From Heteronotia binoei (Eukaryota), in assembly GCF_032191835.1 (NCBI RefSeq), contig NC_083223.1, forward strand, positions 20,894,001 through 20,958,000: DNA of 64,000 nucleotides. The letters are read 5' to 3'. The notes beneath the pieces were generated by a model. It saw only the letters and a program-made list of their open reading frames with translations. It was not told where the DNA came from and did not search any database. Numbering within the stretch: position 1 is the first letter of the stretch; every line of letters starts with the position of its first letter. Shown piece after piece: positions 1 to 64,000 of the stretch. The translations under genes and the position numbers were made by a program.

Positions 1-149
1 TCTAGTTTGCCATAGGAAAAAGGAATACAATAAAATATAGTGAAAATGGGTAAAGCATATGTAATGAGATATACAGCCAATATCCCTATTTTGAGTATGT
101 CAATACAGATAACTATACTGATACACAATTCTAAAAGAGAAACACATTG

Positions 150-410
150 GAATACTGTGGATGTATAGCTATACTCACAGAGTGGGTTTAGTATCTGTAA
201 TGAAATAAAAATCCAATATCCCTGTTGTCCTGGGGAGGTGTTTGTTCCAAGTTTCATAATAATTTGTAATTCAGCAATTTCTCCATTCTGTTCTTGAAGT
301 TCCTTTGCAGTAAAACCGCTACCTTGAGGTCACCCATGGAATGCTTTGGAAGGTTAAAGTGTTCTCCCACAGATTTCTCAGTTCTGTGATTCCTAATGTC
401 AGATTTGTGT
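150..410 (-). mobile_element. Penelope-like element fragment, GIY-YIG endonuclease C-terminus (frameshifted)
   Basis: Manual minus-strand translation gives NHRTEKSVGEHFNLPKHSMGDLKVAVLLQRNFKNRME, then after a shift EIAELQIIMKLGTNTSPG. This resembles vertebrate Penelope/Neptune endonuclease ends. Confidence 0.75.
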
Positions 411-417
411 AAATAGT

Positions 418-540
418 AGTTGTGTTGATCTGAAGCAATAGAACAAAGTTTGAGTCAGTGACACAAAGCTTTAAGACCAATGAAGTTTTATTCTGGGTAT
501 AAGCTTTCATGTGCATGCACACTTGTATCAGAAGAAGCAT
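418..540 (-). mobile_element. Penelope pLTR terminus with degenerate minimal hammerhead (498-531)
   Basis: Minus strand reads CTGATACA-AGTGTGCATGCACAT-GAAAGCTT-ATA followed by the same terminal segment as 9988-10116. Confidence 0.65.
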
Positions 541-796
541 AAAAGCTTATACACAGAATTAAAGTTTGTCAGTTCACTTAAAGTGGGTGAGAGTTACCCC
601 CATCTGCAGAGATTTACCATGGGATACAATAAATGGGCAATGGTCTATCTCTAGATCACTGAAGGGGAAGAACATATTTTCTCTTTTGCTTATATAAATA
701 TATCCAGTTGAATGCCTTGAATGTATTATTGTATTCATATTTAATCTGATACTGTAATAAAGCCAATTTCTTTTACTTTGGTCTTGGTTATTTAAA

Positions 797-1076
797 GAAG
801 AAGAAGATGATATTGGATTTATATCCTGCCCTCCACTCCGAAGAGTCTCAGAGCGGCTCACAATCTCCTTTACCTCCCTCCCCCACAACAGACACCCTGT
901 GAGGTGGGTGGGGCTGGAGAGGGCTCTCACAGCAGCTGCCCTTTCAAGGACAACCTCTGCAAGAGTTATGGCTGGCCCAAGGCCATGCTAGCAGGTGCAA
1001 GTGGAGGAGTGGGGTATCAAACCCGGTTCTCCCAGATAAGAGTCTGCACACTTAACCACTACACCAAACTGGCTCT
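797..1076 (-). mobile_element. tRNA-derived MIR/Ther1-type SINE (Squam3-like)
   Basis: A box TGGTGTAGTGG, B-box-like GGTTTGATACC and a (TCT)n tail; near-identical copies recur through the window. Confidence 0.85.
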
Positions 1077-3299
1077 CCAGTTTATAAAGAGCCGTTTCTT
1101 TTGAAACAACCCTATGTAAACATTGGTTTGCCCTTAAACTACCAGCTAAGCCTCACAACTAAATCCCCCACCTTAAGTGAGGAGGGCAGTTTGGCTAACA
1201 CAGGCAGTGTACAGTTGCCAGCTCTGGGAAATCCCAAGATTTGGGGTCCAGGCCTGTAGTGGGTGGGTTTTGGAGAGGCCCTCAGCGGGATATGATGCTA
1301 TAGGGTCCACTTTCCAAAGCAGCCATTTTCTCCAGGAAGATAGTTTTAGAAGGTAACCATGCTGGTCTGCAGTTGGAACAGTTAGATTCAAATCCAGGAT
1401 CAGTAACACGGTTTTCAGGGTCTACATTTTTGAAAGCCTCAGCCCCCTTTGTCAGGCACAAGCAGAGTAGAAATGCAGATCTCTGAAGGTTTTCTTAAAA
1501 AAAAAAATCCTAGTCAGAAAGTGAGAGGGGTGGTGGAAACAATGTTTATAAAGCATGCAAAAGTGATGAGCAATAGTAACACCATTTTTGAGAGATTTTG
1601 CAAAGTTGCTGCAGGCAGCCAACATCAGGCTGGGCTTTCACTCAACTCAGTGAACTTTTATATAGTTTTTTTGTGTAAAATAAGAGACAAGGGCATTCTT
1701 GTGAGGTGGGAGGTATTGAGTACAGAAGAACAAATTGTCTCTGTGTGAAAAGCTTATCTGTTGGCTTGCTGACACATAACTAGACTATAAAATGTGCAAG
1801 AATAGAATAAGTCCGTGCATGGAAACGTGCTGAAGACGAAAGCCATTCTTCTGTGGCAGTTGTGTTGATGGCCACAGTAGCATTTGTTAAGCATAAAGGA
1901 AGGTGAGAGAACAGAGGGAACTTGACAGAGGCCCAAAAAGGTGAAGATTTCTTCACTGAAGAAGATGTAGTTCCTCTTGTTATCTAGGTTGCTAAATGAG
2001 CAACACTCTTATCAGTAAAGAACAGTAAAGAATACCTGTAGTGTTCAGTCTTGATTACGTACTATACAGGCTAACATCATGATATCTTAATCAGGCCCTC
2101 TGTGCTGTTGTCTGATAGGGGTCTCCTTTATCCAAATAAAGGTCCACTCTGCAGGGAAGGAATCCCTCCTGTTGTGTTACACACCAGGAAAACAGCCTCT
2201 TTGGCATAGGGTTGGCAGGTCCAACTCAGGAACTATCTGGGGACTTTGGGGCTGGAGCCAAAAACAAGGTTGTGGCAAGCACAATTGAACTCCAAAGGGA
2301 GTTCTGGCGGTCACATTCAAAGGGACTGCACTCCTTTTAAATGCCTTCCTTTCTTTGGAAATAATGGAGGATGGGGGCACCTTCTTTTGAGGCTCATAGA
2401 ATTGGACCCCCTGGCCCAATCCTTTTGAAACTTGGGGGATACTTTGTGAAGAGATACCAGATTCTATATTGAAACTTGGGGGATACTTTGTGGGGAGATA
2501 CCCGATTCTATATTGAAAATTTGGTGCCTCTACCTCAAAAAACCACCACCCCCCAGAGACCAATGGATCGATTTTCCATTATGCCCTATATATAATGGAG
2601 TGCCCAGTGGACATTCAAACCCCATCCTACCCCCTTCTCCACTGGCACTGGGGAAGGGCCTCCAAACCAGTGGATCTCTTGCCCCCAACTGGGAGATTGG
2701 CAACCCTACTGTGGCATACAAAAGTACAGAACATACTATCATGACCTTGATTAGAACAGAGGGAAAACGCTTGGGGAACTGATCTCTGTAGTCTTGAGAT
2801 GCCTTACAATTTTGGGAGCTCTCCAGGTCCCCCCTAGAAGTTGGTAACCTTACTGAAGGTGCGAAAGCACTTGACCTGTTTGGCTTTGGCTTCTTCTACC
2901 CGCCACAAAAAGCGGCTGGCCAGCATGAGCATGCATTGCCCAGTCAGGCAAGAAGAGCCCCTCCCACTCTATGCTGTGGGAAGTGTGGCACCCACAGCTG
3001 CTTTGCATGGGGGGCCGACTCAAGCCCCAAGCTCGCCCCACAGGGAGCACATTTCTCGCCAGCCTGCCCTTTCACTCACACCTGCTGGGTTGGACGGGGC
3101 AGGGAAACCTGAGGGGAATGGCACTAGGGCAGCTTCCTGCACGGGAGGAGGAGGAAGAAGAAGGTTTTCATTGCAGCCGTTTTTGTCCTTCAATGTATTT
3201 CCGTGGAGCCCACGCAAGTCAATTGACAATCTTCTCTCCCATTATATCCTATGGACAACCCAGCGTCTTCCATTGTTTTCTAATGGGCAATCTTGTCAT

Positions 3300-4030
3300 T
3301 CCTTTTAGTGCATCCGGAAGCAGCAGCAGCAACAGCAACAGCAGCCTCTTGCAAAGGGGAAGTCACGTTTGTCAGCTTCCCCGAAAGCAAAGGGGTGGGT
3401 AGGGCGCTCATGGCGGGGACTGGAGGGAGAAATTGGCTTCCTAACGAGGAGAGGAGGAATCTCCCCCCACCGGGCGAGAGGTGGAGCTCTGGGCGGCGCT
3501 GAGGCTGTCGGGCCTGGCAGGAGAAGAGGAGCTGCGTGAAGACGAGGAGGAAGAAGCTGCTCCGTTTCTCTCGTGGGGTAGGAGAGATGCAGGGCCGCCT
3601 GGGCAGCTCTCAGGGGAAGGGAGAAAGGCCCCCGGGTCGCCTTCAGAGCCGGTCCCATGGAGAGAGCTCCGGCCGCCTCTTCCTCCGCGGCCGCTGCCCG
3701 GGGGTGGGAGGCTGGGGGTTGCCTGGCTGCCTCTCCTTTGTCGTCCCAGTTGGGAGGCCTGCAAGAGGGGAGTCGCGTCGTCGTCTCGGCTTCTGCCCCC
3801 TTGAGAGTTTGGGGGGCTCTGCCTGGGAAGGGAAGGGAAGGCGGGCAGGGCTGGGGAGGGGAAACTAGTGGATTTCGTGGTTTTGGGCCACCGGCCCAGC
3901 CGCCTCCCAGGAGCCAAAGTTTTGAGACGGTTCTGCTCCTCTGCAAGGCGGGTGGGAATGCCGGCTGTGGGGCAGCCTCGGCCTCTGCAGGGTGTGTGTT
4001 TGCAGGGCGAGTGGTTGGTCGCTGGGGGAA
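3300..4030. promoter_or_regulatory. CpG island, probable PHF11 promoter/first-exon region; G-quadruplex-forming tract at 3825-3861
   Basis: Only extended non-repeat GC/CpG-rich stretch upstream of the first PHF11 coding exon, which opens with a splice acceptor. G3+ runs read GGGAAGGGAAGGGAAGGCGGGCAGGGCTGGGGAGGGG. Confidence 0.6.
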
Positions 4031-4254
4031 AGGGTGATTAACATGTGGAATTCACTGCCGCAGGAGGCGGTGTTGGCTACAAGCATGGGCAGCTTCAAGA
4101 GGGGATTGGATAAAAATATGGAGCAGAGGTTCATCAGTTGCTATTAGCTACAGTATGTGTGTGTGTGTACACACATATATTGGCCACTGTGTGACACAGA
4201 GTGTTGGACTGGAGGGGCCACTGGCCTGATGCAACAGGGCTTCTCTTATGTCCT
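4031..4254 (+). mobile_element. CR1 LINE 3' fragment
   Basis: Reads RVINMWNSLPQEAVLATSMGSFKRGLDK, then the 3'UTR also seen at 40170-40482. Confidence 0.8.
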
Positions 4255-5058
4255 TATGTGACACAGAGTGTTGGACTGGATGGGCCATTGGCCTGGTCCA
4301 ACAGGGCTTCTCTTATGTCCTTATGTGACACAGAGTGTTGGACTGGATGGGCCATTGGCCTGGTCCAACAGGGCTTCTCTTATGTCCTTATGTGACACAG
4401 AGTGTTGGACTGGATGGGCCACTGGCCTGATCCAACAGGGCTTCTCTTATGTCCTTATGTGACACAGAGTGTTGGACTGGATGGGCCACCGGCCTGATCC
4501 AACATGGCTTCTCTTATGTTCTTATGTGACACAGAGTGTTGGACTGGATGGGCCACCGGCCTGATCCAACATGGCTTCTCTTATGTCCTTATGTGACACA
4601 GAGTGTTGGACTGGATGGGCCACTGGCCTGATCCAACAGGGCTTCTCTTATGTTCTTATGTGACGCAGAGTGTTGGACTGGATGGGCCATTGGCCTGATC
4701 CAACATGGCTTCTCTTATGTCCTTATGTGACACAGTGTGTTGGACTGGATGAGCCATTGGCCTGATCCAACAGGGCTTCTCTTATGTCCTTATGTGACAC
4801 AGTGTGTTGGACTGGATGGGCCATTGGCCTGATCCAACAGGGCTTCTCTTATGTCCTTATGTGACACAGTGTGTTGGACTGGATGGGCCATTGGCCTGAT
4901 CCAACAGGGCTTCTCTTATGTCCTTATGTGACACAGTGTGTTGGACTGGATGGGCCATTGGCCTGATCCAACATGGCTTCTTTTATGTCCTTATGTGACA
5001 CAGAGTGTTGGACTGGATGGGCCATTGGCCTGATCCAACATGGCTTCTCTTATGTTCT
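4188..5058 (+). repeat. Tandem array, 13 x 67 bp, made from the CR1 3' terminus
   Basis: Unit tatgtgacacagagtgttggactggatgggccattggcctgatccaacagggcttctcttatgtcct starts at 4255, 4322, 4389 ... 4992; first partial unit at 4188. Confidence 0.95.
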
Positions 5059-5142
5059 TAAGGGGACTGCATGGAGCGCTAGGCCTAATCCAGCAGCCAG
5101 CAGGGCTCATCTAGTGTGCAGAGATAAGAGTGCGGCCCAGGA

Positions 5143-5440
5143 TAGGTGGCAGGGGGTGGCCCAGAGCAGGGGTGGGCCAACTGTGGCTCAGGAGCAACAT
5201 GTAGCTCTTTCATACATATTATATGGCTCTCAAAGTCCCCACTGGCTTGGAGAAAGTATTTCTCTCTCTAAATCATTTCTCCAACCCAGCTGGGGGCTTG
5301 GAGAAAGCATTTAAAGTTGATTTTCCCCCACCTTTCTTCCTTCCCTCCCTCCATTCCTCAAACATCTGATGTTCCTGTCTTGCAGCTATCAAACATCTGA
5401 GGTTTATTCTATGTGGCTCTTACATTAAGCAAGCTTAACA
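5143..5440. mobile_element. Non-autonomous hAT-type element (caggggtgg.. family), degenerate
   Basis: Shares terminal and internal sequence with 24353-24654, which has an 8-bp TSD. Confidence 0.6.
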
Positions 5441-6399
5441 TAACGGCTGCGCACCTGGGCTTATGTTAAGCAGGTTTGGCCATCCTTGGCCCAGAGCAGA
5501 CCCCCCCGCCCTCCAAAAGCCCACCTGATCAGTCTTTCATTAAAGCCCTGTTCACATGGTACAGCGAACCTGCATATATCCTGCCTATACAGGTACATTG
5601 TAAGAAAGCGCCATTGTGATTTTTTTACAAATGAAACCAGCAACCCTACCTGGATAAAAGGTGGGGTTTCGATCACATGTTCAGCTTTACATGGGTTGAC
5701 TGTAACATGAGAATCATTCAATGCATGTGTAAAGAATAAGTGAGCGTACACTGAATGCATACATGTATTCAGATGTAACTTATGAAGAGCTTTTTAAGAG
5801 CATCCCAAATGACATGCCTACCACGTTTGTGTTCCTGTGGTGCCAAGGGGTTGTTCCCAGAAAGGGAATAAAGCAAAACCCCAGTGTCACCTTAAAGTCT
5901 AACAACATTGATTGTAATAGGAGCTTTACCTTTTTCAGCCCACTTTCTCAGATAGATGAGAAGTGGGGGTTACATGGGCTGTCTGGAAAGGGGGCTTTGA
6001 CTCCTGAAAGCTGTGCTATTGCAATCAATGTTGTTAGGCTTCAAGGTGATACTGGGCTTTTGTTTAAATTTTTCTATGTCAGGCTAACTCAGCTACCCCT
6101 TTGCAACTCACACGGGGAGACTTCTTCCCCATTATTATTTCCCACAGTTGACTTTAGCCTGTCCATCTGTATCCTCAGGTGGGTCACAGAGTCCTTCCTG
6201 TCAGGTCATGGCCCCGTTTAGGAAAGCCATATTTATTTGTGCTCGTTTTTGGAAGGTCTGTTTATTCTTTTCTTTAGGGGCTAAACTCTTTGAACTGTGT
6301 ACAGAGGCACTGTTGACACATGATGGCATATACCTCACTGGAGGATGTTCCTAAGGAGAATATGCTCAAAGGTGATGGTTGACTTATACCAGGGCAGAA

Positions 6400-6512
6400 G
6401 GACTAGTGTGGTGTAATGGTTAAAATGCTCTGCTGGGAACAGGGAGACCCAGATTTTAATCCCCATTTTGCTGGGTACCAATCACTGCCTTTCAACCAAA
6501 CCTACCTAACAG
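6400..6512 (+). mobile_element. Old MIR-like SINE, 5' part (3' part at 9209-9295)
   Basis: tRNA-like head gtgtggtgtaatggtt; the SINE core resumes after the CR1 end at tacctcatgggg. Confidence 0.6.
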
Positions 6513-6566
6513 TGTGATGTGATGGCTAAAAAGGCAAAAGCAATTTTGGGCTGTATCAGCAGAAGT

Positions 6567-8607
6567 GTGGTTTTAAACAGTTTTTATTGATAACATATGG
6601 TAACAATTTCCATTAATAACTTCTTTTCATCTATCCCATATGCTTCTTTCTAATCACCCCTCCCCCCGTTACTTGACCCCCGCCAGTGTTATTTACTCAA
6701 AATACTAACATTAAAAGGTACCCTTAATTCCTAAGAACGAAAATTAATATTATTCTTTCTTCTAAAGTTTAATCATTATTAAAAAGCCGTATATGGCCTG
6801 GGACCTGCCTACCTGAAGGACCGTCTCTCATCACACGTTTCCCAGAGAGTACTGAGGTCTGGGACTCAAAACCTTCTCACCATCCCCGGGCCTAAGGAAG
6901 TCCGTCTCAAGACAGCCAGAGACAGGGCCTTCTCCACAATGGCCCCTACATGGTGGAACCAGCTGCCGGAAGAGGTGAGGGCCCTGCGGGACCTTGCTCA
7001 GTTCCGCAGGGCCTGTAAGACAACCCTCTTCCGGTTAGCCTACGCCTGACTGGGAAATAAATGTAGCTTATTAGACTTCTGTGACTCATATGGTATAGAT
7101 TTAATGTTAAAATTTTAAGGTTTTTAGGTTTTTAAATGTTTTAACTTTTAAATGTAATAATTTTGAACTTTGTTTTATTGTTTTATTGGTTGTTGTGAGC
7201 TGCCCTGAGCCACTTTGTGGGAAGGGCGGGATATAAGTTATAGAATAAATAAATACATAAATAAATCATTATTAAAAATTGTCCAATGTCCTTTTACTTT
7301 CCACTCGTCTTCTACATAACTTCTAAATTTTTTCCACTCCCTTTTAAAATCTTCTAAATCATAGTCTCTTAAAGTTCTTGTTAATTTGTCCATCTCACTC
7401 CATGTCATAACTTTTACAATCCAATCCCATTTTCTGGTATTTTTTCTTGCTTCCATAACTGCGCATATAGTGTCCTAGCAGCTGAAAGCAAGTACCAAAT
7501 TATAGTTCTATCTTCTTTTGGAAATTTTTCCATTTGTAATCCCAACAGAAAAGTCTCTGCAGCTTTCTTGAATTCATATCCCAAGATCCTAGAAATTTCT
7601 TGTTGGATCATCTGCCAATACTTTTTCACTGTTTCACAAGTCCACCACATATGGTAGAAAGAACCTTCATGTTTTTTACATTTCCAGCATCTGTCTGGCA
7701 TCTTGTTATTCATCTTTGCCAATTTTTTAGGAGTCATATACTATCTATACATCATTTTAAAACAGTTCTCTTTAATACTCTGACATGTTGAAAGTTTCAT
7801 AGAGTTCTTCCATAAATATTCCCATGTATCCATCTGTATTTCTTTATTTACATTTATTGCCCATTTAATCATTTGAGATTTCACTACTTCATCTTCTGTA
7901 GACCATTTTAAAAGTAACATAAGTTTTTGAAATTAATTTTTCATTATCTCCAAGCAGAACTTTTTCCATTTGTTTGCTCTCGTCTTATTCTTTCAGTTTT
8001 AATATCGTTTTCCACCAAACTCTATTTGTTGCATTTGAAACCAATCGTATTTGTTATTCAACTCCACAGCAGTTTTCAATTCTATTTTGCCACTTTGTAT
8101 TTTTAATAATTGATTGTATGACAGCCATTTTTCCTCACCTATCTCAGCTGTTATTATCACTTCCTCTGGCACTATCCATAATGGTTTTCTTTAATCACCA
8201 TATTTCTTATATTTCATCCAGGTATTCAACAAATTATTTCTTATATAATGGTAAGAGAAAAAACTATCCCTCTTTTTCTTCCCATAATACATAAAAGCGT
8301 GCCAGCCGAATTTATTTCCATGACCTTCCAACGCTACAAGTTTTTTATTCAACTGCATCACCCAATCTTTTATCCACACTAAACAAACTGCTTCATGATA
8401 TAATCTTAAATCTGATCATTGGAATCCTCCTCTTTCTTTAGCATCTATTAAAACTTTCATTTTAATCCTTGGTTTCTTCCCAGCCCATACAAATTCCGAA
8501 ATCTTTCTTTGCCATCTGTTAAATTGTTGCCAAAATCCTTCTTTGAACTGGTTAAACAAGAAAACCTAGAAGACATATGGAGAAAATTTAATCCTGAAGT
8601 ACGAGAT
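6567..8607 (-). mobile_element. L1 LINE, 5'-truncated with a 5' inversion, interrupted by an L2
   Basis: ORF2 C-terminal CWKC..FYHMWWTC motif (ORF 7414-7737) and AATAAA near 6585. 15-bp TSD TGTATCAGCAGAAGT at 6552-6566 and 8608-8622. Confidence 0.85.
6785..7263 (+). mobile_element. L2 LINE 3' fragment
   Basis: Reads KAVYGLGPAYLKDRL...RAFSTMAPTWWNQLPEEVRAL...FRRACKTTLF, then an (AATA)n tail. Flanked by AATCATTATTAAAA at 6771-6784 and 7264-7277. Confidence 0.9.
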
Positions 8608-9321
8608 TGTATCAGCAGAAGTATACTGTCCAGATCACATGAAGTGATGGTATTGCTTTACTTTGCTCTGGTAAGACCTCACCTGGAGTATTGTGTTCAG
8701 TTTGGGGCACCACATTTTAAGAAGGATATAGACAAGCTGGAACGGGTCCAGAGAAGGGCAACAAAGATGATGAGGGAGACAAAGTCCTATGAAGAAAGGT
8801 TAAAGGAGCTGGGCATGTTTAGCCTGGAGAGGAGGCGGCTGAGAGGTGATAGGATCACCATCTTCAAGTACTTGAAGGGCTGTCATATAGAATTGGTGTG
8901 GAATTGTTTTCTGTGGCCCCAGAAGGTAGGACCAGAACCAACGGGTTGAATTTAAATCAAAAGAGTTTCCGGCTCAACATTAGGAAGAACGTCCTGACCA
9001 TTAAAGCAGTTCCTCAGTGGAACAGGCTTCCTCGGGAGGTGGTGGGCTCTCCTTCTTTGGAGGTTTTTGAACAGAGGCTAGATGGCCATCTGACAGCAAT
9101 GAGGATCCTGTGGATTTAGGGGGAGGTATTTGTGAGTTTCCTGCATTGTTCAGGGGGTTGGACTAGATGACCCTGGAAGTCCTTTCCAACTCTGTGAATC
9201 TATGATTTTACCTCATGGGGTGGTTATGAAAATAAAATATTGAAGAGGGAAAACATGTACACTGCCCTGAGCTCCTTGGAGGACAGGTGAGATGAGGAAA
9301 ATTGAGGAGGATACTCTACAG

Positions 9322-9533
9322 CAGGGGTGGCCAAGCTTGCTTAATGTAAGAGCCACATAGAATGTGAGGAAGGAAGGAAGGTAAACAGATGGGGGAAGGA
9401 GAGGTGGAAAGAAATCAACTTTAACTTTAAATGCAGAGACAAGCCTGTTGATGGGGCGGTGGGGGCTTCAAGAGCCATGTAATATGTGTGAAAGAGTCAC
9501 ATGCGGCTTGAGAGTCACAGCTCGACCACCCCT
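9322..9533. mobile_element. Non-autonomous hAT-type element
   Basis: TIRs caggggtggcca / cgaccacccctg; same family as 24353-24654. Confidence 0.7.
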
Positions 9534-9987
9534 GATCTACAGTAACCGTTGAGATTTTCAGATTGTTCTGGGAGATGGATAGGAGAGCAATTATAGATAT
9601 AATGATGGTAAGGATTTTTGTTGTTGTTTGGCACAGGCCGTGATATCACTCCTCAGCTGTAAAATGCAAAGTAAATATTTGCCAATTTGGATTCCACTTT
9701 TATTGATCACATCCAGTGTAAACATTCACAGGAGGTACAAAATAGTGGACCCAAACTGCCTTTTGTAACTTTATACTGGTTTTCTTATTGCAGCAGAGCT
9801 ATTTGGGAACCGGTGAATTATTTGCAGATGTTCTGAAAATTAGATGGGTGGGAATTTTCTCAGTGACTTGGATGGGAGCCCCATTTAAGAGCAGGATGCA
9901 AGTGGGAAAGTCCACTTTGCCACCGGAATGCCAACAAGGAAGTGAAAGGTAATTGACATTCAGTCTCCTCCTCACTGTGCACCCAAG

Positions 9988-10438
9988 GTAGATCCAGGCG
10001 GGCAGCCGTGTTGGTCTGAAGCAGTAGAACGAAGAAGGGGTCCCGTAGCACCTTTAAGGCCAACAAAGTTTTATTCGGAATGTAAGCTTTCCTATGCTTG
10101 CATACTTCTTCAGACAATGGAATGGGGTGCAGCGAGCAGAGCTATGTATAGCTGGCAGGGAGTGGTTAAGAATGCAAAGTGGTACGAAGTTAGAATCCAA
10201 TGGCAAAAGAGTGAAATCACCAAATTGAAAGAACATTTGCTATCCAGGCCAAATGATCTTTCGATTTGGTAATTTCACTATTTTGCCATTGGATTTTAAC
10301 TTTGCATGCTTAATCACTGCCCACCGGCTATAAGTAGCTCTACTCACTGTACCCCATTCCATTGTCTGATGAAGTATGCCTGCATATGAACGCTTACATT
10401 CTAAATAAAACTTTGTTGGTCTTAAAGGTGCTACGGGA
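9988..10438. mobile_element. Inverted pair of Penelope pLTR fragments, each with a minimal hammerhead core
   Basis: Arms at about 10041-10232 and 10257-10438 are reverse complements. Hammerhead motifs at 10081-10116 (-) and 10363-10398 (+). Confidence 0.8.
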
Positions 10439-11622
10439 GTGGACTCCTATTGTGCACACAAGAGCTTGACTAGCTCCTGGGCAGTGGACCAGGAAGAAGA
10501 GAAGAGAGACCTCCCGGCACTTGGAAGGCAACCCAGAATGGTTGGTTTGGGTTGACAGTGCAGGGCCAGGTCACCTCTTCATTCTGGCAGTGCCGCTGAG
10601 GCTGCACAGAAGGTTACTTCTGGCTTGACGCTTGGGTATTTGTCAGAACACTGCACTGATCAGCCCAAAGTGTTGGACGTCTGATAGCATAATCATTTGC
10701 ACTCCCACCCCAATACATGCTTTCCAGGTTATTAGTTGTCCTGCTTACCTAGTATTTAACCTCATAACATAGATTTATATACTGTTCAAGAATTTTGCTT
10801 GGAGTGAAATAATATCTTAAATCACACTAAAAGAGGTTGAAATGGAATTTCTTTACTTTTTCAGGCTGGTCTTCAGGCTGAGCTGTCCAGGTCTACATGG
10901 TCGATACTTTAAAGTAGGGTGTGCAAGAAACCTGCACTTGCCCATTTACATAGTCAAGCCAAGAGACAGGTACTGTTTACATTGTGAATGAATCAAGCTT
11001 CCTTCTAGTGCTTTGAATTTTTGACTCTGTTGAAATGTGACACCACTGGCATAACTGTGCCTTAACTTCAACTTCTGATGAACTGGAGAAACAGGTTAGT
11101 CTCCCCCTTCGTCTTAAATATGCTGTGGTGATATAGCATCAAAATAAACTTCCTTTGTGACCATCATAAACGATCTGCTAAATCGTGGCTGCAGAAATAT
11201 TTCAGATCTTTAAGGTTTCAAATTCCTGGGCACCAGGCATTTTTCTAGGCAAATGCTCTATCCTGGCTCACCTTGGGAAACTGGGATTCCCCTCTGCCAC
11301 CATTGTGCCAAATGGCTTTCAGTGGATTTTTAAAGTGTGAACTCACTGCAAGATGGTTACAGGATCTGGCAGGTGGTTCTGTAAAGAATGGCTGGACTCT
11401 TCTGGACCCTGTTGGGCAAGATTACATAGAGATCTGGAGAGAATTGTCACCACTCTGTTGGATTTACCACTCTTTGTCTGATCTCGAGAAAAGAATGAAA
11501 CCTTAATTCTCTTGACATTTTGAGTTTCCTGTCTGTTGCTGGGGTTCAGTACCAGGTGCTGGTTCAAAGCCCTTTGCAACCTGGAACCTGCATACCTATT
11601 AGGCCATCCCTCCCATTGTGAA

Positions 11623-11778
11623 CAAAGAGCCCCGTGGCGCAGAGTGGTAAAGCTTCAGTATTGCAGTCGGAGCCCTCTGCTCATGACCTGAGTTTGATTC
11701 CAGCAGAAGTTGGTTCAGGTAGCCGGCTCCAGGTTGACTCAGCCTTCCATCCTTCCGAGATTGGTAAAATGAGTTCCA
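11623..11778 (+). mobile_element. Sauria SINE, 3'-truncated
   Basis: Matches the 5' half of the full copy at 18379-18679. Confidence 0.8.
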
Positions 11779-11866
11779 AATGTCTGTTCTCCCCCTGCAC
11801 ACCATCCCTGTGGAACTGCCTTCCCGAAGGTGTTGGGAAAGAGATCCCTTCCTAACAAGTTTCAGG

Positions 11867-12085
11867 TGTATGTGTGTCTGCACCTGGAAGTCATGGCGAC
11901 CGCCGGCGACTGACCCTTACTGGGGCCTGGAAGATATTCAGAGAGGTGGCTGAATAAATCCTGCCCCTGCCTCCAGGTTCTGGTATTTCAAGGAGGTCTC
12001 CCATCCAAGTACTTGCCAGGATCGACCCTGCTTAGCTTCTGAGATCTGACAAGGTCGGGCTTGCCTGGGCTATCCAGGCCAGGGC
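11867..12085 (-). mobile_element. 5S rRNA-derived SINE
   Basis: Minus strand carries 5S box A (AGCTAAGCAGGG) and box C (GTACTTGGATGGGAG), then a non-5S body and a CA-rich tail. Confidence 0.85.
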
Positions 12086-12361
12086 AACTGATTGCCACTT
12101 CTGATTGGCAGACTGGGTGACAAGGAGATGCTCTCTCATTGTTAGTGTGTGTGAAACCATGAGATGCAGTTTGCGGTGTATTCCATACAAAAGATATCCC
12201 AGGTGAAGTGACAGCTTATTCATGTCAACTGAGTAATCATCCACTTCTCTCCTGGAGACAGGCTTGCTACTAATCCAGTCTATATTGGAAAGTGTTAGGA
12301 AAGATTCCCAACAATTCTCAAAGCAAAATTGTTACTGCTTCTTAACTATGGTTCACCTGAA

Positions 12362-12528
12362 NNNNNNNNNNNNNNNNNNNNNNNNNNNNNNNNNNNNNNN
12401 NNNNNNNNNNNNNNNNNNNNNNNNNNNNNNNNNNNNNNNNNNNNNNNNNNNNNNNNNNNNNNNNNNNNNNNNNNNNNNNNNNNNNNNNNNNNNNNNNNNN
12501 NNNNNNNNNNNNNNNNNNNNNNNNNNNN
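12362..12528. other. Assembly gap (167 N)
   Basis: Run of N. Confidence 1.
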
Positions 12529-13862
12529 GCATTCCTGAAATAGTAGCAAGCTTCCAAGATATTTGGGTGGGACTTCTGTGCTATTTTCTGACTGCAGCTT
12601 GTTTTTTGCCCTTTGTCAGGTATGCCTGTGACCTAGCATGTTTCTAACTGTATGTCCCAGCAATATTGTCTTGCTCATGAGGTTGAAGGCAAGTCCCAGG
12701 CCACAGCAGCTCGCTCAGCAAGGGTTCTAGGATCCCCATTCCAAGTCATAGTCCAGAAGCACACTCCAGGGTCAGGTAGCAAGGTTCTCAGAGCTTCAAC
12801 AAGGCAGGTAAGTGGCAAGATTGCCAGCAGCACTGCAGACAAGTTGCTCCCACACTGGCTGCCGCCTTGTATAGGGAATTTCCCTGGGTTTCCTGTTAGG
12901 CTTTTCCTCACAAGCTGAGTCAGCATCTCTACTCATGATGAATGCTGAAGCTCAGATCCTGTGGTGACTTACTTGTCCTGGCATTTCTTTAGCAGACGGG
13001 GCCGCCAGGCACTCCTGCTCTGGTCTATGCCTTAGCCCTACCCTTTTGTTTTCTCTGCTCCTGGGGTGTTTTGGAAGACCATGGTGGGTCTGGTCGTGGG
13101 CAGGTGCATGCTGGGAGGCGCCAGTGCTGGCTCAGGGTCCCCTTGGGAAGGCTGAAGCACTTTATCTTTAGCGGCCCAGTTTGAGGTTGACTACATCCTA
13201 CCAGCCCGTTGGCTTCAGCTTTGAGACTGTGGTAATCTAGTTATGTCACTATATGTATAAACTGTATGGCTCTAACTGTTTTAATTATTGAATTTTTCAT
13301 TATTGTGTTATGGGGTGGGGTTTTTTTTGCTATAATCCACCCTGAACTCGCTTGTGGGAAGGGCAGAATAAAAATCCACCAAATAAATAGATAAATAAAT
13401 TAGAAAGTCTGCCAGGGTAGGGTTAGGGGGTGGGTTGTCTTCTTCCTCCAAGGACTCTTCTTCCCATGGTAAACCAAAGGCGGTCCATGAGAGATATGCC
13501 GTTGGTTCTCAGTGGCTCTGAGTCCTGTATATTTTCCCTGTTTGCACAGCTGGGAGCAGCCACCCTCTTGAAGATGCCACATTCATATTTTATAAGAACA
13601 CCAAAGGCACGAAGTGTTTTCTTCCCTTCTAGAGGTTTGCCAAAGTCTGACCTGGACGCCTGCATTGCTGGTCAAAATGTAATTGTCAGTTAATCAGAAT
13701 TTCAGAAGCAAGGCTGCTTTAAAGTATCAACGCTAGTAATTTAACTTCCTTGAGCCAAAGGGGGGGGGGGGGGAGATTTACTGTCATGTCAGTCTTTAAA
13801 ATCTTCTCTTTTTTTTTTCCTAAGGTGAAATAACATAAGAGTTCAGCGGCACCATAAAGATA

Positions 13863-13970
13863 ATGGCGAAGATGTTAAGAAGACAGTGTGCATTTTGCCC
13901 AGAGGACGAAGAATGTTCCATTATGTATGTCGCTGAAGGACAGAATCTTGCCGTTCATCAAGACTGCTTG
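13863..13970 (+). CDS. PHF11: PHF11 coding exon 1 (exon starts 13825): MAKMLRRQCAFCPEDEECSIMYVAEGQNLAVHQDCL
   Basis: Polypyrimidine tract plus AG at 13823-24; donor GTGAGG; ePHD pre-zinc-knuckle CxxC...HxxC. Confidence 0.9.
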
Positions 13971-14467
13971 GTGAGGTTTGCAGTGACCTCCTACCTGTGA
14001 GCGATAAATGGCTGGAAAACTGAAAATGCCCAAAGGTCTCTTTCAGGACAATCCATGACAAGTGCATATAATTGATGTGTGATGTGCTTTGTAGCGATAG
14101 AGCACTGCTACTGGGACAAATAAAAGTGGCTAAAAGGGTCAGGGCAGTGGTGTCGTTGAAACTGGACAGGGGGAGCACCTCATTGCCGCTGATGTAAGTA
14201 ATCCATGTTGGTTGAAAGGCCAGGAGATGGAATCAGAGCGGGCATGTTGCCTCTCTTTACGGTGCAAAATGGACTTCTATAAGTCATGTAGATTGGCATG
14301 ACTGAATAGCGGAGAAGACACCTGTTCCTAGTCTTTTGAAGAGCAAAAAATGTAAGCACTGTACAGCTACGCTGTACAAGCACATCCGTTACCCCATCTG
14401 TGGTAAATGTGCCCAGTGGTTTGAAGGAGAGGTGAAAAGGTCAACTTCATCAGGTCAAAAGGACAAT

Positions 14468-14672
14468 ATATGAACATATGAAGCTGCCTTATGCTGAATC
14501 AGACCCTCTGTCTATCAAAGTCAGTATTGTCTGCTCAGACTGGCAGGGTCTCAAGCTGAGGTTTTTCACGCCTACTTGCCAGGACCCTTTTTAGTTGGAG
14601 ATGCCGGGGATTGAACCTGGGACCTTCTGCTTACCAAGCAGATGCTCTACCACTGAGCCACCATCCCTCCCC
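14468..14672 (-). mobile_element. tRNA-derived SINE (Squam2-like)
   Basis: Head has A box TGGCTCAGTGG and B box GGTTCAATCC; tail is (TATGTTCA)n. Other copies at 37270 and 42649. Confidence 0.85.
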
Positions 14673-15371
14673 TGACAATAGAAGGCATACACCTGTTGAG
14701 AAGCAATGAACAGTTTGCATCTAGGTGAAGAAATGTGTCTTAGATTTAAGAGCTGCCCACTATGTCTTTAAAAATACTTAACTTTTTTTTTAGTAGTTCC
14801 CAATCTTTCAATTTTTTCCATTGGAAGACTTGGCAGGGGGAGAGCCCTCCAAAAAAAGTGGAGGGGGGGGACTGGTTCCCCCCCATTTTTTTCCCTGGGT
14901 GTTTTTCCCCCCTGGGTCTTTGCATCTCTAGGCTGCTCCCTGTATCCTTGCACTAGCTGACTGAAGCACTGAGTCCAGAGGTGGGGGAGATGAAAGGCCG
15001 CCTCTGTGAGCAGGTTACCTCAGTTCTTCAGGTTTAGAGTGGGATGAGATGAACACAGATAAGGTGGCTGATTCTTAATCAGACCACGGGTCCTTCAAGA
15101 TCAGTATTGCCTGCTTGAGACTTTTAGCCACTCTCCAGGGTCTTTCAATTCGCTTACATCCTGATCCTTTTACCTGGGGACTGAACCTGGCAGCTACTGC
15201 ATGCCGAGCAGATGCTCTGCCTCTGAGCTCTGGCCTCTCCCTCTGAGCAGCTAGATGCTGCCTTGCAGTGCAGTGCATTCTTGAACAAACCCTGAGGTTT
15301 TTGGGTGGCTCGAAGTGAGTGAGCCTTTTGCTCCACGGTGGCTAAAATCCAAGAGTGTGTATAGTTTAGAG

Positions 15372-15542
15372 CAGGGGTGGAATTTTAGCAGGAGCTCCTT
15401 TGCATATTAGGCCACACACCCCTGATGTAGCCAATCCTCCAAGAGCTTACAAGGCTCTTTTTTGTAAGCTCTTGGAGGATTGGCTACATCAGGGGTGTGT
15501 GGCCTAATATGCAAAGGAGCTCCTGCTAGAATTCCACCCCTG
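15372..15542. mobile_element. Palindromic hAT MITE
   Basis: Near-perfect hairpin; perfect 8-bp TSD GTTTAGAG at 15364-15371 and 15543-15550. Confidence 0.9.
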
Positions 15543-15730
15543 GTTTAGAGTGGTTGTTTGTAGATGAGTAAACTCACCAAAGAAACTTCTGAATCAAAGA
15601 CAGTGAATTCGAATCCCTTGCAAATTCTAGTTGCTGTTTCTTACTGCTTCATCTTTATAGTAAATCCTGCAAAATTATTATTATTATTATTATTATTATT
15701 TAACTTTTGTTTCCATTTTTCTTTTTTTAG

Positions 15731-15838
15731 TTATATTCCTCTGGATTTGTGGAATCTGAAGAACATAACCCTGAAAACCTTGATATAAGGTTCGATGTGT
15801 CCTCAGTTGTGAATGAACTAAAGAGAGGAAGGAGGCTG
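15731..15838 (+). CDS. PHF11: PHF11 coding exon 2: LYSSGFVESEEHNPENLDIRFDVSSVVNELKRGRRL
   Basis: AG/GT bounded, 108 nt, phase 0-0; LYSSG and KRGRRL motifs of ePHD proteins. Confidence 0.92.
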
Positions 15839-16451
15839 GTGAGTCATCTACTGGTAGCACTTTAACAGTTAAGCACTGAAGTTCCTAAGGATCTCCTGTA
15901 GGTGACTCCTACAACTGACTTGCTGCAGAGTGATTTATTTGTCTCACGTGAGATTAGTCCCATCTCAGTAAGAGTAGTTGGGTAGCGTATGGATTTTCCA
16001 GATTCTGATAGACAAGATGCAGTCGCTTTGAGGTAATGAGAATTTTCAGGGAAGGGGAGAAATGGGTGTTGAGCTGATTGGAGGGGGGTGGGGGCTTCAC
16101 CAAGGGCAATTTCCCCAGAGCCCTGAGGAGACAGCTTCACAACTGTTTTATTTACTTTATCGAAATCCTGTCTTTCTCTCCCAGTGAGAGCACAAGATGG
16201 CTTACATCGTTCTCTTCTCCTTCGTTTTATGCTCACAGCAACCCTGTGATGTTAAGCTAGGTTGAGAGCGTGTGACTGACCCAGCAATCTTCCATGGCAG
16301 AATGGAGATTTGAACTTGGATCTCCCAGATCCTAGTCTGACACTTTAACTACTAAACCTTGATGGCTTGCTACTCCTGAAAAATCTTTATTTCCTAATGA
16401 TGGATACTAAACTTCAACTAAATATTAGCCTTGCGATCCCTGTTGTTGCAG

Positions 16452-16585
16452 ATGTGTAATTTCTGTCGCAAGAAAGGAGCCACCGTTGGGTGTGAGGTGA
16501 AACACTGTCGCAGGAGTTACCATTATTTCTGTGCTCTGTGTGATGACGCTGCAATAGAAACAGATGAAGTGCAAGGCATTTATCG
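16452..16585 (+). CDS. PHF11: PHF11 coding exon 3: MCNFCRKKGATVGCEVKHCRRSYHYFCALCDDAAIETDEVQGIYR
   Basis: PHD core CxxC..GAxxGC....C...YH..C; 134 nt; donor GTATTT. Confidence 0.95.
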
Positions 16586-16891
16586 GTATTTAACAAAACC
16601 TATTCTGAATTCTGTACCACCATCAACATTTTATCTCGGGTGGCCTCTTCCATTTATTTGTGGTTTGGAACCATCGCTTTTGTGGCGCTGAATAAAAAAT
16701 GCTTTCTGGTAAAAGGAGCCTGTTTGATGGCTAGGCAATATCAGTGAATCCAAACAATCCCAGAGTGTCATGAAATAGAGCTGATCATCAGCAGTGTAAA
16801 TCTTTGGTATCTGTAGAATTAATGCTAAGCCCAAGGCCCTGACTTGGATAACCCAGGCTAGCCCAACCTGGTCAGAACTCAGAAGCTAAGG

Positions 16892-17167
16892 AGAGCCAGT
16901 TTGGTGTAGCGGTTAAGTGTGCGGACTCTTATCTGGGAGAACCGGGTTTGATTCCCCGCTCCTCCACTTGCACCTGCTAGCATGGCCTTGGGTCAGCCAT
17001 AGCTCTGGCAGAGGTTGTCCTTGAAAGGGCAGCTGCTGTGAGAGCCTTCTCCAGCCCCACCCACCTCACAGGGTGTCTGTTGTGGGGGAGGAAGGTAAAG
17101 GAGATTGTGAGCCACTCTGAGACTCTTCGGAGTGGAGGGCGGGATATAAATCCAATATCTTCATCTA
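16892..17167 (+). mobile_element. Squam3-like SINE, preceded by a truncated 5S-SINE head (about 16830-16890)
   Basis: Full head to tail; its 3' end seeds the following array. Confidence 0.85.
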
Positions 17168-17895
17168 CTTCACAGGGTGTCTGTTGTGGGGGAGGAAGGG
17201 AAAGGAGATTGTGAGCCGCTCTGAGACTCTTCGGGGTGGAGGGCGGGATATAAATCCAATATCTTCATCTACCTCACAGGGTGTCTGTTGTGGGGGAGGA
17301 AGGGAAAGGAGATTGTGAGCCGCTCTGAGACTCTTCGGAGTGGAGGGCGGGATATAAATCCAATATCTTCATCTACCTCACAGGGTGTCTGTTGTGGGGG
17401 AGGAAGGGAAAGGAGATTGTGAGCCGCTCTGAGACTCTTCGGAGTGGAGGGCGGGATATAAATCCAATATCTTCATCTACCTCACAGGGTGTCTGTTGTG
17501 GGGGAGGAAGGGAAAGGAGATTGTGAGCCGCTCTGAGACTCTTCGGAGTGGAGGGCGGGATATAAATCCAATATCTTCATCTACCTCACAGGGTATCTGT
17601 TGTGGGGGAGGAAGGGAAAGGAGATTGTGAGCCGCTCTGAGACTCTTCGGAGTGGAGGGCGGGATATAAATCCAATATCTTCATCTACCTCACAGGGTGT
17701 CTGTTGTGGGGGAGGAAGGTAAAGGAGATTGTGAGCCGCTCTGAGACTCTTCGGAGTGGAGGGCGGGATATAAATCCAATATCTTCATCTACCTCACAGG
17801 GTGTCTGTTGTGGGGGAGGAAGGGAAAGGAGATTGTGAGCCGCTCTGAGACTCTTTGGAGTGGAGGGCGGGATATAAATCCAATATCTTCAATAT
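17064..17895 (+). repeat. Tandem array, 8 x 104 bp, made from the SINE 3' end
   Basis: Unit starts (cctcacaggg) at 17064, 17168, 17272, 17376, 17480, 17584, 17688 and 17792. Confidence 0.95.
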
Positions 17896-18378
17896 CTTCA
17901 TCTTCTATTTGGATAGGAAACCAGCAGAACAGGGTTGCTATGCAGAGGCAGGCGGTGGCAAACCACCCGTGAATGTCTCTTGCCTTGAAAATCCTGTGGG
18001 GGTCACCATGAGTCAGCTCTCGCTTAGCGCAAAAAAGAAGCCCATCGGTGTCTTCCCAGCTTTCCTAAACCCTGGATTGCTGTGGATTCCAGCTATGTGG
18101 TGGAAGAGATTAGAAGTTAAGAGCTATTTCTGTGCAGATGTCTCACAAGGAAATAAGTTGCAGAGATCTTTGTAAAAGCCAGGAATAAAAGGGATTACTG
18201 ATTTAGGCTTACGCTAAAAATTGCAGTGAAATGTGCTTATCAAAATGTGTATTAAGTGATACAGCATGAGAAAACGTCGGCCTTGTTAGAAAGGAGAAGG
18301 CCTGGAAAAACTGGGAGAGAGAACCCATTTTTTGATCGAGGGAGGCAGGTTTTATTAAATACTTGCTCTTTTAAAATA

Positions 18379-18679
18379 AGAGCCCCGTGGCGCAGTGTTA
18401 AAGCTGCAGTACTGCAGTCCTAAGCTCTGCTCACGACCTGAGTTCGATCCCCGGTGGGAGCTGGGTTTTCAGGTAGCCGGCTCGAGGTTGACTCAGCCTT
18501 CCATCCTTCCAAGGTCGGTAAAATGAGTACCCGGCTTGCTGGGGGGGAAGTGTAGATGACTGGAGAAGGCAATGGCAAACCACCCCGTAAAAAGTCTGCC
18601 GTGAAAACGTTGTGAAAGCAACGTCACCCCAGAGTCGGAAACGACTGGTGCTTGCACAGGGGACCTTTCCTTTCCTTTT
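18379..18679 (+). mobile_element. Sauria SINE, full length (tRNA head, Bov-B-like tail)
   Basis: Head agagccccgtggcgcag; tail gagtcggaaacgactggtgcttgcacagggg plus (CCTTT)n. Confidence 0.85.
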
Positions 18680-19135
18680 AAAATGGAAGAGATATGTGTT
18701 TTCCAAAAGGGTTTTAAAACGTTTTCACTATTCATTAATCCCCTACAGTGCTTTCTTGTAATTGTTTTACACAGTTTCCGGTGTTCTGTGTTTGCAGTCC
18801 CTGTCCATTACAGATGCCCACCGCTTCCAAATCCTGTTACCTGCTTCAGATCCCTCCAGCTTCTGTGGCTTGTGCAAAAAACAAAACACTTTTTATTTAT
18901 TTTTGCAAATAGAGACTCCAAACAGTGAACATGAGAATGTGCAGAGAAACTTATTTTAATCAGTGCGACTCTGAAAAAAAAGTTTAGAATTGGCAACTGT
19001 TGCTCTGAATCACACCGATTCTGATTAGAGTAAGACACTTGAGATGGGGGTTATTTACATATTGCGAGATATTGCGGGGTATTACATATTGCTGACATTG
19101 CATGATAAAGGTTTCATGTGGCTTATTTTATAGGG

Positions 19136-19501
19136 CAGGGGAGGGGAACGTCCAGCCCGAGGGCCATTTACAGCCCTCGAGATCACTTGGTCTGGCCCTC
19201 AGGGATTGCTGTGCCAAGCTGAGCCATGTGGCAGCCTCCCTGGGGCCCAGCTGGCCAGTGAGGATCGTGGGGTCCAGCTGTACTGTGCAGCAGCCTCCCT
19301 AGGGCCTGGCTGGCTGGCAGGGATCATGGGGCCCAGCCATGCTGCATGGCCGTCTCCCTTGGGCCTGGCTGGCTGGCCAGGATCGCTGTGGGGCCTGGAA
19401 AAGTCAGTTGATAAATTTTAAGTTGATAATTTTGTATGGCCTGCAAATGATGTTATAAATATCCAAATGGCCCTTGGCAGAAAAAAGGTTCCCCACCCCT
19501 G
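19136..19501. mobile_element. Non-autonomous hAT element
   Basis: TIRs caggggaggggaac / gttccccacccctg; TSD ttataggg / ttctaggg. Confidence 0.8.
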
Positions 19502-19579
19502 TTCTAGGGGAAAGAGCAAATACAGTGTGACAGAGAGTTAGAATTTTCTTCTTGAACATATGAATGTCTTCTACTGAAC

Positions 19580-19755
19580 TGGACCTTGGTCCATCAAAAA
19601 CAATATTGTCTATTCTGACTGGCAGCGCCTTTCCAGGGTATCAGGAAAAGTCTTCCACATCTGCTTCCACTTGACCCTTTTTTCCTGGAGATGCTGGGGT
19701 TTGAACATGGGACCTTCTGTATGCCAAGCAGATGCTCTACGAATGAGCCACAGCC
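19580..19755 (-). mobile_element. Squam2-like SINE, diverged
   Basis: Similar to 14468-14672. Confidence 0.65.
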
Positions 19756-20423
19756 CCTGTAGCAAAGCAAAGGTTGCTGTTCGCATTTCCTGTAAAGACC
19801 TGAGGCAGATCTTTTGTAATTTGGCAGCTGAATAAGAGGGAAATATCTTAACACTCTTAAGCCAAGGGAAATTTCTGAATTTGTTTTTACTAGGCAATTT
19901 TTAAGCCTTATTCTCTGGACTCGTGTGGAAACACTTATATGAGCAAGGAGCCAGAGGCCAAGTAGAGCAGAACCAGAGAACGGTTATCAAGAGCTTAGGT
20001 GAACGGAGGCTGTGGTCTTGAACACACCGTTTTTTTAAATGCATGGGACGTGCTTCTAATCAAACATGACTAGGGGCAGCCTTGGAGTACTGAATGCTAA
20101 AAAAAAAAATACAATGTCATAGTCTAAAGAAATTTGTCGAATTGAAATGAATTTTTAAAAAATGCATTAATCTCTTAAGAAGCGATTGAATCAAATCTTC
20201 CAAGGGAATATTGCTAGAATTTTGAGACATCTTGTATTTCCATTGTTGAATTCCTTTTTCAGAATTTTCTTAAAGCAATGAACAGGGGCACTGTACTTGG
20301 TTCCTCCTAAGCCAAATGCTTCTTCTACTGAAATAATATCATTTATATATTTGTTTTACTAATCAGTGAGCACTGCTGTATTAATCTTGTGTATTTTCTC
20401 TCACAATTTCCCCAACATTTTAG

Positions 20424-20470
20424 AGTGTTCTGTCCAAATCATGACCCAGATAGGAAGGCCAACCTGTACG
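20424..20470 (+). CDS. PHF11: PHF11 coding exon 4: (R)VFCPNHDPDRKANLY
   Basis: 47 nt, phase 2-1; supplies the final CxxH zinc ligands; donor GTGAGT. Confidence 0.92.
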
Positions 20471-21673
20471 GTGAGTTTCTTTTCATTGTAACGTTGTCTA
20501 CAGTTCGTGTTGGACCAGCTGCTTGGTTTTGAAGCACATTGTGTGGGAAAGTAGGCCTCAGTTGCCATCCAACAGATATGCCCAGGAGGGACGTTTTGAT
20601 CTCAGCTGCTCTTAAGGAAAAGTCATCTTTTCCTTACTCCCTGTGTTGATGTAGCACTTGGTGTATTTCCTGAGCCAGGCTGCCTTCTCAGGCTTCAGAC
20701 TCTTTGGGGCTTGCTAAAACAGTCCCCCCCCCCCATTGAAGACACGTGTGTACCCATCACTGAAACTACCTGTCATATAACTGTGTAAAAAACACTCTAT
20801 GGGCTGTTTAAAACCTAATTTGTATTTCTCCTACTCCACTAAACAACTTAGGAAAACCCAAGAATACCCACTAAAACTTTCCAGAGCCTGGCTTGCTGGA
20901 GGAACCTGTTGATTTGGACCAGCATGGGCTTTTCATTGTGGAAGAGTTTCCTTCCAGTGGTGGTTTCTTGTTGTTGTTAGGCTTCAAATCCAAACTAGTC
21001 ATAACTAGTGGGGTGGCCTGTATATGGGTGATCATATTAGCCATAGTTAGCATAATTTAATCTTGGTTTAATGGGAGGCCTTATCAAGGGGTGTCCAATC
21101 AAACACTACCAACCCAAATAAACCAGCCTTAGGTTTCTGGGAACTGAGTGGGAATCTCTGGTTTTGTGAATGCACACACACCCCTCCAATAATTCTTAGT
21201 GTTTCCACTCCCAATAATACTGGGATTGGTGATTGTGTCAGGGAGGCAGCTACAGAGGAGGATTATGGGCCCCAAAGGGTCTGTAGCTCTTTAAAGTTGA
21301 AAGGACCGTTATTTTTTTTACAGGCTGAGGACCTGATCTCCAGAGTCCAGGTCCACCTATAAGTCCTGCATAGTCCAGATATACCTATAGAAAATAATGG
21401 TCCTTGAAAGTTTAAAAGGGCCCATTTGCTGCAGACCAAGTGGAGCAAGGTTCTGGAAGCTAAGCCTTCCTTCCTGCCTGCCTTCCTTCCTTCTCTTCTT
21501 ACCTCCCTCCCTCCCTTCCTTGTTACTGGGGATGGTTAAGCTCTCCAGAAAAGTCAGAAAGCTAAAGTGGGGCAGCTGCCCTCTGTGGTTTTTATGGTAT
21601 ATCTTGTGCTATGAAGTATTATAAAACGTTGGCCTTTTATACTATACTTATTATTGCTTGTTGACATTTCTAG

Positions 21674-21738
21674 ATGAGGACACTAAAAGGGAAAAGTCGC
21701 CCATTACAGTGCAGTCTTCATCTGCTAGGAAAAAAATG
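21674..21738 (+). CDS. PHF11: PHF11 coding exon 5: (D)EDTKREKSPITVQSSSARKKM
   Basis: TAG acceptor, GTAAAG donor, 65 nt. Phase 1-0 is exactly what is needed to join exons 4 and 6. Low-complexity linker, so support is mainly phase. Confidence 0.7.
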
Positions 21739-24277
21739 GTAAAGTATAGCCAAACACTTACTGAGTTCTTTCTTGATAGCTAGATTCGAGTCCTGTAGCA
21801 CTGTGAAGACGGACAGGATGGGGTGGGTGGGTAATAAACACCTGAGAATTAGTGCTCCCTTTGCCAGATACCCTTCTTGCTTGACAAAGGGAACTTTGAC
21901 CCTCAAAATCTTACACGCACACCCAAATCTTGTCCGTCTCTAAGGTGCTACTGGACTCAAATCTAGCTGTTCTACTGCAGACTGATATGGCTGCCCTCTG
22001 CAAATGAATTCTTGATGCTGATCCTCTAAGACTCTTCAGCTGCCACATTTTATACCAGCTTCCTCCCTCGGCCAAGCATATATGGCTCCATGTGATACGG
22101 TGTTCCCTGCAGCATAATAAAGCAGGGCCCTCCCAAAAGTAATTTGCTACGTTGCTTTTACTCCTGCTGACCAGCCTTACTCTTTTTGTCTGGGAAAAGT
22201 TGGGCTGCCTCCCCCCAGCAATACGCATCGGCATTCCACCCTCTGGTTGAGGTAGTCTCCCCCCTCCCCACAATTCTTGGTTAAATATGTCTTTCGAGAT
22301 CATAATAGTTAGGAGCTTTTTTTTGAGCAGGAACGCACAGAAATGTAGTTTCAGCTAGCTTGGCGTCAGGGGTGCATGGCCTAATATGCAAATGAGTTCC
22401 TGCTGGACTTTTTCGTCCAAAAAAGCCCTGGTTACACATCCACCTCTGTTTTATCTCTGGAGCTCTAAACCTAGAACAGGATAAAAGTACATGAAATGAA
22501 AGGTTTGGGATTCTCACACTACTTCCTTTGCGGGCGATTCTAAAGCCATTTGTGCTCTTTTAATTAGGAAACACTGTAAAATATTAATATATAACATAAT
22601 CAACCATCAGTGGTATGTAGTCATTATCCCCATATTCTCAAACAGTTGTTTAAAATTGGAACCGATAGCACAAAAGTGAGCGTTTGCTTTTCCTGCTATC
22701 GTTCTGGAATGAGATTTCTCTATTCGTGGTTCAGCCCCCTGTTTTTTTGTGTATAACAGACTTGTTTAGATGCAAGTGCAATCCACCCCAGTCCTTTTCA
22801 AGCAATCCGCAATCTTGTGGTTTTTAGTGGTGAATTCATTGAAAATTCCAAATCTGGGAAAGCGAGCAGGGAGGGCATCACTGGCTCTTCCTCCTCCTTT
22901 CATCTGCTGAATTGATCTGTGTAGGGCAAGTCACATTTGTGAAATATGCGGACTTCTTTTTTTGATATTGCAAGCTGCTTTGAGCCTGAGAAATAGCAAC
23001 CAAGTGAAATACACGGGAAGGGGGAAGTCGAAGTCAGATCGGTAGCCCTATGGGTACTGTGAGATGAGAGCAGTCACCGACTCGAAGAGATGTGAAATCA
23101 TGCAGTGAAGCTTCAAAAAAGCCTTAAAAGGCTTAAGGTTTCTAGAGAAGCCCGTACGCGTCTATGAACTTTTATAAGGATTTTTCTCACCTCCAAGAAT
23201 CTTCGGACAAGCCTCTGCACTCAGATGCAACGTGAGGAGGTGCGTCTTCTTCACCTCTAATACGGCAAAGCAGGAATAAACACCGAGGGAAGAGAGAAAA
23301 GAATTACGGTCGAAGGACTGGGTCTTTAAGAGTGTAACAAGTTTTTGTCGAGTAGCTTATCCTGCTCTTGTATGTTCTGTTTCTGCATGAATATATGTTG
23401 TGTATGAAATTTTGGTGAAACAATTTGATATTTAGTTCAAGTCTTTGGAGTGTTCTGCAGTTTTGTGGGACATTTTGCACGGCGGCTTGCTTCCTTGACT
23501 TCCCCCTTCCCGTGTATTTCACTTGGTTGCTATTGAGCCTGAGAAATGCAGATGAAGAGTGCCCTAATCTTTCTGAAATATTGACCCTTCTGTGTAGCTG
23601 ATGCCCTTTCAGTGACCATGGAAGCAGCCTCCGCCTGCACTGCTATATCACCATCCCTTCTGTAGCTCTTTTCAAAGGGGTGCGGGTGGGAGATTTTTCA
23701 TGCGCCTGAGCAGAAATATTGTGCTGCTGGCCCATGAAGCATGTGTTAGGGATACTCCCTCTAAGCTGTGGAGTCTTGTGAGCACAAGTTCTACTTCGTG
23801 GGCGACTGGCATTAAAGTGGTGAGCTGCGGCATAAATTAGTTAGCTCTCGGGCCATTTCTCCTGAGCTGATTAAAAAAAAAAAAGGTGTGAGCTGGAGGT
23901 TAGAAAACTGCGCTAGCTCACACCAACTCAGCTTAGAGGGAACGCTAGTAGGGAGTGGAATCCATCCTCCAAAAGGGAGAGGCCAGGAATCAAGGCTACT
24001 TGGGCAGAGCTCCAGGAGGTCCATTGTATAGAGGTGACCTTGCTTTCAGCCAGCATTTATGTTAATGCTGCCACCCCTTTTGTTCTTGTTTTTACAGATT
24101 GGAACAGGAAATGCACAAGCCAAAATTGCTTGGAGACAGTTTTAGTTCCAGACTGTTGCCCAGAGGTGTTTGTTTGGGGGAAGGGCTTCCCTCGGGAGAA
24201 TAAGACGTGTCGCCACTGGTAGCTTGGATGGTGGGATGCTAATAAACAGGCAAACTTTATAATTTTTTTGTTGGCAG

Positions 24278-24344
24278 AGTGAAAAGGAGAAGATCGCAGA
24301 GGACAGCCTGCAAGCCTTAAGGAAAAAACAGGAGCGGCAGAAAG
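24278..24344 (+). CDS. PHF11: PHF11 coding exon 6: SEKEKIAEDSLQALRKKQERQK
   Basis: CAG acceptor, GTATAT donor, 67 nt, phase 0-1; keeps the frame into the conserved exon 7. Confidence 0.7.
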
Positions 24345-24352
24345 GTATATGA

Positions 24353-24654
24353 CAAGGGTGGACAAACTTGCTTAACGTAAGAGCCACATAGAATAAATGC
24401 CAGATGTTTTGAGAGCCATGAGACAGGAGCGTCAGATGTTTGAGAGAAGGAAGGAAGGAAAGGAGGGAAAGCAAATAGATGGGGAAGAGAGAGGTAGAAA
24501 GAAAGCAACTTTGAATGCATCCAAGCCACTGGCTGGCTTGGCTTGGAAAAGTGATTTAGAGAGAGATTTGCCTTCTCCGAGCCAGCTTCGAGAGCCACAC
24601 AATATGTGTGAAAGAGCCACATGTGGCTCCCAAGCCACAGTTTGGCCACCCCTG
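24353..24654. mobile_element. Non-autonomous hAT element
   Basis: TIRs caagggtggacaaac / gtttggccacccctg; TSD gtatatga / gtctatga. Confidence 0.85.
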
Positions 24655-25522
24655 GTCTATGACTTTTGCTATCTCTTGACACTGATGGATCAGAACAGCC
24701 TGTGAAAGGACAGCATCTCTTTGGATGGTGGCATCCCATTGTTGAGATCGGTGGCCAGATGTTGCTCTCGCTACAGCACAGCACTGTTCCCAAACACAGC
24801 AAGTAAGAATATGACATGAATGAATGAATAGCATGGTGGCACCTGACTAAAGTAAAGGGATGCACTGTGGGATTTGTTGGGGAATAAGGCTATTCTGCCC
24901 TTGATTAAGAATCAAGCCTGCTTTCGCCCATTTTACCCAAAGGAGCTCAGCAGTGTTGCATGGTCCTGCTCTCCCCCGTTTTACCCTCACAGCAGCCCTG
25001 TGAAGCAGGCTAGGTTGTGTGCCTGTCTCATGGGTAAGGAGCGAGAAAATGAGGGATTCTCTATTGTTTTAGAGTAGTTGCTGTCCTTGAGTAATAGAAA
25101 GCCTGGAGAACAGAGAGGGAAAGTGGGTGGAGCTTTGTATGCCTCTGCACTGTGGTTTGCTGTGCCAAGTAAGGGGGGGGGCCTGGCCAATGACAGCCTC
25201 AACTCTGATAGGGACAGTCAGTCATAAGCTACTCTCTTGTTGAAACTTAAATGGCACGAGAGGAGGCAGGAAGAGTTTGTTTCTGAACTCCTTTGTTAGC
25301 CTTGTGGAGAAATGCAAGGTCCATTGGCAGAACTCTGGCAGAGCAATGTGGTGGAAACAGAAGCCGTTGCCTCTCGAAAGGAAATGTTCCTGGGCTTTTG
25401 AACGTGGGCCTTCAAGCATCTCGGAAATCACGTGTGACTTTAGTAAAAGGTTTTCTAACAGCGGCAAGCGACAGAGCCAGGAAAGCGATTCCACTAAAGG
25501 TGCATTTCTTTCTGTTACTTAG

Positions 25523-25645
25523 TCAGGGTAGAGTTCTTGAGGAAATGCAAGCGGGCTGGGCTTCTCGATGAAATCTTCGAAGAGATGCTGGACACCCTAC
25601 ACCTGGCGCAGGAAAAGCTGATGGACGACAACACTCCAGATGCAG
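25523..25645 (+). CDS. PHF11: PHF11 coding exon 7: (V)RVEFLRKCKRAGLLDEIFEEMLDTLHLAQEKLMDDNTPDA
   Basis: Recognisable PHF11 C-terminal motif FL.KCK.AGLL....EKLMD; 123 nt, phase 1-1. Confidence 0.92.
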
Positions 25646-26264
25646 GTACTGCAAGCAGGCCCGCTTTCCTCACTGCCCCTCTTGAGGCAGCCACCTGCAA
25701 ACAAGAGCCTTTTGCTCAGAGGAAGAGAAGGGCCGACTCACCTATCACAGTCTAGCTTCCTGGTCCACACTGAGCAAATTCTGAATGCCTCAAGCGTTGG
25801 ACTCCTCCCCCCTTGCAGGAACAGGATACGTATCTGCTGTTAAACCAGAAATGAGCAAGTACCCGGTAGTTATTCATTACAAAAGTAAGAGTGAAAACCT
25901 CAGTATCTAGATTTCAGATCCCTTTTCTGATAGATCTCTTCAGGGGGTTGGTTTGGGAGGAAATGATTATTTTTGGCCTCACTTAACTTGGGGGAGGTTG
26001 AGTTACTGACCTGCCATTATGCAGGGCCTTTTTGGTAGGAAAAAGCTCAGCAGGAACTCATTTGCATATCAGGCCGCACCCCTGATGCCAAGCCAGCCAG
26101 AACTGCATTCCTGCTCAAAAAATAGCCTTGCCATTGTGGAATTTGAGTATCTGATGAAAAATTATGGAATCTGAGTGTCTGATGAAAAACGTGTCTGATC
26201 TTGAGAGAAGTCTCTCTGGGAACATCTTTGATGGTTTTGCGGGGAGGGGGTATTTTTTGTAGTT

Positions 26265-26472
26265 TGTGTGTGTCTCTGCACCTGTAAATCATGGCGACTT
26301 CTAGTGACTGACCCTTACTAGAGGTCTGGAGGACAGCTGGATAAAGCCTGCCCCCGCCTTCCTGACTTGGTATTTCAAGGAGGTCCTCCTATCCAAAGTA
26401 CTAACCAGAGTCGATCCTGCTTAGCTCCTGAGATCTGACGATAGAGCTTGCCTGGGCTCTCCAGGTCAGAGC
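26265..26472 (-). mobile_element. 5S rRNA-derived SINE
   Basis: Same layout as 11867-12085. Confidence 0.8.
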
Positions 26473-26863
26473 AAATATCTTTGGTGCTTGATGCAGACCA
26501 GCTAAAGGCTGGTGTTAAAATGCAGTGACCTGCAGCCATGGAGAGTGCGTTTCCCTTCCGTTGCATTCCCAAATCTGTTGCTTGAGATGGACTGTCTCGC
26601 CCTGCCAGCTACTCTGCTCTTGGTCCAGTGAGAAGTGAAACCCACTTAGCAGTCTGGATGGGCAGCCCCAGCCCCTCTTCCAGTAAAACAAAATGCCACC
26701 GTTGTTGTTCAGTAGGTCAGCCTGAATATATTTATGTGCCAGATCTGGGGATTGTGCAGCAACCTCAGGCTTGTACCTTTTCATTTTGCCATGGCAGGCA
26801 GGGAATATAAATTTTCCCATTCTGCTGGAATATTTTTTGCACGATGAAGCTTCTGGGGCCTTG

Positions 26864-27094
26864 GATTGATTCCCCACTAGCCTTATGCCGCTCTCACACT
26901 CCTCTCCTCTGCGGGGCTCCTGTCAGATTTTACACTATCTGCCCTCGGGCTGCAACTAGCTTCTTCGTTTTCGTGCGGCAAACAGAAACTGTTTTTTTGA
27001 GGATCTTGTTTGCTGCGCGAAAGAGGCAGAGCGAGTTGCAGCCCCGCAGAGGAGAGGAGCGTGAGAGCGGCATAAGGCTAGTGGGGAATCGATG
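26864..27094. mobile_element. MITE-like palindrome, superfamily unclear
   Basis: 48-bp inverted arms at 26871-26918 and 27040-27087 (1 mismatch), plus inner inverted segments. Confidence 0.7.
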
Positions 27095-27168
27095 TTGATG
27101 TCATTGCTACTCAATTTAGAGCAATTCAGCTAAAAAGCATAACACTCGAATGTGCAAGTTTTAGACTA

Positions 27169-27941
27169 CCGTATTTTTCGGACCATAAGGCGCTCCTGAC
27201 CATAGGATGCACCTTCCTCCTGGGGGGTGATCCGCTGCCTCCGCCTCCGATCCCGGTGCTTCCCCCGCGCCTGCCTGCCTGGCCCCAGCTTCTTCCAGCA
27301 AGCGCTGGGATTGCTCCACGCTGCCCCCACCGCAAACCGAGCGCCGGCTGCAGAGAGGGCAGCGTGCTTCCTCCGTGCCTGTCTGCCTGGCTCCAGCTCT
27401 GACACTTACAGCAAGCGCCAGGATCGCTCCCTCTGCCCTCCGATCCCAGCGCTTGCTTTAAGCATCAGAGCTGAAGCCAGGCAGACAGGCATGGAGGAAG
27501 CACCCGCCCCCTCCGCAAACCCAGCGCTTCGCGAGCGCCGGCTGTGGAGGGGGCGGCGTGCTTTCTCCGTGCCTGTCTGCCTGGCTCCAGCTCTGATGCT
27601 TAAAGCAAGCGCTGGGATTGGAGGGCAGAGGGAGCGATCCTGGCGCTTGCTGTAAGCGTCAGAGCTGGAGCCAGGCAGACAGGCACGGAGGAAGCACGCT
27701 GCCCTCTCTGCAGCCGGCGCTCGGTTTACGGTGGGGGCAGCGTGGAGCGATCCCAGCGCTTGCTGGAAGAAGCTGGAGCCAGGCAGGCAGGTGCGGGGGA
27801 AGCGCCGGGATCAGAGGCGGAGGCAACGGATCGCCCCTCCCCCCCCCGAGGAAGGTACCTTTGCTCCATAAGATGCACACACTTCCCCCCCACACTTTTT
27901 TTTGGGGGGGGGGAGTGCGTCTTATGGTCCGAAAAATACAG
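27169..27941. mobile_element. Tc1/mariner (Tigger/pogo-like) non-autonomous foldback element
   Basis: TIRs ccgtatttttcggaccataag / cttatggtccgaaaaatacag; TA TSD at 27167-68 and 27942-43; GC-rich internal inverted repeats. Confidence 0.85.
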
Positions 27942-28111
27942 TATATCTCATCCTTAATAATTCTGGGCCTAAATTTCGTTCCCAGCTTGGATTAAAATGG
28001 AACACACCTCGCTAATGCAAATTGATAGTTCCTGACACTAAAGTCAGTGTCAAAACAATACTTTTCTCTGATACAAAAATGTTTCTCTTTTTTTTGTCTT
28101 TTTGCCCTCAG

Positions 28112-28183
28112 AATATGAAGAGACGGTAATATCCCTTTTTGACTGTGGCTTGTTTGAAAACATTCTTGCAAATACACATTCCG
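28112..28183 (+). CDS. PHF11: PHF11 coding exon 8: (E)YEETVISLFDCGLFENILANTHS
   Basis: 72 nt, phase 1-1; YEE...LFDC.LFE motif of PHF11. Confidence 0.92.
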
Positions 28184-28552
28184 GTAGGTATGAAACAAAG
28201 TCCATCTCTGCTGCAAGTGTAGAGGCAGGGTGGCCCTTAAATTGCTAGGCTAACCCTGAGGCACAAGGGAGCCCTCGAGCGTATCACTCACTGGCACAAC
28301 TGAGGTGTTGTGAGATAGTGTATTCTCAAGTCCAACTGAAATAGTGCTCTTCAAGATAGTGGAGTCAGGTTGGCCTCTTCCCCCCAGCACCTGCTGAGTG
28401 TTGACATGTTTGTTTTGAGGGCTGGAAACAGGAGCTCTTGCTGCCTGCCAGAGGAATCCTACCCGCTATTTCTGGCATAAGTAGCAGTTTGTTTCCCCGT
28501 GTCATGGTTTCCATGAAAGTTTGAAATCTTGAAAATTTCCAGCTTGTCACCA

Positions 28553-28813
28553 TTTGAAGAAGATGACCGCAGATTTATACCCTGCCCTTCTCTCTGAATC
28601 AGAGACTCAGAGCAGCTTACAATCTCCCATATCTTCTCCCCCCACAACAGACACCCTGTGAGGTGGATGGGGCTGAGAGGGCTCTCACAGCAGCTGCCCT
28701 TTCAAGGACAACCTCTGCCAGAGCTATGGCTGACCCAAGGCCATTCCAGCAGGTGCAGGTGGAGGAGTGGGGAATCAAACCTGGTTCTCCCAGATAAGAG
28801 TCCGCGCACTTAA
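28553..28813 (-). mobile_element. Squam3-like SINE
   Basis: Homologous to 797-1076. Confidence 0.85.
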
Positions 28814-28945
28814 CCACTACAGCGAACTGGCTCTCCTTGTAGCTAGTTAATGTGGCTATCTCTAGAAGTCTTATGTCATCTAGCAGTCTATTGATAGTGC
28901 TCTTCAACAAATTGCATTGCATTTATTAATAAGCATCTTATACAG

Positions 28946-29073
28946 GAACAGAGGAAAAAATTCAGGAACTACTGGAAACGCGGAAAAGACTGGATACCCA
29001 GATAGAGCTTCTAAAAGATCTGAAAGTTGTGCTACCTGCTCCAGAAGATGCGTCTAACTGTACTTCTGAATAA
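28946..29073 (+). CDS. PHF11: PHF11 last coding exon: (G)TEEKIQELLETRKRLDTQIELLKDLKVVLPAPEDASNCTSE*
   Basis: CAG acceptor; coiled-coil IELL.DLK motif; TAA at 29071-73. Nine exons sum to 852 nt with an open frame. Confidence 0.9.
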
Positions 29074-29804
29074 CCAGCATTTTTTTTGCAGTACAGCTCC
29101 TGTGTTTTCTCTCGACTTTAGAATACACAGGCGGCCATCTACTGGCTGGCTTTTCATACCTCTTTCGTGCTGTCCTTTCCTGTGGCTTGAGAGAGATGGG
29201 TTTTTTTACAGGAAAAAACAATCATTTTGTATGCCGGCTGCCCTGTCCAAGCATTGTGACTCCTTCCTTCCTTCTGTCTACACCCAACCTGACAGGCAAT
29301 CTGCTCAGTTTACCGCAGGCTGTCTTCTGACCAGTCGTAGAAGATGGTACTGACCAATCGCCTTGGCCCTTGAAGGTCTTCACAAACGGAGCTCTGCCCC
29401 GCCACCTCTGTAGCTTGCACCGGAGACTCTGGCAAACGACTTGTGCTAACTTTCTGACACTTCACTTCCTTCCTATTTGTTCCTCAGGACCCATGAACAG
29501 GATGTAAGAGAGACGAGGAATCATGCTTGTATGACTGTCCAAAGAGAATCGGTCAAATCTTGCACTTTTTACGTATGTTTTTTAATAGAACGCAATGTGT
29601 AAAAATTCAAGTGGTTGTAACTGTGACTGAGGGCAGGGCGTTCGTTGGGTATGGATCCCAGCAACGACTTGGCCTCATCCTGTGAAAATGTGTTTTAAGC
29701 AAATCAGAAGTTTACAAGTGTAGGCATTGATGTATTAAAGATTATTATGCCCAGAATCCTTTAAATACTGATGCATTGCTTAGGTATACAATTGCAAAAT
29801 GTTT

Positions 29805-29827
29805 AATAAAAGATCTTTTATAATAAA
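29805..29827 (+). terminator. Candidate PHF11 polyadenylation signals
   Basis: AATAAA at 29805-29810 and 29822-29827 in an AT-rich 3' region. Confidence 0.6.
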
Positions 29828-29919
29828 AGTACATGGTAGTTGTTGAGGGCCTTCCAGGCTGTCTTTTAAAGCTAAAGGGTAAATACTGGAACTGTATCCT
29901 CATTTTGGCAGGTGACTGA

Positions 29920-30197
29920 TAACATGTAAGGACATAAGAGAAGCCATATTGGATCAGGCCAATGGCCCATGAAGTCCAACACTGTCACACAGTAGCCAGA
30001 AAAACAGCTGCCATCAGGAAGTTCACTAGAAGCTGTCCCACTGTGCCCCCCCCCAAGCAGCAAGAATACAGAACATCACTGCCCCAGACAGAGTTCCATC
30101 TATACCCCGTGGCTAATAGCCACTGATGGACCTCTGCTCCATATGCTTATCCAATTCCCTTTTGAAGCTGTCTATGCTTGCAGCTGCCACCACCTCC
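29920..30197 (-). mobile_element. CR1 3' fragment
   Basis: Reverse complement of the 40200-40482 type 3' end. Confidence 0.8.
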
Positions 30198-30914
30198 TTT
30201 AGATGAAGTTGACAGAATGTCAGCCAGAGCTGTTGGTTTTGACAGACTCAAGCAGCCAGACTTAATGTTTTCTAAGTATGAGCATCAAGCTGATAGGCTC
30301 ATATGCATACTCTACCAGGCTGTTTCAGTACGGAATGCTAGAACACCCAACTGTGAATGGAGAAAAAAAATCGAATGGCCTTTAAGTTGCTTTTGGTACG
30401 GCCAAGACAGTAAACAGATGGGATCTTCTTATTGCAAGTCTAATGACCTGCACACACTACAGGGACTCGCAACTTTGTTGCACCTGTGGGCACTTTGGGA
30501 ATACTAGAACATTAAAATGAGTGCCATCACAAAACATGAGGTTCTAAACCAAGCATGGTCCTATATTGGAGGCAGCTAATTTCCAAACGGTTGCTCCCTG
30601 CAAAGACAGGCAATGTCTCCTGTTCCAGCAAGAGGGTGGGGGGGGGGAGTCAGGATATAATGATAACACTGCCACATTAGGAATCTCTCGTTTATGAGCT
30701 ATGTATATTTTTTTAAAAAACGTTTTCTGAATTAAGGGTTGCTGACATGAAAGAGAACATGAGAGAAGCCATGTTGGATCAGGCCAGTGGCCCATCCAGT
30801 CCAACACTCTTCAGCAATTTGTTCCCGAAGTCAGCTGACACAGAAACAGCCCCTCCCCTTAAAATCGCCATCCCTCTCTAAAAGAATTTGATGCACCAAT
30901 TTGCAAAACCTGTT

Positions 30915-30920
30915 TTTATT
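30915..30920 (-). terminator. Candidate RCBTB1 polyadenylation signal
   Basis: AATAAA on the minus strand, about 820 nt past the stop codon. Confidence 0.5.
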
Positions 30921-31740
30921 ACGAGGAACTCACACACAATTTCAGTACAGAGCATTTGCCCAGTTATCAGCTTCTCTACACCCTTTTCAGCCCCCCAAAA
31001 TAGGGCTGTAATTGTTCCCAGTCCAATGTATAATTTAACAGATTATATGGTGGGGGAGGGAGAAAAGTGGCACATTCAAGTTAATTAGGAAACAATGAAG
31101 TAGAACTTGCCCAGGTCTCTCTCTTTTTTTTTTTAAATTACAAAGATCAACTGAGACAAAATAACACATTTCCGCCCCCTCCCCACACCTCAGATATCAA
31201 TATATACAAGTCTGTTCCAGCAGCTACCTTCAAATACACAAGTGAAGCTGGAAGGTGGTACATTTGCATTTTACACACAAGGCAAAAAAAATAAAAACTT
31301 GTCCCTTCCTCTTAATTCCATTTGGCGATGCATGTTTGCACCAGATGCTCATGGGGCCAACAAATACACAAGCGTCCCCCCCCCAGAAGTTTATCTGCCA
31401 GTTTCAATAGGCTACGCTGAGCAAGCCCAACGTGTAGTCCCAGAAGACTAGTCCCTGTGAAGATCTTGCACCGGCAGTTCCTGCTAATATCTTTTGTTTG
31501 CTCAAGAGAAAAGAAGCGCCCTAACAGCTAGGGCTGTCCAGTCTTCGCTGCTTTCGTTGGAAGATCCTCTCAAATCACCGTTAGGGGAAGAGTGGGGGGG
31601 GGGCTTTTTAATTTGACGTCTTGTAACTCACTGATACAAGGCAAGAGAAAATTTCATGTTCTGCGCAGGCACGCCAGTGTATGAAGTCACCGTACCAGCT
31701 ACAGCCGCGCCATCCCATACCAAGACAAGAGCTACGTTTC

Positions 31741-31881
<141 letters not shown>

Positions 31882-32336
31882 CTAGACACAAAACGAGACA
31901 AAAAAAAGGCCTTTTTATTAGCTTCCGTCATCTAAGAGAAGCTTTTAAAAACCAAGCAAATCAAATTGTTTTCATACAGGTGTCACCGTCACAGCGCCGC
32001 TAAAAGATCACCAATTGGGACAAAGAGTTTTGGAACAAAGAGCTGGTTTCCGAGGCCAAACTAACAGATCTGGGAATCAGTCCCAGAGGCTTTTCTTCAT
32101 TTGTATCACACATCTAAATGAAGAAATTTGGAAGTACGTTTGCTGCATTTCTGCAGGCCATAGATTTTGCATTATGACGTTCTGAGTGGCTATCACTATA
32201 GTTTTCAGCTTTTCTTTTGAGTTAAATTTTCGAGGCTCTCAGCTGAACAGTAAAACAGAAAATAAGACTACAACATACAGCAAATACGTATCATGGGTTG
32301 TTTTTATTCCAAGTTTGGGTAATACGAAAAACAAAA

Positions 32337-32405
32337 GGTTGTATTCTTGATGAACAAAAAGGCTGTATTCTTGACGGACAAAAGGGTTGTATTCTTGAGG
32401 GACAA
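32337..32405 (+). repeat. Short tandem repeat, 3 x 24 bp
   Basis: ggYtgtattcttga..gacaaaa repeated three times. Confidence 0.8.
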
Positions 32406-32617
32406 TACATTTTAAAAGATCAGAATTCTACAGAGAAAAAAAGAATCAACAACAATCTGTTTTTAAGCATACAGCTGGGTAGCCTGCTGAGAATAAACCT
32501 CAACAAAATGTCAACAAGAAAATAAAGACTGATAGCCTCATGACAAGTAAAATACGCATTGCTGAAACTTATCTGCAAACTAATGCTAATGAGGCCTAGA
32601 ATGCAATAAATCACGCA

Positions 32618-32803
32618 CAGGGGTTTTTTTTGTAGCAAGAATTTCTTTGCATATTAGGCCACACACCCCTGATGTAGCCAATCCTCCTGGAGCTTACTCG
32701 GCTCTTAGTACAGGGCCTACTGTAAGCTCTTGGAGGATTGGCTACATCAGGGGTGTGTGGCCTAATATGCAAAGGAGGAGTTCCTGCTACAAAAAAAGCC
32801 CTG
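32618..32803. mobile_element. Palindromic hAT MITE
   Basis: Hairpin; TSD atcacgca / gtcatgca. Confidence 0.85.
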
Positions 32804-33377
32804 GTCATGCAGCAATTGACTTCAAAAGGAACACTTGTCTCCTGGTATCTACCTGTCTATTTCCAGTGAAAGAAATGCCCTTCTGCAATTTGGGGGTACA
32901 ACTTCTGCCAATTCCCCTTTCCAGTGCAGAACCCACCCCCCATGTCTCCGTGTTGTTCACGTACCTCTGCAGACATCCCAGCACAAAAATTGAAAGGGGA
33001 ACTGAGAAAGTCTCGCTCTGCAAACTCTGCTTTACCCCCAGTTTTTGTAGGATACAAGCTAAAAAAACAAATTAATGGGTTGAAGAGAGAATGTGGTTCA
33101 TGTTTGTTGAAGGCACGCTGGGGACTTAGCAGGCTGTTCACATCTTACGGATGTTTTATGGAAGCCCCTTTAAAGTTATTCCTTGTGCCGATTCGGCCCG
33201 CAGCAATCCATTTGCAGAACAATTCACGGACTTCTGCTTGCTGGCGCCTTTCTGGGATGCTCTAGTGTGGAAACTGAACAGCAAACTCATACAATCTACC
33301 CTCTGCCAATGTCTGCCAGGCAGAACAATTTTCAGTGGTCTCCATGTAGGGGCCGTAACAAGATGATGAGAAGGGGG

Positions 33378-33561
33378 AGGACTTTTTTTGTAGCAGGAAC
33401 TCCTTTGCATATTAGGCCACACACCCCCTGATGTAGCCAATCCTCCTGGAGCTTACAGTAGGCCCTGTACTAACAGCCCTGTAAGATCCAGGAGGACTGG
33501 CTGCATTAGAGGTGTGTGGCCTAATATGCAAAGGCGTTCCTGCTACAAAAAAAAAGCCCTG
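33378..33561. mobile_element. Palindromic hAT MITE
   Basis: Hairpin; TSD gaaggggg / ggaggggg. Confidence 0.85.
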
Positions 33562-33799
33562 GGAGGGGGACCTAATTGGGAAGGGGAAATCATGAAAAAG
33601 AATCTGTGTTCCTTTTGGTAACTCTTCCAATCCACAGCCCTTGAAAAAAGCACTATGCAATTTGCCTGAAAAAAGCAAGATTATGCGCAGAAGCACCTGA
33701 GAGAAGAATTAAATATTCAGCGTAGAAGAAATCAAGTGCGTGGATTTTTCTACGCCGTTACATGGTTAGCCCTAGGGCTGTCACCCTATCTCTACTCAT

Positions 33800-33980
33800 C
33801 AGTGCCTTTTTGTAGCTGGAACTCCTTTGCATATTAGGTCACACACCCCTGATGTAGCCAATCCTCCAAGAGCTTACAGCAAGCCCTGTATGAAGAGCCC
33901 TGTAAGCTCCAGGAGGATTGGCTACATCAGGGGTGTGTGGCCTAATATGCAAAGGAGTTCCTGCTACAAAAAAAGCCCTG
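33800..33980. mobile_element. Palindromic hAT MITE
   Basis: Same family hairpin; TSD not evident. Confidence 0.8.
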
Positions 33981-35529
33981 GAGCTTCCCAATCTAATTTT
34001 TGAAACAAGCAAAAGCGGGTCTGTAGCCCGTGGGGCACTCAAGATATGCTAGGAAGTGCATGAGACCTGAAGCCAGGGAAGTTGGTGCTTAGTAAGATTC
34101 CCAGTAGTCACAAAACTGCAGAACCCTGTGAATCTCCCAGCTGCCTCTGCCACGATTAGTGAAATTACCCAAATCAGTTACTTACGGAATAAGTAACGCA
34201 AGAAAAGTTCTGCGGATTTGTCTAATGTGTTTGACAGAACGCAGAATTCGTTTTTTCATTGCAGAATGTGTGAATTACCTCAGATGCCTGGTGAACTGAA
34301 TAAATTCTGGGCATCAGCGTAATGCTATTTAAACTCATACAGTCTTCACATTCGGTCCTGTGGTTATATTTGGATTTCAAACTACTGAATAGCAAGAGTA
34401 TTGCTACAAGCATCTAGAATACAGCCTTCAATGAGGTATCCGACAGCTGGTAAAATATCCGGAGACATTTTCTTCTTAGAAAAGGAACCATTTACTTACA
34501 CTAATAGTTGCATAGTAAAATCTGAAAATGGATTCCTTAGTGGTTTTTCCCTAATGACTTGGAAACTATGCAGTAGAGAGGGTCAGGAGGGCAGGCGCTA
34601 GATATGGGGAGCAGAATTAATAGAGTACAGTCTTTGGTGGTCTCTACACTCCAATCCCAGCTCTTCCACCTATGATGTGCCACACTGGCTTCCTTTCCCA
34701 GTCAATAAGATTCCATAACATAGTTATCCAAGCTCTCCTGCAAAACGGAGATCAAGGCATTACATTCTGCACTCGCATGCCAGGCTCTGATCACCAGAGT
34801 GCGGACATCCAACTGACACCTGGCACCAAACCTTCTTAAAGCAAAAGGGATGGGCACGAACCCATCATACCTCCCATGAACGGCTTCAGAGCTCACTCGG
34901 AATGGACCGAACTCCTGAACCAGATGAACCGTGAACCCGTTTGTTCAATGGAAAAGTTTGTTGGAGGTTTGCGGCTCATGAAAACCCCAGACCATGAACC
35001 TCTATTTTCCTGGTTTGTGTCCACCCCTAAGCAAAAACATTTCAACATACTAAAACACAAGCCAAATAGACAGCCTTGGCCAAAGAAACCATCCCGCTCC
35101 TGCGTTTTAAAGGCACAGTGAAAAGCAGCCAATATTCCCCCCACATACACTGATTGTCCTGGCCTCTGATATATAAGGCTAAATGCAGTCCAGCCTCTTA
35201 TACCTGTTGTCACCACTAGAGAGGCCATTTCAAGCCACTACAGCATAGCTTCAGATTCAACTTCATTTGAAGATTTAGCTTTAACAGAGCTCAATATGAG
35301 GAGACGGAACACATTTCAAAAGTCGCATCAGCTGAGGGATAGCGATGTTTTTAGGAAGGTGTTCCACTGGAACTTCAGACAGACTTGGTTTCAATCAAAC
35401 AACATCACAGGAAGATAAAATGTGGTTTGCCCCCACCAAGAAGCCAGCTAATCCTAGGGAAGATTTGACATTACGGTTTGGTGCTGGGGACCACACCTGG
35501 TTGAAGTGCAACATTAATACGTATGCATG

Positions 35530-35680
35530 CAACTGACTTCCGGTGAACTCAGCAAGGGGCTTTCTAGGGAAGTGAGAAGCAGAGGTGGTTGCCATTGCCT
35601 TCCTCTGCAGAGCCTTCCTTGGTGGTCTCCCTTCCAAGTACCGACCCATTAGCTTTCGAGATTAGCTATACTATGCCACT
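35530..35680 (-). mobile_element. Diverged 5S-headed SINE with Sauria-like tail
   Basis: ggtggtctcccttccaagtaccgacccattagctttcgagat is an antisense 5S remnant; ggttgccattgccttcc resembles the Sauria tail. Confidence 0.55.
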
Positions 35681-35823
35681 GTAGCCAAGTGTAATTTAAA
35701 GAGGGAGCAACGAAAGTTAGAACAGCAGGGGCCTGAAAGTAAGGAGCCTAGTTGTGCATAGGCAATCTCTGAGCACAATTTAAGATTAAGGCTGCTTTTG
35801 AGCAAAACAGGGTTATGTGGAAG

Positions 35824-36006
35824 GAGGGCTTTGTTTGGTAGCAGGAACTCCTTTGCATATTAGGCCACACACCCGTAACGTAGCCAGTCTTCCAAGAGCT
35901 TACAGGTCTCTTCTTACAGGGCCTACTGTAAGCTCCAGGAGGACTGGCTCCATCAGGGGTGTGTAGCCTAATATGCAAAGGAGTTCCTGCTACAAAAAAA
36001 GCCCTG
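35824..36006. mobile_element. Palindromic hAT MITE
   Basis: Hairpin; TSD tgtggaag / tggggaag. Confidence 0.85.
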
Positions 36007-36596
36007 TGGGGAAGTACAGTGAACGAAAAGATTATGGGTTTTAAAAACCTATGAGTGGGTTTCTCAGAATCCTTAATTTTTACTCCTCTCTTTCGAGCAT
36101 TGTCCTTACAACTGTCCATGGTTCCTGCCCACAGAGCAGCCTTCCTCTCTCACTCCCTAGCTTTCGTCCGGCAACCTGTTCTCTTCTCTCCTGTCTTCAC
36201 GTGCCAAGAAGTCTCTTCGTACAGGATTAGGAACCACAAGCTAGAGTCCCCTCTCATTCCGCCTTTCACTCTGAAGGGGCATTCAGTCAGACAGAAACAA
36301 CATGCAGGCCTTTAAGCAGAGGAGCACCTACTAGTTATGATGAGCAGGTCGCCTCCCCCTCCAGTAACCACGTGCAGAGCAGCAAAGCAAAATAGCTTGC
36401 CCTGCTTTGTCCCAGTAAAATCCCCTCTGCCGATCAGAGGAATTTCTTTTGCAATCGAAAGTATCCCCTGCCTTGTTCGGGATCCCGTTTCATGGACTGG
36501 GAGAGGCCTGAGTGTGTTTTGTTCTCAGAAAAGCTTCCTCAAGCAGAAAGGCCAATTCTAGCGCTCCGAGTCTGATAACGGAGTGAGGTTTTTTTA

Positions 36597-36954
<358 letters not shown>

Positions 36955-37269
36955 GTGGTCAGTTGTGTGTCTTCCTGCCTCTGGAGTGACACAGCAAAGT
37001 TGCCACTGCCCTGGCTTTGTGGCATGGAGCAGGCAGGTATGGTGACCAGGAGAGAAGGCAAGGGACACACAGCCCTCCAAATGTCAACAGAAAGGGCACA
37101 GCAAGGGCTGCTTGCACCCACAACCAACTGGCACAGGAATACTGCCACATCAGGGACTACAGATCAAGCGCTCTCTCTGCTACTGAGTCTCTTCTTTTAA
37201 AATGCACTATACTTTTTTTTCCAAGCTGGCAGATGAAAACAATGCATCACTGATGGGGTTGCCAAACTT

Positions 37270-37489
37270 GAACATATGAACATATGAAGCTGCCTTATAC
37301 TGAATCAGACCTTTGGTCCATCAAAGTCAGTACTGTCTTCTCAGACTGGCAGCGGCTCTCCGGGGTCTCAAGCTGAGGTTTTTCACACCTATTTGCCTGG
37401 ACCCTTTTTTAGTGGAGATGCCGGGGATTGAACCTGGGATCTTCTGCTTCCCAAGCAGATGCTCTACCACTGAGCCACCGTCCCTCCCC
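37270..37489 (-). mobile_element. Squam2-like SINE
   Basis: Intact A and B boxes; same tail as 14468-14672. Confidence 0.85.
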
Positions 37490-37618
37490 AAACCCCTCTC
37501 CTCCCCAAACTTCAGGTAGTAAATCACAAAAAATTACACCAAGATTGAAAAAAAACCACCCAATACTATGTTGCAAGTTAAATGTGTAATAAATTGTAAC
37601 ATTGTGTAATCATATATC

Positions 37619-37801
37619 CAGTGGTGGAATTCTAGCAGGAGCTCCTTTGCATATTAGGCCACACACCCCCCCCCCCGATGTAGCAAATCCTCCAAGAGCT
37701 TACAAGGCTCTTTTTCATAAGCTCTTGGAGGATTGGCTGCATTGGGGGGGGGTGTATGTGGTCTAATATGCAAAGGAGCTCCTGCTAGAATTCCACCACT
37801 G
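37619..37801. mobile_element. Palindromic hAT MITE
   Basis: TSD catatatc / catataac. Confidence 0.85.
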
Positions 37802-38666
37802 CATATAACTAACAATATAAATATCACAAGCGCACAAGGTTGCAGTACGAGTTGGATGAATTATGAAAGGTCAATCCTGCTTCTCTGTTCCCAACACTCT
37901 TCTTCAGGTCTAGAGCTGATTAATACTACTAACAAATTTTTACGTCTTCATATATTGGTCAAACTTGACTGTAACACTCAACGGCAAGGACAGATTCATG
38001 AGATGACATTTCCATTCTTCAAAAACTTCTCTCAAATTCCTAAATGCAGCAGCAGCAGCAGCTTACGAGTTACCCTTCCATAAATTTGCTGGGACTGTGA
38101 CCAATCTCCAGTCCACAAAGGTCAGTTCCCCTGGAGAAAATCGCCACTATGGAAGGTGGACTCTATGACATTATACCCCTCTCCCCTCCCCAAACCCTGC
38201 CCTACTGAGGTTCCAAAATGGAAATCGCTGCGCAATGGAAACCCAGTGAGGACCACAGTCTAACAGAAGAATAGCAGCCACTAGACGAGCATCTCCAGAT
38301 ACGAGGACCTCGTTTTTGCAAAAAGCTTTGTCCAAGCTTCGGGGAAAAAAAATCATAGCAAGTCTTAGCGATCCAACTACTCCTAACTCTGTCCAGTGAC
38401 TGTGTCACTATCTGACTTTACTTGTGGAATTTTTGGGATAGCTCTATCTGTTCGGCACTGCATTCATTCCGTGTTTTGCTGTTTAATATTCTAATCTATG
38501 TTTAATACTATGAATGTTTTTGCATAAGAGCGTATTTGAATTTGTTATAGACTCAGTCTGAATGTTGTTTACACAGAGGCTTCGCCTTGTTTCCTTTCCC
38601 CCCCGCAGGAGGCGGGCTACTCTGGGATGTGCCCATTCCTTCCACCCTTCTTGAAATCATTATTCC

Positions 38667-39214
<548 letters not shown>

Positions 39215-39869
39215 TCAAGCTAGCTCACACCTCCAGATTCTGCACAAATACATACTTAAGAGCCCAGGGAAACAGAAAGAGCTCTTGCTAGGATTTGTCA
39301 ATGACAGTTCCCATGCAGATGCCTCCGCCCCATATTTCGATAAAGAGGATTTGGTCATGTGGGCAGGTCATCATATAATACCAGGTGTGGCCAAACTGCG
39401 GCTTGGGAGCCACATGTGGCTCTTTCACACATATTAGGTGGCTCCCAAAGCCCCCACTGCACTGCCCCATTGACCATTTTGGAGAATAATAATAATAATA
39501 ATAATAAAAATTTTATTTATACCCCGCCCTCCCCGCTGAGGCAGGCTCAGGGCGGCTTACAAGGTGTGGCAAAAGCCATGTTAAACAATAGAACAATTGT
39601 ACATCTCAATACAATTTACAATTAAAATTTTACATAATCTAAAACAGTCTAAAATCAATCTAAAATAGTCTCATCTCTTTAAATTCTCTCTTTAAATCAC
39701 TTCCCAAGCCCAGCCAGCCGGCAACTTGGAGAATACATTTAAAGTTAAAGTTGCTTCCTTTCCACCTTTCCTCCTCCTTCACATCTTCCTTCCTTCCCCT
39801 TTCTCTAATCAGTTGGGGTAGACAACTCCCAAGACAGTCTTCTTTGCATCTGTGTACAATTCTGGTCAC

Positions 39870-40482
39870 CACACCTCAAAAAAAAAAAAAAGAAATTATA
39901 GCATTGGAAAAAGTCCAGAAAAGGGGAACTAGAATGATTAAAGGGTTGGAACGCTTTCTCTATGAAGAAAGGCTAAAATGCTTGGAGCTCTTTAGCACTG
40001 ACTGAGGGGTGACATCATAGAGGCTTACAAGATTATGCATGGGATAGAGAAGGTAGAGAAAAGTACTTTTCTCCCTTTCTCACAATACGAGAACTTGTGG
40101 ACACTCAATGAAATTGCTGAGCAGTCGGGTTAGAACAGATAAAAGGAAGTACTTCTTCTCCCAAAGGGTGATTAACACGTGGAAATCACGGCCACGGGAG
40201 GTGGTGGCAGCTACAAGCATAGCCAGCTTCAAGAGGGGATTGGATAAACATGGAGCAGAGGTCCATCAGTGGCTATTAGCCACAGCGTATTGTTGGAACT
40301 CCCTGTCTGGGGCTGTGATGCTCTGTATTCTTGGTGCTTGGCGGGGCAACAGTGGGAGGGCTTCTAGTGTCTTGGCCCCACTGATGGACCTCCTGATAGA
40401 GCCTGGTTTTTTTGGCCACTGTGTGACACAGTGTTGGACTGGATGGGCCATTGGCCTGATCCAACATGGCTTCTCTTATGTT
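39870..40482 (+). mobile_element. CR1 LINE 3' fragment
   Basis: Reads ALEKVQKRGTRMIKGLE..YEERLKCLELFS and RTDKRKYFFSQRVINTW; ends in a ttctcttatgttc tail. Confidence 0.9.
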
Positions 40483-40789
40483 CATCTGCTGGCCCCTTCC
40501 CAGCCCAGGGTTGGATTTCCACCTGCACACAGCAAGTGACTCCACTGCAATCCTCCCCTCACCACCAAACAGCTTGCAGAGGGTTGGCAGCCCCCTTCAC
40601 TGCCTTAGCCAGCGTGGTGTAGTGGTTAACAGCAACGATCCCTCTAAGCTGGGGAGCAAAAATTCTACTGCCATTAATGCTACTGGCATGAAAGCTGTGA
40701 GTGAGTGATTTGGCTACTGCATAAATTAGTTTGCTCTGAGGCCATTTTTTCCTGAATTAAAGCAAAAATGCACTAGCTCACACTAACTC

Positions 40790-41050
40790 ATAACAACATG
40801 AGAAGCCATGTTGGATCAGGCCAAAGGCCCATCCAGTCCAACACTCTGTCACACAGTGGCCAAAAAAAACCAGGTGCCATCAGGAGGTCCATCAGTGGGG
40901 CCAGGACACTAGAAGTCCTCGCACTGTGCCCCCACCCCACCCCCCAGCATCAAGAATACAGAGCATCACTGCCCCAGGCACAGAATTCCAACAATGCACT
41001 GTGGCTAATAGCCACTGACGGACCTCTGCTCCATATGTTTATCCAATCCC
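40790..41050 (-). mobile_element. CR1 3' fragment, inverted relative to 39870-40482
   Basis: Reverse-complement match to 40250-40482. Confidence 0.85.
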
Positions 41051-41478
41051 CCAGTTTAGAAGGAATGCTGGTTAAGAACAGCAGGCTCTAATCTGGAGCG
41101 CTGGGTTTGCTTCCCCACTCCTCCTCCACTTGAAGCCAGCTTTGTGATCTTGGGACAGTCCTTGTTCTCTCAGAACTCTCTCAGCTCCACCTGCCTCACA
41201 GAGTCTGTTGCGGGGAGAGCAAAGGAAGGAGATTGTAAGCCACTCTGAGACTCCTTCGCTTAATGAAGAGCGGGCTATAAAACCAACTCTTCTTCTTCTG
41301 AGCCTAACCAATGGATCATGTAATCACTGAATGCTTACTAGTCCTAAGACAGTAGGCATTCCCATCTTCCCACCCCTCTAAATATCCGCAACCCACAAAA
41401 CAGACACTGCTGGCATTTATTATTTTTCAGAGCCATCCTATCCAACCCCCTGCAGAGGTGTTCACTGAGGACTCATCA

Positions 41479-41649
<171 letters not shown>

Positions 41650-41859
41650 TCACACACGCAAAGGGACCTGATGTTTAACCACCACCACATCTGGCAGCTC
41701 CCACAACAGCACATTTACCCCTGGCTCTGCAAACGAAGTAACTGACTAGTGATCTAGGTATATCCACAGGGGAGGGGAGAAGATCCATTTCCTCAGGGAG
41801 CTCTTCAAATAAAAGAAACCATGGCAAGAAAATCCTTGCAAACTGGCCGCCCCTTACAA

Positions 41860-42321
41860 CAGCGGTCCCCAACCTTTTTGGCATCAGGGACCGGTTTTGT
41901 GAAAGACATATTTTCCAAGGAGGGGGAGGGGTATGGTTTCAGGATGACACAATTGTGCACTTTATTTCTAAAGTGTTTGGTGCAGTGGTTAAGTGCGGGG
42001 ACTCTTGTCTGGGAGAACGGGGTTTGATTCCCCACTCCTCTACTTGCACCTGCTAGCATGGCCTTGGGTCAGCCATAGCATCTCATAGAGATGTCCTTGT
42101 AAGGGCAGCTGCTGTGAGAGCCCTCTCCAGCCCCACCCACCTCACAGGGTGTCTGTTTTGGGGGAGGAAGGTAAAGGTGACTGTGAGCCGCTCTGAGACT
42201 CTTCAGAGTGGAGGGCAGGATATAAATCCAATGTCGTCATCATCTTATTATTATTACTACGCTGTAATATACAATGAAATAATTATACAACTCATGGCCC
42301 AGTTGCTAACAGGCCATGGAC
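41860..42321. mobile_element. hAT-Charlie (MER1/Charlie3-like) non-autonomous element, interrupted by a Squam3-like SINE (about 41971-42245)
   Basis: Starts cagcggtccccaacctttttggcatcagggaccgg and resumes tattattac...aatgaaataattatacaactca. Flanks ccttacaa / ccttgcaa. Family assignment is from memory. Confidence 0.6.
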
Positions 42322-42529
42322 CCTTGCAAGACGGACCATCTTGTCTAGCCTATGAGAAAGCAGCAGGTAGGAGGACTTCCCTTGCTATTCTCAATGCACA
42401 ATCCCCACCCAACCCCTCTGTGCTGTATCAACCATCCCCAATAGCTTTTGGAATGGATGCCCAAGTTCAAAGATCTGGATTTCAGGGGCATAAGCTAATC
42501 TAGTGCAAAGGAAAACTCACAGAGAGAAG

Positions 42530-43018
42530 AATAAGAAGCGAATGATATTGGATTTATATCCTGCCCTTCACTCTGAGTCTCAGAGCGGTCCCAATCTCCT
42601 TTTACCTTCCTTCCCCACAACAGAAACCCTGGGAGGTAGGTGGGGCTCATATGAACATATGAAGCTGCCTTATACTGAATCAGACCCTCAGTCCATCAGT
42701 CAGTATTGCCTACTCAGACTGGCAGCGGCTCTCCAGGGTCTCAAGCTGAGGTTTTTCACACCTATTTGCCTGGACCCTTTTTTGGAGATGCCAGGGATTG
42801 AACCTGGGACCTTCTGCTTACCAAGCAGATGCTCTACCACTGAGCCACCATCCCTCCCCCAAAGAGAGTTCTGACAGAAGCTGCCCTTTCAAGGACAACT
42901 CCTGCGAGAGCTATGGCTAACCAAGGCCGTTCCAGCAGCTGCAAGTGGAGGAGTGGGGAATCAAACCCAGTTCTCCCAGATAAGAGTCCGCGCACTTAAC
43001 CACTACACCAAACTGGCT
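42530..43018 (-). mobile_element. Squam3-like SINE with a nested Squam2-like SINE (42649-42860)
   Basis: The two Squam3 halves rejoin across the inserted tRNA-headed SINE. Confidence 0.85.
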
Positions 43019-43153
43019 GGGGAAATGGGTACTGCCTCAAAGGGAATGAGAAGAACTGTGACACAGAACAGCCTTCTAACAATCGCCAACCTTTGGGAGG
43101 TGCCACCCACTGCCCTGAAAGCTCTCCTCCCCCAGCCTGAGCCACGGGGACTA

Positions 43154-43645
<492 letters not shown>

Positions 43646-43793
43646 GAAGGATGTCAGGAAGCCAAAGGACCTCGGCGTCAATCCACTGAATGACCCCAGA
43701 CATTTACAATACAGATCCTTGTGCAAAGATTTTGCTAACCCCCCCACTGCCCTGCATCCTGCTGTTCCCGAGCAAAACTCCAAACCCTCCTCC

Positions 43794-44092
43794 AGGGGTG
43801 GCCGAACTTGCTTAACATAAGTCACAGAGAATAAGTGTCAGATGTTTGAGAGCTGCAAGCCAGGAAGGAAGGAAGGCAAACAGATGACGACAGGGAGGGA
43901 GAGGTGGAAAGAAAGGGACTTTAATTTTAAATGCATTCTCCAAGCTGCCAAACTTCTTGGCTTGGAGAAGTGATTTAGAGAGAGAACTGCCTTCTCCAAG
44001 CCAGTTGACGGGGCAGTGGGGGCTTCAAGAGCCACACAATGTGTGCGAAAGAGCCACAAATGGCTCCCGAGCCACAGTTTGGCCACCCCTGC
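43794..44092. mobile_element. Non-autonomous hAT element
   Basis: TIRs caggggtggccgaac / gtttggccacccctg. Confidence 0.8.
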
Positions 44093-44629
44093 TCCAGGGT
44101 AATGGGACTTCCATTTCAAGGAAAAGCCACTTCCCCAGCCTAGAAGAATACTTGTGTTTACTCCAAGGAAGACGGTGGAAAGGACTGGCCCAGAATAAGC
44201 ACCCTTAATGTTAACAGGATGAGGTCACCAATTAACAAGCATCATCTTTCTCAGAAGAGAATTTGAACAGGTGTCTCTCTGAGCAAGGCACCCCCATCTC
44301 TTTACAACATACCCATCTGATGCAACACAGCTAATTGCACAATACAGGAGAGTTGGCTTTTTATACCCCGCTCTTTACTATCCAAAGGATTCTCAGAGTG
44401 GCCGTAACAGGCTTCCTTGTGAGGCAGGTGGGGCTGAGAGAGCTCTGAGAGAACTGTGACTGGTCCAAGGTCACCCAGCCGGCTTCATGTGGAGGAGAAG
44501 TAGGGAATCAAACCTGATTCTCCAGATTAGAGTCTTCTGCTGTTAACCACTACACCAAACAAGGTTGCCACCAAGCAGGCTATAAAAAGGGCCTCGTTGC
44601 CAATTTCTGCCACACTGCACCAGCCTTTA

Positions 44630-44851
<222 letters not shown>

Positions 44852-45574
44852 TCACCAGTTGTTCCCCCTTAATTGCAAAAAGCAAGCTCTCCCTCCCCAC
44901 CTTCCTCCCCGAGAGGAGCCTCAGCGAATGGAGAAAAAAGAGACTTTGCTCTGTAGCTTCTATGTGATTGAGTAAGCCTTGCAAAGCAAGCTGTTATGCA
45001 CAAGGAAGCAAGAGAGAGGGAGAAGGAAGCAGACGACAGCCAGTTGCTCGGGGGCCTGACAGGAACCCCCCCGAGGGCCTAATTTGGCTCCTGGGCTGCA
45101 TGTTTGACACCTCTGGTTTATTCATTTGTATTTTATTCTGCCTTTTCTTTTTGAGCAATCTGGCTTCGTTCTACATGCTTTAAAGAAATATTCATTATAT
45201 TAAACAAAACTCTCAGTTCCGTACTTCAGTTTTTTATTATCGATAATTTGTATGACTGAATCGGCTTCCTGTATTCATGTGGAAGAATACCTGAATATCC
45301 TTACAGAATTAATAGTTGTAACATTTTGTGTCAGGAGCAAGGAATAAAACTACAAATGAATTGACACTGTTCTGTGTTTTATCTAGATTTTTTAAAATGT
45401 CACAATCCTCTTCTGCAGACTGGATCCCTTGACACCTGTGCTGCCGTCAAGCAACTCAACATTTCCTTCCCATAGCCTCCTAGAACCCAAGGAAGTTTTG
45501 CCAGCCCACCCGAAGCCACTGTGTACATCTAACCTGCTCTTAGCTGCGACCTCAGCAGTATGCATCTCCTAGAC

Positions 45575-46109
45575 CAGGGGTGTCAAACATGTGGCCCAGA
45601 GGCCAAATGAGGCCCCCAGAGGGCTTCTATCAGATCCCCAAACAACTGGCTGTCATCTGCTTCCTTCTCCCTCTCTCTTGCTTCCTTCTGCATCACAGTT
45701 CTATTTTCTCCATTGGCTGAGGCTCCTCCCTTGGGGAGGAAGGGGGGAAGGTAGAGCTTGTTTTTCTAGGCTCTCTATATTACACAGCAGAGCTACTGAG
45801 CCAAGCCTCTCTTTCTTCTATTGGCTGAGGCTCTTCCTGATCCCCTGGGGAGGGAGAGAAAGAGCCAGTTTCCTCTGCCCAGTTCCCTGGATCCCATAGG
45901 AGAAATACAAAAAAAGCACCTTTAAGACAGAGTGCTAGTGTTTTAAGTTTTTTTTTTTAAATTAATTGTGTTTGTCTGCGTCCTTTATAAAGTTTATATC
46001 CCTAGCTATCTTAAATAGGTACACACATGGCCCGGCCCAACACAACATGACTCAGCCCAACAAGGTCTCATTTATCTGGCCCTCGTAACAAATGAGTTTG
46101 ACATCCCTG
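45575..46109. mobile_element. Non-autonomous hAT element
   Basis: TIRs caggggtgtcaaac / gtttgacatccctg; TSD tcctagac / tccaagac. Confidence 0.85.
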
Positions 46110-46201
46110 TCCAAGACTCTTCCGAAAGCACTCTGGGATACGGTAAAAGATGACAGCAGATTCAACCACGAGGCTGCCCACTTCAGCCATAGGGCCCTTC
46201 A

Positions 46202-46660
<459 letters not shown>

Positions 46661-48321
46661 CTAGATCAAGGAGACGGGACGGTTAACCTGCAGGCCTTTT
46701 TGCTGCAGAAAAATTAATGAAACAGAAGAGCTGTAGTTCAGAGGCAGCTGCCTAGAGCTGCAAAATGCTCTACAAAGAACACTGGGAACATGCGGACACC
46801 AGAGAGAACCTTAACCCTGCTGGCCGCATGAATCAAAGCTTTCCTCCTGTTCCATTCTAGACTCTCTTAAAACTCTGGCTTGTTTAAAATGTAAGGCACA
46901 GATTCCCCCAGTATGATTTTGCATGGGCTGGGAGAGTCCTTGAACTGTGCTACAGCTAAGATGGCTCAGTTTGCATGTAAGCACAATGTCCCCAAAGGCT
47001 ACATTTTGCAGGGGCTGCAGCAGGGCTAAAGTGAGACCCTGAGCTTGCGCAGAGCCTGCAAGAGAACCTCCCTGCCTCACCAGGCTCACTTTCAATTGGG
47101 TCTTACCAGGGGGCGTTTGGGTAGAAAAAGCCCAGCCAGAACTCATTTGCATATCAGGCCACACCCCCTGCCATCGCCAGAAGTGATGTCGCCCACTCAG
47201 TAGGTTACTTCCTGCATGCTGACAAAACAGCACAGTGCCATCAGCAGCATTTCATGAATGTGTGTTCTCACACAGCCCAATGAAACACCTTATTTCACAG
47301 CCACCCCAACACGGCTGGAGAGAGAGAGAGCCATGTACAGTGGAGCAGGCAGCGGCAGGCCCAGCTTCTTCCAGGAGGGGCACTCATGGACGCCTCTGAA
47401 TCTCTCGCTCTATTTGCAAGCCCACTAGAGGTGGCAGAGAGGACAGAGCACACGATCTGGGAATGTGTGGCTGCCTAGTGCCTTCCCTCTGCCTGGAGAC
47501 CTTTTTTTGAGCTGGCGCCCTGGCCAACCCAGCTGGAACTGTGCTCCTGTGCGTTCCTGCTTAAAAAAAGCCCTGAGCACTGCGGAAAAAAGACCCAATT
47601 GCCTGTGTCCTGGCAAAAGAAAAAGACATTATCGGAAGTCTATATTCAGCAGCACCCAAATATGGTCTATAATGGTGCAATGACCCCCGAAACCCAAGGA
47701 GTGGCCTGTCACAAGTTCCTCCTCACCCAATACGTTCAAGAATTAACCGGGATATATTTATACTGAGTTATAAAAAAACTTAGAGGGACATTTCTGTTTA
47801 ACTTGCGCTGTGCAATGTTCACTTAGCTATCGCAGGATGCAAATGGTTTCCTACAAATGCACCCACCTGCCCAGCTCTTGTTGGACTGGATACAGGATAT
47901 GGAGAAACAGGTTGGCTTCTGTACACTGATGGTCAAGGGAGCAACAATTTTTAAAAAACAATACTGATTCCCAGCTGGGGTTTCCTATTTCAGACTGACC
48001 TGGCTTCCTGTCATTAAAGCCCTGAAGAATCCTTTAATGACCGGGCAGCTGTCCAAGCCTTTGAGCACAAATCCTCTTGCATTTTATTCTTCTAAACATT
48101 CAGCCTTGGGTCTGAAGCACTTATGTCAGTGCAGGCTAGGAGCAGGCTGAGTGGTCAGCTAAAGACGGGTAAACTAGGGAATAAGATTAGAACTAAAAAA
48201 AACGCAATTGATCTTAATAGCCAGGCAGGAAAACCCTAGATCTGTGGGAAATAAACAGTATGCTGTATGGGGAAAATTTAGCAGGAGAAACAACCTATTT
48301 GCAACAGGTCATCCTCAACGG

Positions 48322-48492
48322 CAGGGGTGGAATTCTAACAGGAGCACCTTTGCATATTAGGTCATACACCCCTGATGTAGCCAATCCTCCAAGAGCTTAG
48401 AAAAAAGAGCCTTGTAAGCTCTTGAAGGATTGGCTACATCAGGGGTGCTTGGCCTAATATGCAAAGGAGCTCCTGCTAGAATTCTACCCCTG
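48322..48492. mobile_element. Palindromic hAT MITE
   Basis: Same family as 15372-15542; TSD ctcaacgg / ctcagcag. Confidence 0.8.
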
Positions 48493-48512
48493 CTCAGCAG
48501 CATCCCGCACTA

Positions 48513-48881
<369 letters not shown>

Positions 48882-50444
48882 TCAGATTGTCAATTGGTCC
48901 CTTGGCTTTTGAGAAGACAGCACCTAACGCCTACTTTCCAAGAAGGCCCAGCGAAGACTGCCACATTAGGAACATAATTGTTTTCAGAAAACCCCTCTGA
49001 ACTGAATGGCCTACATTAAAAAAGTATGTAACAGAGGATACTGAAATAGCTAGCAACCAAATGCCTTCACTTTGAAGCCAACTGGACCTGCGGACAGCAT
49101 CCCAAAAGGCATTTTAATGGAATCTGCTGACAACAGAGCTGCAGCTAGGATTTTAAAAGGCGGAGGGCTTTTTTAAAAGTCAGGGGCACCCTTTCCCATC
49201 CCCTGTGGGGCTTGCCACTTCTCAGCTTTCTGGGGTAGGGGCAAAAGCTGGAGGCTCTTAAAATGGTCAGGTTGAGGCAGCCAACTCTAAAATTTGGAAT
49301 CAAGAAGGGTCTGCTTCATGCATGCAGGCAGGGGGGTTTCCTTCCACCTCCATATCCCCCACCCTGGCGCTTTGCATCTGGCCACTCCATCAGTTCCCCG
49401 CCCCTCCCTGGCCCATTCCACGAGGCTTCCTCTGCAACCCCTTCCTCCACCTCCCTCCTCTCCACCCACTGCTTTTGCTGCTGCAGTGCCCTGCTCAGCT
49501 CTCCTGGCTCTGGCTGCTGCTACTTTGCCGGCTTAGCCATGGTAAAAAGAAAAAAAAGCAGACTGCACCCTGGAAGTCAGGGGGTGGTGCCCTCACAGGC
49601 CCCCCTGTGGCTACAGACCTGTCTGACAACCAAGCCCCATCTACCTGCACAGCCTCATCCCATCACGCCTGTACAAGGAAGACCAGATCCAGAAGTTCTC
49701 TGCTATGTGTGTTGCTGGAAGGCAGAAGACAGAGCAGCCTAGCGAATGCTAAGCAGGGCTAGGTTTGGGCAGCATCGCCATGAGATTCAAGGCACAAAGA
49801 AAGCATAAACATAATAAAGAAATGAATGAAACAGTCTGGCAGGAGACAGAATGGGGAAGACCTTGTTAGGAAGCTAAAAGTGGCTAGATCTGGCTGAGTT
49901 TCTATTTCACGGCTCACAGCCTGGGCACCGTGCCGGAGGTACAAGCTGGAGGGCAAGTCAGGGGGTCTTGCCCTTCATAGCTCAGCCTTCAGTTTTGCAT
50001 TCAGAAGCCTTAACCCACCCTCCTGCTGCTTGTTTCACAAGGATAATTACACTTCCATGATACGCAATGCTACATATTAAAACTTGACACACCAAGAAGA
50101 AAGAGGATTAAGTCTCAATGCTTTTGACTGGTGCCCTCTGGACACACATACCAGAAGAACCCCACAACCTGTACAAAGAAGTACAGTAAATGTATCCACT
50201 ATTGCTCTTTATGAACATTCCTCGTCAGAGGTGTTCTTGAAACAGGAAGGACTCCGATTTGTTCCTCAGAGGTGTAGCTATCAAGCTTGCAGTGCCATTC
50301 ATCCAACTTGCTATCTACTCTTTGACTGCTCCAATTTTATTATAAAAGATCTGCAACAGTGAAAGTTTTCCCAAATAATAGCCGCTGGGGGCCTGTTCCT
50401 TTTGAAAACATCTTGTTATGTAGCATTAGGCTTTGTTTTAGGAC

Positions 50445-50702
50445 AGGGGTGGCCAAACTTCCTCAACGTAAGAGCCATGCAGAATAAACATCAGATGTTT
50501 GAGAGCTGCAAGATGAGGAAGGGTGGAAATATTTAGGGGGAGAAGTGTTAAGAAAGCAACTTTAACTTTGAATGCATTCTCCAAGCCACCAGCTGGCTTG
50601 GAGAAGTGATTTAAAGAGAGAAATGGCTTATCCAAGCCAGCTGATGGGGCAGTGGGAGCTTCAAGAGCCACATAATATGTGTGAAAGAGCCACATGTGGC
50701 CA
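50445..50702. mobile_element. hAT element fragment followed by a Squam3-like SINE (about 50718-50995, -)
   Basis: Left TIR caggggtggccaaac; the adjacent SINE is homologous to 797-1076. Confidence 0.75.
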
Positions 50703-51127
50703 CTCGTGTGTTAGAAGATGAAGAAGACTGCAGATTTATACCCCACCTTTCTCTCTGAACCAGAGACTCAGAGTGGCTTACAATCTCCTATATCTTCTCG
50801 CCACACAACAGACACCTTGTAAGGTGGGTGGGGCTGAGAGGGCTCTCACAGCAGCTGTCCCTTCAAGGACAATTCCTGAGAGAGCTATGGCTGACCCAAG
50901 GCCATTCCAGCAGCTGCATGTGGAGGAGTGGGGAATCAAACCTGGTTCTCCCAGATAAGAGGCCACACACTTAACCACTATACCAAACTGGCTCCAGTCA
51001 GCCGTGTCATTAGAAAAACACAACCAAGCAATCAAGGGCTACGCCATGTCCAGCTTTCCGAGGCAGTTTACACACCCATAAACTTTAATAATACCAGCAG
51101 GTCTTTTGAGCAGCAAGCATCTTTTCA

Positions 51128-51349
<222 letters not shown>

Positions 51350-51797
51350 TTATGTAACCGAAGACACAGATTCCCAGTTCCAAACAAAAACAAAACCAGG
51401 CAAAAAAGCAGATAAGGACATTTCAAAGCATTAAAGAAGAAACATCCAAATGGATCATTTTTATCCTTTGCCATTATTCTGCTTAACCAACGCCAGATGT
51501 CAAATTCTAATCAGGAGGACAAGAATACCACAGGCCAGACCACCTGAAGGAACAGGTCTGTATTGACGGGAAGACACTGCAGCTACTCCATGACCATAAC
51601 AATCTTTCCTTCCTTCAAGCTGAAGAGAATTGCCAAACTTAGCATCCTCACTCTGCACCCCACGCTTAGGACAGCTAGTTAAGGCAGACTAGTTTCTAAA
51701 GCCATTTCCATACCCCAGCAGAAAACAAGCTGGTTAAAATGTGGTTTATTTTCATGCTTGACACAGAAGCCAGCTTTCCCTGTCACAGAACAAGAAC

Positions 51798-51980
51798 CAG
51801 GACTTTTTTTGTAGCACAAACTCCTTTGCATATTAGACCATGCCCCACTGATGTAGCCAATCCTCCTGGAGCTTACAGTAGGCCCTGTACTAAGAGCCCT
51901 GTAAACTCTTGCAGGATTGGCTACATCAAGGGTGTGTGACCTAATATGCAAAGCAGTTCCTGCTACAAAAAGAAACCCTG
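51798..51980. mobile_element. Palindromic hAT MITE
   Basis: Perfect 8-bp TSD ACAAGAAC. Confidence 0.9.
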
Positions 51981-52592
51981 ACAAGAACTAATTACATATA
52001 CTTTCACTACAGCATTAAGTATTCCAAGAATGGTTTCAGTCATTGTTGGACAAGAAGGAGACAGCATCTGCTCTTGGATATAAAGCTCCACTTGATGGGG
52101 GCAGGACAGGAAAGTGGGTGAGTTCATACAACACCTCCCCCACCTAGGCTCTGAGGAAAGATCTTAGAGCAGTGGTCCCTAACATGGTGCCCATGGTGTC
52201 AGTCAACACCTTTCCTGGCACCCATGAAGCGTCTTAGTAAGTGGACAGGGCCAGGTGGGGCTTTCCCCAGCAAGGCTTCTGATTGGCCTTTGGAGATCTC
52301 ATTGGCTGCAAAGACTTTTAAAAACACTGTTCTGGTAGTGGCTGCTGCCACAGCACAAGGAAGGTGAACTGTGGCAGCCATTTTGTATCTGGCTCCAGCT
52401 TTTACAGCAGCCATTTTCTAGCAGCCATTTTGTGTCAGAAGTACCCACAGGCTCCAAAAAGGCTGGGCACATCTAGCCATTCATATACTAAGCATAAATT
52501 TGGATCAGGAACCCTGAAACTGGTTGATATAAAAATAATGTTACTAAGCATTATTTTTTTACCATAATTTCTGCCAAGGAGAATCATTCTCA

Positions 52593-52802
<210 letters not shown>

Positions 52803-53858
52803 CTAGGAAAAAGACCAAGCTCACATTTTAATACATGCACCTGACAGGCTTCATGACTGAAAGGGTTTGTTTTTAAAACTCAATTCACTTTACTTTTACA
52901 TTTCAGTTATATTGTTTCAGTGTGAACTGGGTCTCATTTGTACTTCCAAGTTTTTAATGGTGAATCCAGATGACTCACTGGCTTGTCTTTTAAACCTACA
53001 GACTTTGAAAATACCAGGAGATTTTGAGGGTGGAGTTGGGGAAGGAAGGTACTGGTAAAGAGAGGGACTTCTGTAAGGTATAACTGACATAAAGACCACT
53101 CTCTAATGCAGCCATTTATGACAGATAAACAAATCTCCACTATTTGGAGGTCAGCTGTAATTCCGGGAGACCTCCAGGCCCCACATGGAGGTTGGCAACC
53201 CTAACTGTTCCTGAGAATCTGATGACCACCCCCAGGAATAATATTCTGGGCTGTTCATGGGTTGCTGCAGCAGAAAGGGGGGGGGGGGGAAATGGCAGAA
53301 ATCTCTGCCCCCTCATAAAACAAGGAGGTACTTTATATTCTCTGCTGTTAGATACAAGCTCCTGTGGGTAAACACAGTGGGAGGGGAGTAGATGATTTAA
53401 GAAACTCATGCCTTAAAAACAAAACAAAACAATAACCATACATTTCTCCTCAGCCCCACCTACCTCACAGGGTGTTTGTTGCGAAGGAGGAAGATAAAGG
53501 AGATTGTAAGCCACTCTGAGATTGATTTAGAGAGAAAGGAGGGGTTATAAATCTATGGTCTTTTTTTTTTAAAGGTTACATTAAGTGCGACGTCTGAACT
53601 TAATACTATTATAGACCCTTAAAACTGAATTTAATTACTTTTGTTTTAGAGAGGCCATGTTTTGTTTTAGAAAAACAACAACAGAACAACAATGGAGTTA
53701 GATTCAGATCCCACGGTCTAATTCAGAATAAAGGAAGCAGGCAACTATGAAGATTCTCACTACATCATCTCAATTTGGACATACACAGATGTTTTCTGTA
53801 ATCATCACATCTGCCACACATGAGACCACCTTTTCATGGCGAATGCAACATTATACTG

Positions 53859-53995
53859 CAGGGGTGGCCAACGGTAGCTCTCCAGATGTTTTTTGCCTAC
53901 AAATCCCATGAGCCCCAGCCAGCATAGCCAATGGCTGGGGCTGATGGGAGTTGTAGGCAAAAAAAAATCTGGAGAGCTACCGTTGGCCACCCCTG
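53859..53995. mobile_element. Palindromic hAT MITE (second family)
   Basis: Hairpin; perfect 8-bp TSD TTATACTG. Confidence 0.9.
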
Positions 53996-54217
53996 TTATA
54001 CTGCATACTCCATCAGCTTGACAGCGACAAAGGAAGCTGTAGTCCAAAATATTTTTAAGACATGAATAAGCCAATAAGTTCATGTCAGGCTGCCTACGTA
54101 TCCAATTTTAAAGAATTTGTTTGATGCCACTCATAACCAATTAAACCATTCTTCCTTTTGGTCCATCTGAACACATGCAATTCAACTGGATTTCTGTGCT
54201 CAGTGCACTGGATAATC

Positions 54218-54703
54218 CAGGGGTGTCAAACATAAAGCTCAGGGGCTGAATCAGGCCCCCGGAGGGCTATCAGGCCCCGAGCAACTGGCTGTCATCTGCT
54301 TCCTTCTCCATCTCAACTTGCTTTGTAAGGCTTGCTCAATTGCACAGGAGCTACAGAGTGAAACCTCGATTTTCTCCATTGGTTGAGGCTCCTCCCACTC
54401 CTCATCCCCTGGGGAGGGAGGGGAAGAGCCAGAGCTTCCTTTGCCCAGTTCCCTGGATCCCATGGGAGAGATACAAAGAAAGCACCTTTAAGACCAACAA
54501 CTGCTTGTGTTTTAAGCATGTTTTATTTTAAGGGTTTTTAAAAAAAACTTTAATCGTGTTTGTCTGTGTTCTTTAAAAAGTTTATATCTCTGCTACCTAA
54601 TTTTAAATAGGTACACGCATGTCCCAGCCCAACATGGCCTGGCCTGACAAAGTCTGATTTAGGTCAGATCTGGCCCTCCTAACAAATGCGTTTGACACCC
54701 CTA
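54218..54703. mobile_element. Non-autonomous hAT element (family of 45575-46109)
   Basis: TIRs caggggtgtcaaac / gtttgacaccccta; TSD ggataatc / ggataaac. Confidence 0.85.
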
Positions 54704-54721
54704 GGATAAACAAACAAAAAC

Positions 54722-55030
54722 GTTCCGCAGGGCCTGTAAGACCGAATTGTTTCGACAGGCCTTCGATATCTAACTGAGAGAGAGCTGCCACTGGACATCA
54801 TACAGAGCACCAAGTAGAGTACTGGTGGTCACCACCGAATTTTCAGAACCGCCTATATTGTACTGTATTAACACAGCACCATGAAATGGTTTTAAATAAT
54901 TTAAATATGTAATTATGTTTTATATGTTTTATTGGTTTTAATGGTAGTAATGTAATGTTGTGAGCCGCCCTGAGTCCGGAGAGGAGAGGGCGGGATATAA
55001 GCTTAATGTAATAAATAATAAATAAATAAA
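54722..55030 (+). mobile_element. L2 LINE 3' fragment
   Basis: Reads FRRACKTELFRQAF, then a 3'UTR and (AATA)n tail. Confidence 0.8.
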
Positions 55031-55248
55031 ATATTAAGTAATTTCAAGTACAATGATTTGCAATTCACTATGTGGCAGAGTGACTTAATTATCAGCAGTT
55101 TGGTTCTGAACACAAAGTAGAAAAGTTAATGGAATTTCTCATTCATTCTGTGGGCTCTCTCAAACTGGGTTATTGCCTGTCTACTCCTGACAGTGAAAAA
55201 CTATGCAAACCAGGATTTTGGCACAACCATATCTTTATTAAAATCCAC

Positions 55249-55791
<543 letters not shown>

Positions 55792-55831
55792 TCATCTATG
55801 AGGTCACCTGGAAAAAAGGAGGGCATGTTTA

Positions 55832-56200
55832 GATCACAGAATCATAGAGTTGGAACTCCAAGGTCATCTAGTCCAACCCCCAGCACAATGCAGGAAACTC
55901 ACAAACACCTCACCCCCACACACACACAGTGACTCCATGTCCAGAAGATGGCAAAAACACACACACACGCCAAGATCCCTGGCAAAACTGGCCAGGAGAA
56001 AAACTGCTGCCTGACCCCCAAGTGGCAAACAGCATTTCCCTGGGCATGTAAGAAAGGACCATAAGAACTAAGCACCGATGCAACCCTTCCTGCCCTCCTG
56101 ATCATGATCTGCCTAAGTTCACAGAATCAGCATTGCTGTCAGATGGCCATCTAGCCTCTGTTTAAAAGCCTTCAGGGAAGGAGAGCCCACCACCTCCTGA
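55832..56200 (-). mobile_element. CR1 3' fragment (family of 8608-9206)
   Basis: Reverse complement of the CR1 3'UTR and (ATTCTRTG)n-type tail. Confidence 0.75.
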
Positions 56201-56699
56201 AGAGGCCTCAGGAAATAGATAAATCACATTTTGCATTTAGGGAGCAATAACAGATTCCTATATTATCACATTCATGCACTGCTACGCTAAACAAACAGTG
56301 AAAAACATGTCTGACATCCAGGTGTTAAACTCAGGACATCACGGATCTGGATTCTTATGGTGCTGCGCATTATCTGGAACTAATTCCTGCACAGCCATGA
56401 AGACAAGGGAGCCAGTGTGGTTTAGTGGACAGAGTGGTGGACTAGGACTTTAGGCAATCTGGGTTTGAATCCCCACTTCTACCATGGTCACAAATTCTCA
56501 GCCTGGTCAACCTCACAGGGTTGTTGTGGGGAAAATGGAGGAGGAAAAGAACAATGTTCTAGGCTGCTTTGAGTCCCAGCTAGAGAAAAAAGCTGGATAT
56601 AAATAAAGGCCATAAATAAAATCGAGGGCAGATGACCTCCCAGCTCCCTCCCCTGTGCTATTCTCACTCCTAGGACACTGAAAGGCAGCAGTCAGAAGA

Positions 56700-57345
56700 A
56701 GAAGAAGAAAGCGGGGGGGAGGAGATTGGATTTATACCCCTCCCTTCACTTGGAGTCTCAGAGCAATTTACAATCTCCTTCCCTTCCCCTCCCCACAACA
56801 GACACCCTGTGAGGTAGGTGGGGCTGAGAGAGCTCTGACAGAAACTGCTCTTGAGCAGAACAATTCTGGGAGAGTTATGACTGACCCAATGTCACTCCAG
56901 CAGATGCATGTGGAGGACTGGGAAATCAAACCCTGTTCTCCCAGATTAGAGTATATGCACTTAACCACTACATCAAAAGCACAACCCAAGTGCATTCTGC
57001 AAGGAGCAGACGAGAGCCACAGTAACCTCTGAATTCAGAAAGACCAAAGAAGAGAAGAAGAAGAAGAAGAAGATGAAGAAGAAGATATTGGATTTATATC
57101 CCGCCCTCCACTCCGAAGAGTCTCAGAGCGGCTCACAATCTCCTTTACCTTCCTCCCCCACAACAGACACCCTGTGAGGTGGGTGAAGCTGGAGAGGGCT
57201 CTCACAGCAGCTCCCCTTTCAAGGACAACCTCTGTGATAACTATGGCTGACCCAAGGCCATTCCAGCAGGTGCAAGTGGAGGAGTGGGGAATCAAACCCG
57301 GTTCTCCCAGATTAGAGTCCGCACACTTAACCACTACACCAAACT
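56700..57345 (-). mobile_element. Two Squam3-like SINEs (about 56700-56975 and 57050-57345)
   Basis: Both homologous to 797-1076, with (TCT)n tails. Confidence 0.85.
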
Positions 57346-58988
57346 GAGTGGATTCCATAGCATTCCTATGAAGACTGAACACTGTGTGCGTTTTCTCTTT
57401 CCCTGGCAGAGACAGGCAGCCAGCAGTACACTATGCTCCATTTCCCAGGACTGACTTTCTGATCTGAACCAGCCCTTGATTTCCTTTCTGTCCCATCCCT
57501 CCGCTAGGAGAAAGACTCACAAACACAACTGCCCAAGTGGTGCCTTCTACTGCAGAGCTCCTTTGTGAAGACAGCACATGAGTCTATTCTGCCTTCCTCC
57601 TCCACCCCACACCCAAGAAAGGGAGACAGCAGCGGAGGATTTGTGCTCTGAAGGCAACCTGTGCGGCCAGATCTCTTGTCCAGGAGGGGACCAGGTGAGA
57701 AGCAACTGCAGGTTCCACTTCCTGCTCTACAGGGCGACGGAACAGACAGTTTCAGCCAGAGGCAAGCCTTACTCGCCCCAGCAATGGACTGGAAGCAAGT
57801 CCCATAAAGAAGAATGACTATTCATCATCACTGTACAGGAAAGACAGCTAATGCTCCGAACACGTAGCACGGCTCTCCTGCATCCTTGGGATGCTTAGTA
57901 TCATGTATGCCCCATGCATTATTTGACAACACACAGAGCTGCATTCTACATGCAAGCATAATGAGAACTGCTAATCTTATCAGACTGACATTTGTCATTC
58001 TTTCAGTAGCCACTATTGAAATGTGTGCTATCGCAGCAACATTGCACCGAGGGGACAACAGTCTTGACTATTAGGACAAAACACCCAAGGTAAAGCTATT
58101 TATAGTAACCGATGTCCCCTAAACATCCTTAAAATGGCTCAAAGCTCTAGCACATGTCTCCTGAGTGCAAGTTTTGGTGTTCTTAGCAAGATTCGTTTAT
58201 ATTAAACATCATGTAGATGTGAGAATACAGGTGAGCCCTGAAGTATACGCAGGATCGAAGGGGAGACCTCTCTCTTGCTGACATTTTTAATAGTGTAGTG
58301 TACAGTTAAAGCAAATCCAGCACTCATCCAAATAAACTGGATTTCTGTTCCAACCAATGTTTATTGGAAATCCTGGAATTTAGTTTGCATTATATTGGAA
58401 CAATAACTGCTATGAACAGAGACATTTCCTTTGCTGATGGAGCTACCAGTTACAGGGAACAAATCGTGATACTCAGTGGTTATATAATTATCTACAGCTT
58501 TTGGAGGATTCAGATCTATAAAGAGATCAGTAGGATTAGACAGAAAGCCAGATAATTACTATTATTATGTGAACTCCATCCCTCCCCAGGACAGTTAAAA
58601 ACTACTGAATAAAAATTTTATTCTCCCTTATCTCTGGTACAAGACACTGTGGGATGAATTACTGACGGAGGTATTTTAGTTAAGGTATATAAAAGGTTAA
58701 TCCCCCCCCTTAGAAATGTTTAACAAAATTACTTAGAAAAAATATTAGGCACTGTGGTCTATACTGCTGCGTATAGCTTGTGGAAACTAGGAACCCACTA
58801 TGGAATTCTGCATCATTTTAGTTCTGCTTTGAGACTTCTGATTGGTTTTACAACCTTAATTCTATTGCATTGTCTACTGAATGTCCCATCGTGTAAGCTG
58901 CCTGGAGTCCATGTGAGAAAGGCGGACTATAAACAACCTAAGCAGAATAAATAGATTTTGTATACTTCTTCAAAATATTGATGCTTAC

Positions 58989-59179
58989 GCACTGACTTGG
59001 ATAGCCCAGGCAAGCCCAATCTCGTCAAATCTTGGAAGCTAAGCAGGATCAACTCTGGCAAGTACTTCTGCGGGAAACCTCCTTGGAATACAAGGAATTG
59101 GGGACAGGCTTTATTCAGCCACCTCCCTGAATATCCCCCAGTAGGGGTCAGTCACCAGAGGTCGCCATGACTTCCAGAT
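58989..59179 (+). mobile_element. 5S rRNA-derived SINE whose tail is replaced by the DIRS end
   Basis: 5S head tctcgtcaaatcttggaagctaagcagg; body as in 11867-12085; ends ccatgacttccagat. Confidence 0.8.
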
Positions 59180-59667
59180 CGACCCTTGGCACTTACCGTG
59201 AGGGGTCCTTCTCCTAAGAGGACAGGAGGACATCTTGGGTGTTTTCCCACCGTCCAATCAGGGAGGCAGGAATCTAAAAGATCTTCCCCTTCCTGTGGCT
59301 GTGGGAACCACCCTTCAGTTCGGGTGACTCCGAGAAGCAGTACAAAAAACCTATATCTAGTAAAAAAAAGGAACTTCTCATGCAAACAGATAACGGTACG
59401 TCAGGTACAACTGCCTAAACGCGGCAGATTGAAATTCAAGGTAAACCCTAAAAAAGGAACGTAAGAGAGAAAAAACAGGCCCATGACAATGGACATAATT
59501 AGTAGAAAGTACCAGCAACAGGTGTAGAATAAAGGAGTAGGAACAGGCTGCCCAAGGTAGGGCGATAGATGGGAGGGCAAGATGTCCTCCTGTCCTCTTA
59601 GGAGAAGGACCCCTCACGGTAAGTGCCAAGGGTCGTTCTCCCTAAGAGGCGGAGGACATCTTGGGTG
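59180..59667 (-). repeat. DIRS right terminus: rE 59180-59208, right ITR from 59209, ICR about 59607-59667
   Basis: 59180-59237 is the exact reverse complement of 59578-59635 (58 bp); 59636-59667 repeats 59209-59241 imperfectly. Confidence 0.85.
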
Positions 59668-59704
59668 CTCCCAGAGCAGTATTGTTAAGCAGGGTGGGGT
59701 CGCC

Positions 59705-60793
59705 CTACTCGGGCAGGACGTGTTGAAGGATTCGCCTGCCGAAGGCGGCGTCTGCTGATGCGTAGCCATTCAGTTTATAGTGCCGGATAAAGGTGGATAT
59801 TGAAGACCACGTAGCTGCCTTGCACACCTCCTCGACAGAGGCGTTCTTATTGAAGGCCGCGTTGGCCGCTGAACTCCTGGTCGAATGTGCCGTGATTCCT
59901 TGTGGAACTTTGAGGTGCAACGCCTTGTATGCCTCCGTTATGCACTGCTTGATTGCATAACTGATGGCAGACTTGGACATCTTCTGTCCCATTCTGGGTT
60001 CTGCCACATTGACAAACATGGCGTCAGATTTACGAAATGTCTCAGTCCTAATCAAGTAGATCTTGAGTGCCCTGCGCACGTCCAAGGTATGCCACGTGCG
60101 CTCCTTCGGGTGCTTGGGATCTGGACAAAACGATGGTAGGTTGATCTCCTGGCTCTGGTGGAATCTAGAGGAAATCTTCGGGCGGAAAGTGGGATCCGGG
60201 TACAGAACGACCTTGTCCTTATGAAATACGCAAAGCTCCTTCCTGACCGACAGCGCACCGATTTCCGAGATCCTCCTGGCCGAGGTTATTGCCACCAGGA
60301 AAATCGTCTTCATGCGCATTATCCTTAATGGTACGGACATTAATGGTTCGAAGGGTGGATTGGTTAGAGCCGAGAGCACCGTGTTCAGTCGCCAAGTTGG
60401 AAAGCGATGCGTTTGTGGTGGAGAGCTCAAGGAAGCCCCTCTAAGGAACCGCCGAAGGTGTGGATGGGATGACAGATGTACGCCGTCTACCTGCTGGAGA
60501 ACTGATGCCAGGGCCGCGACCTGTCGTCTGAGAGTAGCAGGTTTCAGTCCGGATCGGAGGCCGTCTTGAAGAAATTGTAGGATCCTAGGGATCGTAGGCT
60601 GTAGCGGGTCCACCTGTTTTCTCCTACACCACCTGTGGAAGGCCTTCCAAGACGCGTTATAGATCCGTGTAGTGGATTCTCTTCTGGAAGCTAGAATTGT
60701 ATTGGTCACATCACTAGAATAGCCTAGGTCTAGTAGTGATCTCCTCTCAACCTCCACGCGGTCAGACTCAGCCATTCGGGATGGGGGTGCCAT
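59705..60793 (-). CDS. DIRS tyrosine recombinase domain, intact
   Basis: Catalytic set TSARRISEI (R), AHSTRS (HxxR), ATWSS (W) and FIRHY (Y); preceded by a core-binding domain TTRIYNASWKAFHRWC. Confidence 0.95.
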   Translation of the reverse strand: MAPPSRMAESDRVEVERRSLLDLGYSSDVTNTILASRRESTTRIYNASWKAFHRWCRRKQVDPLQPTIPRILQFLQDGLRSGLKPATLRRQVAALASVLQQVDGVHLSSHPHLRRFLRGASLSSPPQTHRFPTWRLNTVLSALTNPPFEPLMSVPLRIMRMKTIFLVAITSARRISEIGALSVRKELCVFHKDKVVLYPDPTFRPKISSRFHQSQEINLPSFCPDPKHPKERTWHTLDVRRALKIYLIRTETFRKSDAMFVNVAEPRMGQKMSKSAISYAIKQCITEAYKALHLKVPQGITAHSTRSSAANAAFNKNASVEEVCKAATWSSISTFIRHYKLNGYASADAAFGRRILQHVLPE

Positions 60794-62804
60794 ACTGGTC
60801 CCTGCAATAGCATGTCTGGTTGAACTGGTAGGTGGAGAGGTTCTTCTACCGACATCTGCTGAATTGAAGAAAACCAAGGACGACGAGGCCACCAGGGTGC
60901 AACTAGTATGACCTCGGCCCCCAGCCGGCTGATCTTCCTGAGCAACTTGGGAATGACCGGTATCGGGGGAAAGGCGTATAGGAGATCCTGCGGCCATGGA
61001 GATGTTAAGGCGTCTGTGGCCTCCGCCCGACTGTGGTAGTACCTCGTGAAGAACCGAGGGAGCTGGTGATTCTGGTGAGACGCAAAGAGATCCAGTGAAG
61101 GTGGGCCAAAATGGTTCACTATCTTCAGAAACAAGGCCCTGCTTGAATGCTCTCCCGACTGAGCCAGTCTGCTTGGACATTGCAGGCCCCCTTGATGTGC
61201 TCCGCTCTTATTGATTTTAAATGGAGTTCCGCCCATTCGAATAACTTCGCAGCCTCCTTGTAAAGGGAACTGGACCTGGACCCCCCTTGATTGTTTAAGT
61301 AGGCTTTCGCCGCTATATTGTCCGTTCGCACTAGCACGTGCTGTCCCGATACCTGGACCTGAAAGTAGAGTAGTGCCAATCGTATGGCCCGGAGCTCCAG
61401 AAGGTTGATTGGAAGAGTCGACTCCTTGGCTGACCACAGACCCTGTGTGGGAACCTCGTTGAGAGTAGCCCCCCAACCTGAGAGGCTGGCGTCTGAGAAC
61501 AGTTGTAGTTCTCTCTCTGCGGCGTAGACTCTTCCCTGCCGAAGGTTGGTGGTCTTGGTCCACCACAGAAGACTCTCCTTGACCTTCATCGGTACCGTCA
61601 GTGAGATGGCACATCTCTCCATGATGCGGAGTTGATAGGGTCGTAGAAACATTTGCAACTGTCTGGTGTGATGGCGACCCCACTGTAATGCCTCGAGATT
61701 CGAGATCAGGAGACCCATGAGCCTTGCTAGTGTCAGGAGCGTTGATGATGACCCCTGAATCACCTGCTGTACCAGTGTCTTGGTCTTTGAGATCTTGTCC
61801 TCCGGAAGGAATATGGAGTTCAAGTTGGTGTCGATTATCATGCCCAGATGTTCCAGTTTCTGGGTCGGATGTAACTGGCTTTTGGATAGGTTTATTAAGA
61901 ACCCGTGCTGTTGCAGGCAATTGACAGTGCGCTGGACGTCCAATTCCGCTTCCCTCCTCGACGAAGATCTTATCAACAGGTCGTCGAGATAGGGGTGCAC
62001 GTGGATTCCCCTCTGTCTGAGGTGTGCTATCGGATTCACCAGGACCTTGGTGAACACCCGCGGTGCCGTCGCCAGGCTGAATGGAAGGGCCCTGAATTGG
62101 TAGTGCGATCTGTTCACGCAAAAACGAAGAAATCTGCGATGCGCGGGTAGGATCGGAATGTGCAAATAAGCCTCCGTTAGATCCAGTGATGCCATGTAAT
62201 CTTGGTGATGTAGGGCTTCTGTAATGGACCTGATGGACTCCATTCTGAAGTGTCGAAGTTTGATGTTCTTGTTCAGGAATTTTAAGTCCAGGATCGCCCT
62301 CCAGTCCCCGTTCCTTTTGGGCACTGTGAAGAAGATCGAATAGACACCTTGACATCTCTGGTTCAAGGGAACTTGTTCTATAGCTGCGATCTCTAGGAGG
62401 TGGTCTATAGCCCTGAGGGTAACATTCCTCCGACCCGGGTTCGAGCGAAGAGGAGAAACGATAAAGCGGTCTGGGGGTGAGCGCTTGAATTCTATCGGGT
62501 AGCCCCGAGTAACAATGTCCAGAGTCCATGAGTCCGCCCGTGACTCCCTCCAGGCTTGATGGAAGTGAAGCAGGCGGCCCCCTACTGGGATGAGATCCCA
62601 GTCATGCCTTACTGGGCTTGGGGCCCTTCTCAAACTTGTCCGATCGGTTGGGCTGGTTCCTCTGGAATCGGGGGTTGGAGAAGTTCTTGCGGAAAGTTTG
62701 TTTGGATTGACTCCAGGATTGTCTTCTGTATTCTTGTTTAGGCTTGGAGAAGTTGGCTGTGTTACGAAAGGAACTAGAACCGAACCCCCGTGTGTCGGGG
62801 CGTC
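60730..62804 (-). pseudogene. DIRS Pol (RT-RNaseH-DNA adenine MTase), frameshifted at about 61137
   Basis: RT motifs LDLTEAYLHIP, LPFSL and YLDD. RNaseH motifs FSDAS, INLLELRAI, TDN and ADWLSR. MTase motifs DLFAS, YAFPP and LVAPWWP follow in the next frame. Confidence 0.92.
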
Positions 62805-63997
62805 TCAGAAACTTTGGCATTGCTTTCTTCTTGTCTCGCGTCTCCACCAGGATCTTCTCCAGTGAGTCCCCGAATAGCTTCTCTCCTTGAAAGGGATAGC
62901 CTGACACGATGGATTTTGAGTGATTGTCGGCTGGCCACGCTCTCAGCCATAAGCCCCTTCTCGCGACGGTGTTAGCTGCCATCGCCCTGGCTGAGAACGA
63001 AAGGGAGTCCAGTGAGGCGTCCGCTGAGAACTCTGCTGCCCGCATGAGTCTGCTGGTGCCCTCCAGAATCCTCTTATCCGTGTCTGGTACGAGTTGTGCT
63101 AAGCGTCTGACCCACACTATTGCTGCTCTAGCCACAATAGAAGTAGCAGTAGTTGCCTTGATGGCTCCTCCTCAAGGCCAGGTCGATTTTCCTGTCCCAA
63201 CTGTCGCGGACTGAACCCTGACCGTCCTCAGCTAGCAACCCCTGGGACTGTAGGGCTGCCACGGGAGCATTGACCAGGGGAACCTGTAACATATCGTTAG
63301 CAAAAGAGGGAAGCTCATACAATTTTTTGACAGAATTGGGAACCTGCTTGCTGACACTTGGTTTGGCCCATTCAGCTTTTAAATGACGTTCAAAGAACTC
63401 TGGGAAGGGGAAGACGTTGTCCGAAGCACGGTGCCTTGGGAAGAACTCTGCGTTTCCCTTGGGCTTATTTTTGGGGTTAGTCAGGGAACTTGTAGTTTCC
63501 TGTTCCTCAGGTGACCCCTGAAGGTCCAGTGCAGCTAGCACTTTGGGAAGAAGAGATTGAAACTCCTCTGGTTTGAAAAGGCGTGAGGAGGGTTCTGGCA
63601 CAGTAGTGCTCTCTATTTCTTCATCTGAGAGGAATTCACCCTCCTCCCGTTCTTCCCCATAAGACTCCTCCGATAGAGCTTCATATGGGAGCCTCTCACC
63701 CTCCTGGAAATCACTGGCTGAGGGACCCCTTGGAGCCTTAGAATGCCCCCTGGATCTCTTGGGAGATGGGGATCTGGAGGAGGAAGCATGGCTAGGGGAC
63801 CTTGGTCTCTTGTGGGTGGCTGCCATAACTGCCGCACCCACGGTCTGTTTTATGGAGTCTAAAAATTCTGCAAACAAAGAGGGCCCCATGGTGGGTACGT
63901 TACCAGAGCCCCTCTGGGGCTGGTAGGTCTGCGGAGCTTCCTGAGTTGGCTGGTCACTGAAGGCGCTGGGGTCTCCCGCCTGGAGATTGGCATCCAT
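62602..63997 (-). pseudogene. DIRS Gag-like ORF1, frameshifted at about 63162
   Basis: ORFs 63128-63997 and 62602-63135 join through AIKATTATSIVARAAIVW; basic C-terminal tail; position upstream of Pol. Confidence 0.8.
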
Positions 63998-64000
63998 CGT

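Follow-up and report, generated by a model that had tools for sequence, protein, structure and literature searches.

The retrotransposons Ty1 and Ty3 shift into the +1 frame at CUU_AGG_C and GCG_AGU_U, respectively. Another type of +1 signal, for which no RNA structure is needed, has been proven for UCC_UUU_CGU in influenza A PA-X (PMC3498833) and for UCC_UUU_CGG in human PLEKHM2 (PMC11451614). The first-pass annotation of the locus described here regarded UCC_UUU_CGU as established for PA-X, which is correct, and as reported also for ASXL1, a site that is a non-validated prediction (PMC11451614). In the literature searched, the translation of the overlapping Pol and recombinase ORFs of DIRS elements, which lack start codons, is unexplained; exact candidate sites can now be named. 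The available texts of PMC3266345, PMC7192593, PMC3783388, PMC6681497, PMC8547959, PMC9210276 and PMC5633606 describe the overlap only and offer no translation mechanism for it, and the term DIRS is absent from the available text of a large frameshifting review (PMC5009743). Frameshifting was proposed by Poulter and Butler 2015 for the recombinase ORF of Ngaro (quoted in PMC13003380). No description of a DIRS shift site was found in the literature searched, in agreement with the annotation, which knew of none; older reviews and Repbase, where a general proposal may exist, lay outside the scope of this search.

The window, a stretch of 64,000 nucleotides from the genome of Heteronotia binoei (NC_083223.1, positions 20,894,001 to 20,958,000), harbors an element with the DIRS1-like order Gag, reverse transcriptase (RT)-RNaseH-methyltransferase and tyrosine recombinase (Table 1). 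Pfam matches were obtained to LAP2alpha, RVT_1, RT_RNaseH, Dam and Phage_integrase, with RT_RNaseH and Dam below the curated cut-off. The structural features of DIRS1-like elements, i. e. inverted terminal repeats (ITRs) and an internal complementary region (ICR), are both present; in copies L031 and L042, the ITR arms measure 97 nt and those of the ICR 60-62 and 32-33 nt. By its domains as well as its ITRs and ICR, the element is thus a DIRS1-like retrotransposon, and its closest named homologs are found in geckos and other squamates. The window copy itself is dead. Compared to a sister copy, it has lost 20 nt near 63162 in Gag, which puts the two parts of Gag out of frame, and 19 nt near 61141 in the Pol/recombinase region, which truncates the Pol ORF; the Gag-frame ORF that starts behind the Gag stop continues into a methyltransferase remnant past this deletion. 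Complete sister copies encode a Gag of 569 residues, a Pol of 697 codons in the +1 frame that includes the methyltransferase, and the recombinase as one ORF of 971 codons in the Gag frame, beginning directly after the Gag stop. Small Gag-tail deletions at differing positions fuse Gag-frame sequence into the Pol frame in L110, L113 and L401, which is probably damage in dead copies.

Table 1. Features of the DIRS1-like element in the window. Window coordinates equal L031 coordinates + 58499.
Feature	Position	Strand	Remarks
Right ITR with extension	59176..59321		Left repeat lies just past the window end
ICR	59578..59667		L031 arms 1079-1140 and 1137-1168
Tyrosine recombinase ORF, 3' part including catalytic domain	59705..61207	-	Pfam Phage_integrase
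Gag-frame ORF from right behind the Gag stop (recombinase ORF, 5' part)	60730..62601	-	Overlaps entire Pol
Pol ORF, +1 frame (linker, RT, RNase H)	61125..62804	-	559 codons
GCA_TGA_CTG_G, Gag stop in leaky UGA-C context, candidate readthrough site	62598..62607	-	Invariant in 24/24 subfamily representatives
Gag 3' part (ORF1, LAP2alpha-type) with basic low-complexity tail	62602..63171	-	Terminates at TGA 62604-62602
TCC_TTT_CGT, predicted +1 shift site	62764..62772	-	Gag frame; conserved
TGA, last +1-frame stop ahead of the motif	62805..62807	-	Pol opens 12 codons upstream of UUU
Gag 5' part, extends past the window end	63128..64000	-	Out of frame with 3' part

The minus-strand sequence agrees with the first-pass annotation in that TCC_TTT_CGT lies in the ORF1 frame (GSSSFRN) and that the Pol frame is +1 to ORF1, opens directly after the upstream TGA and stays open through RT and RNase H. 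As had also been stated, the TTG at 62633 is in the Pol frame, and the first ATG, codon 188 (62243), lies inside RT, whose Pfam match begins at residue 161. The Pol frame is indeed open downstream of the motif, but this was discarded as support, since it follows from the amino acid make-up: the Gag tail is devoid of codons that create +1 stops, and only 0.14 such stops would be expected across 24 subfamilies, of which none was seen. The estimated one-copy chance of about 3e-4 was post hoc, and the real evidence comes from conservation across families.

An initial search of the Heteronotia binoei genome, which scored the best 40 of 341 candidates, listed 30 loci, of which 28 carry the exact nonamer and two are deleted at this position. 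More distant families were then added by family and protein searches, the counts of which are all lower bounds. After de-duplication of copies by sequence, 127 distinct junctions of the window clade could be aligned end to end. TTT_CG is retained in 110 of these, while 11 display CpG decay and six other damage; synonymous TTC_CGN or TTY_AGR variants do not occur at the motif in any of the 127. When these copies are clustered at 95% into 24 subfamilies with a mutual nucleotide identity of 75-100%, the Phe codon of the motif is TTT in all 24, whereas seven of nine other conserved Phe columns mix both codons, the two fixed ones are TTC, and Gag-only Phe usage amounts to 77 TTC versus 40 TTT. Analogously, the Ser codon is TCC in 23/23, while nine of ten other Ser columns vary. 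The alignment of copies that had been suggested as a check hence yields the motif in the ORF1 frame, with Ser and Phe codons that show no synonymous change; the third base of the Arg codon is its sole variable position, with CGU and CGG as the commonest forms. TTT_CGN is furthermore found 172-187 nt upstream of the RT start in 18/18 family representatives with RTs that are about 45-100% identical, although these are related and were selected after the junctions had been seen, with decayed motif-less copies omitted. Their E-site codon is TCC in 15 cases and otherwise CCC, CCG or CCA. A conserved Pol ATG upstream of RT, the alternative start that had been named in the annotation, was not found: upstream ATGs appear and vanish between families, and four invariant RT columns lie ahead of the first Pol ATG. 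Conserved structure 3' of the motif was not detected in 11 representatives (folding z between -2.2 and +0.2). Overall, the comparison of copies indicates that the motif is conserved at the nucleotide level well beyond chance.

A protein-level trace of the same shift may be visible in other vertebrates. Starting from 47 named vertebrate Pol proteins, the RT start could be located in 25, and 21 of these have a sufficient N-terminal extension. A +1 footprint of the form P-F-[VAGDE] is present in 14 of the 21 extensions (shuffle mean 3.3, maximum 9), a set that includes several gene models of one frog species and one footprint match in the Gag frame. In 11 of the 14, the footprint sits 58-70 residues before the RT start, the same distance as in the window element.

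More distant relatives were collected from metagenome and metagenome-assembled genome (MAG) contigs. This set comprises 103 loci with RTs of about 32-45% identity, 87 of which come with enough upstream DNA; Pol lies in the +1 frame in 58, in the -1 frame in 16, and is unclassified in 13. De-replication left 53 elements with Pol in +1 and 14 with Pol in -1. The methyltransferase was found in 45/46 and 11/11 of the long-enough elements, respectively. Viral contigs yielded no relative. The DIRS-like retrotransposons L291-L313 were encountered on contigs of several bacterial MAGs, which is probably eukaryotic contamination. Within the overlap, 18 of the 53 distant +1 elements have TTT_CG in the Gag frame, while only 3 and 4 have it in the two off frames; codon shuffling gives an expectation of 5.0 on average and 12 at most, and control pairs occur at chance level. 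Of 19 motif instances, 14 have NCN as their E-site codon. In the overlaps, the TTT:TTC ratio is 19:4 before CGN versus 51:62 before other codons (p=0.001). This bias is not present upstream of the overlap, yet the direct comparison of overlap and upstream Gag (19:4 versus 18:13) is not significant (p=0.077). In L233, the Pol frame begins merely 5 nt ahead of the motif. When the k-mers of these overlaps were ranked without bias, Gly, Arg and Lys codons dominated and the motif did not stand out; the same ranking recovered T_TTA_AAC in the -1 group. TTT_CG is missing from 35 of the 53 +1 elements, and 23 of the 53 possess neither TTT_CG nor an antizyme-like stop site. The idea that a Pol ATG is complementary to motif presence was rejected, as an ATG is found in 11/18 distant elements with and 18/35 without the motif. 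On this comparative basis, one large vertebrate DIRS clade likely uses the PA-X-type site as its Gag-Pol signal. The proposal of the first-pass annotation that the element makes Gag-Pol by such a shift is supported by the motif conservation, with a range that would cover the window clade and about one third of the distant +1 elements rather than DIRS elements in general.

The conservation could have other causes. For example, S-F-R in the Gag tail may be a protein motif whose codons are retained by descent, with Pol being entered elsewhere, for instance at the Gag stop through a +1 shift or reinitiation. F-R is indeed present in the tails of 11/12 Gag homologs from other vertebrates (scored by eye) and frequently repeated there; Phe-Arg pairs are generally frequent in basic Gag tails, and some families contain two or three TTT_CGN. 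Moreover, the Pol frame continues open past the Gag stop, and a sister clade without the motif seems to use this stop (see below). Against this speaks that codon fixation is particular to the motif pair: in contrast to 18/18 at the motif, TTT_CGN encodes 7/20 and TTC_AGR 9/20 of the remaining Phe-Arg pairs of these Gag regions, and synonymous sites are otherwise well mixed across the families. Entry at the Gag stop is disfavored by the preceding codon, which is GCA, GCC, GCG, GTG or CAA in the window clade, only GCG being part of the antizyme set. A mere protein motif with Pol entry elsewhere is hence regarded as decidedly unlikely.

Alternatively, a spliced or subgenomic RNA, or initiation at a non-AUG codon, could give rise to Pol and perhaps also to the recombinase, and the motif would belong to a splice or promoter signal. 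The motif is rich in pyrimidines, and a minor promoter is located at the gag-pol junction of Tca2, which illustrates that such junctions can behave non-canonically (PMC2194720). In L042 (~5990-5810, minus strand), a poly-A run is followed by a long pyrimidine tract that ends in AG just before the Gag ATG and is a possible 5' UTR intron acceptor. A pyrimidine tract at the motif would, however, tolerate TTC, the next AG follows 13-42 nt past the motif in all three phases (11 representatives), the GT of CGT is missing in the many CGG and CGA copies, and in distant elements the motif is frame-specific. RNA-seq reads, at 31-89 per raw run, were too sparse to weigh for or against splicing; they delivered two contig joints, neither of them with splice ends. 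This explanation appears very unlikely. Least credible, and in our view extremely unlikely, is a -2 slip or transcriptional slippage at the same site in place of a +1 ribosomal slip. Either event would lead into the same frame and cannot be told from a +1 slip by sequence alone; yet the T run comprises just 3 nt, no systematic indel was seen at the motif among the copies compared, and mass spectrometry showed +1 for PA-X (PMC3498833) and PLEKHM2 (PMC11451614). We consider it quite likely that this DIRS1-type family makes its RT as a Gag-Pol fusion by a +1 slip at TCC_TTT_CGN.

The second enzyme raises the same question on the other side of the Gag stop. An in-frame recombinase ORF, about 950-1050 codons long where the element is intact, follows right behind this single stop (window copy, L042, L374-L390, L211-L309). 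In the distant set, the frame past the Gag stop is open for at least 300 codons in 51/53 +1 elements, while it closes within 98 codons in 11/11 members of the -1 clade. Ahead of the first recombinase-frame ATG, no stop was seen in 45 elements, versus 272 expected if Pol alone constrained the sequence, albeit these elements were selected as intact for having a long ORF. This ATG is located at codon 7-506 and past codon 100 in 21 of the 45. UGA-C is the stop of Gag in 23/53 distant +1 elements versus 1/38 for Pol and 1/33 for the recombinase, and UAG-G terminates Gag in a further 9/53; UGAC is known to be leaky, and UAG-G represents the type III readthrough context (PMC3542737). Folding z values of -2 or below downstream of the Gag stop (19/53) are not clearly above those at control offsets (6-13). 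The CUG directly behind the Gag stop was rejected as a start codon, being replaced by CTA, CTT or CTC in other families. The simplest reading, which we deem probable from the sequence pattern, is that readthrough of the Gag UGA-CU would yield a Gag-recombinase fusion.

Other DIRS clades seem to employ different signals at the same junction. In a second clade of the Heteronotia binoei genome (L314-L343, L374-L393), TTT_CG is absent from 10/10 representatives, and Gag ends with CTT, GTT or TTT followed by TGA_CT in 49/50 loci (two places counted twice). This NTT_TGA_CT may constitute an antizyme/prfB-like shifty stop, in which case Pol would begin with F-D. A turtle Pol protein, P0044, carries F-D at the matching position. 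Among the distant elements without TTT_CG, Gag stops of the form TCC_TGA (L215, L232, L236), CCC_TAG/TGA (L239, L247, L288, L306) and AAA_TAG/TGA (L242, L280, L284, L286, L303) were observed. The latter are presumably Euplotes-like, but the AAA may merely reflect Lys-rich tails. UCC_UGA, UUU_UGA and GUU_UGA correspond to antizyme-type sites, and CUU_UGA is the prfB site, which is active in mammalian cells (PMC1874602). An antizyme-like final Gag codon is present in 12/35 distant +1 elements without the motif versus 1/18 with it. Mutual exclusion of motif and shifty stop was nevertheless dismissed, because the difference, which has a Fisher p=0.04 when rows are counted, loses significance once independent pairs are used, and the antizyme codon set was applied after the pattern had been noticed. 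In the elements with Pol in -1, T_TTA_AAC is found in phase in 6/14 (L223, L231, L235, L248, L249, L275), in two of them at most 4 nt from the Pol opening; these six have the methyltransferase and ITRs where long enough. The recombinase ORF of L235, L248 and L249 opens only close to the Pol end. Of the loci compared, L092 is broken, and three that lie outside the -1 clade (L220, L251, L279) are probably broken as well and misclassed. Since related -1 elements carry T_TTA_AAC, they appear to frameshift at the same junction. From these comparisons, the Gag/Pol junction appears to act as a recoding site throughout, with signals that change between clades.

Taken together, Gag would be translated from its first ATG. 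A few ribosomes may slip at UUU_C, where the P-site tRNA-Phe would re-pair from UUU to UUC, to form Gag...SSF-VTQ...Pol, i. e. a Gag-RT-RNaseH-methyltransferase; a rate of about 1% can be borrowed from PA-X and PLEKHM2. The remaining ribosomes could sometimes read through UGA-CU into Gag-recombinase. A single RNA would then give rise to much Gag and little of both enzymes, each fused to Gag. Whether long-overlap DIRS1-like elements in general obtain both enzymes via +1 shift and readthrough is an evenly balanced matter. Their +1 signal would be interchangeable between clades, being either an upstream UUU_CGN or an antizyme/prfB-type shifty stop, where shift and readthrough would be in competition for a single codon; in a further clade, -1 shifting at U_UUA_AAC would take its place. 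If true, the PA-X-type signal, for which two genes provide proof and a few viruses predicted cases, would extend to an abundant class of vertebrate transposons, and hundreds of natural variants could reveal which E-site and A-site codons are tolerated. Annotated gene models of reptiles and amphibians in which Gag is joined to RT would then be artefacts of an unrecognised frameshift.

Compared to known systems, the predicted site most closely resembles those of PA-X and PLEKHM2, with which it shares identical nonamers, a location close to where the +1 overlap has its 5' end, a preference for YCC in the E-site and the lack of conserved 3' structure, whereas the predicted DIRS product would serve a retrotransposon as its replication enzyme, in contrast to the accessory or regulatory products of those genes. 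A +1 fusion of a structural ORF with a polymerase at UUU_CGN has been predicted for amalgaviruses, fijiviruses and chronic bee paralysis virus (PMC3498833, PMC5052127), but these are RNA viruses with an RNA-dependent RNA polymerase, while DIRS is a chromosomal RT element. Ty1 and Ty3 likewise fuse Gag and Pol through a +1 shift (PMC3498833); as yeast LTR elements, they use other sites and encode a protease and a DDE integrase, both of which DIRS elements lack. With described DIRS1-like elements, the window element has in common three ORFs, RT-RNaseH-methyltransferase, recombinase, ITRs, ICR and the long Pol/recombinase overlap (PMC3266345, PMC9210276, PMC7192593, PMC5633606). At the Gag stop, CUU/GUU/UUU_UGA in the sister clade and UCC_UGA or CCC_UGA/UAG in others recall antizyme and prfB sites (PMC1874602), and the prevalence of UGA-C or UAG-G is reminiscent of type II and type III readthrough motifs (PMC3542737). 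Unlike in these cases, +1 shift and readthrough would both take place at one and the same DIRS stop, and the UGA_CUG of the window deviates from type II motifs in that it does not contain the exact CUA or CGG triplet and is not followed by clear 3' structure. The Gag/Pol junction of these elements would thus probably represent a known mechanism in a new element class, probably paired with readthrough.

Follow-up and report, generated by a model that had tools for sequence, protein, structure and literature searches.

A single weak-type stop codon separates gag from the recombinase frame in a damaged DIRS1-like retrotransposon and most of its scorable relatives, suggesting recombinase synthesis by readthrough

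How DIRS elements translate their three overlapping ORFs has been an open question since 1985, and the element studied here raises it in a concrete form: can the recombinase be reached from gag by readthrough of a single stop codon? The window analyzed is a 64,000-nt stretch of Heteronotia binoei DNA (contig NC_083223.1, positions 20,894,001 to 20,958,000, assembly GCF_032191835.1), which holds on its minus strand the 3' 4.8 kb of a DIRS1-like tyrosine-recombinase (YR) retrotransposon, a young but broken copy. The initial annotation noted that ORF1 (Gag) ends at a UGA, that the same frame continues for 24 open codons to an AUG opening a long third frame, and that the stop is followed by a 7-bp hairpin and a second possible stem. 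From this it inferred that readthrough gives Gag-YR, such that one mRNA could yield Gag, Gag-Pol and Gag-YR by two recoding events. The features of the locus are listed below, with frames named by the first-base coordinate modulo 3.

63131-63997, minus strand: N-terminal piece of gag (frame 1), a 289-aa ORF; the 5' end of the element lies beyond the window.
62605-63135, minus strand: C-terminal piece of gag (frame 0), a 177-aa ORF; the frame changes relative to the N-terminal piece between about 63157 and 63087.
62602-62604, minus strand: gag stop codon UGA in the context GCA UGA CUG, the proposed readthrough site.
62530-62601, minus strand: 24 open codons between the stop and the first AUG of the same frame, overlapping the start of pol homology in the +1 frame.
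62527-62529, minus strand: first AUG of the gag/YR frame after the stop.
62585-62601, minus strand: 7-bp hairpin directly after the stop, CTGGGAT (62601-62595), CTC, ATCCCAG (62591-62585); an eighth pair (62602/62584) involves the A of the UGA.
62530-62580, minus strand: second stem-loop, with outer arms at 62580-62571 and 62540-62530.
61128-62804, minus strand: pol frame (frame 2, +1 relative to the gag end) encoding RT and RNase H, open for 200 nt upstream of the gag stop.
60733-62601, minus strand: stop-free run of the gag frame (frame 0) laid over pol, 623 codons, the last ~140 of which encode the MT-like pol tail in this copy because of the frame change.
61134-61146, minus strand: zone where this copy changes frame; upstream, pol is in frame 2 and the YR frame is frame 0, downstream, pol (MT-like) is in frame 0 and the YR frame is frame 1.
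60733-61152, minus strand: MT-like C-terminal domain of pol.
59708-61180, minus strand: tyrosine recombinase ORF (frame 1), with the catalytic domain at about 60319-59777.
59176-59639, no strand assigned: 3' repeat region, with 62-nt inverted copies at 59176-59237 and 59578-59639.

The sequence bears out what was observed at this site. It reads AAG GCA TGA with the stop at 62604-62602, and frame 0, open from 63171 to this stop, then has no further stop until 60732, while frame 1 contains 32 stops over the same stretch. The ATG at 62529 opens a 599-aa ORF, and both stems appear in the predicted minimum-energy fold, the second one also in the centroid fold.

The identity of the element was established by Pfam profile searches of the ORFs. 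LAP2alpha matches both gag pieces (profile positions 26-115 in the N-terminal piece and 149-229 in the C-terminal piece, the latter with E 1.2e-9), RVT_1 (E 7e-20) and RT_RNaseH match the ORF at 62633-61128, and Phage_integrase (E 1.8e-8, residues 288-468) matches the ORF at 61180-59708, a tyrosine recombinase instead of a DDE integrase; no integrase or protease family was hit in any ORF. A LAP2alpha-like gag and three overlapping ORFs are known from Xenopus families (PMC9210276). The nearest proteins are DIRS-like pols from snakes, lizards and frogs at no more than 50% identity. The MT-like tail has no Pfam hit itself, but tblastn finds it contiguous with RT/RNase H (RH) in relatives at 42-52% identity. 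Near the 3' end, self-BLAST detected the 62-nt inverted pair at 98% identity and no other copy of the element in the window, and family contigs stop matching at about 59176-59177; the 5' terminus lies outside the window.

The copy is damaged in two places. The LAP2alpha profile is split between two frames of gag, while in the related locus L001 the same domain is contiguous in one frame. RT/RH and the MT-like tail are also in different frames here but in one frame in the related loci L001 and L002. The second change moves the recombinase from the gag frame to frame 1, which is why the long third frame does not itself contain the catalytic domain in this copy. The window copy therefore cannot make a Gag-YR fusion, and gag and the recombinase are in one frame only in relatives.

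To test whether the layout is conserved, as the initial annotation had proposed, we collected four Logan contigs of three related elements, a lizard locus, a frog locus and 80 metagenome contigs encoding a related pol at 33-41% identity. In the clade of the window copy, L001 has one stop (TGA) in the gag/YR frame over 3.9 kb, L002 has one stop in its whole 3.2-kb contig, the lizard copy L003 has the same TGA plus later decay, and the frog locus L088 has gag, TGA and 975 open codons ending after the recombinase domain, all in one frame. In nearly all loci the recombinase domain lies in the frame one behind pol, designated Y. Altogether 79 loci could be scored, of which 53 (49 clusters below 80% nucleotide identity in RT, hereafter lineages) have a long upstream ORF in Y, a single stop 19-229 nt before the pol GGRL motif and an open run of about 975-1030 codons into the recombinase. 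Of the remaining loci, four are cut by the contig end, eight have a broken Y frame and 14 differ. On a pol tree the architecture is spread everywhere. Most deviating loci are singletons nested among ordinary ones, so many may be damaged copies, although one small clade (L065, L068, L070 and L072) looks genuinely different. At least two loci (L061 and L065) lack the open run, so the recombinase can be expressed in another way.

The open frame is far beyond chance. When each pol protein was kept and its synonymous codons were shuffled, 760 Y-frame stops were predicted over RT/RH in 46 loci, and none is seen apart from the gag stop; in contrast, the third frame has 1492 stops against 1367 expected. 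For the window copy alone 16.6 stops are expected over RT/RH and none is observed. It is thus very unlikely that this is merely a dead copy with chance open frames, even though its two frame changes and the unremarkable folding of its hairpins would fit such a view; the recurrence in 49 lineages contradicts it. The peptide of the overprinted region, on the other hand, is not constrained. Identity at fourfold sites of pol codons, which are first positions of Y codons, is 0.288 in the overlapped pol and 0.288 in the non-overlapped recombinase domain, and the closest pairs agree. The few within-family variants shown by reads also fall mostly on pol third positions (10 of the 15 listed between 61317 and 62175). 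A word-based protein search with the 599-aa translation found nothing at E <= 0.001, which is weak evidence as the query is of low complexity and the MT-like part lies beyond the words used. The run is therefore kept free of stops but is otherwise free to vary, behaving as a conduit rather than as a protein domain.

We next considered how ribosomes may enter this frame. One possibility is that it is entered independently of gag termination, by reinitiation, an internal entry site, or a spliced or subgenomic RNA starting translation near the gag end, for example at AUG 62529, the frame shared with gag being inherited history. The window copy, L002 and L088 indeed have an AUG 16-29 codons after the stop, AUGs are somewhat enriched in the first 54 codons (29 of 49 lineages against about 19 expected), and, with pol taking one frame, gag and YR share a frame half the time by chance. 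However, no AUG is conserved. The first AUG lies 7-542 codons after the stop (median 39), and in 15 lineages it lies 122-542 codons downstream, yet the frame is open from the stop onward. In total 5447 codons lie between the stop and the first AUG without a single stop, where about 186 would be expected. The mild excess of early AUGs falls on conserved pol tryptophans; the AUG at 62529 consists of the last base of a Ser codon (A) plus the TG of the nearly invariant pol Trp36 codon; it is a by-product of this conserved codon, and a meaning for it is not supported. Independent entry also does not explain the UGA-C bias or the absence of UAA at the gag stop, and we regard it as unlikely.

The gag stop is TGA in 41, TAG in eight and TAA in none of the 49 lineages, and TGA-C occurs in 28. 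The next codons after the 41 UGA stops include CTA (6), CTG (5), CTC (3), CAA (3) and CGG (2). In contrast, the pol and recombinase stops of the same loci are TGA 21, TAG 36 and TAA 17, with TGA-C in only three (Fisher tests, 2e-11 for TGA-C and 9e-5 for TAA). C after TGA is twice as frequent as GAC is among GAN codons of pol (binomial, 5e-6), and the stop sits at more than 20 different distances from the pol motif, so this is not one conserved Asp codon. These tests treat lineages as independent, which they are not; on the tree the stop type changes only six times and TGA-C against other contexts nine times. UGA-CUA and UGA-CGG are the classical type II readthrough contexts, while UAG-G is type III (PMC3159437). 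The window copy carries UGA-CUG, of which only the C at +4 fits the type II contexts and which is not one of the tested motifs.

The RNA structures suggested as helpers of readthrough are not supported. In the window copy, the 111 nt from the stop fold with z = -1.06, with 29 of 200 shuffles as good, and the 150 nt from +7 fold with z = +0.22. The first hairpin includes the A of the UGA and would be melted when the stop is in the A site, whereas known stimulators start 7-8 nt downstream (PMC3159437); both stems start inside the space covered by the ribosome. Both are absent in the six nearest relatives, and the seven members of the group of the window copy give no consensus pairs. Across the 49 lineages, 90-nt windows after the stop showed no excess structure, while 150-nt windows fold somewhat better than control windows (mean z of -1.9 to -2.1 against -0.6 to -1.3; paired Wilcoxon p of 0.0007 against one control window). 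We treat this as a weak hint of extended structures in some lineages.

A further alternative is that the weak UGA-C exists mainly as the pause site for a +1 frameshift into pol, as in antizyme UCC-UGA or RF2 CUU-UGA-C, with negligible readthrough and the open frame used in some other way. Pol is +1 to gag and its homology begins at the stop, GAC (Asp) being the first +1 codon in the window copy, L001, L002 and L003. Some lineages have shift-prone codons before the stop (TCC in four, CCC in three, GTT in two and TTT in one). The pol frame is open for a median of 278 nt upstream of the stop, and openness over 200-500 nt was at first taken as proof of an upstream shift (Fisher p 1e-35). This reading was rejected, since a null that keeps the gag protein showed that the hydrophilic gag tail explains most of it: codons with T at the second position (hydrophobic residues) make up 9.8% of the tail against 24% of the rest of gag, and the median probability of no +1 stops is 0.29. 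Entry into pol could therefore be at the stop or upstream, and the UGA-C bias could also serve a +1 shift at the stop. However, the commonest codon before the stop is CAA (12 of 49) and the window copy has GCA, neither of which is shift-prone, and a frameshift into pol does not explain why the gag frame stays stop-free for 1000 codons into the recombinase. The two events are compatible, and only the form without readthrough, which appears unlikely, is a true alternative.

Transcript data neither support nor refute translation. Two metatranscriptome contig sets contain 130-350-nt fragments of the family at 90-99% identity, and the element body is nearly silent in two RNA-seq read sets. At this thin coverage, no variant at 62602-62604 was found in the part of the variants examined, and no joint skipping the stop was seen in contigs or reads.

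The initial interpretation is thus partly supported: its core, a single frame for gag and YR with one leaky-type stop, so that Gag-YR could arise by readthrough beside a second recoding event for pol, is strongly backed by comparison, whereas its structural details and its AUG are not. In the explanation that we consider somewhat more likely than not, intact members of this kind have a gag ending at a weak stop, usually UGA followed by C, and a pol (RT/RNase H/MT) in the +1 frame, while the gag frame runs on without a stop for about 1000 codons, first over the whole of pol and then into the recombinase domain. Most ribosomes would stop at the UGA and give Gag, a minority would read through and give Gag-spacer-recombinase, and another minority would enter the +1 frame at or before the stop and give Gag-Pol. 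The 24 codons and the AUG at 62529 would simply be the start of the spacer, and the local hairpins probably play no part. The comparisons demonstrate the architecture and the breadth of its conservation, selection against stops but not on the peptide of the spacer, the lack of a conserved AUG, the bias to UGA-C and the absence of UAA. That readthrough actually happens, how efficient it is and that a fusion product is translated are inferred from sequence alone, and a spacer of about 620 unconstrained residues is an odd thing to translate.

The domain set of gag, RT/RNase H/MT and YR and the long pol/YR overlap, with the catalytic domain at the non-overlapping 3' end, are already known; the overlap was reported in half of 28 elements, including Xenopus, Anolis and Tetraodon (Piednoel et al. 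2011, PMC3266345), and some lineages, for example molluscs, are reported to lack it. For DIRS-1, a +1 frameshift was suggested but the mode of translation was 'not determined experimentally' (Spaller et al. 2016, PMC5006619); DIRS-1 is mobilised in Dictyostelium rrpC- or agnA- strains (PMC7192593). In the papers examined, no statement was found that the long ORF is in frame with gag behind a single UGA-type stop, that it lacks a conserved AUG or that only its openness is selected; searches combining DIRS with readthrough found nothing relevant, and the first 300,000 characters of a large 2016 recoding review do not mention DIRS, although an earlier statement of the idea cannot be ruled out from this incomplete survey. 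In gammaretroviruses (MuLV), the gag stop is likewise read through at low frequency to give a Gag fusion carrying an enzyme, by a type III signal of UAG-G plus a pseudoknot 8 nt downstream. Here the stop is UGA-C (four type A lineages do have UAG-G), no conserved structure was found for the window copy, the partner is the recombinase, reached across a spacer overprinted on pol, and pol itself needs a different event. Alphavirus and plant-virus type II readthrough shares UGA followed by C, and several relatives carry exactly UGA-CUA (6) or UGA-CGG (2), but these signals often include an extended 3' stem-loop, whereas no stem with a 7-8-nt spacer is supported in the window copy, and the host here is a cellular retrotransposon rather than an RNA virus. 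The +1 frameshift sites at a stop or slow codon (antizyme, RF2, Ty1/Ty3) resemble the pol side, where a poor terminator could pause the ribosome, but there is no conserved shift-prone codon before the stop and that mechanism concerns pol, not the in-frame recombinase.

Programmed readthrough is a known mechanism, whereas its use to reach a recombinase across an unconstrained overprinted spacer, its occurrence beside a second recoding event and its spread through a whole retrotransposon superfamily would be new. In the broadest reading, about as likely as not, the gag stop of most DIRS1-like retrotransposons is a recoding branch point, where termination gives Gag, a +1 shift gives Gag-Pol and readthrough gives Gag-recombinase across a spacer of about 620 codons selected only to be free of stops. 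This would be the first retroelement group shown to deliver its integration enzyme by readthrough beside a frameshift for pol, and would explain the long pol/YR overlap that has been described but never accounted for. A single-frame layout of gag, stop, spacer and recombinase, kept across deeply diverged lineages, gives a concrete and testable answer to how these ORFs are translated. It would also be an unusual case of an overlapping frame selected purely as a stop-free conduit rather than for its peptide, which matters for the interpretation of overlapping ORFs in general, and it further suggests that both enzymes are carried into particles as Gag fusions, in elements that lack a protease.

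The copy in the window carries two frame changes, one inside gag (63087-63157) and one between RT/RNase H and the MT-like domain (61134-61146). None of its three coding runs contains a stop codon, so it looks like a young but dead copy. [quoted passage not shown] A repeat of about 280 nt occurs many times in the window, with 79-94% identity, and part of it forms a tandem array. It is probably a SINE-like family. Its positions, and that of a run of undetermined bases, are as follows:

57064-57346, repeat of about 280 nt
795-1071, copy of this repeat
16897-17166, copy of this repeat
28555-28829, copy of this repeat
41975-42255, copy of this repeat
43379-43648, copy of this repeat
50713-50990, copy of this repeat
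56694-56977, copy of this repeat
17159-17906, tandem array of 104-nt-spaced copies of part of the repeat (matches of about 112 nt)
12362-12528, run of 167 N

In the gag C-terminal tails of 47 related loci, the last 20-170 codons are strongly depleted in codons with T at the second position, i.e. in hydrophobic residues (9.8% as compared to 24%). This depletion alone keeps the +1 (pol) frame open upstream of the stop, which is a caution for anyone placing the frameshift site by ORF overlap. On the other side of the stop, the predicted folding of the 150 nt that follow it in 49 related loci is modestly stronger than in control windows along the same elements, with a mean z of about -2 against -0.6 to -1.3, and 45% of loci are below -2. 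The window copy itself does not share this property.

The frame layout is not uniform among the related loci, which are designated here by L numbers. Fourteen of them have gag in a different frame relative to pol and the recombinase: gag is in the pol frame in L010, L023, L027, L031 and L062 and in the third frame in L033, L060, L064, L068, L070, L072, L076 and L077, whereas L066 is included in this count without assignment to either group. In these loci, with few exceptions, the frames not shared with gag open upstream of the gag stop. Most of the fourteen are singletons nested among ordinary elements and may be damaged copies. The clade comprising L065, L068, L070 and L072 may be a genuinely different layout. 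Two related elements, L061 and L065, which would be good negative controls for the readthrough model, have 40-44 stops in the frame that is stop-free elsewhere, and their recombinase must therefore be expressed without the long run.
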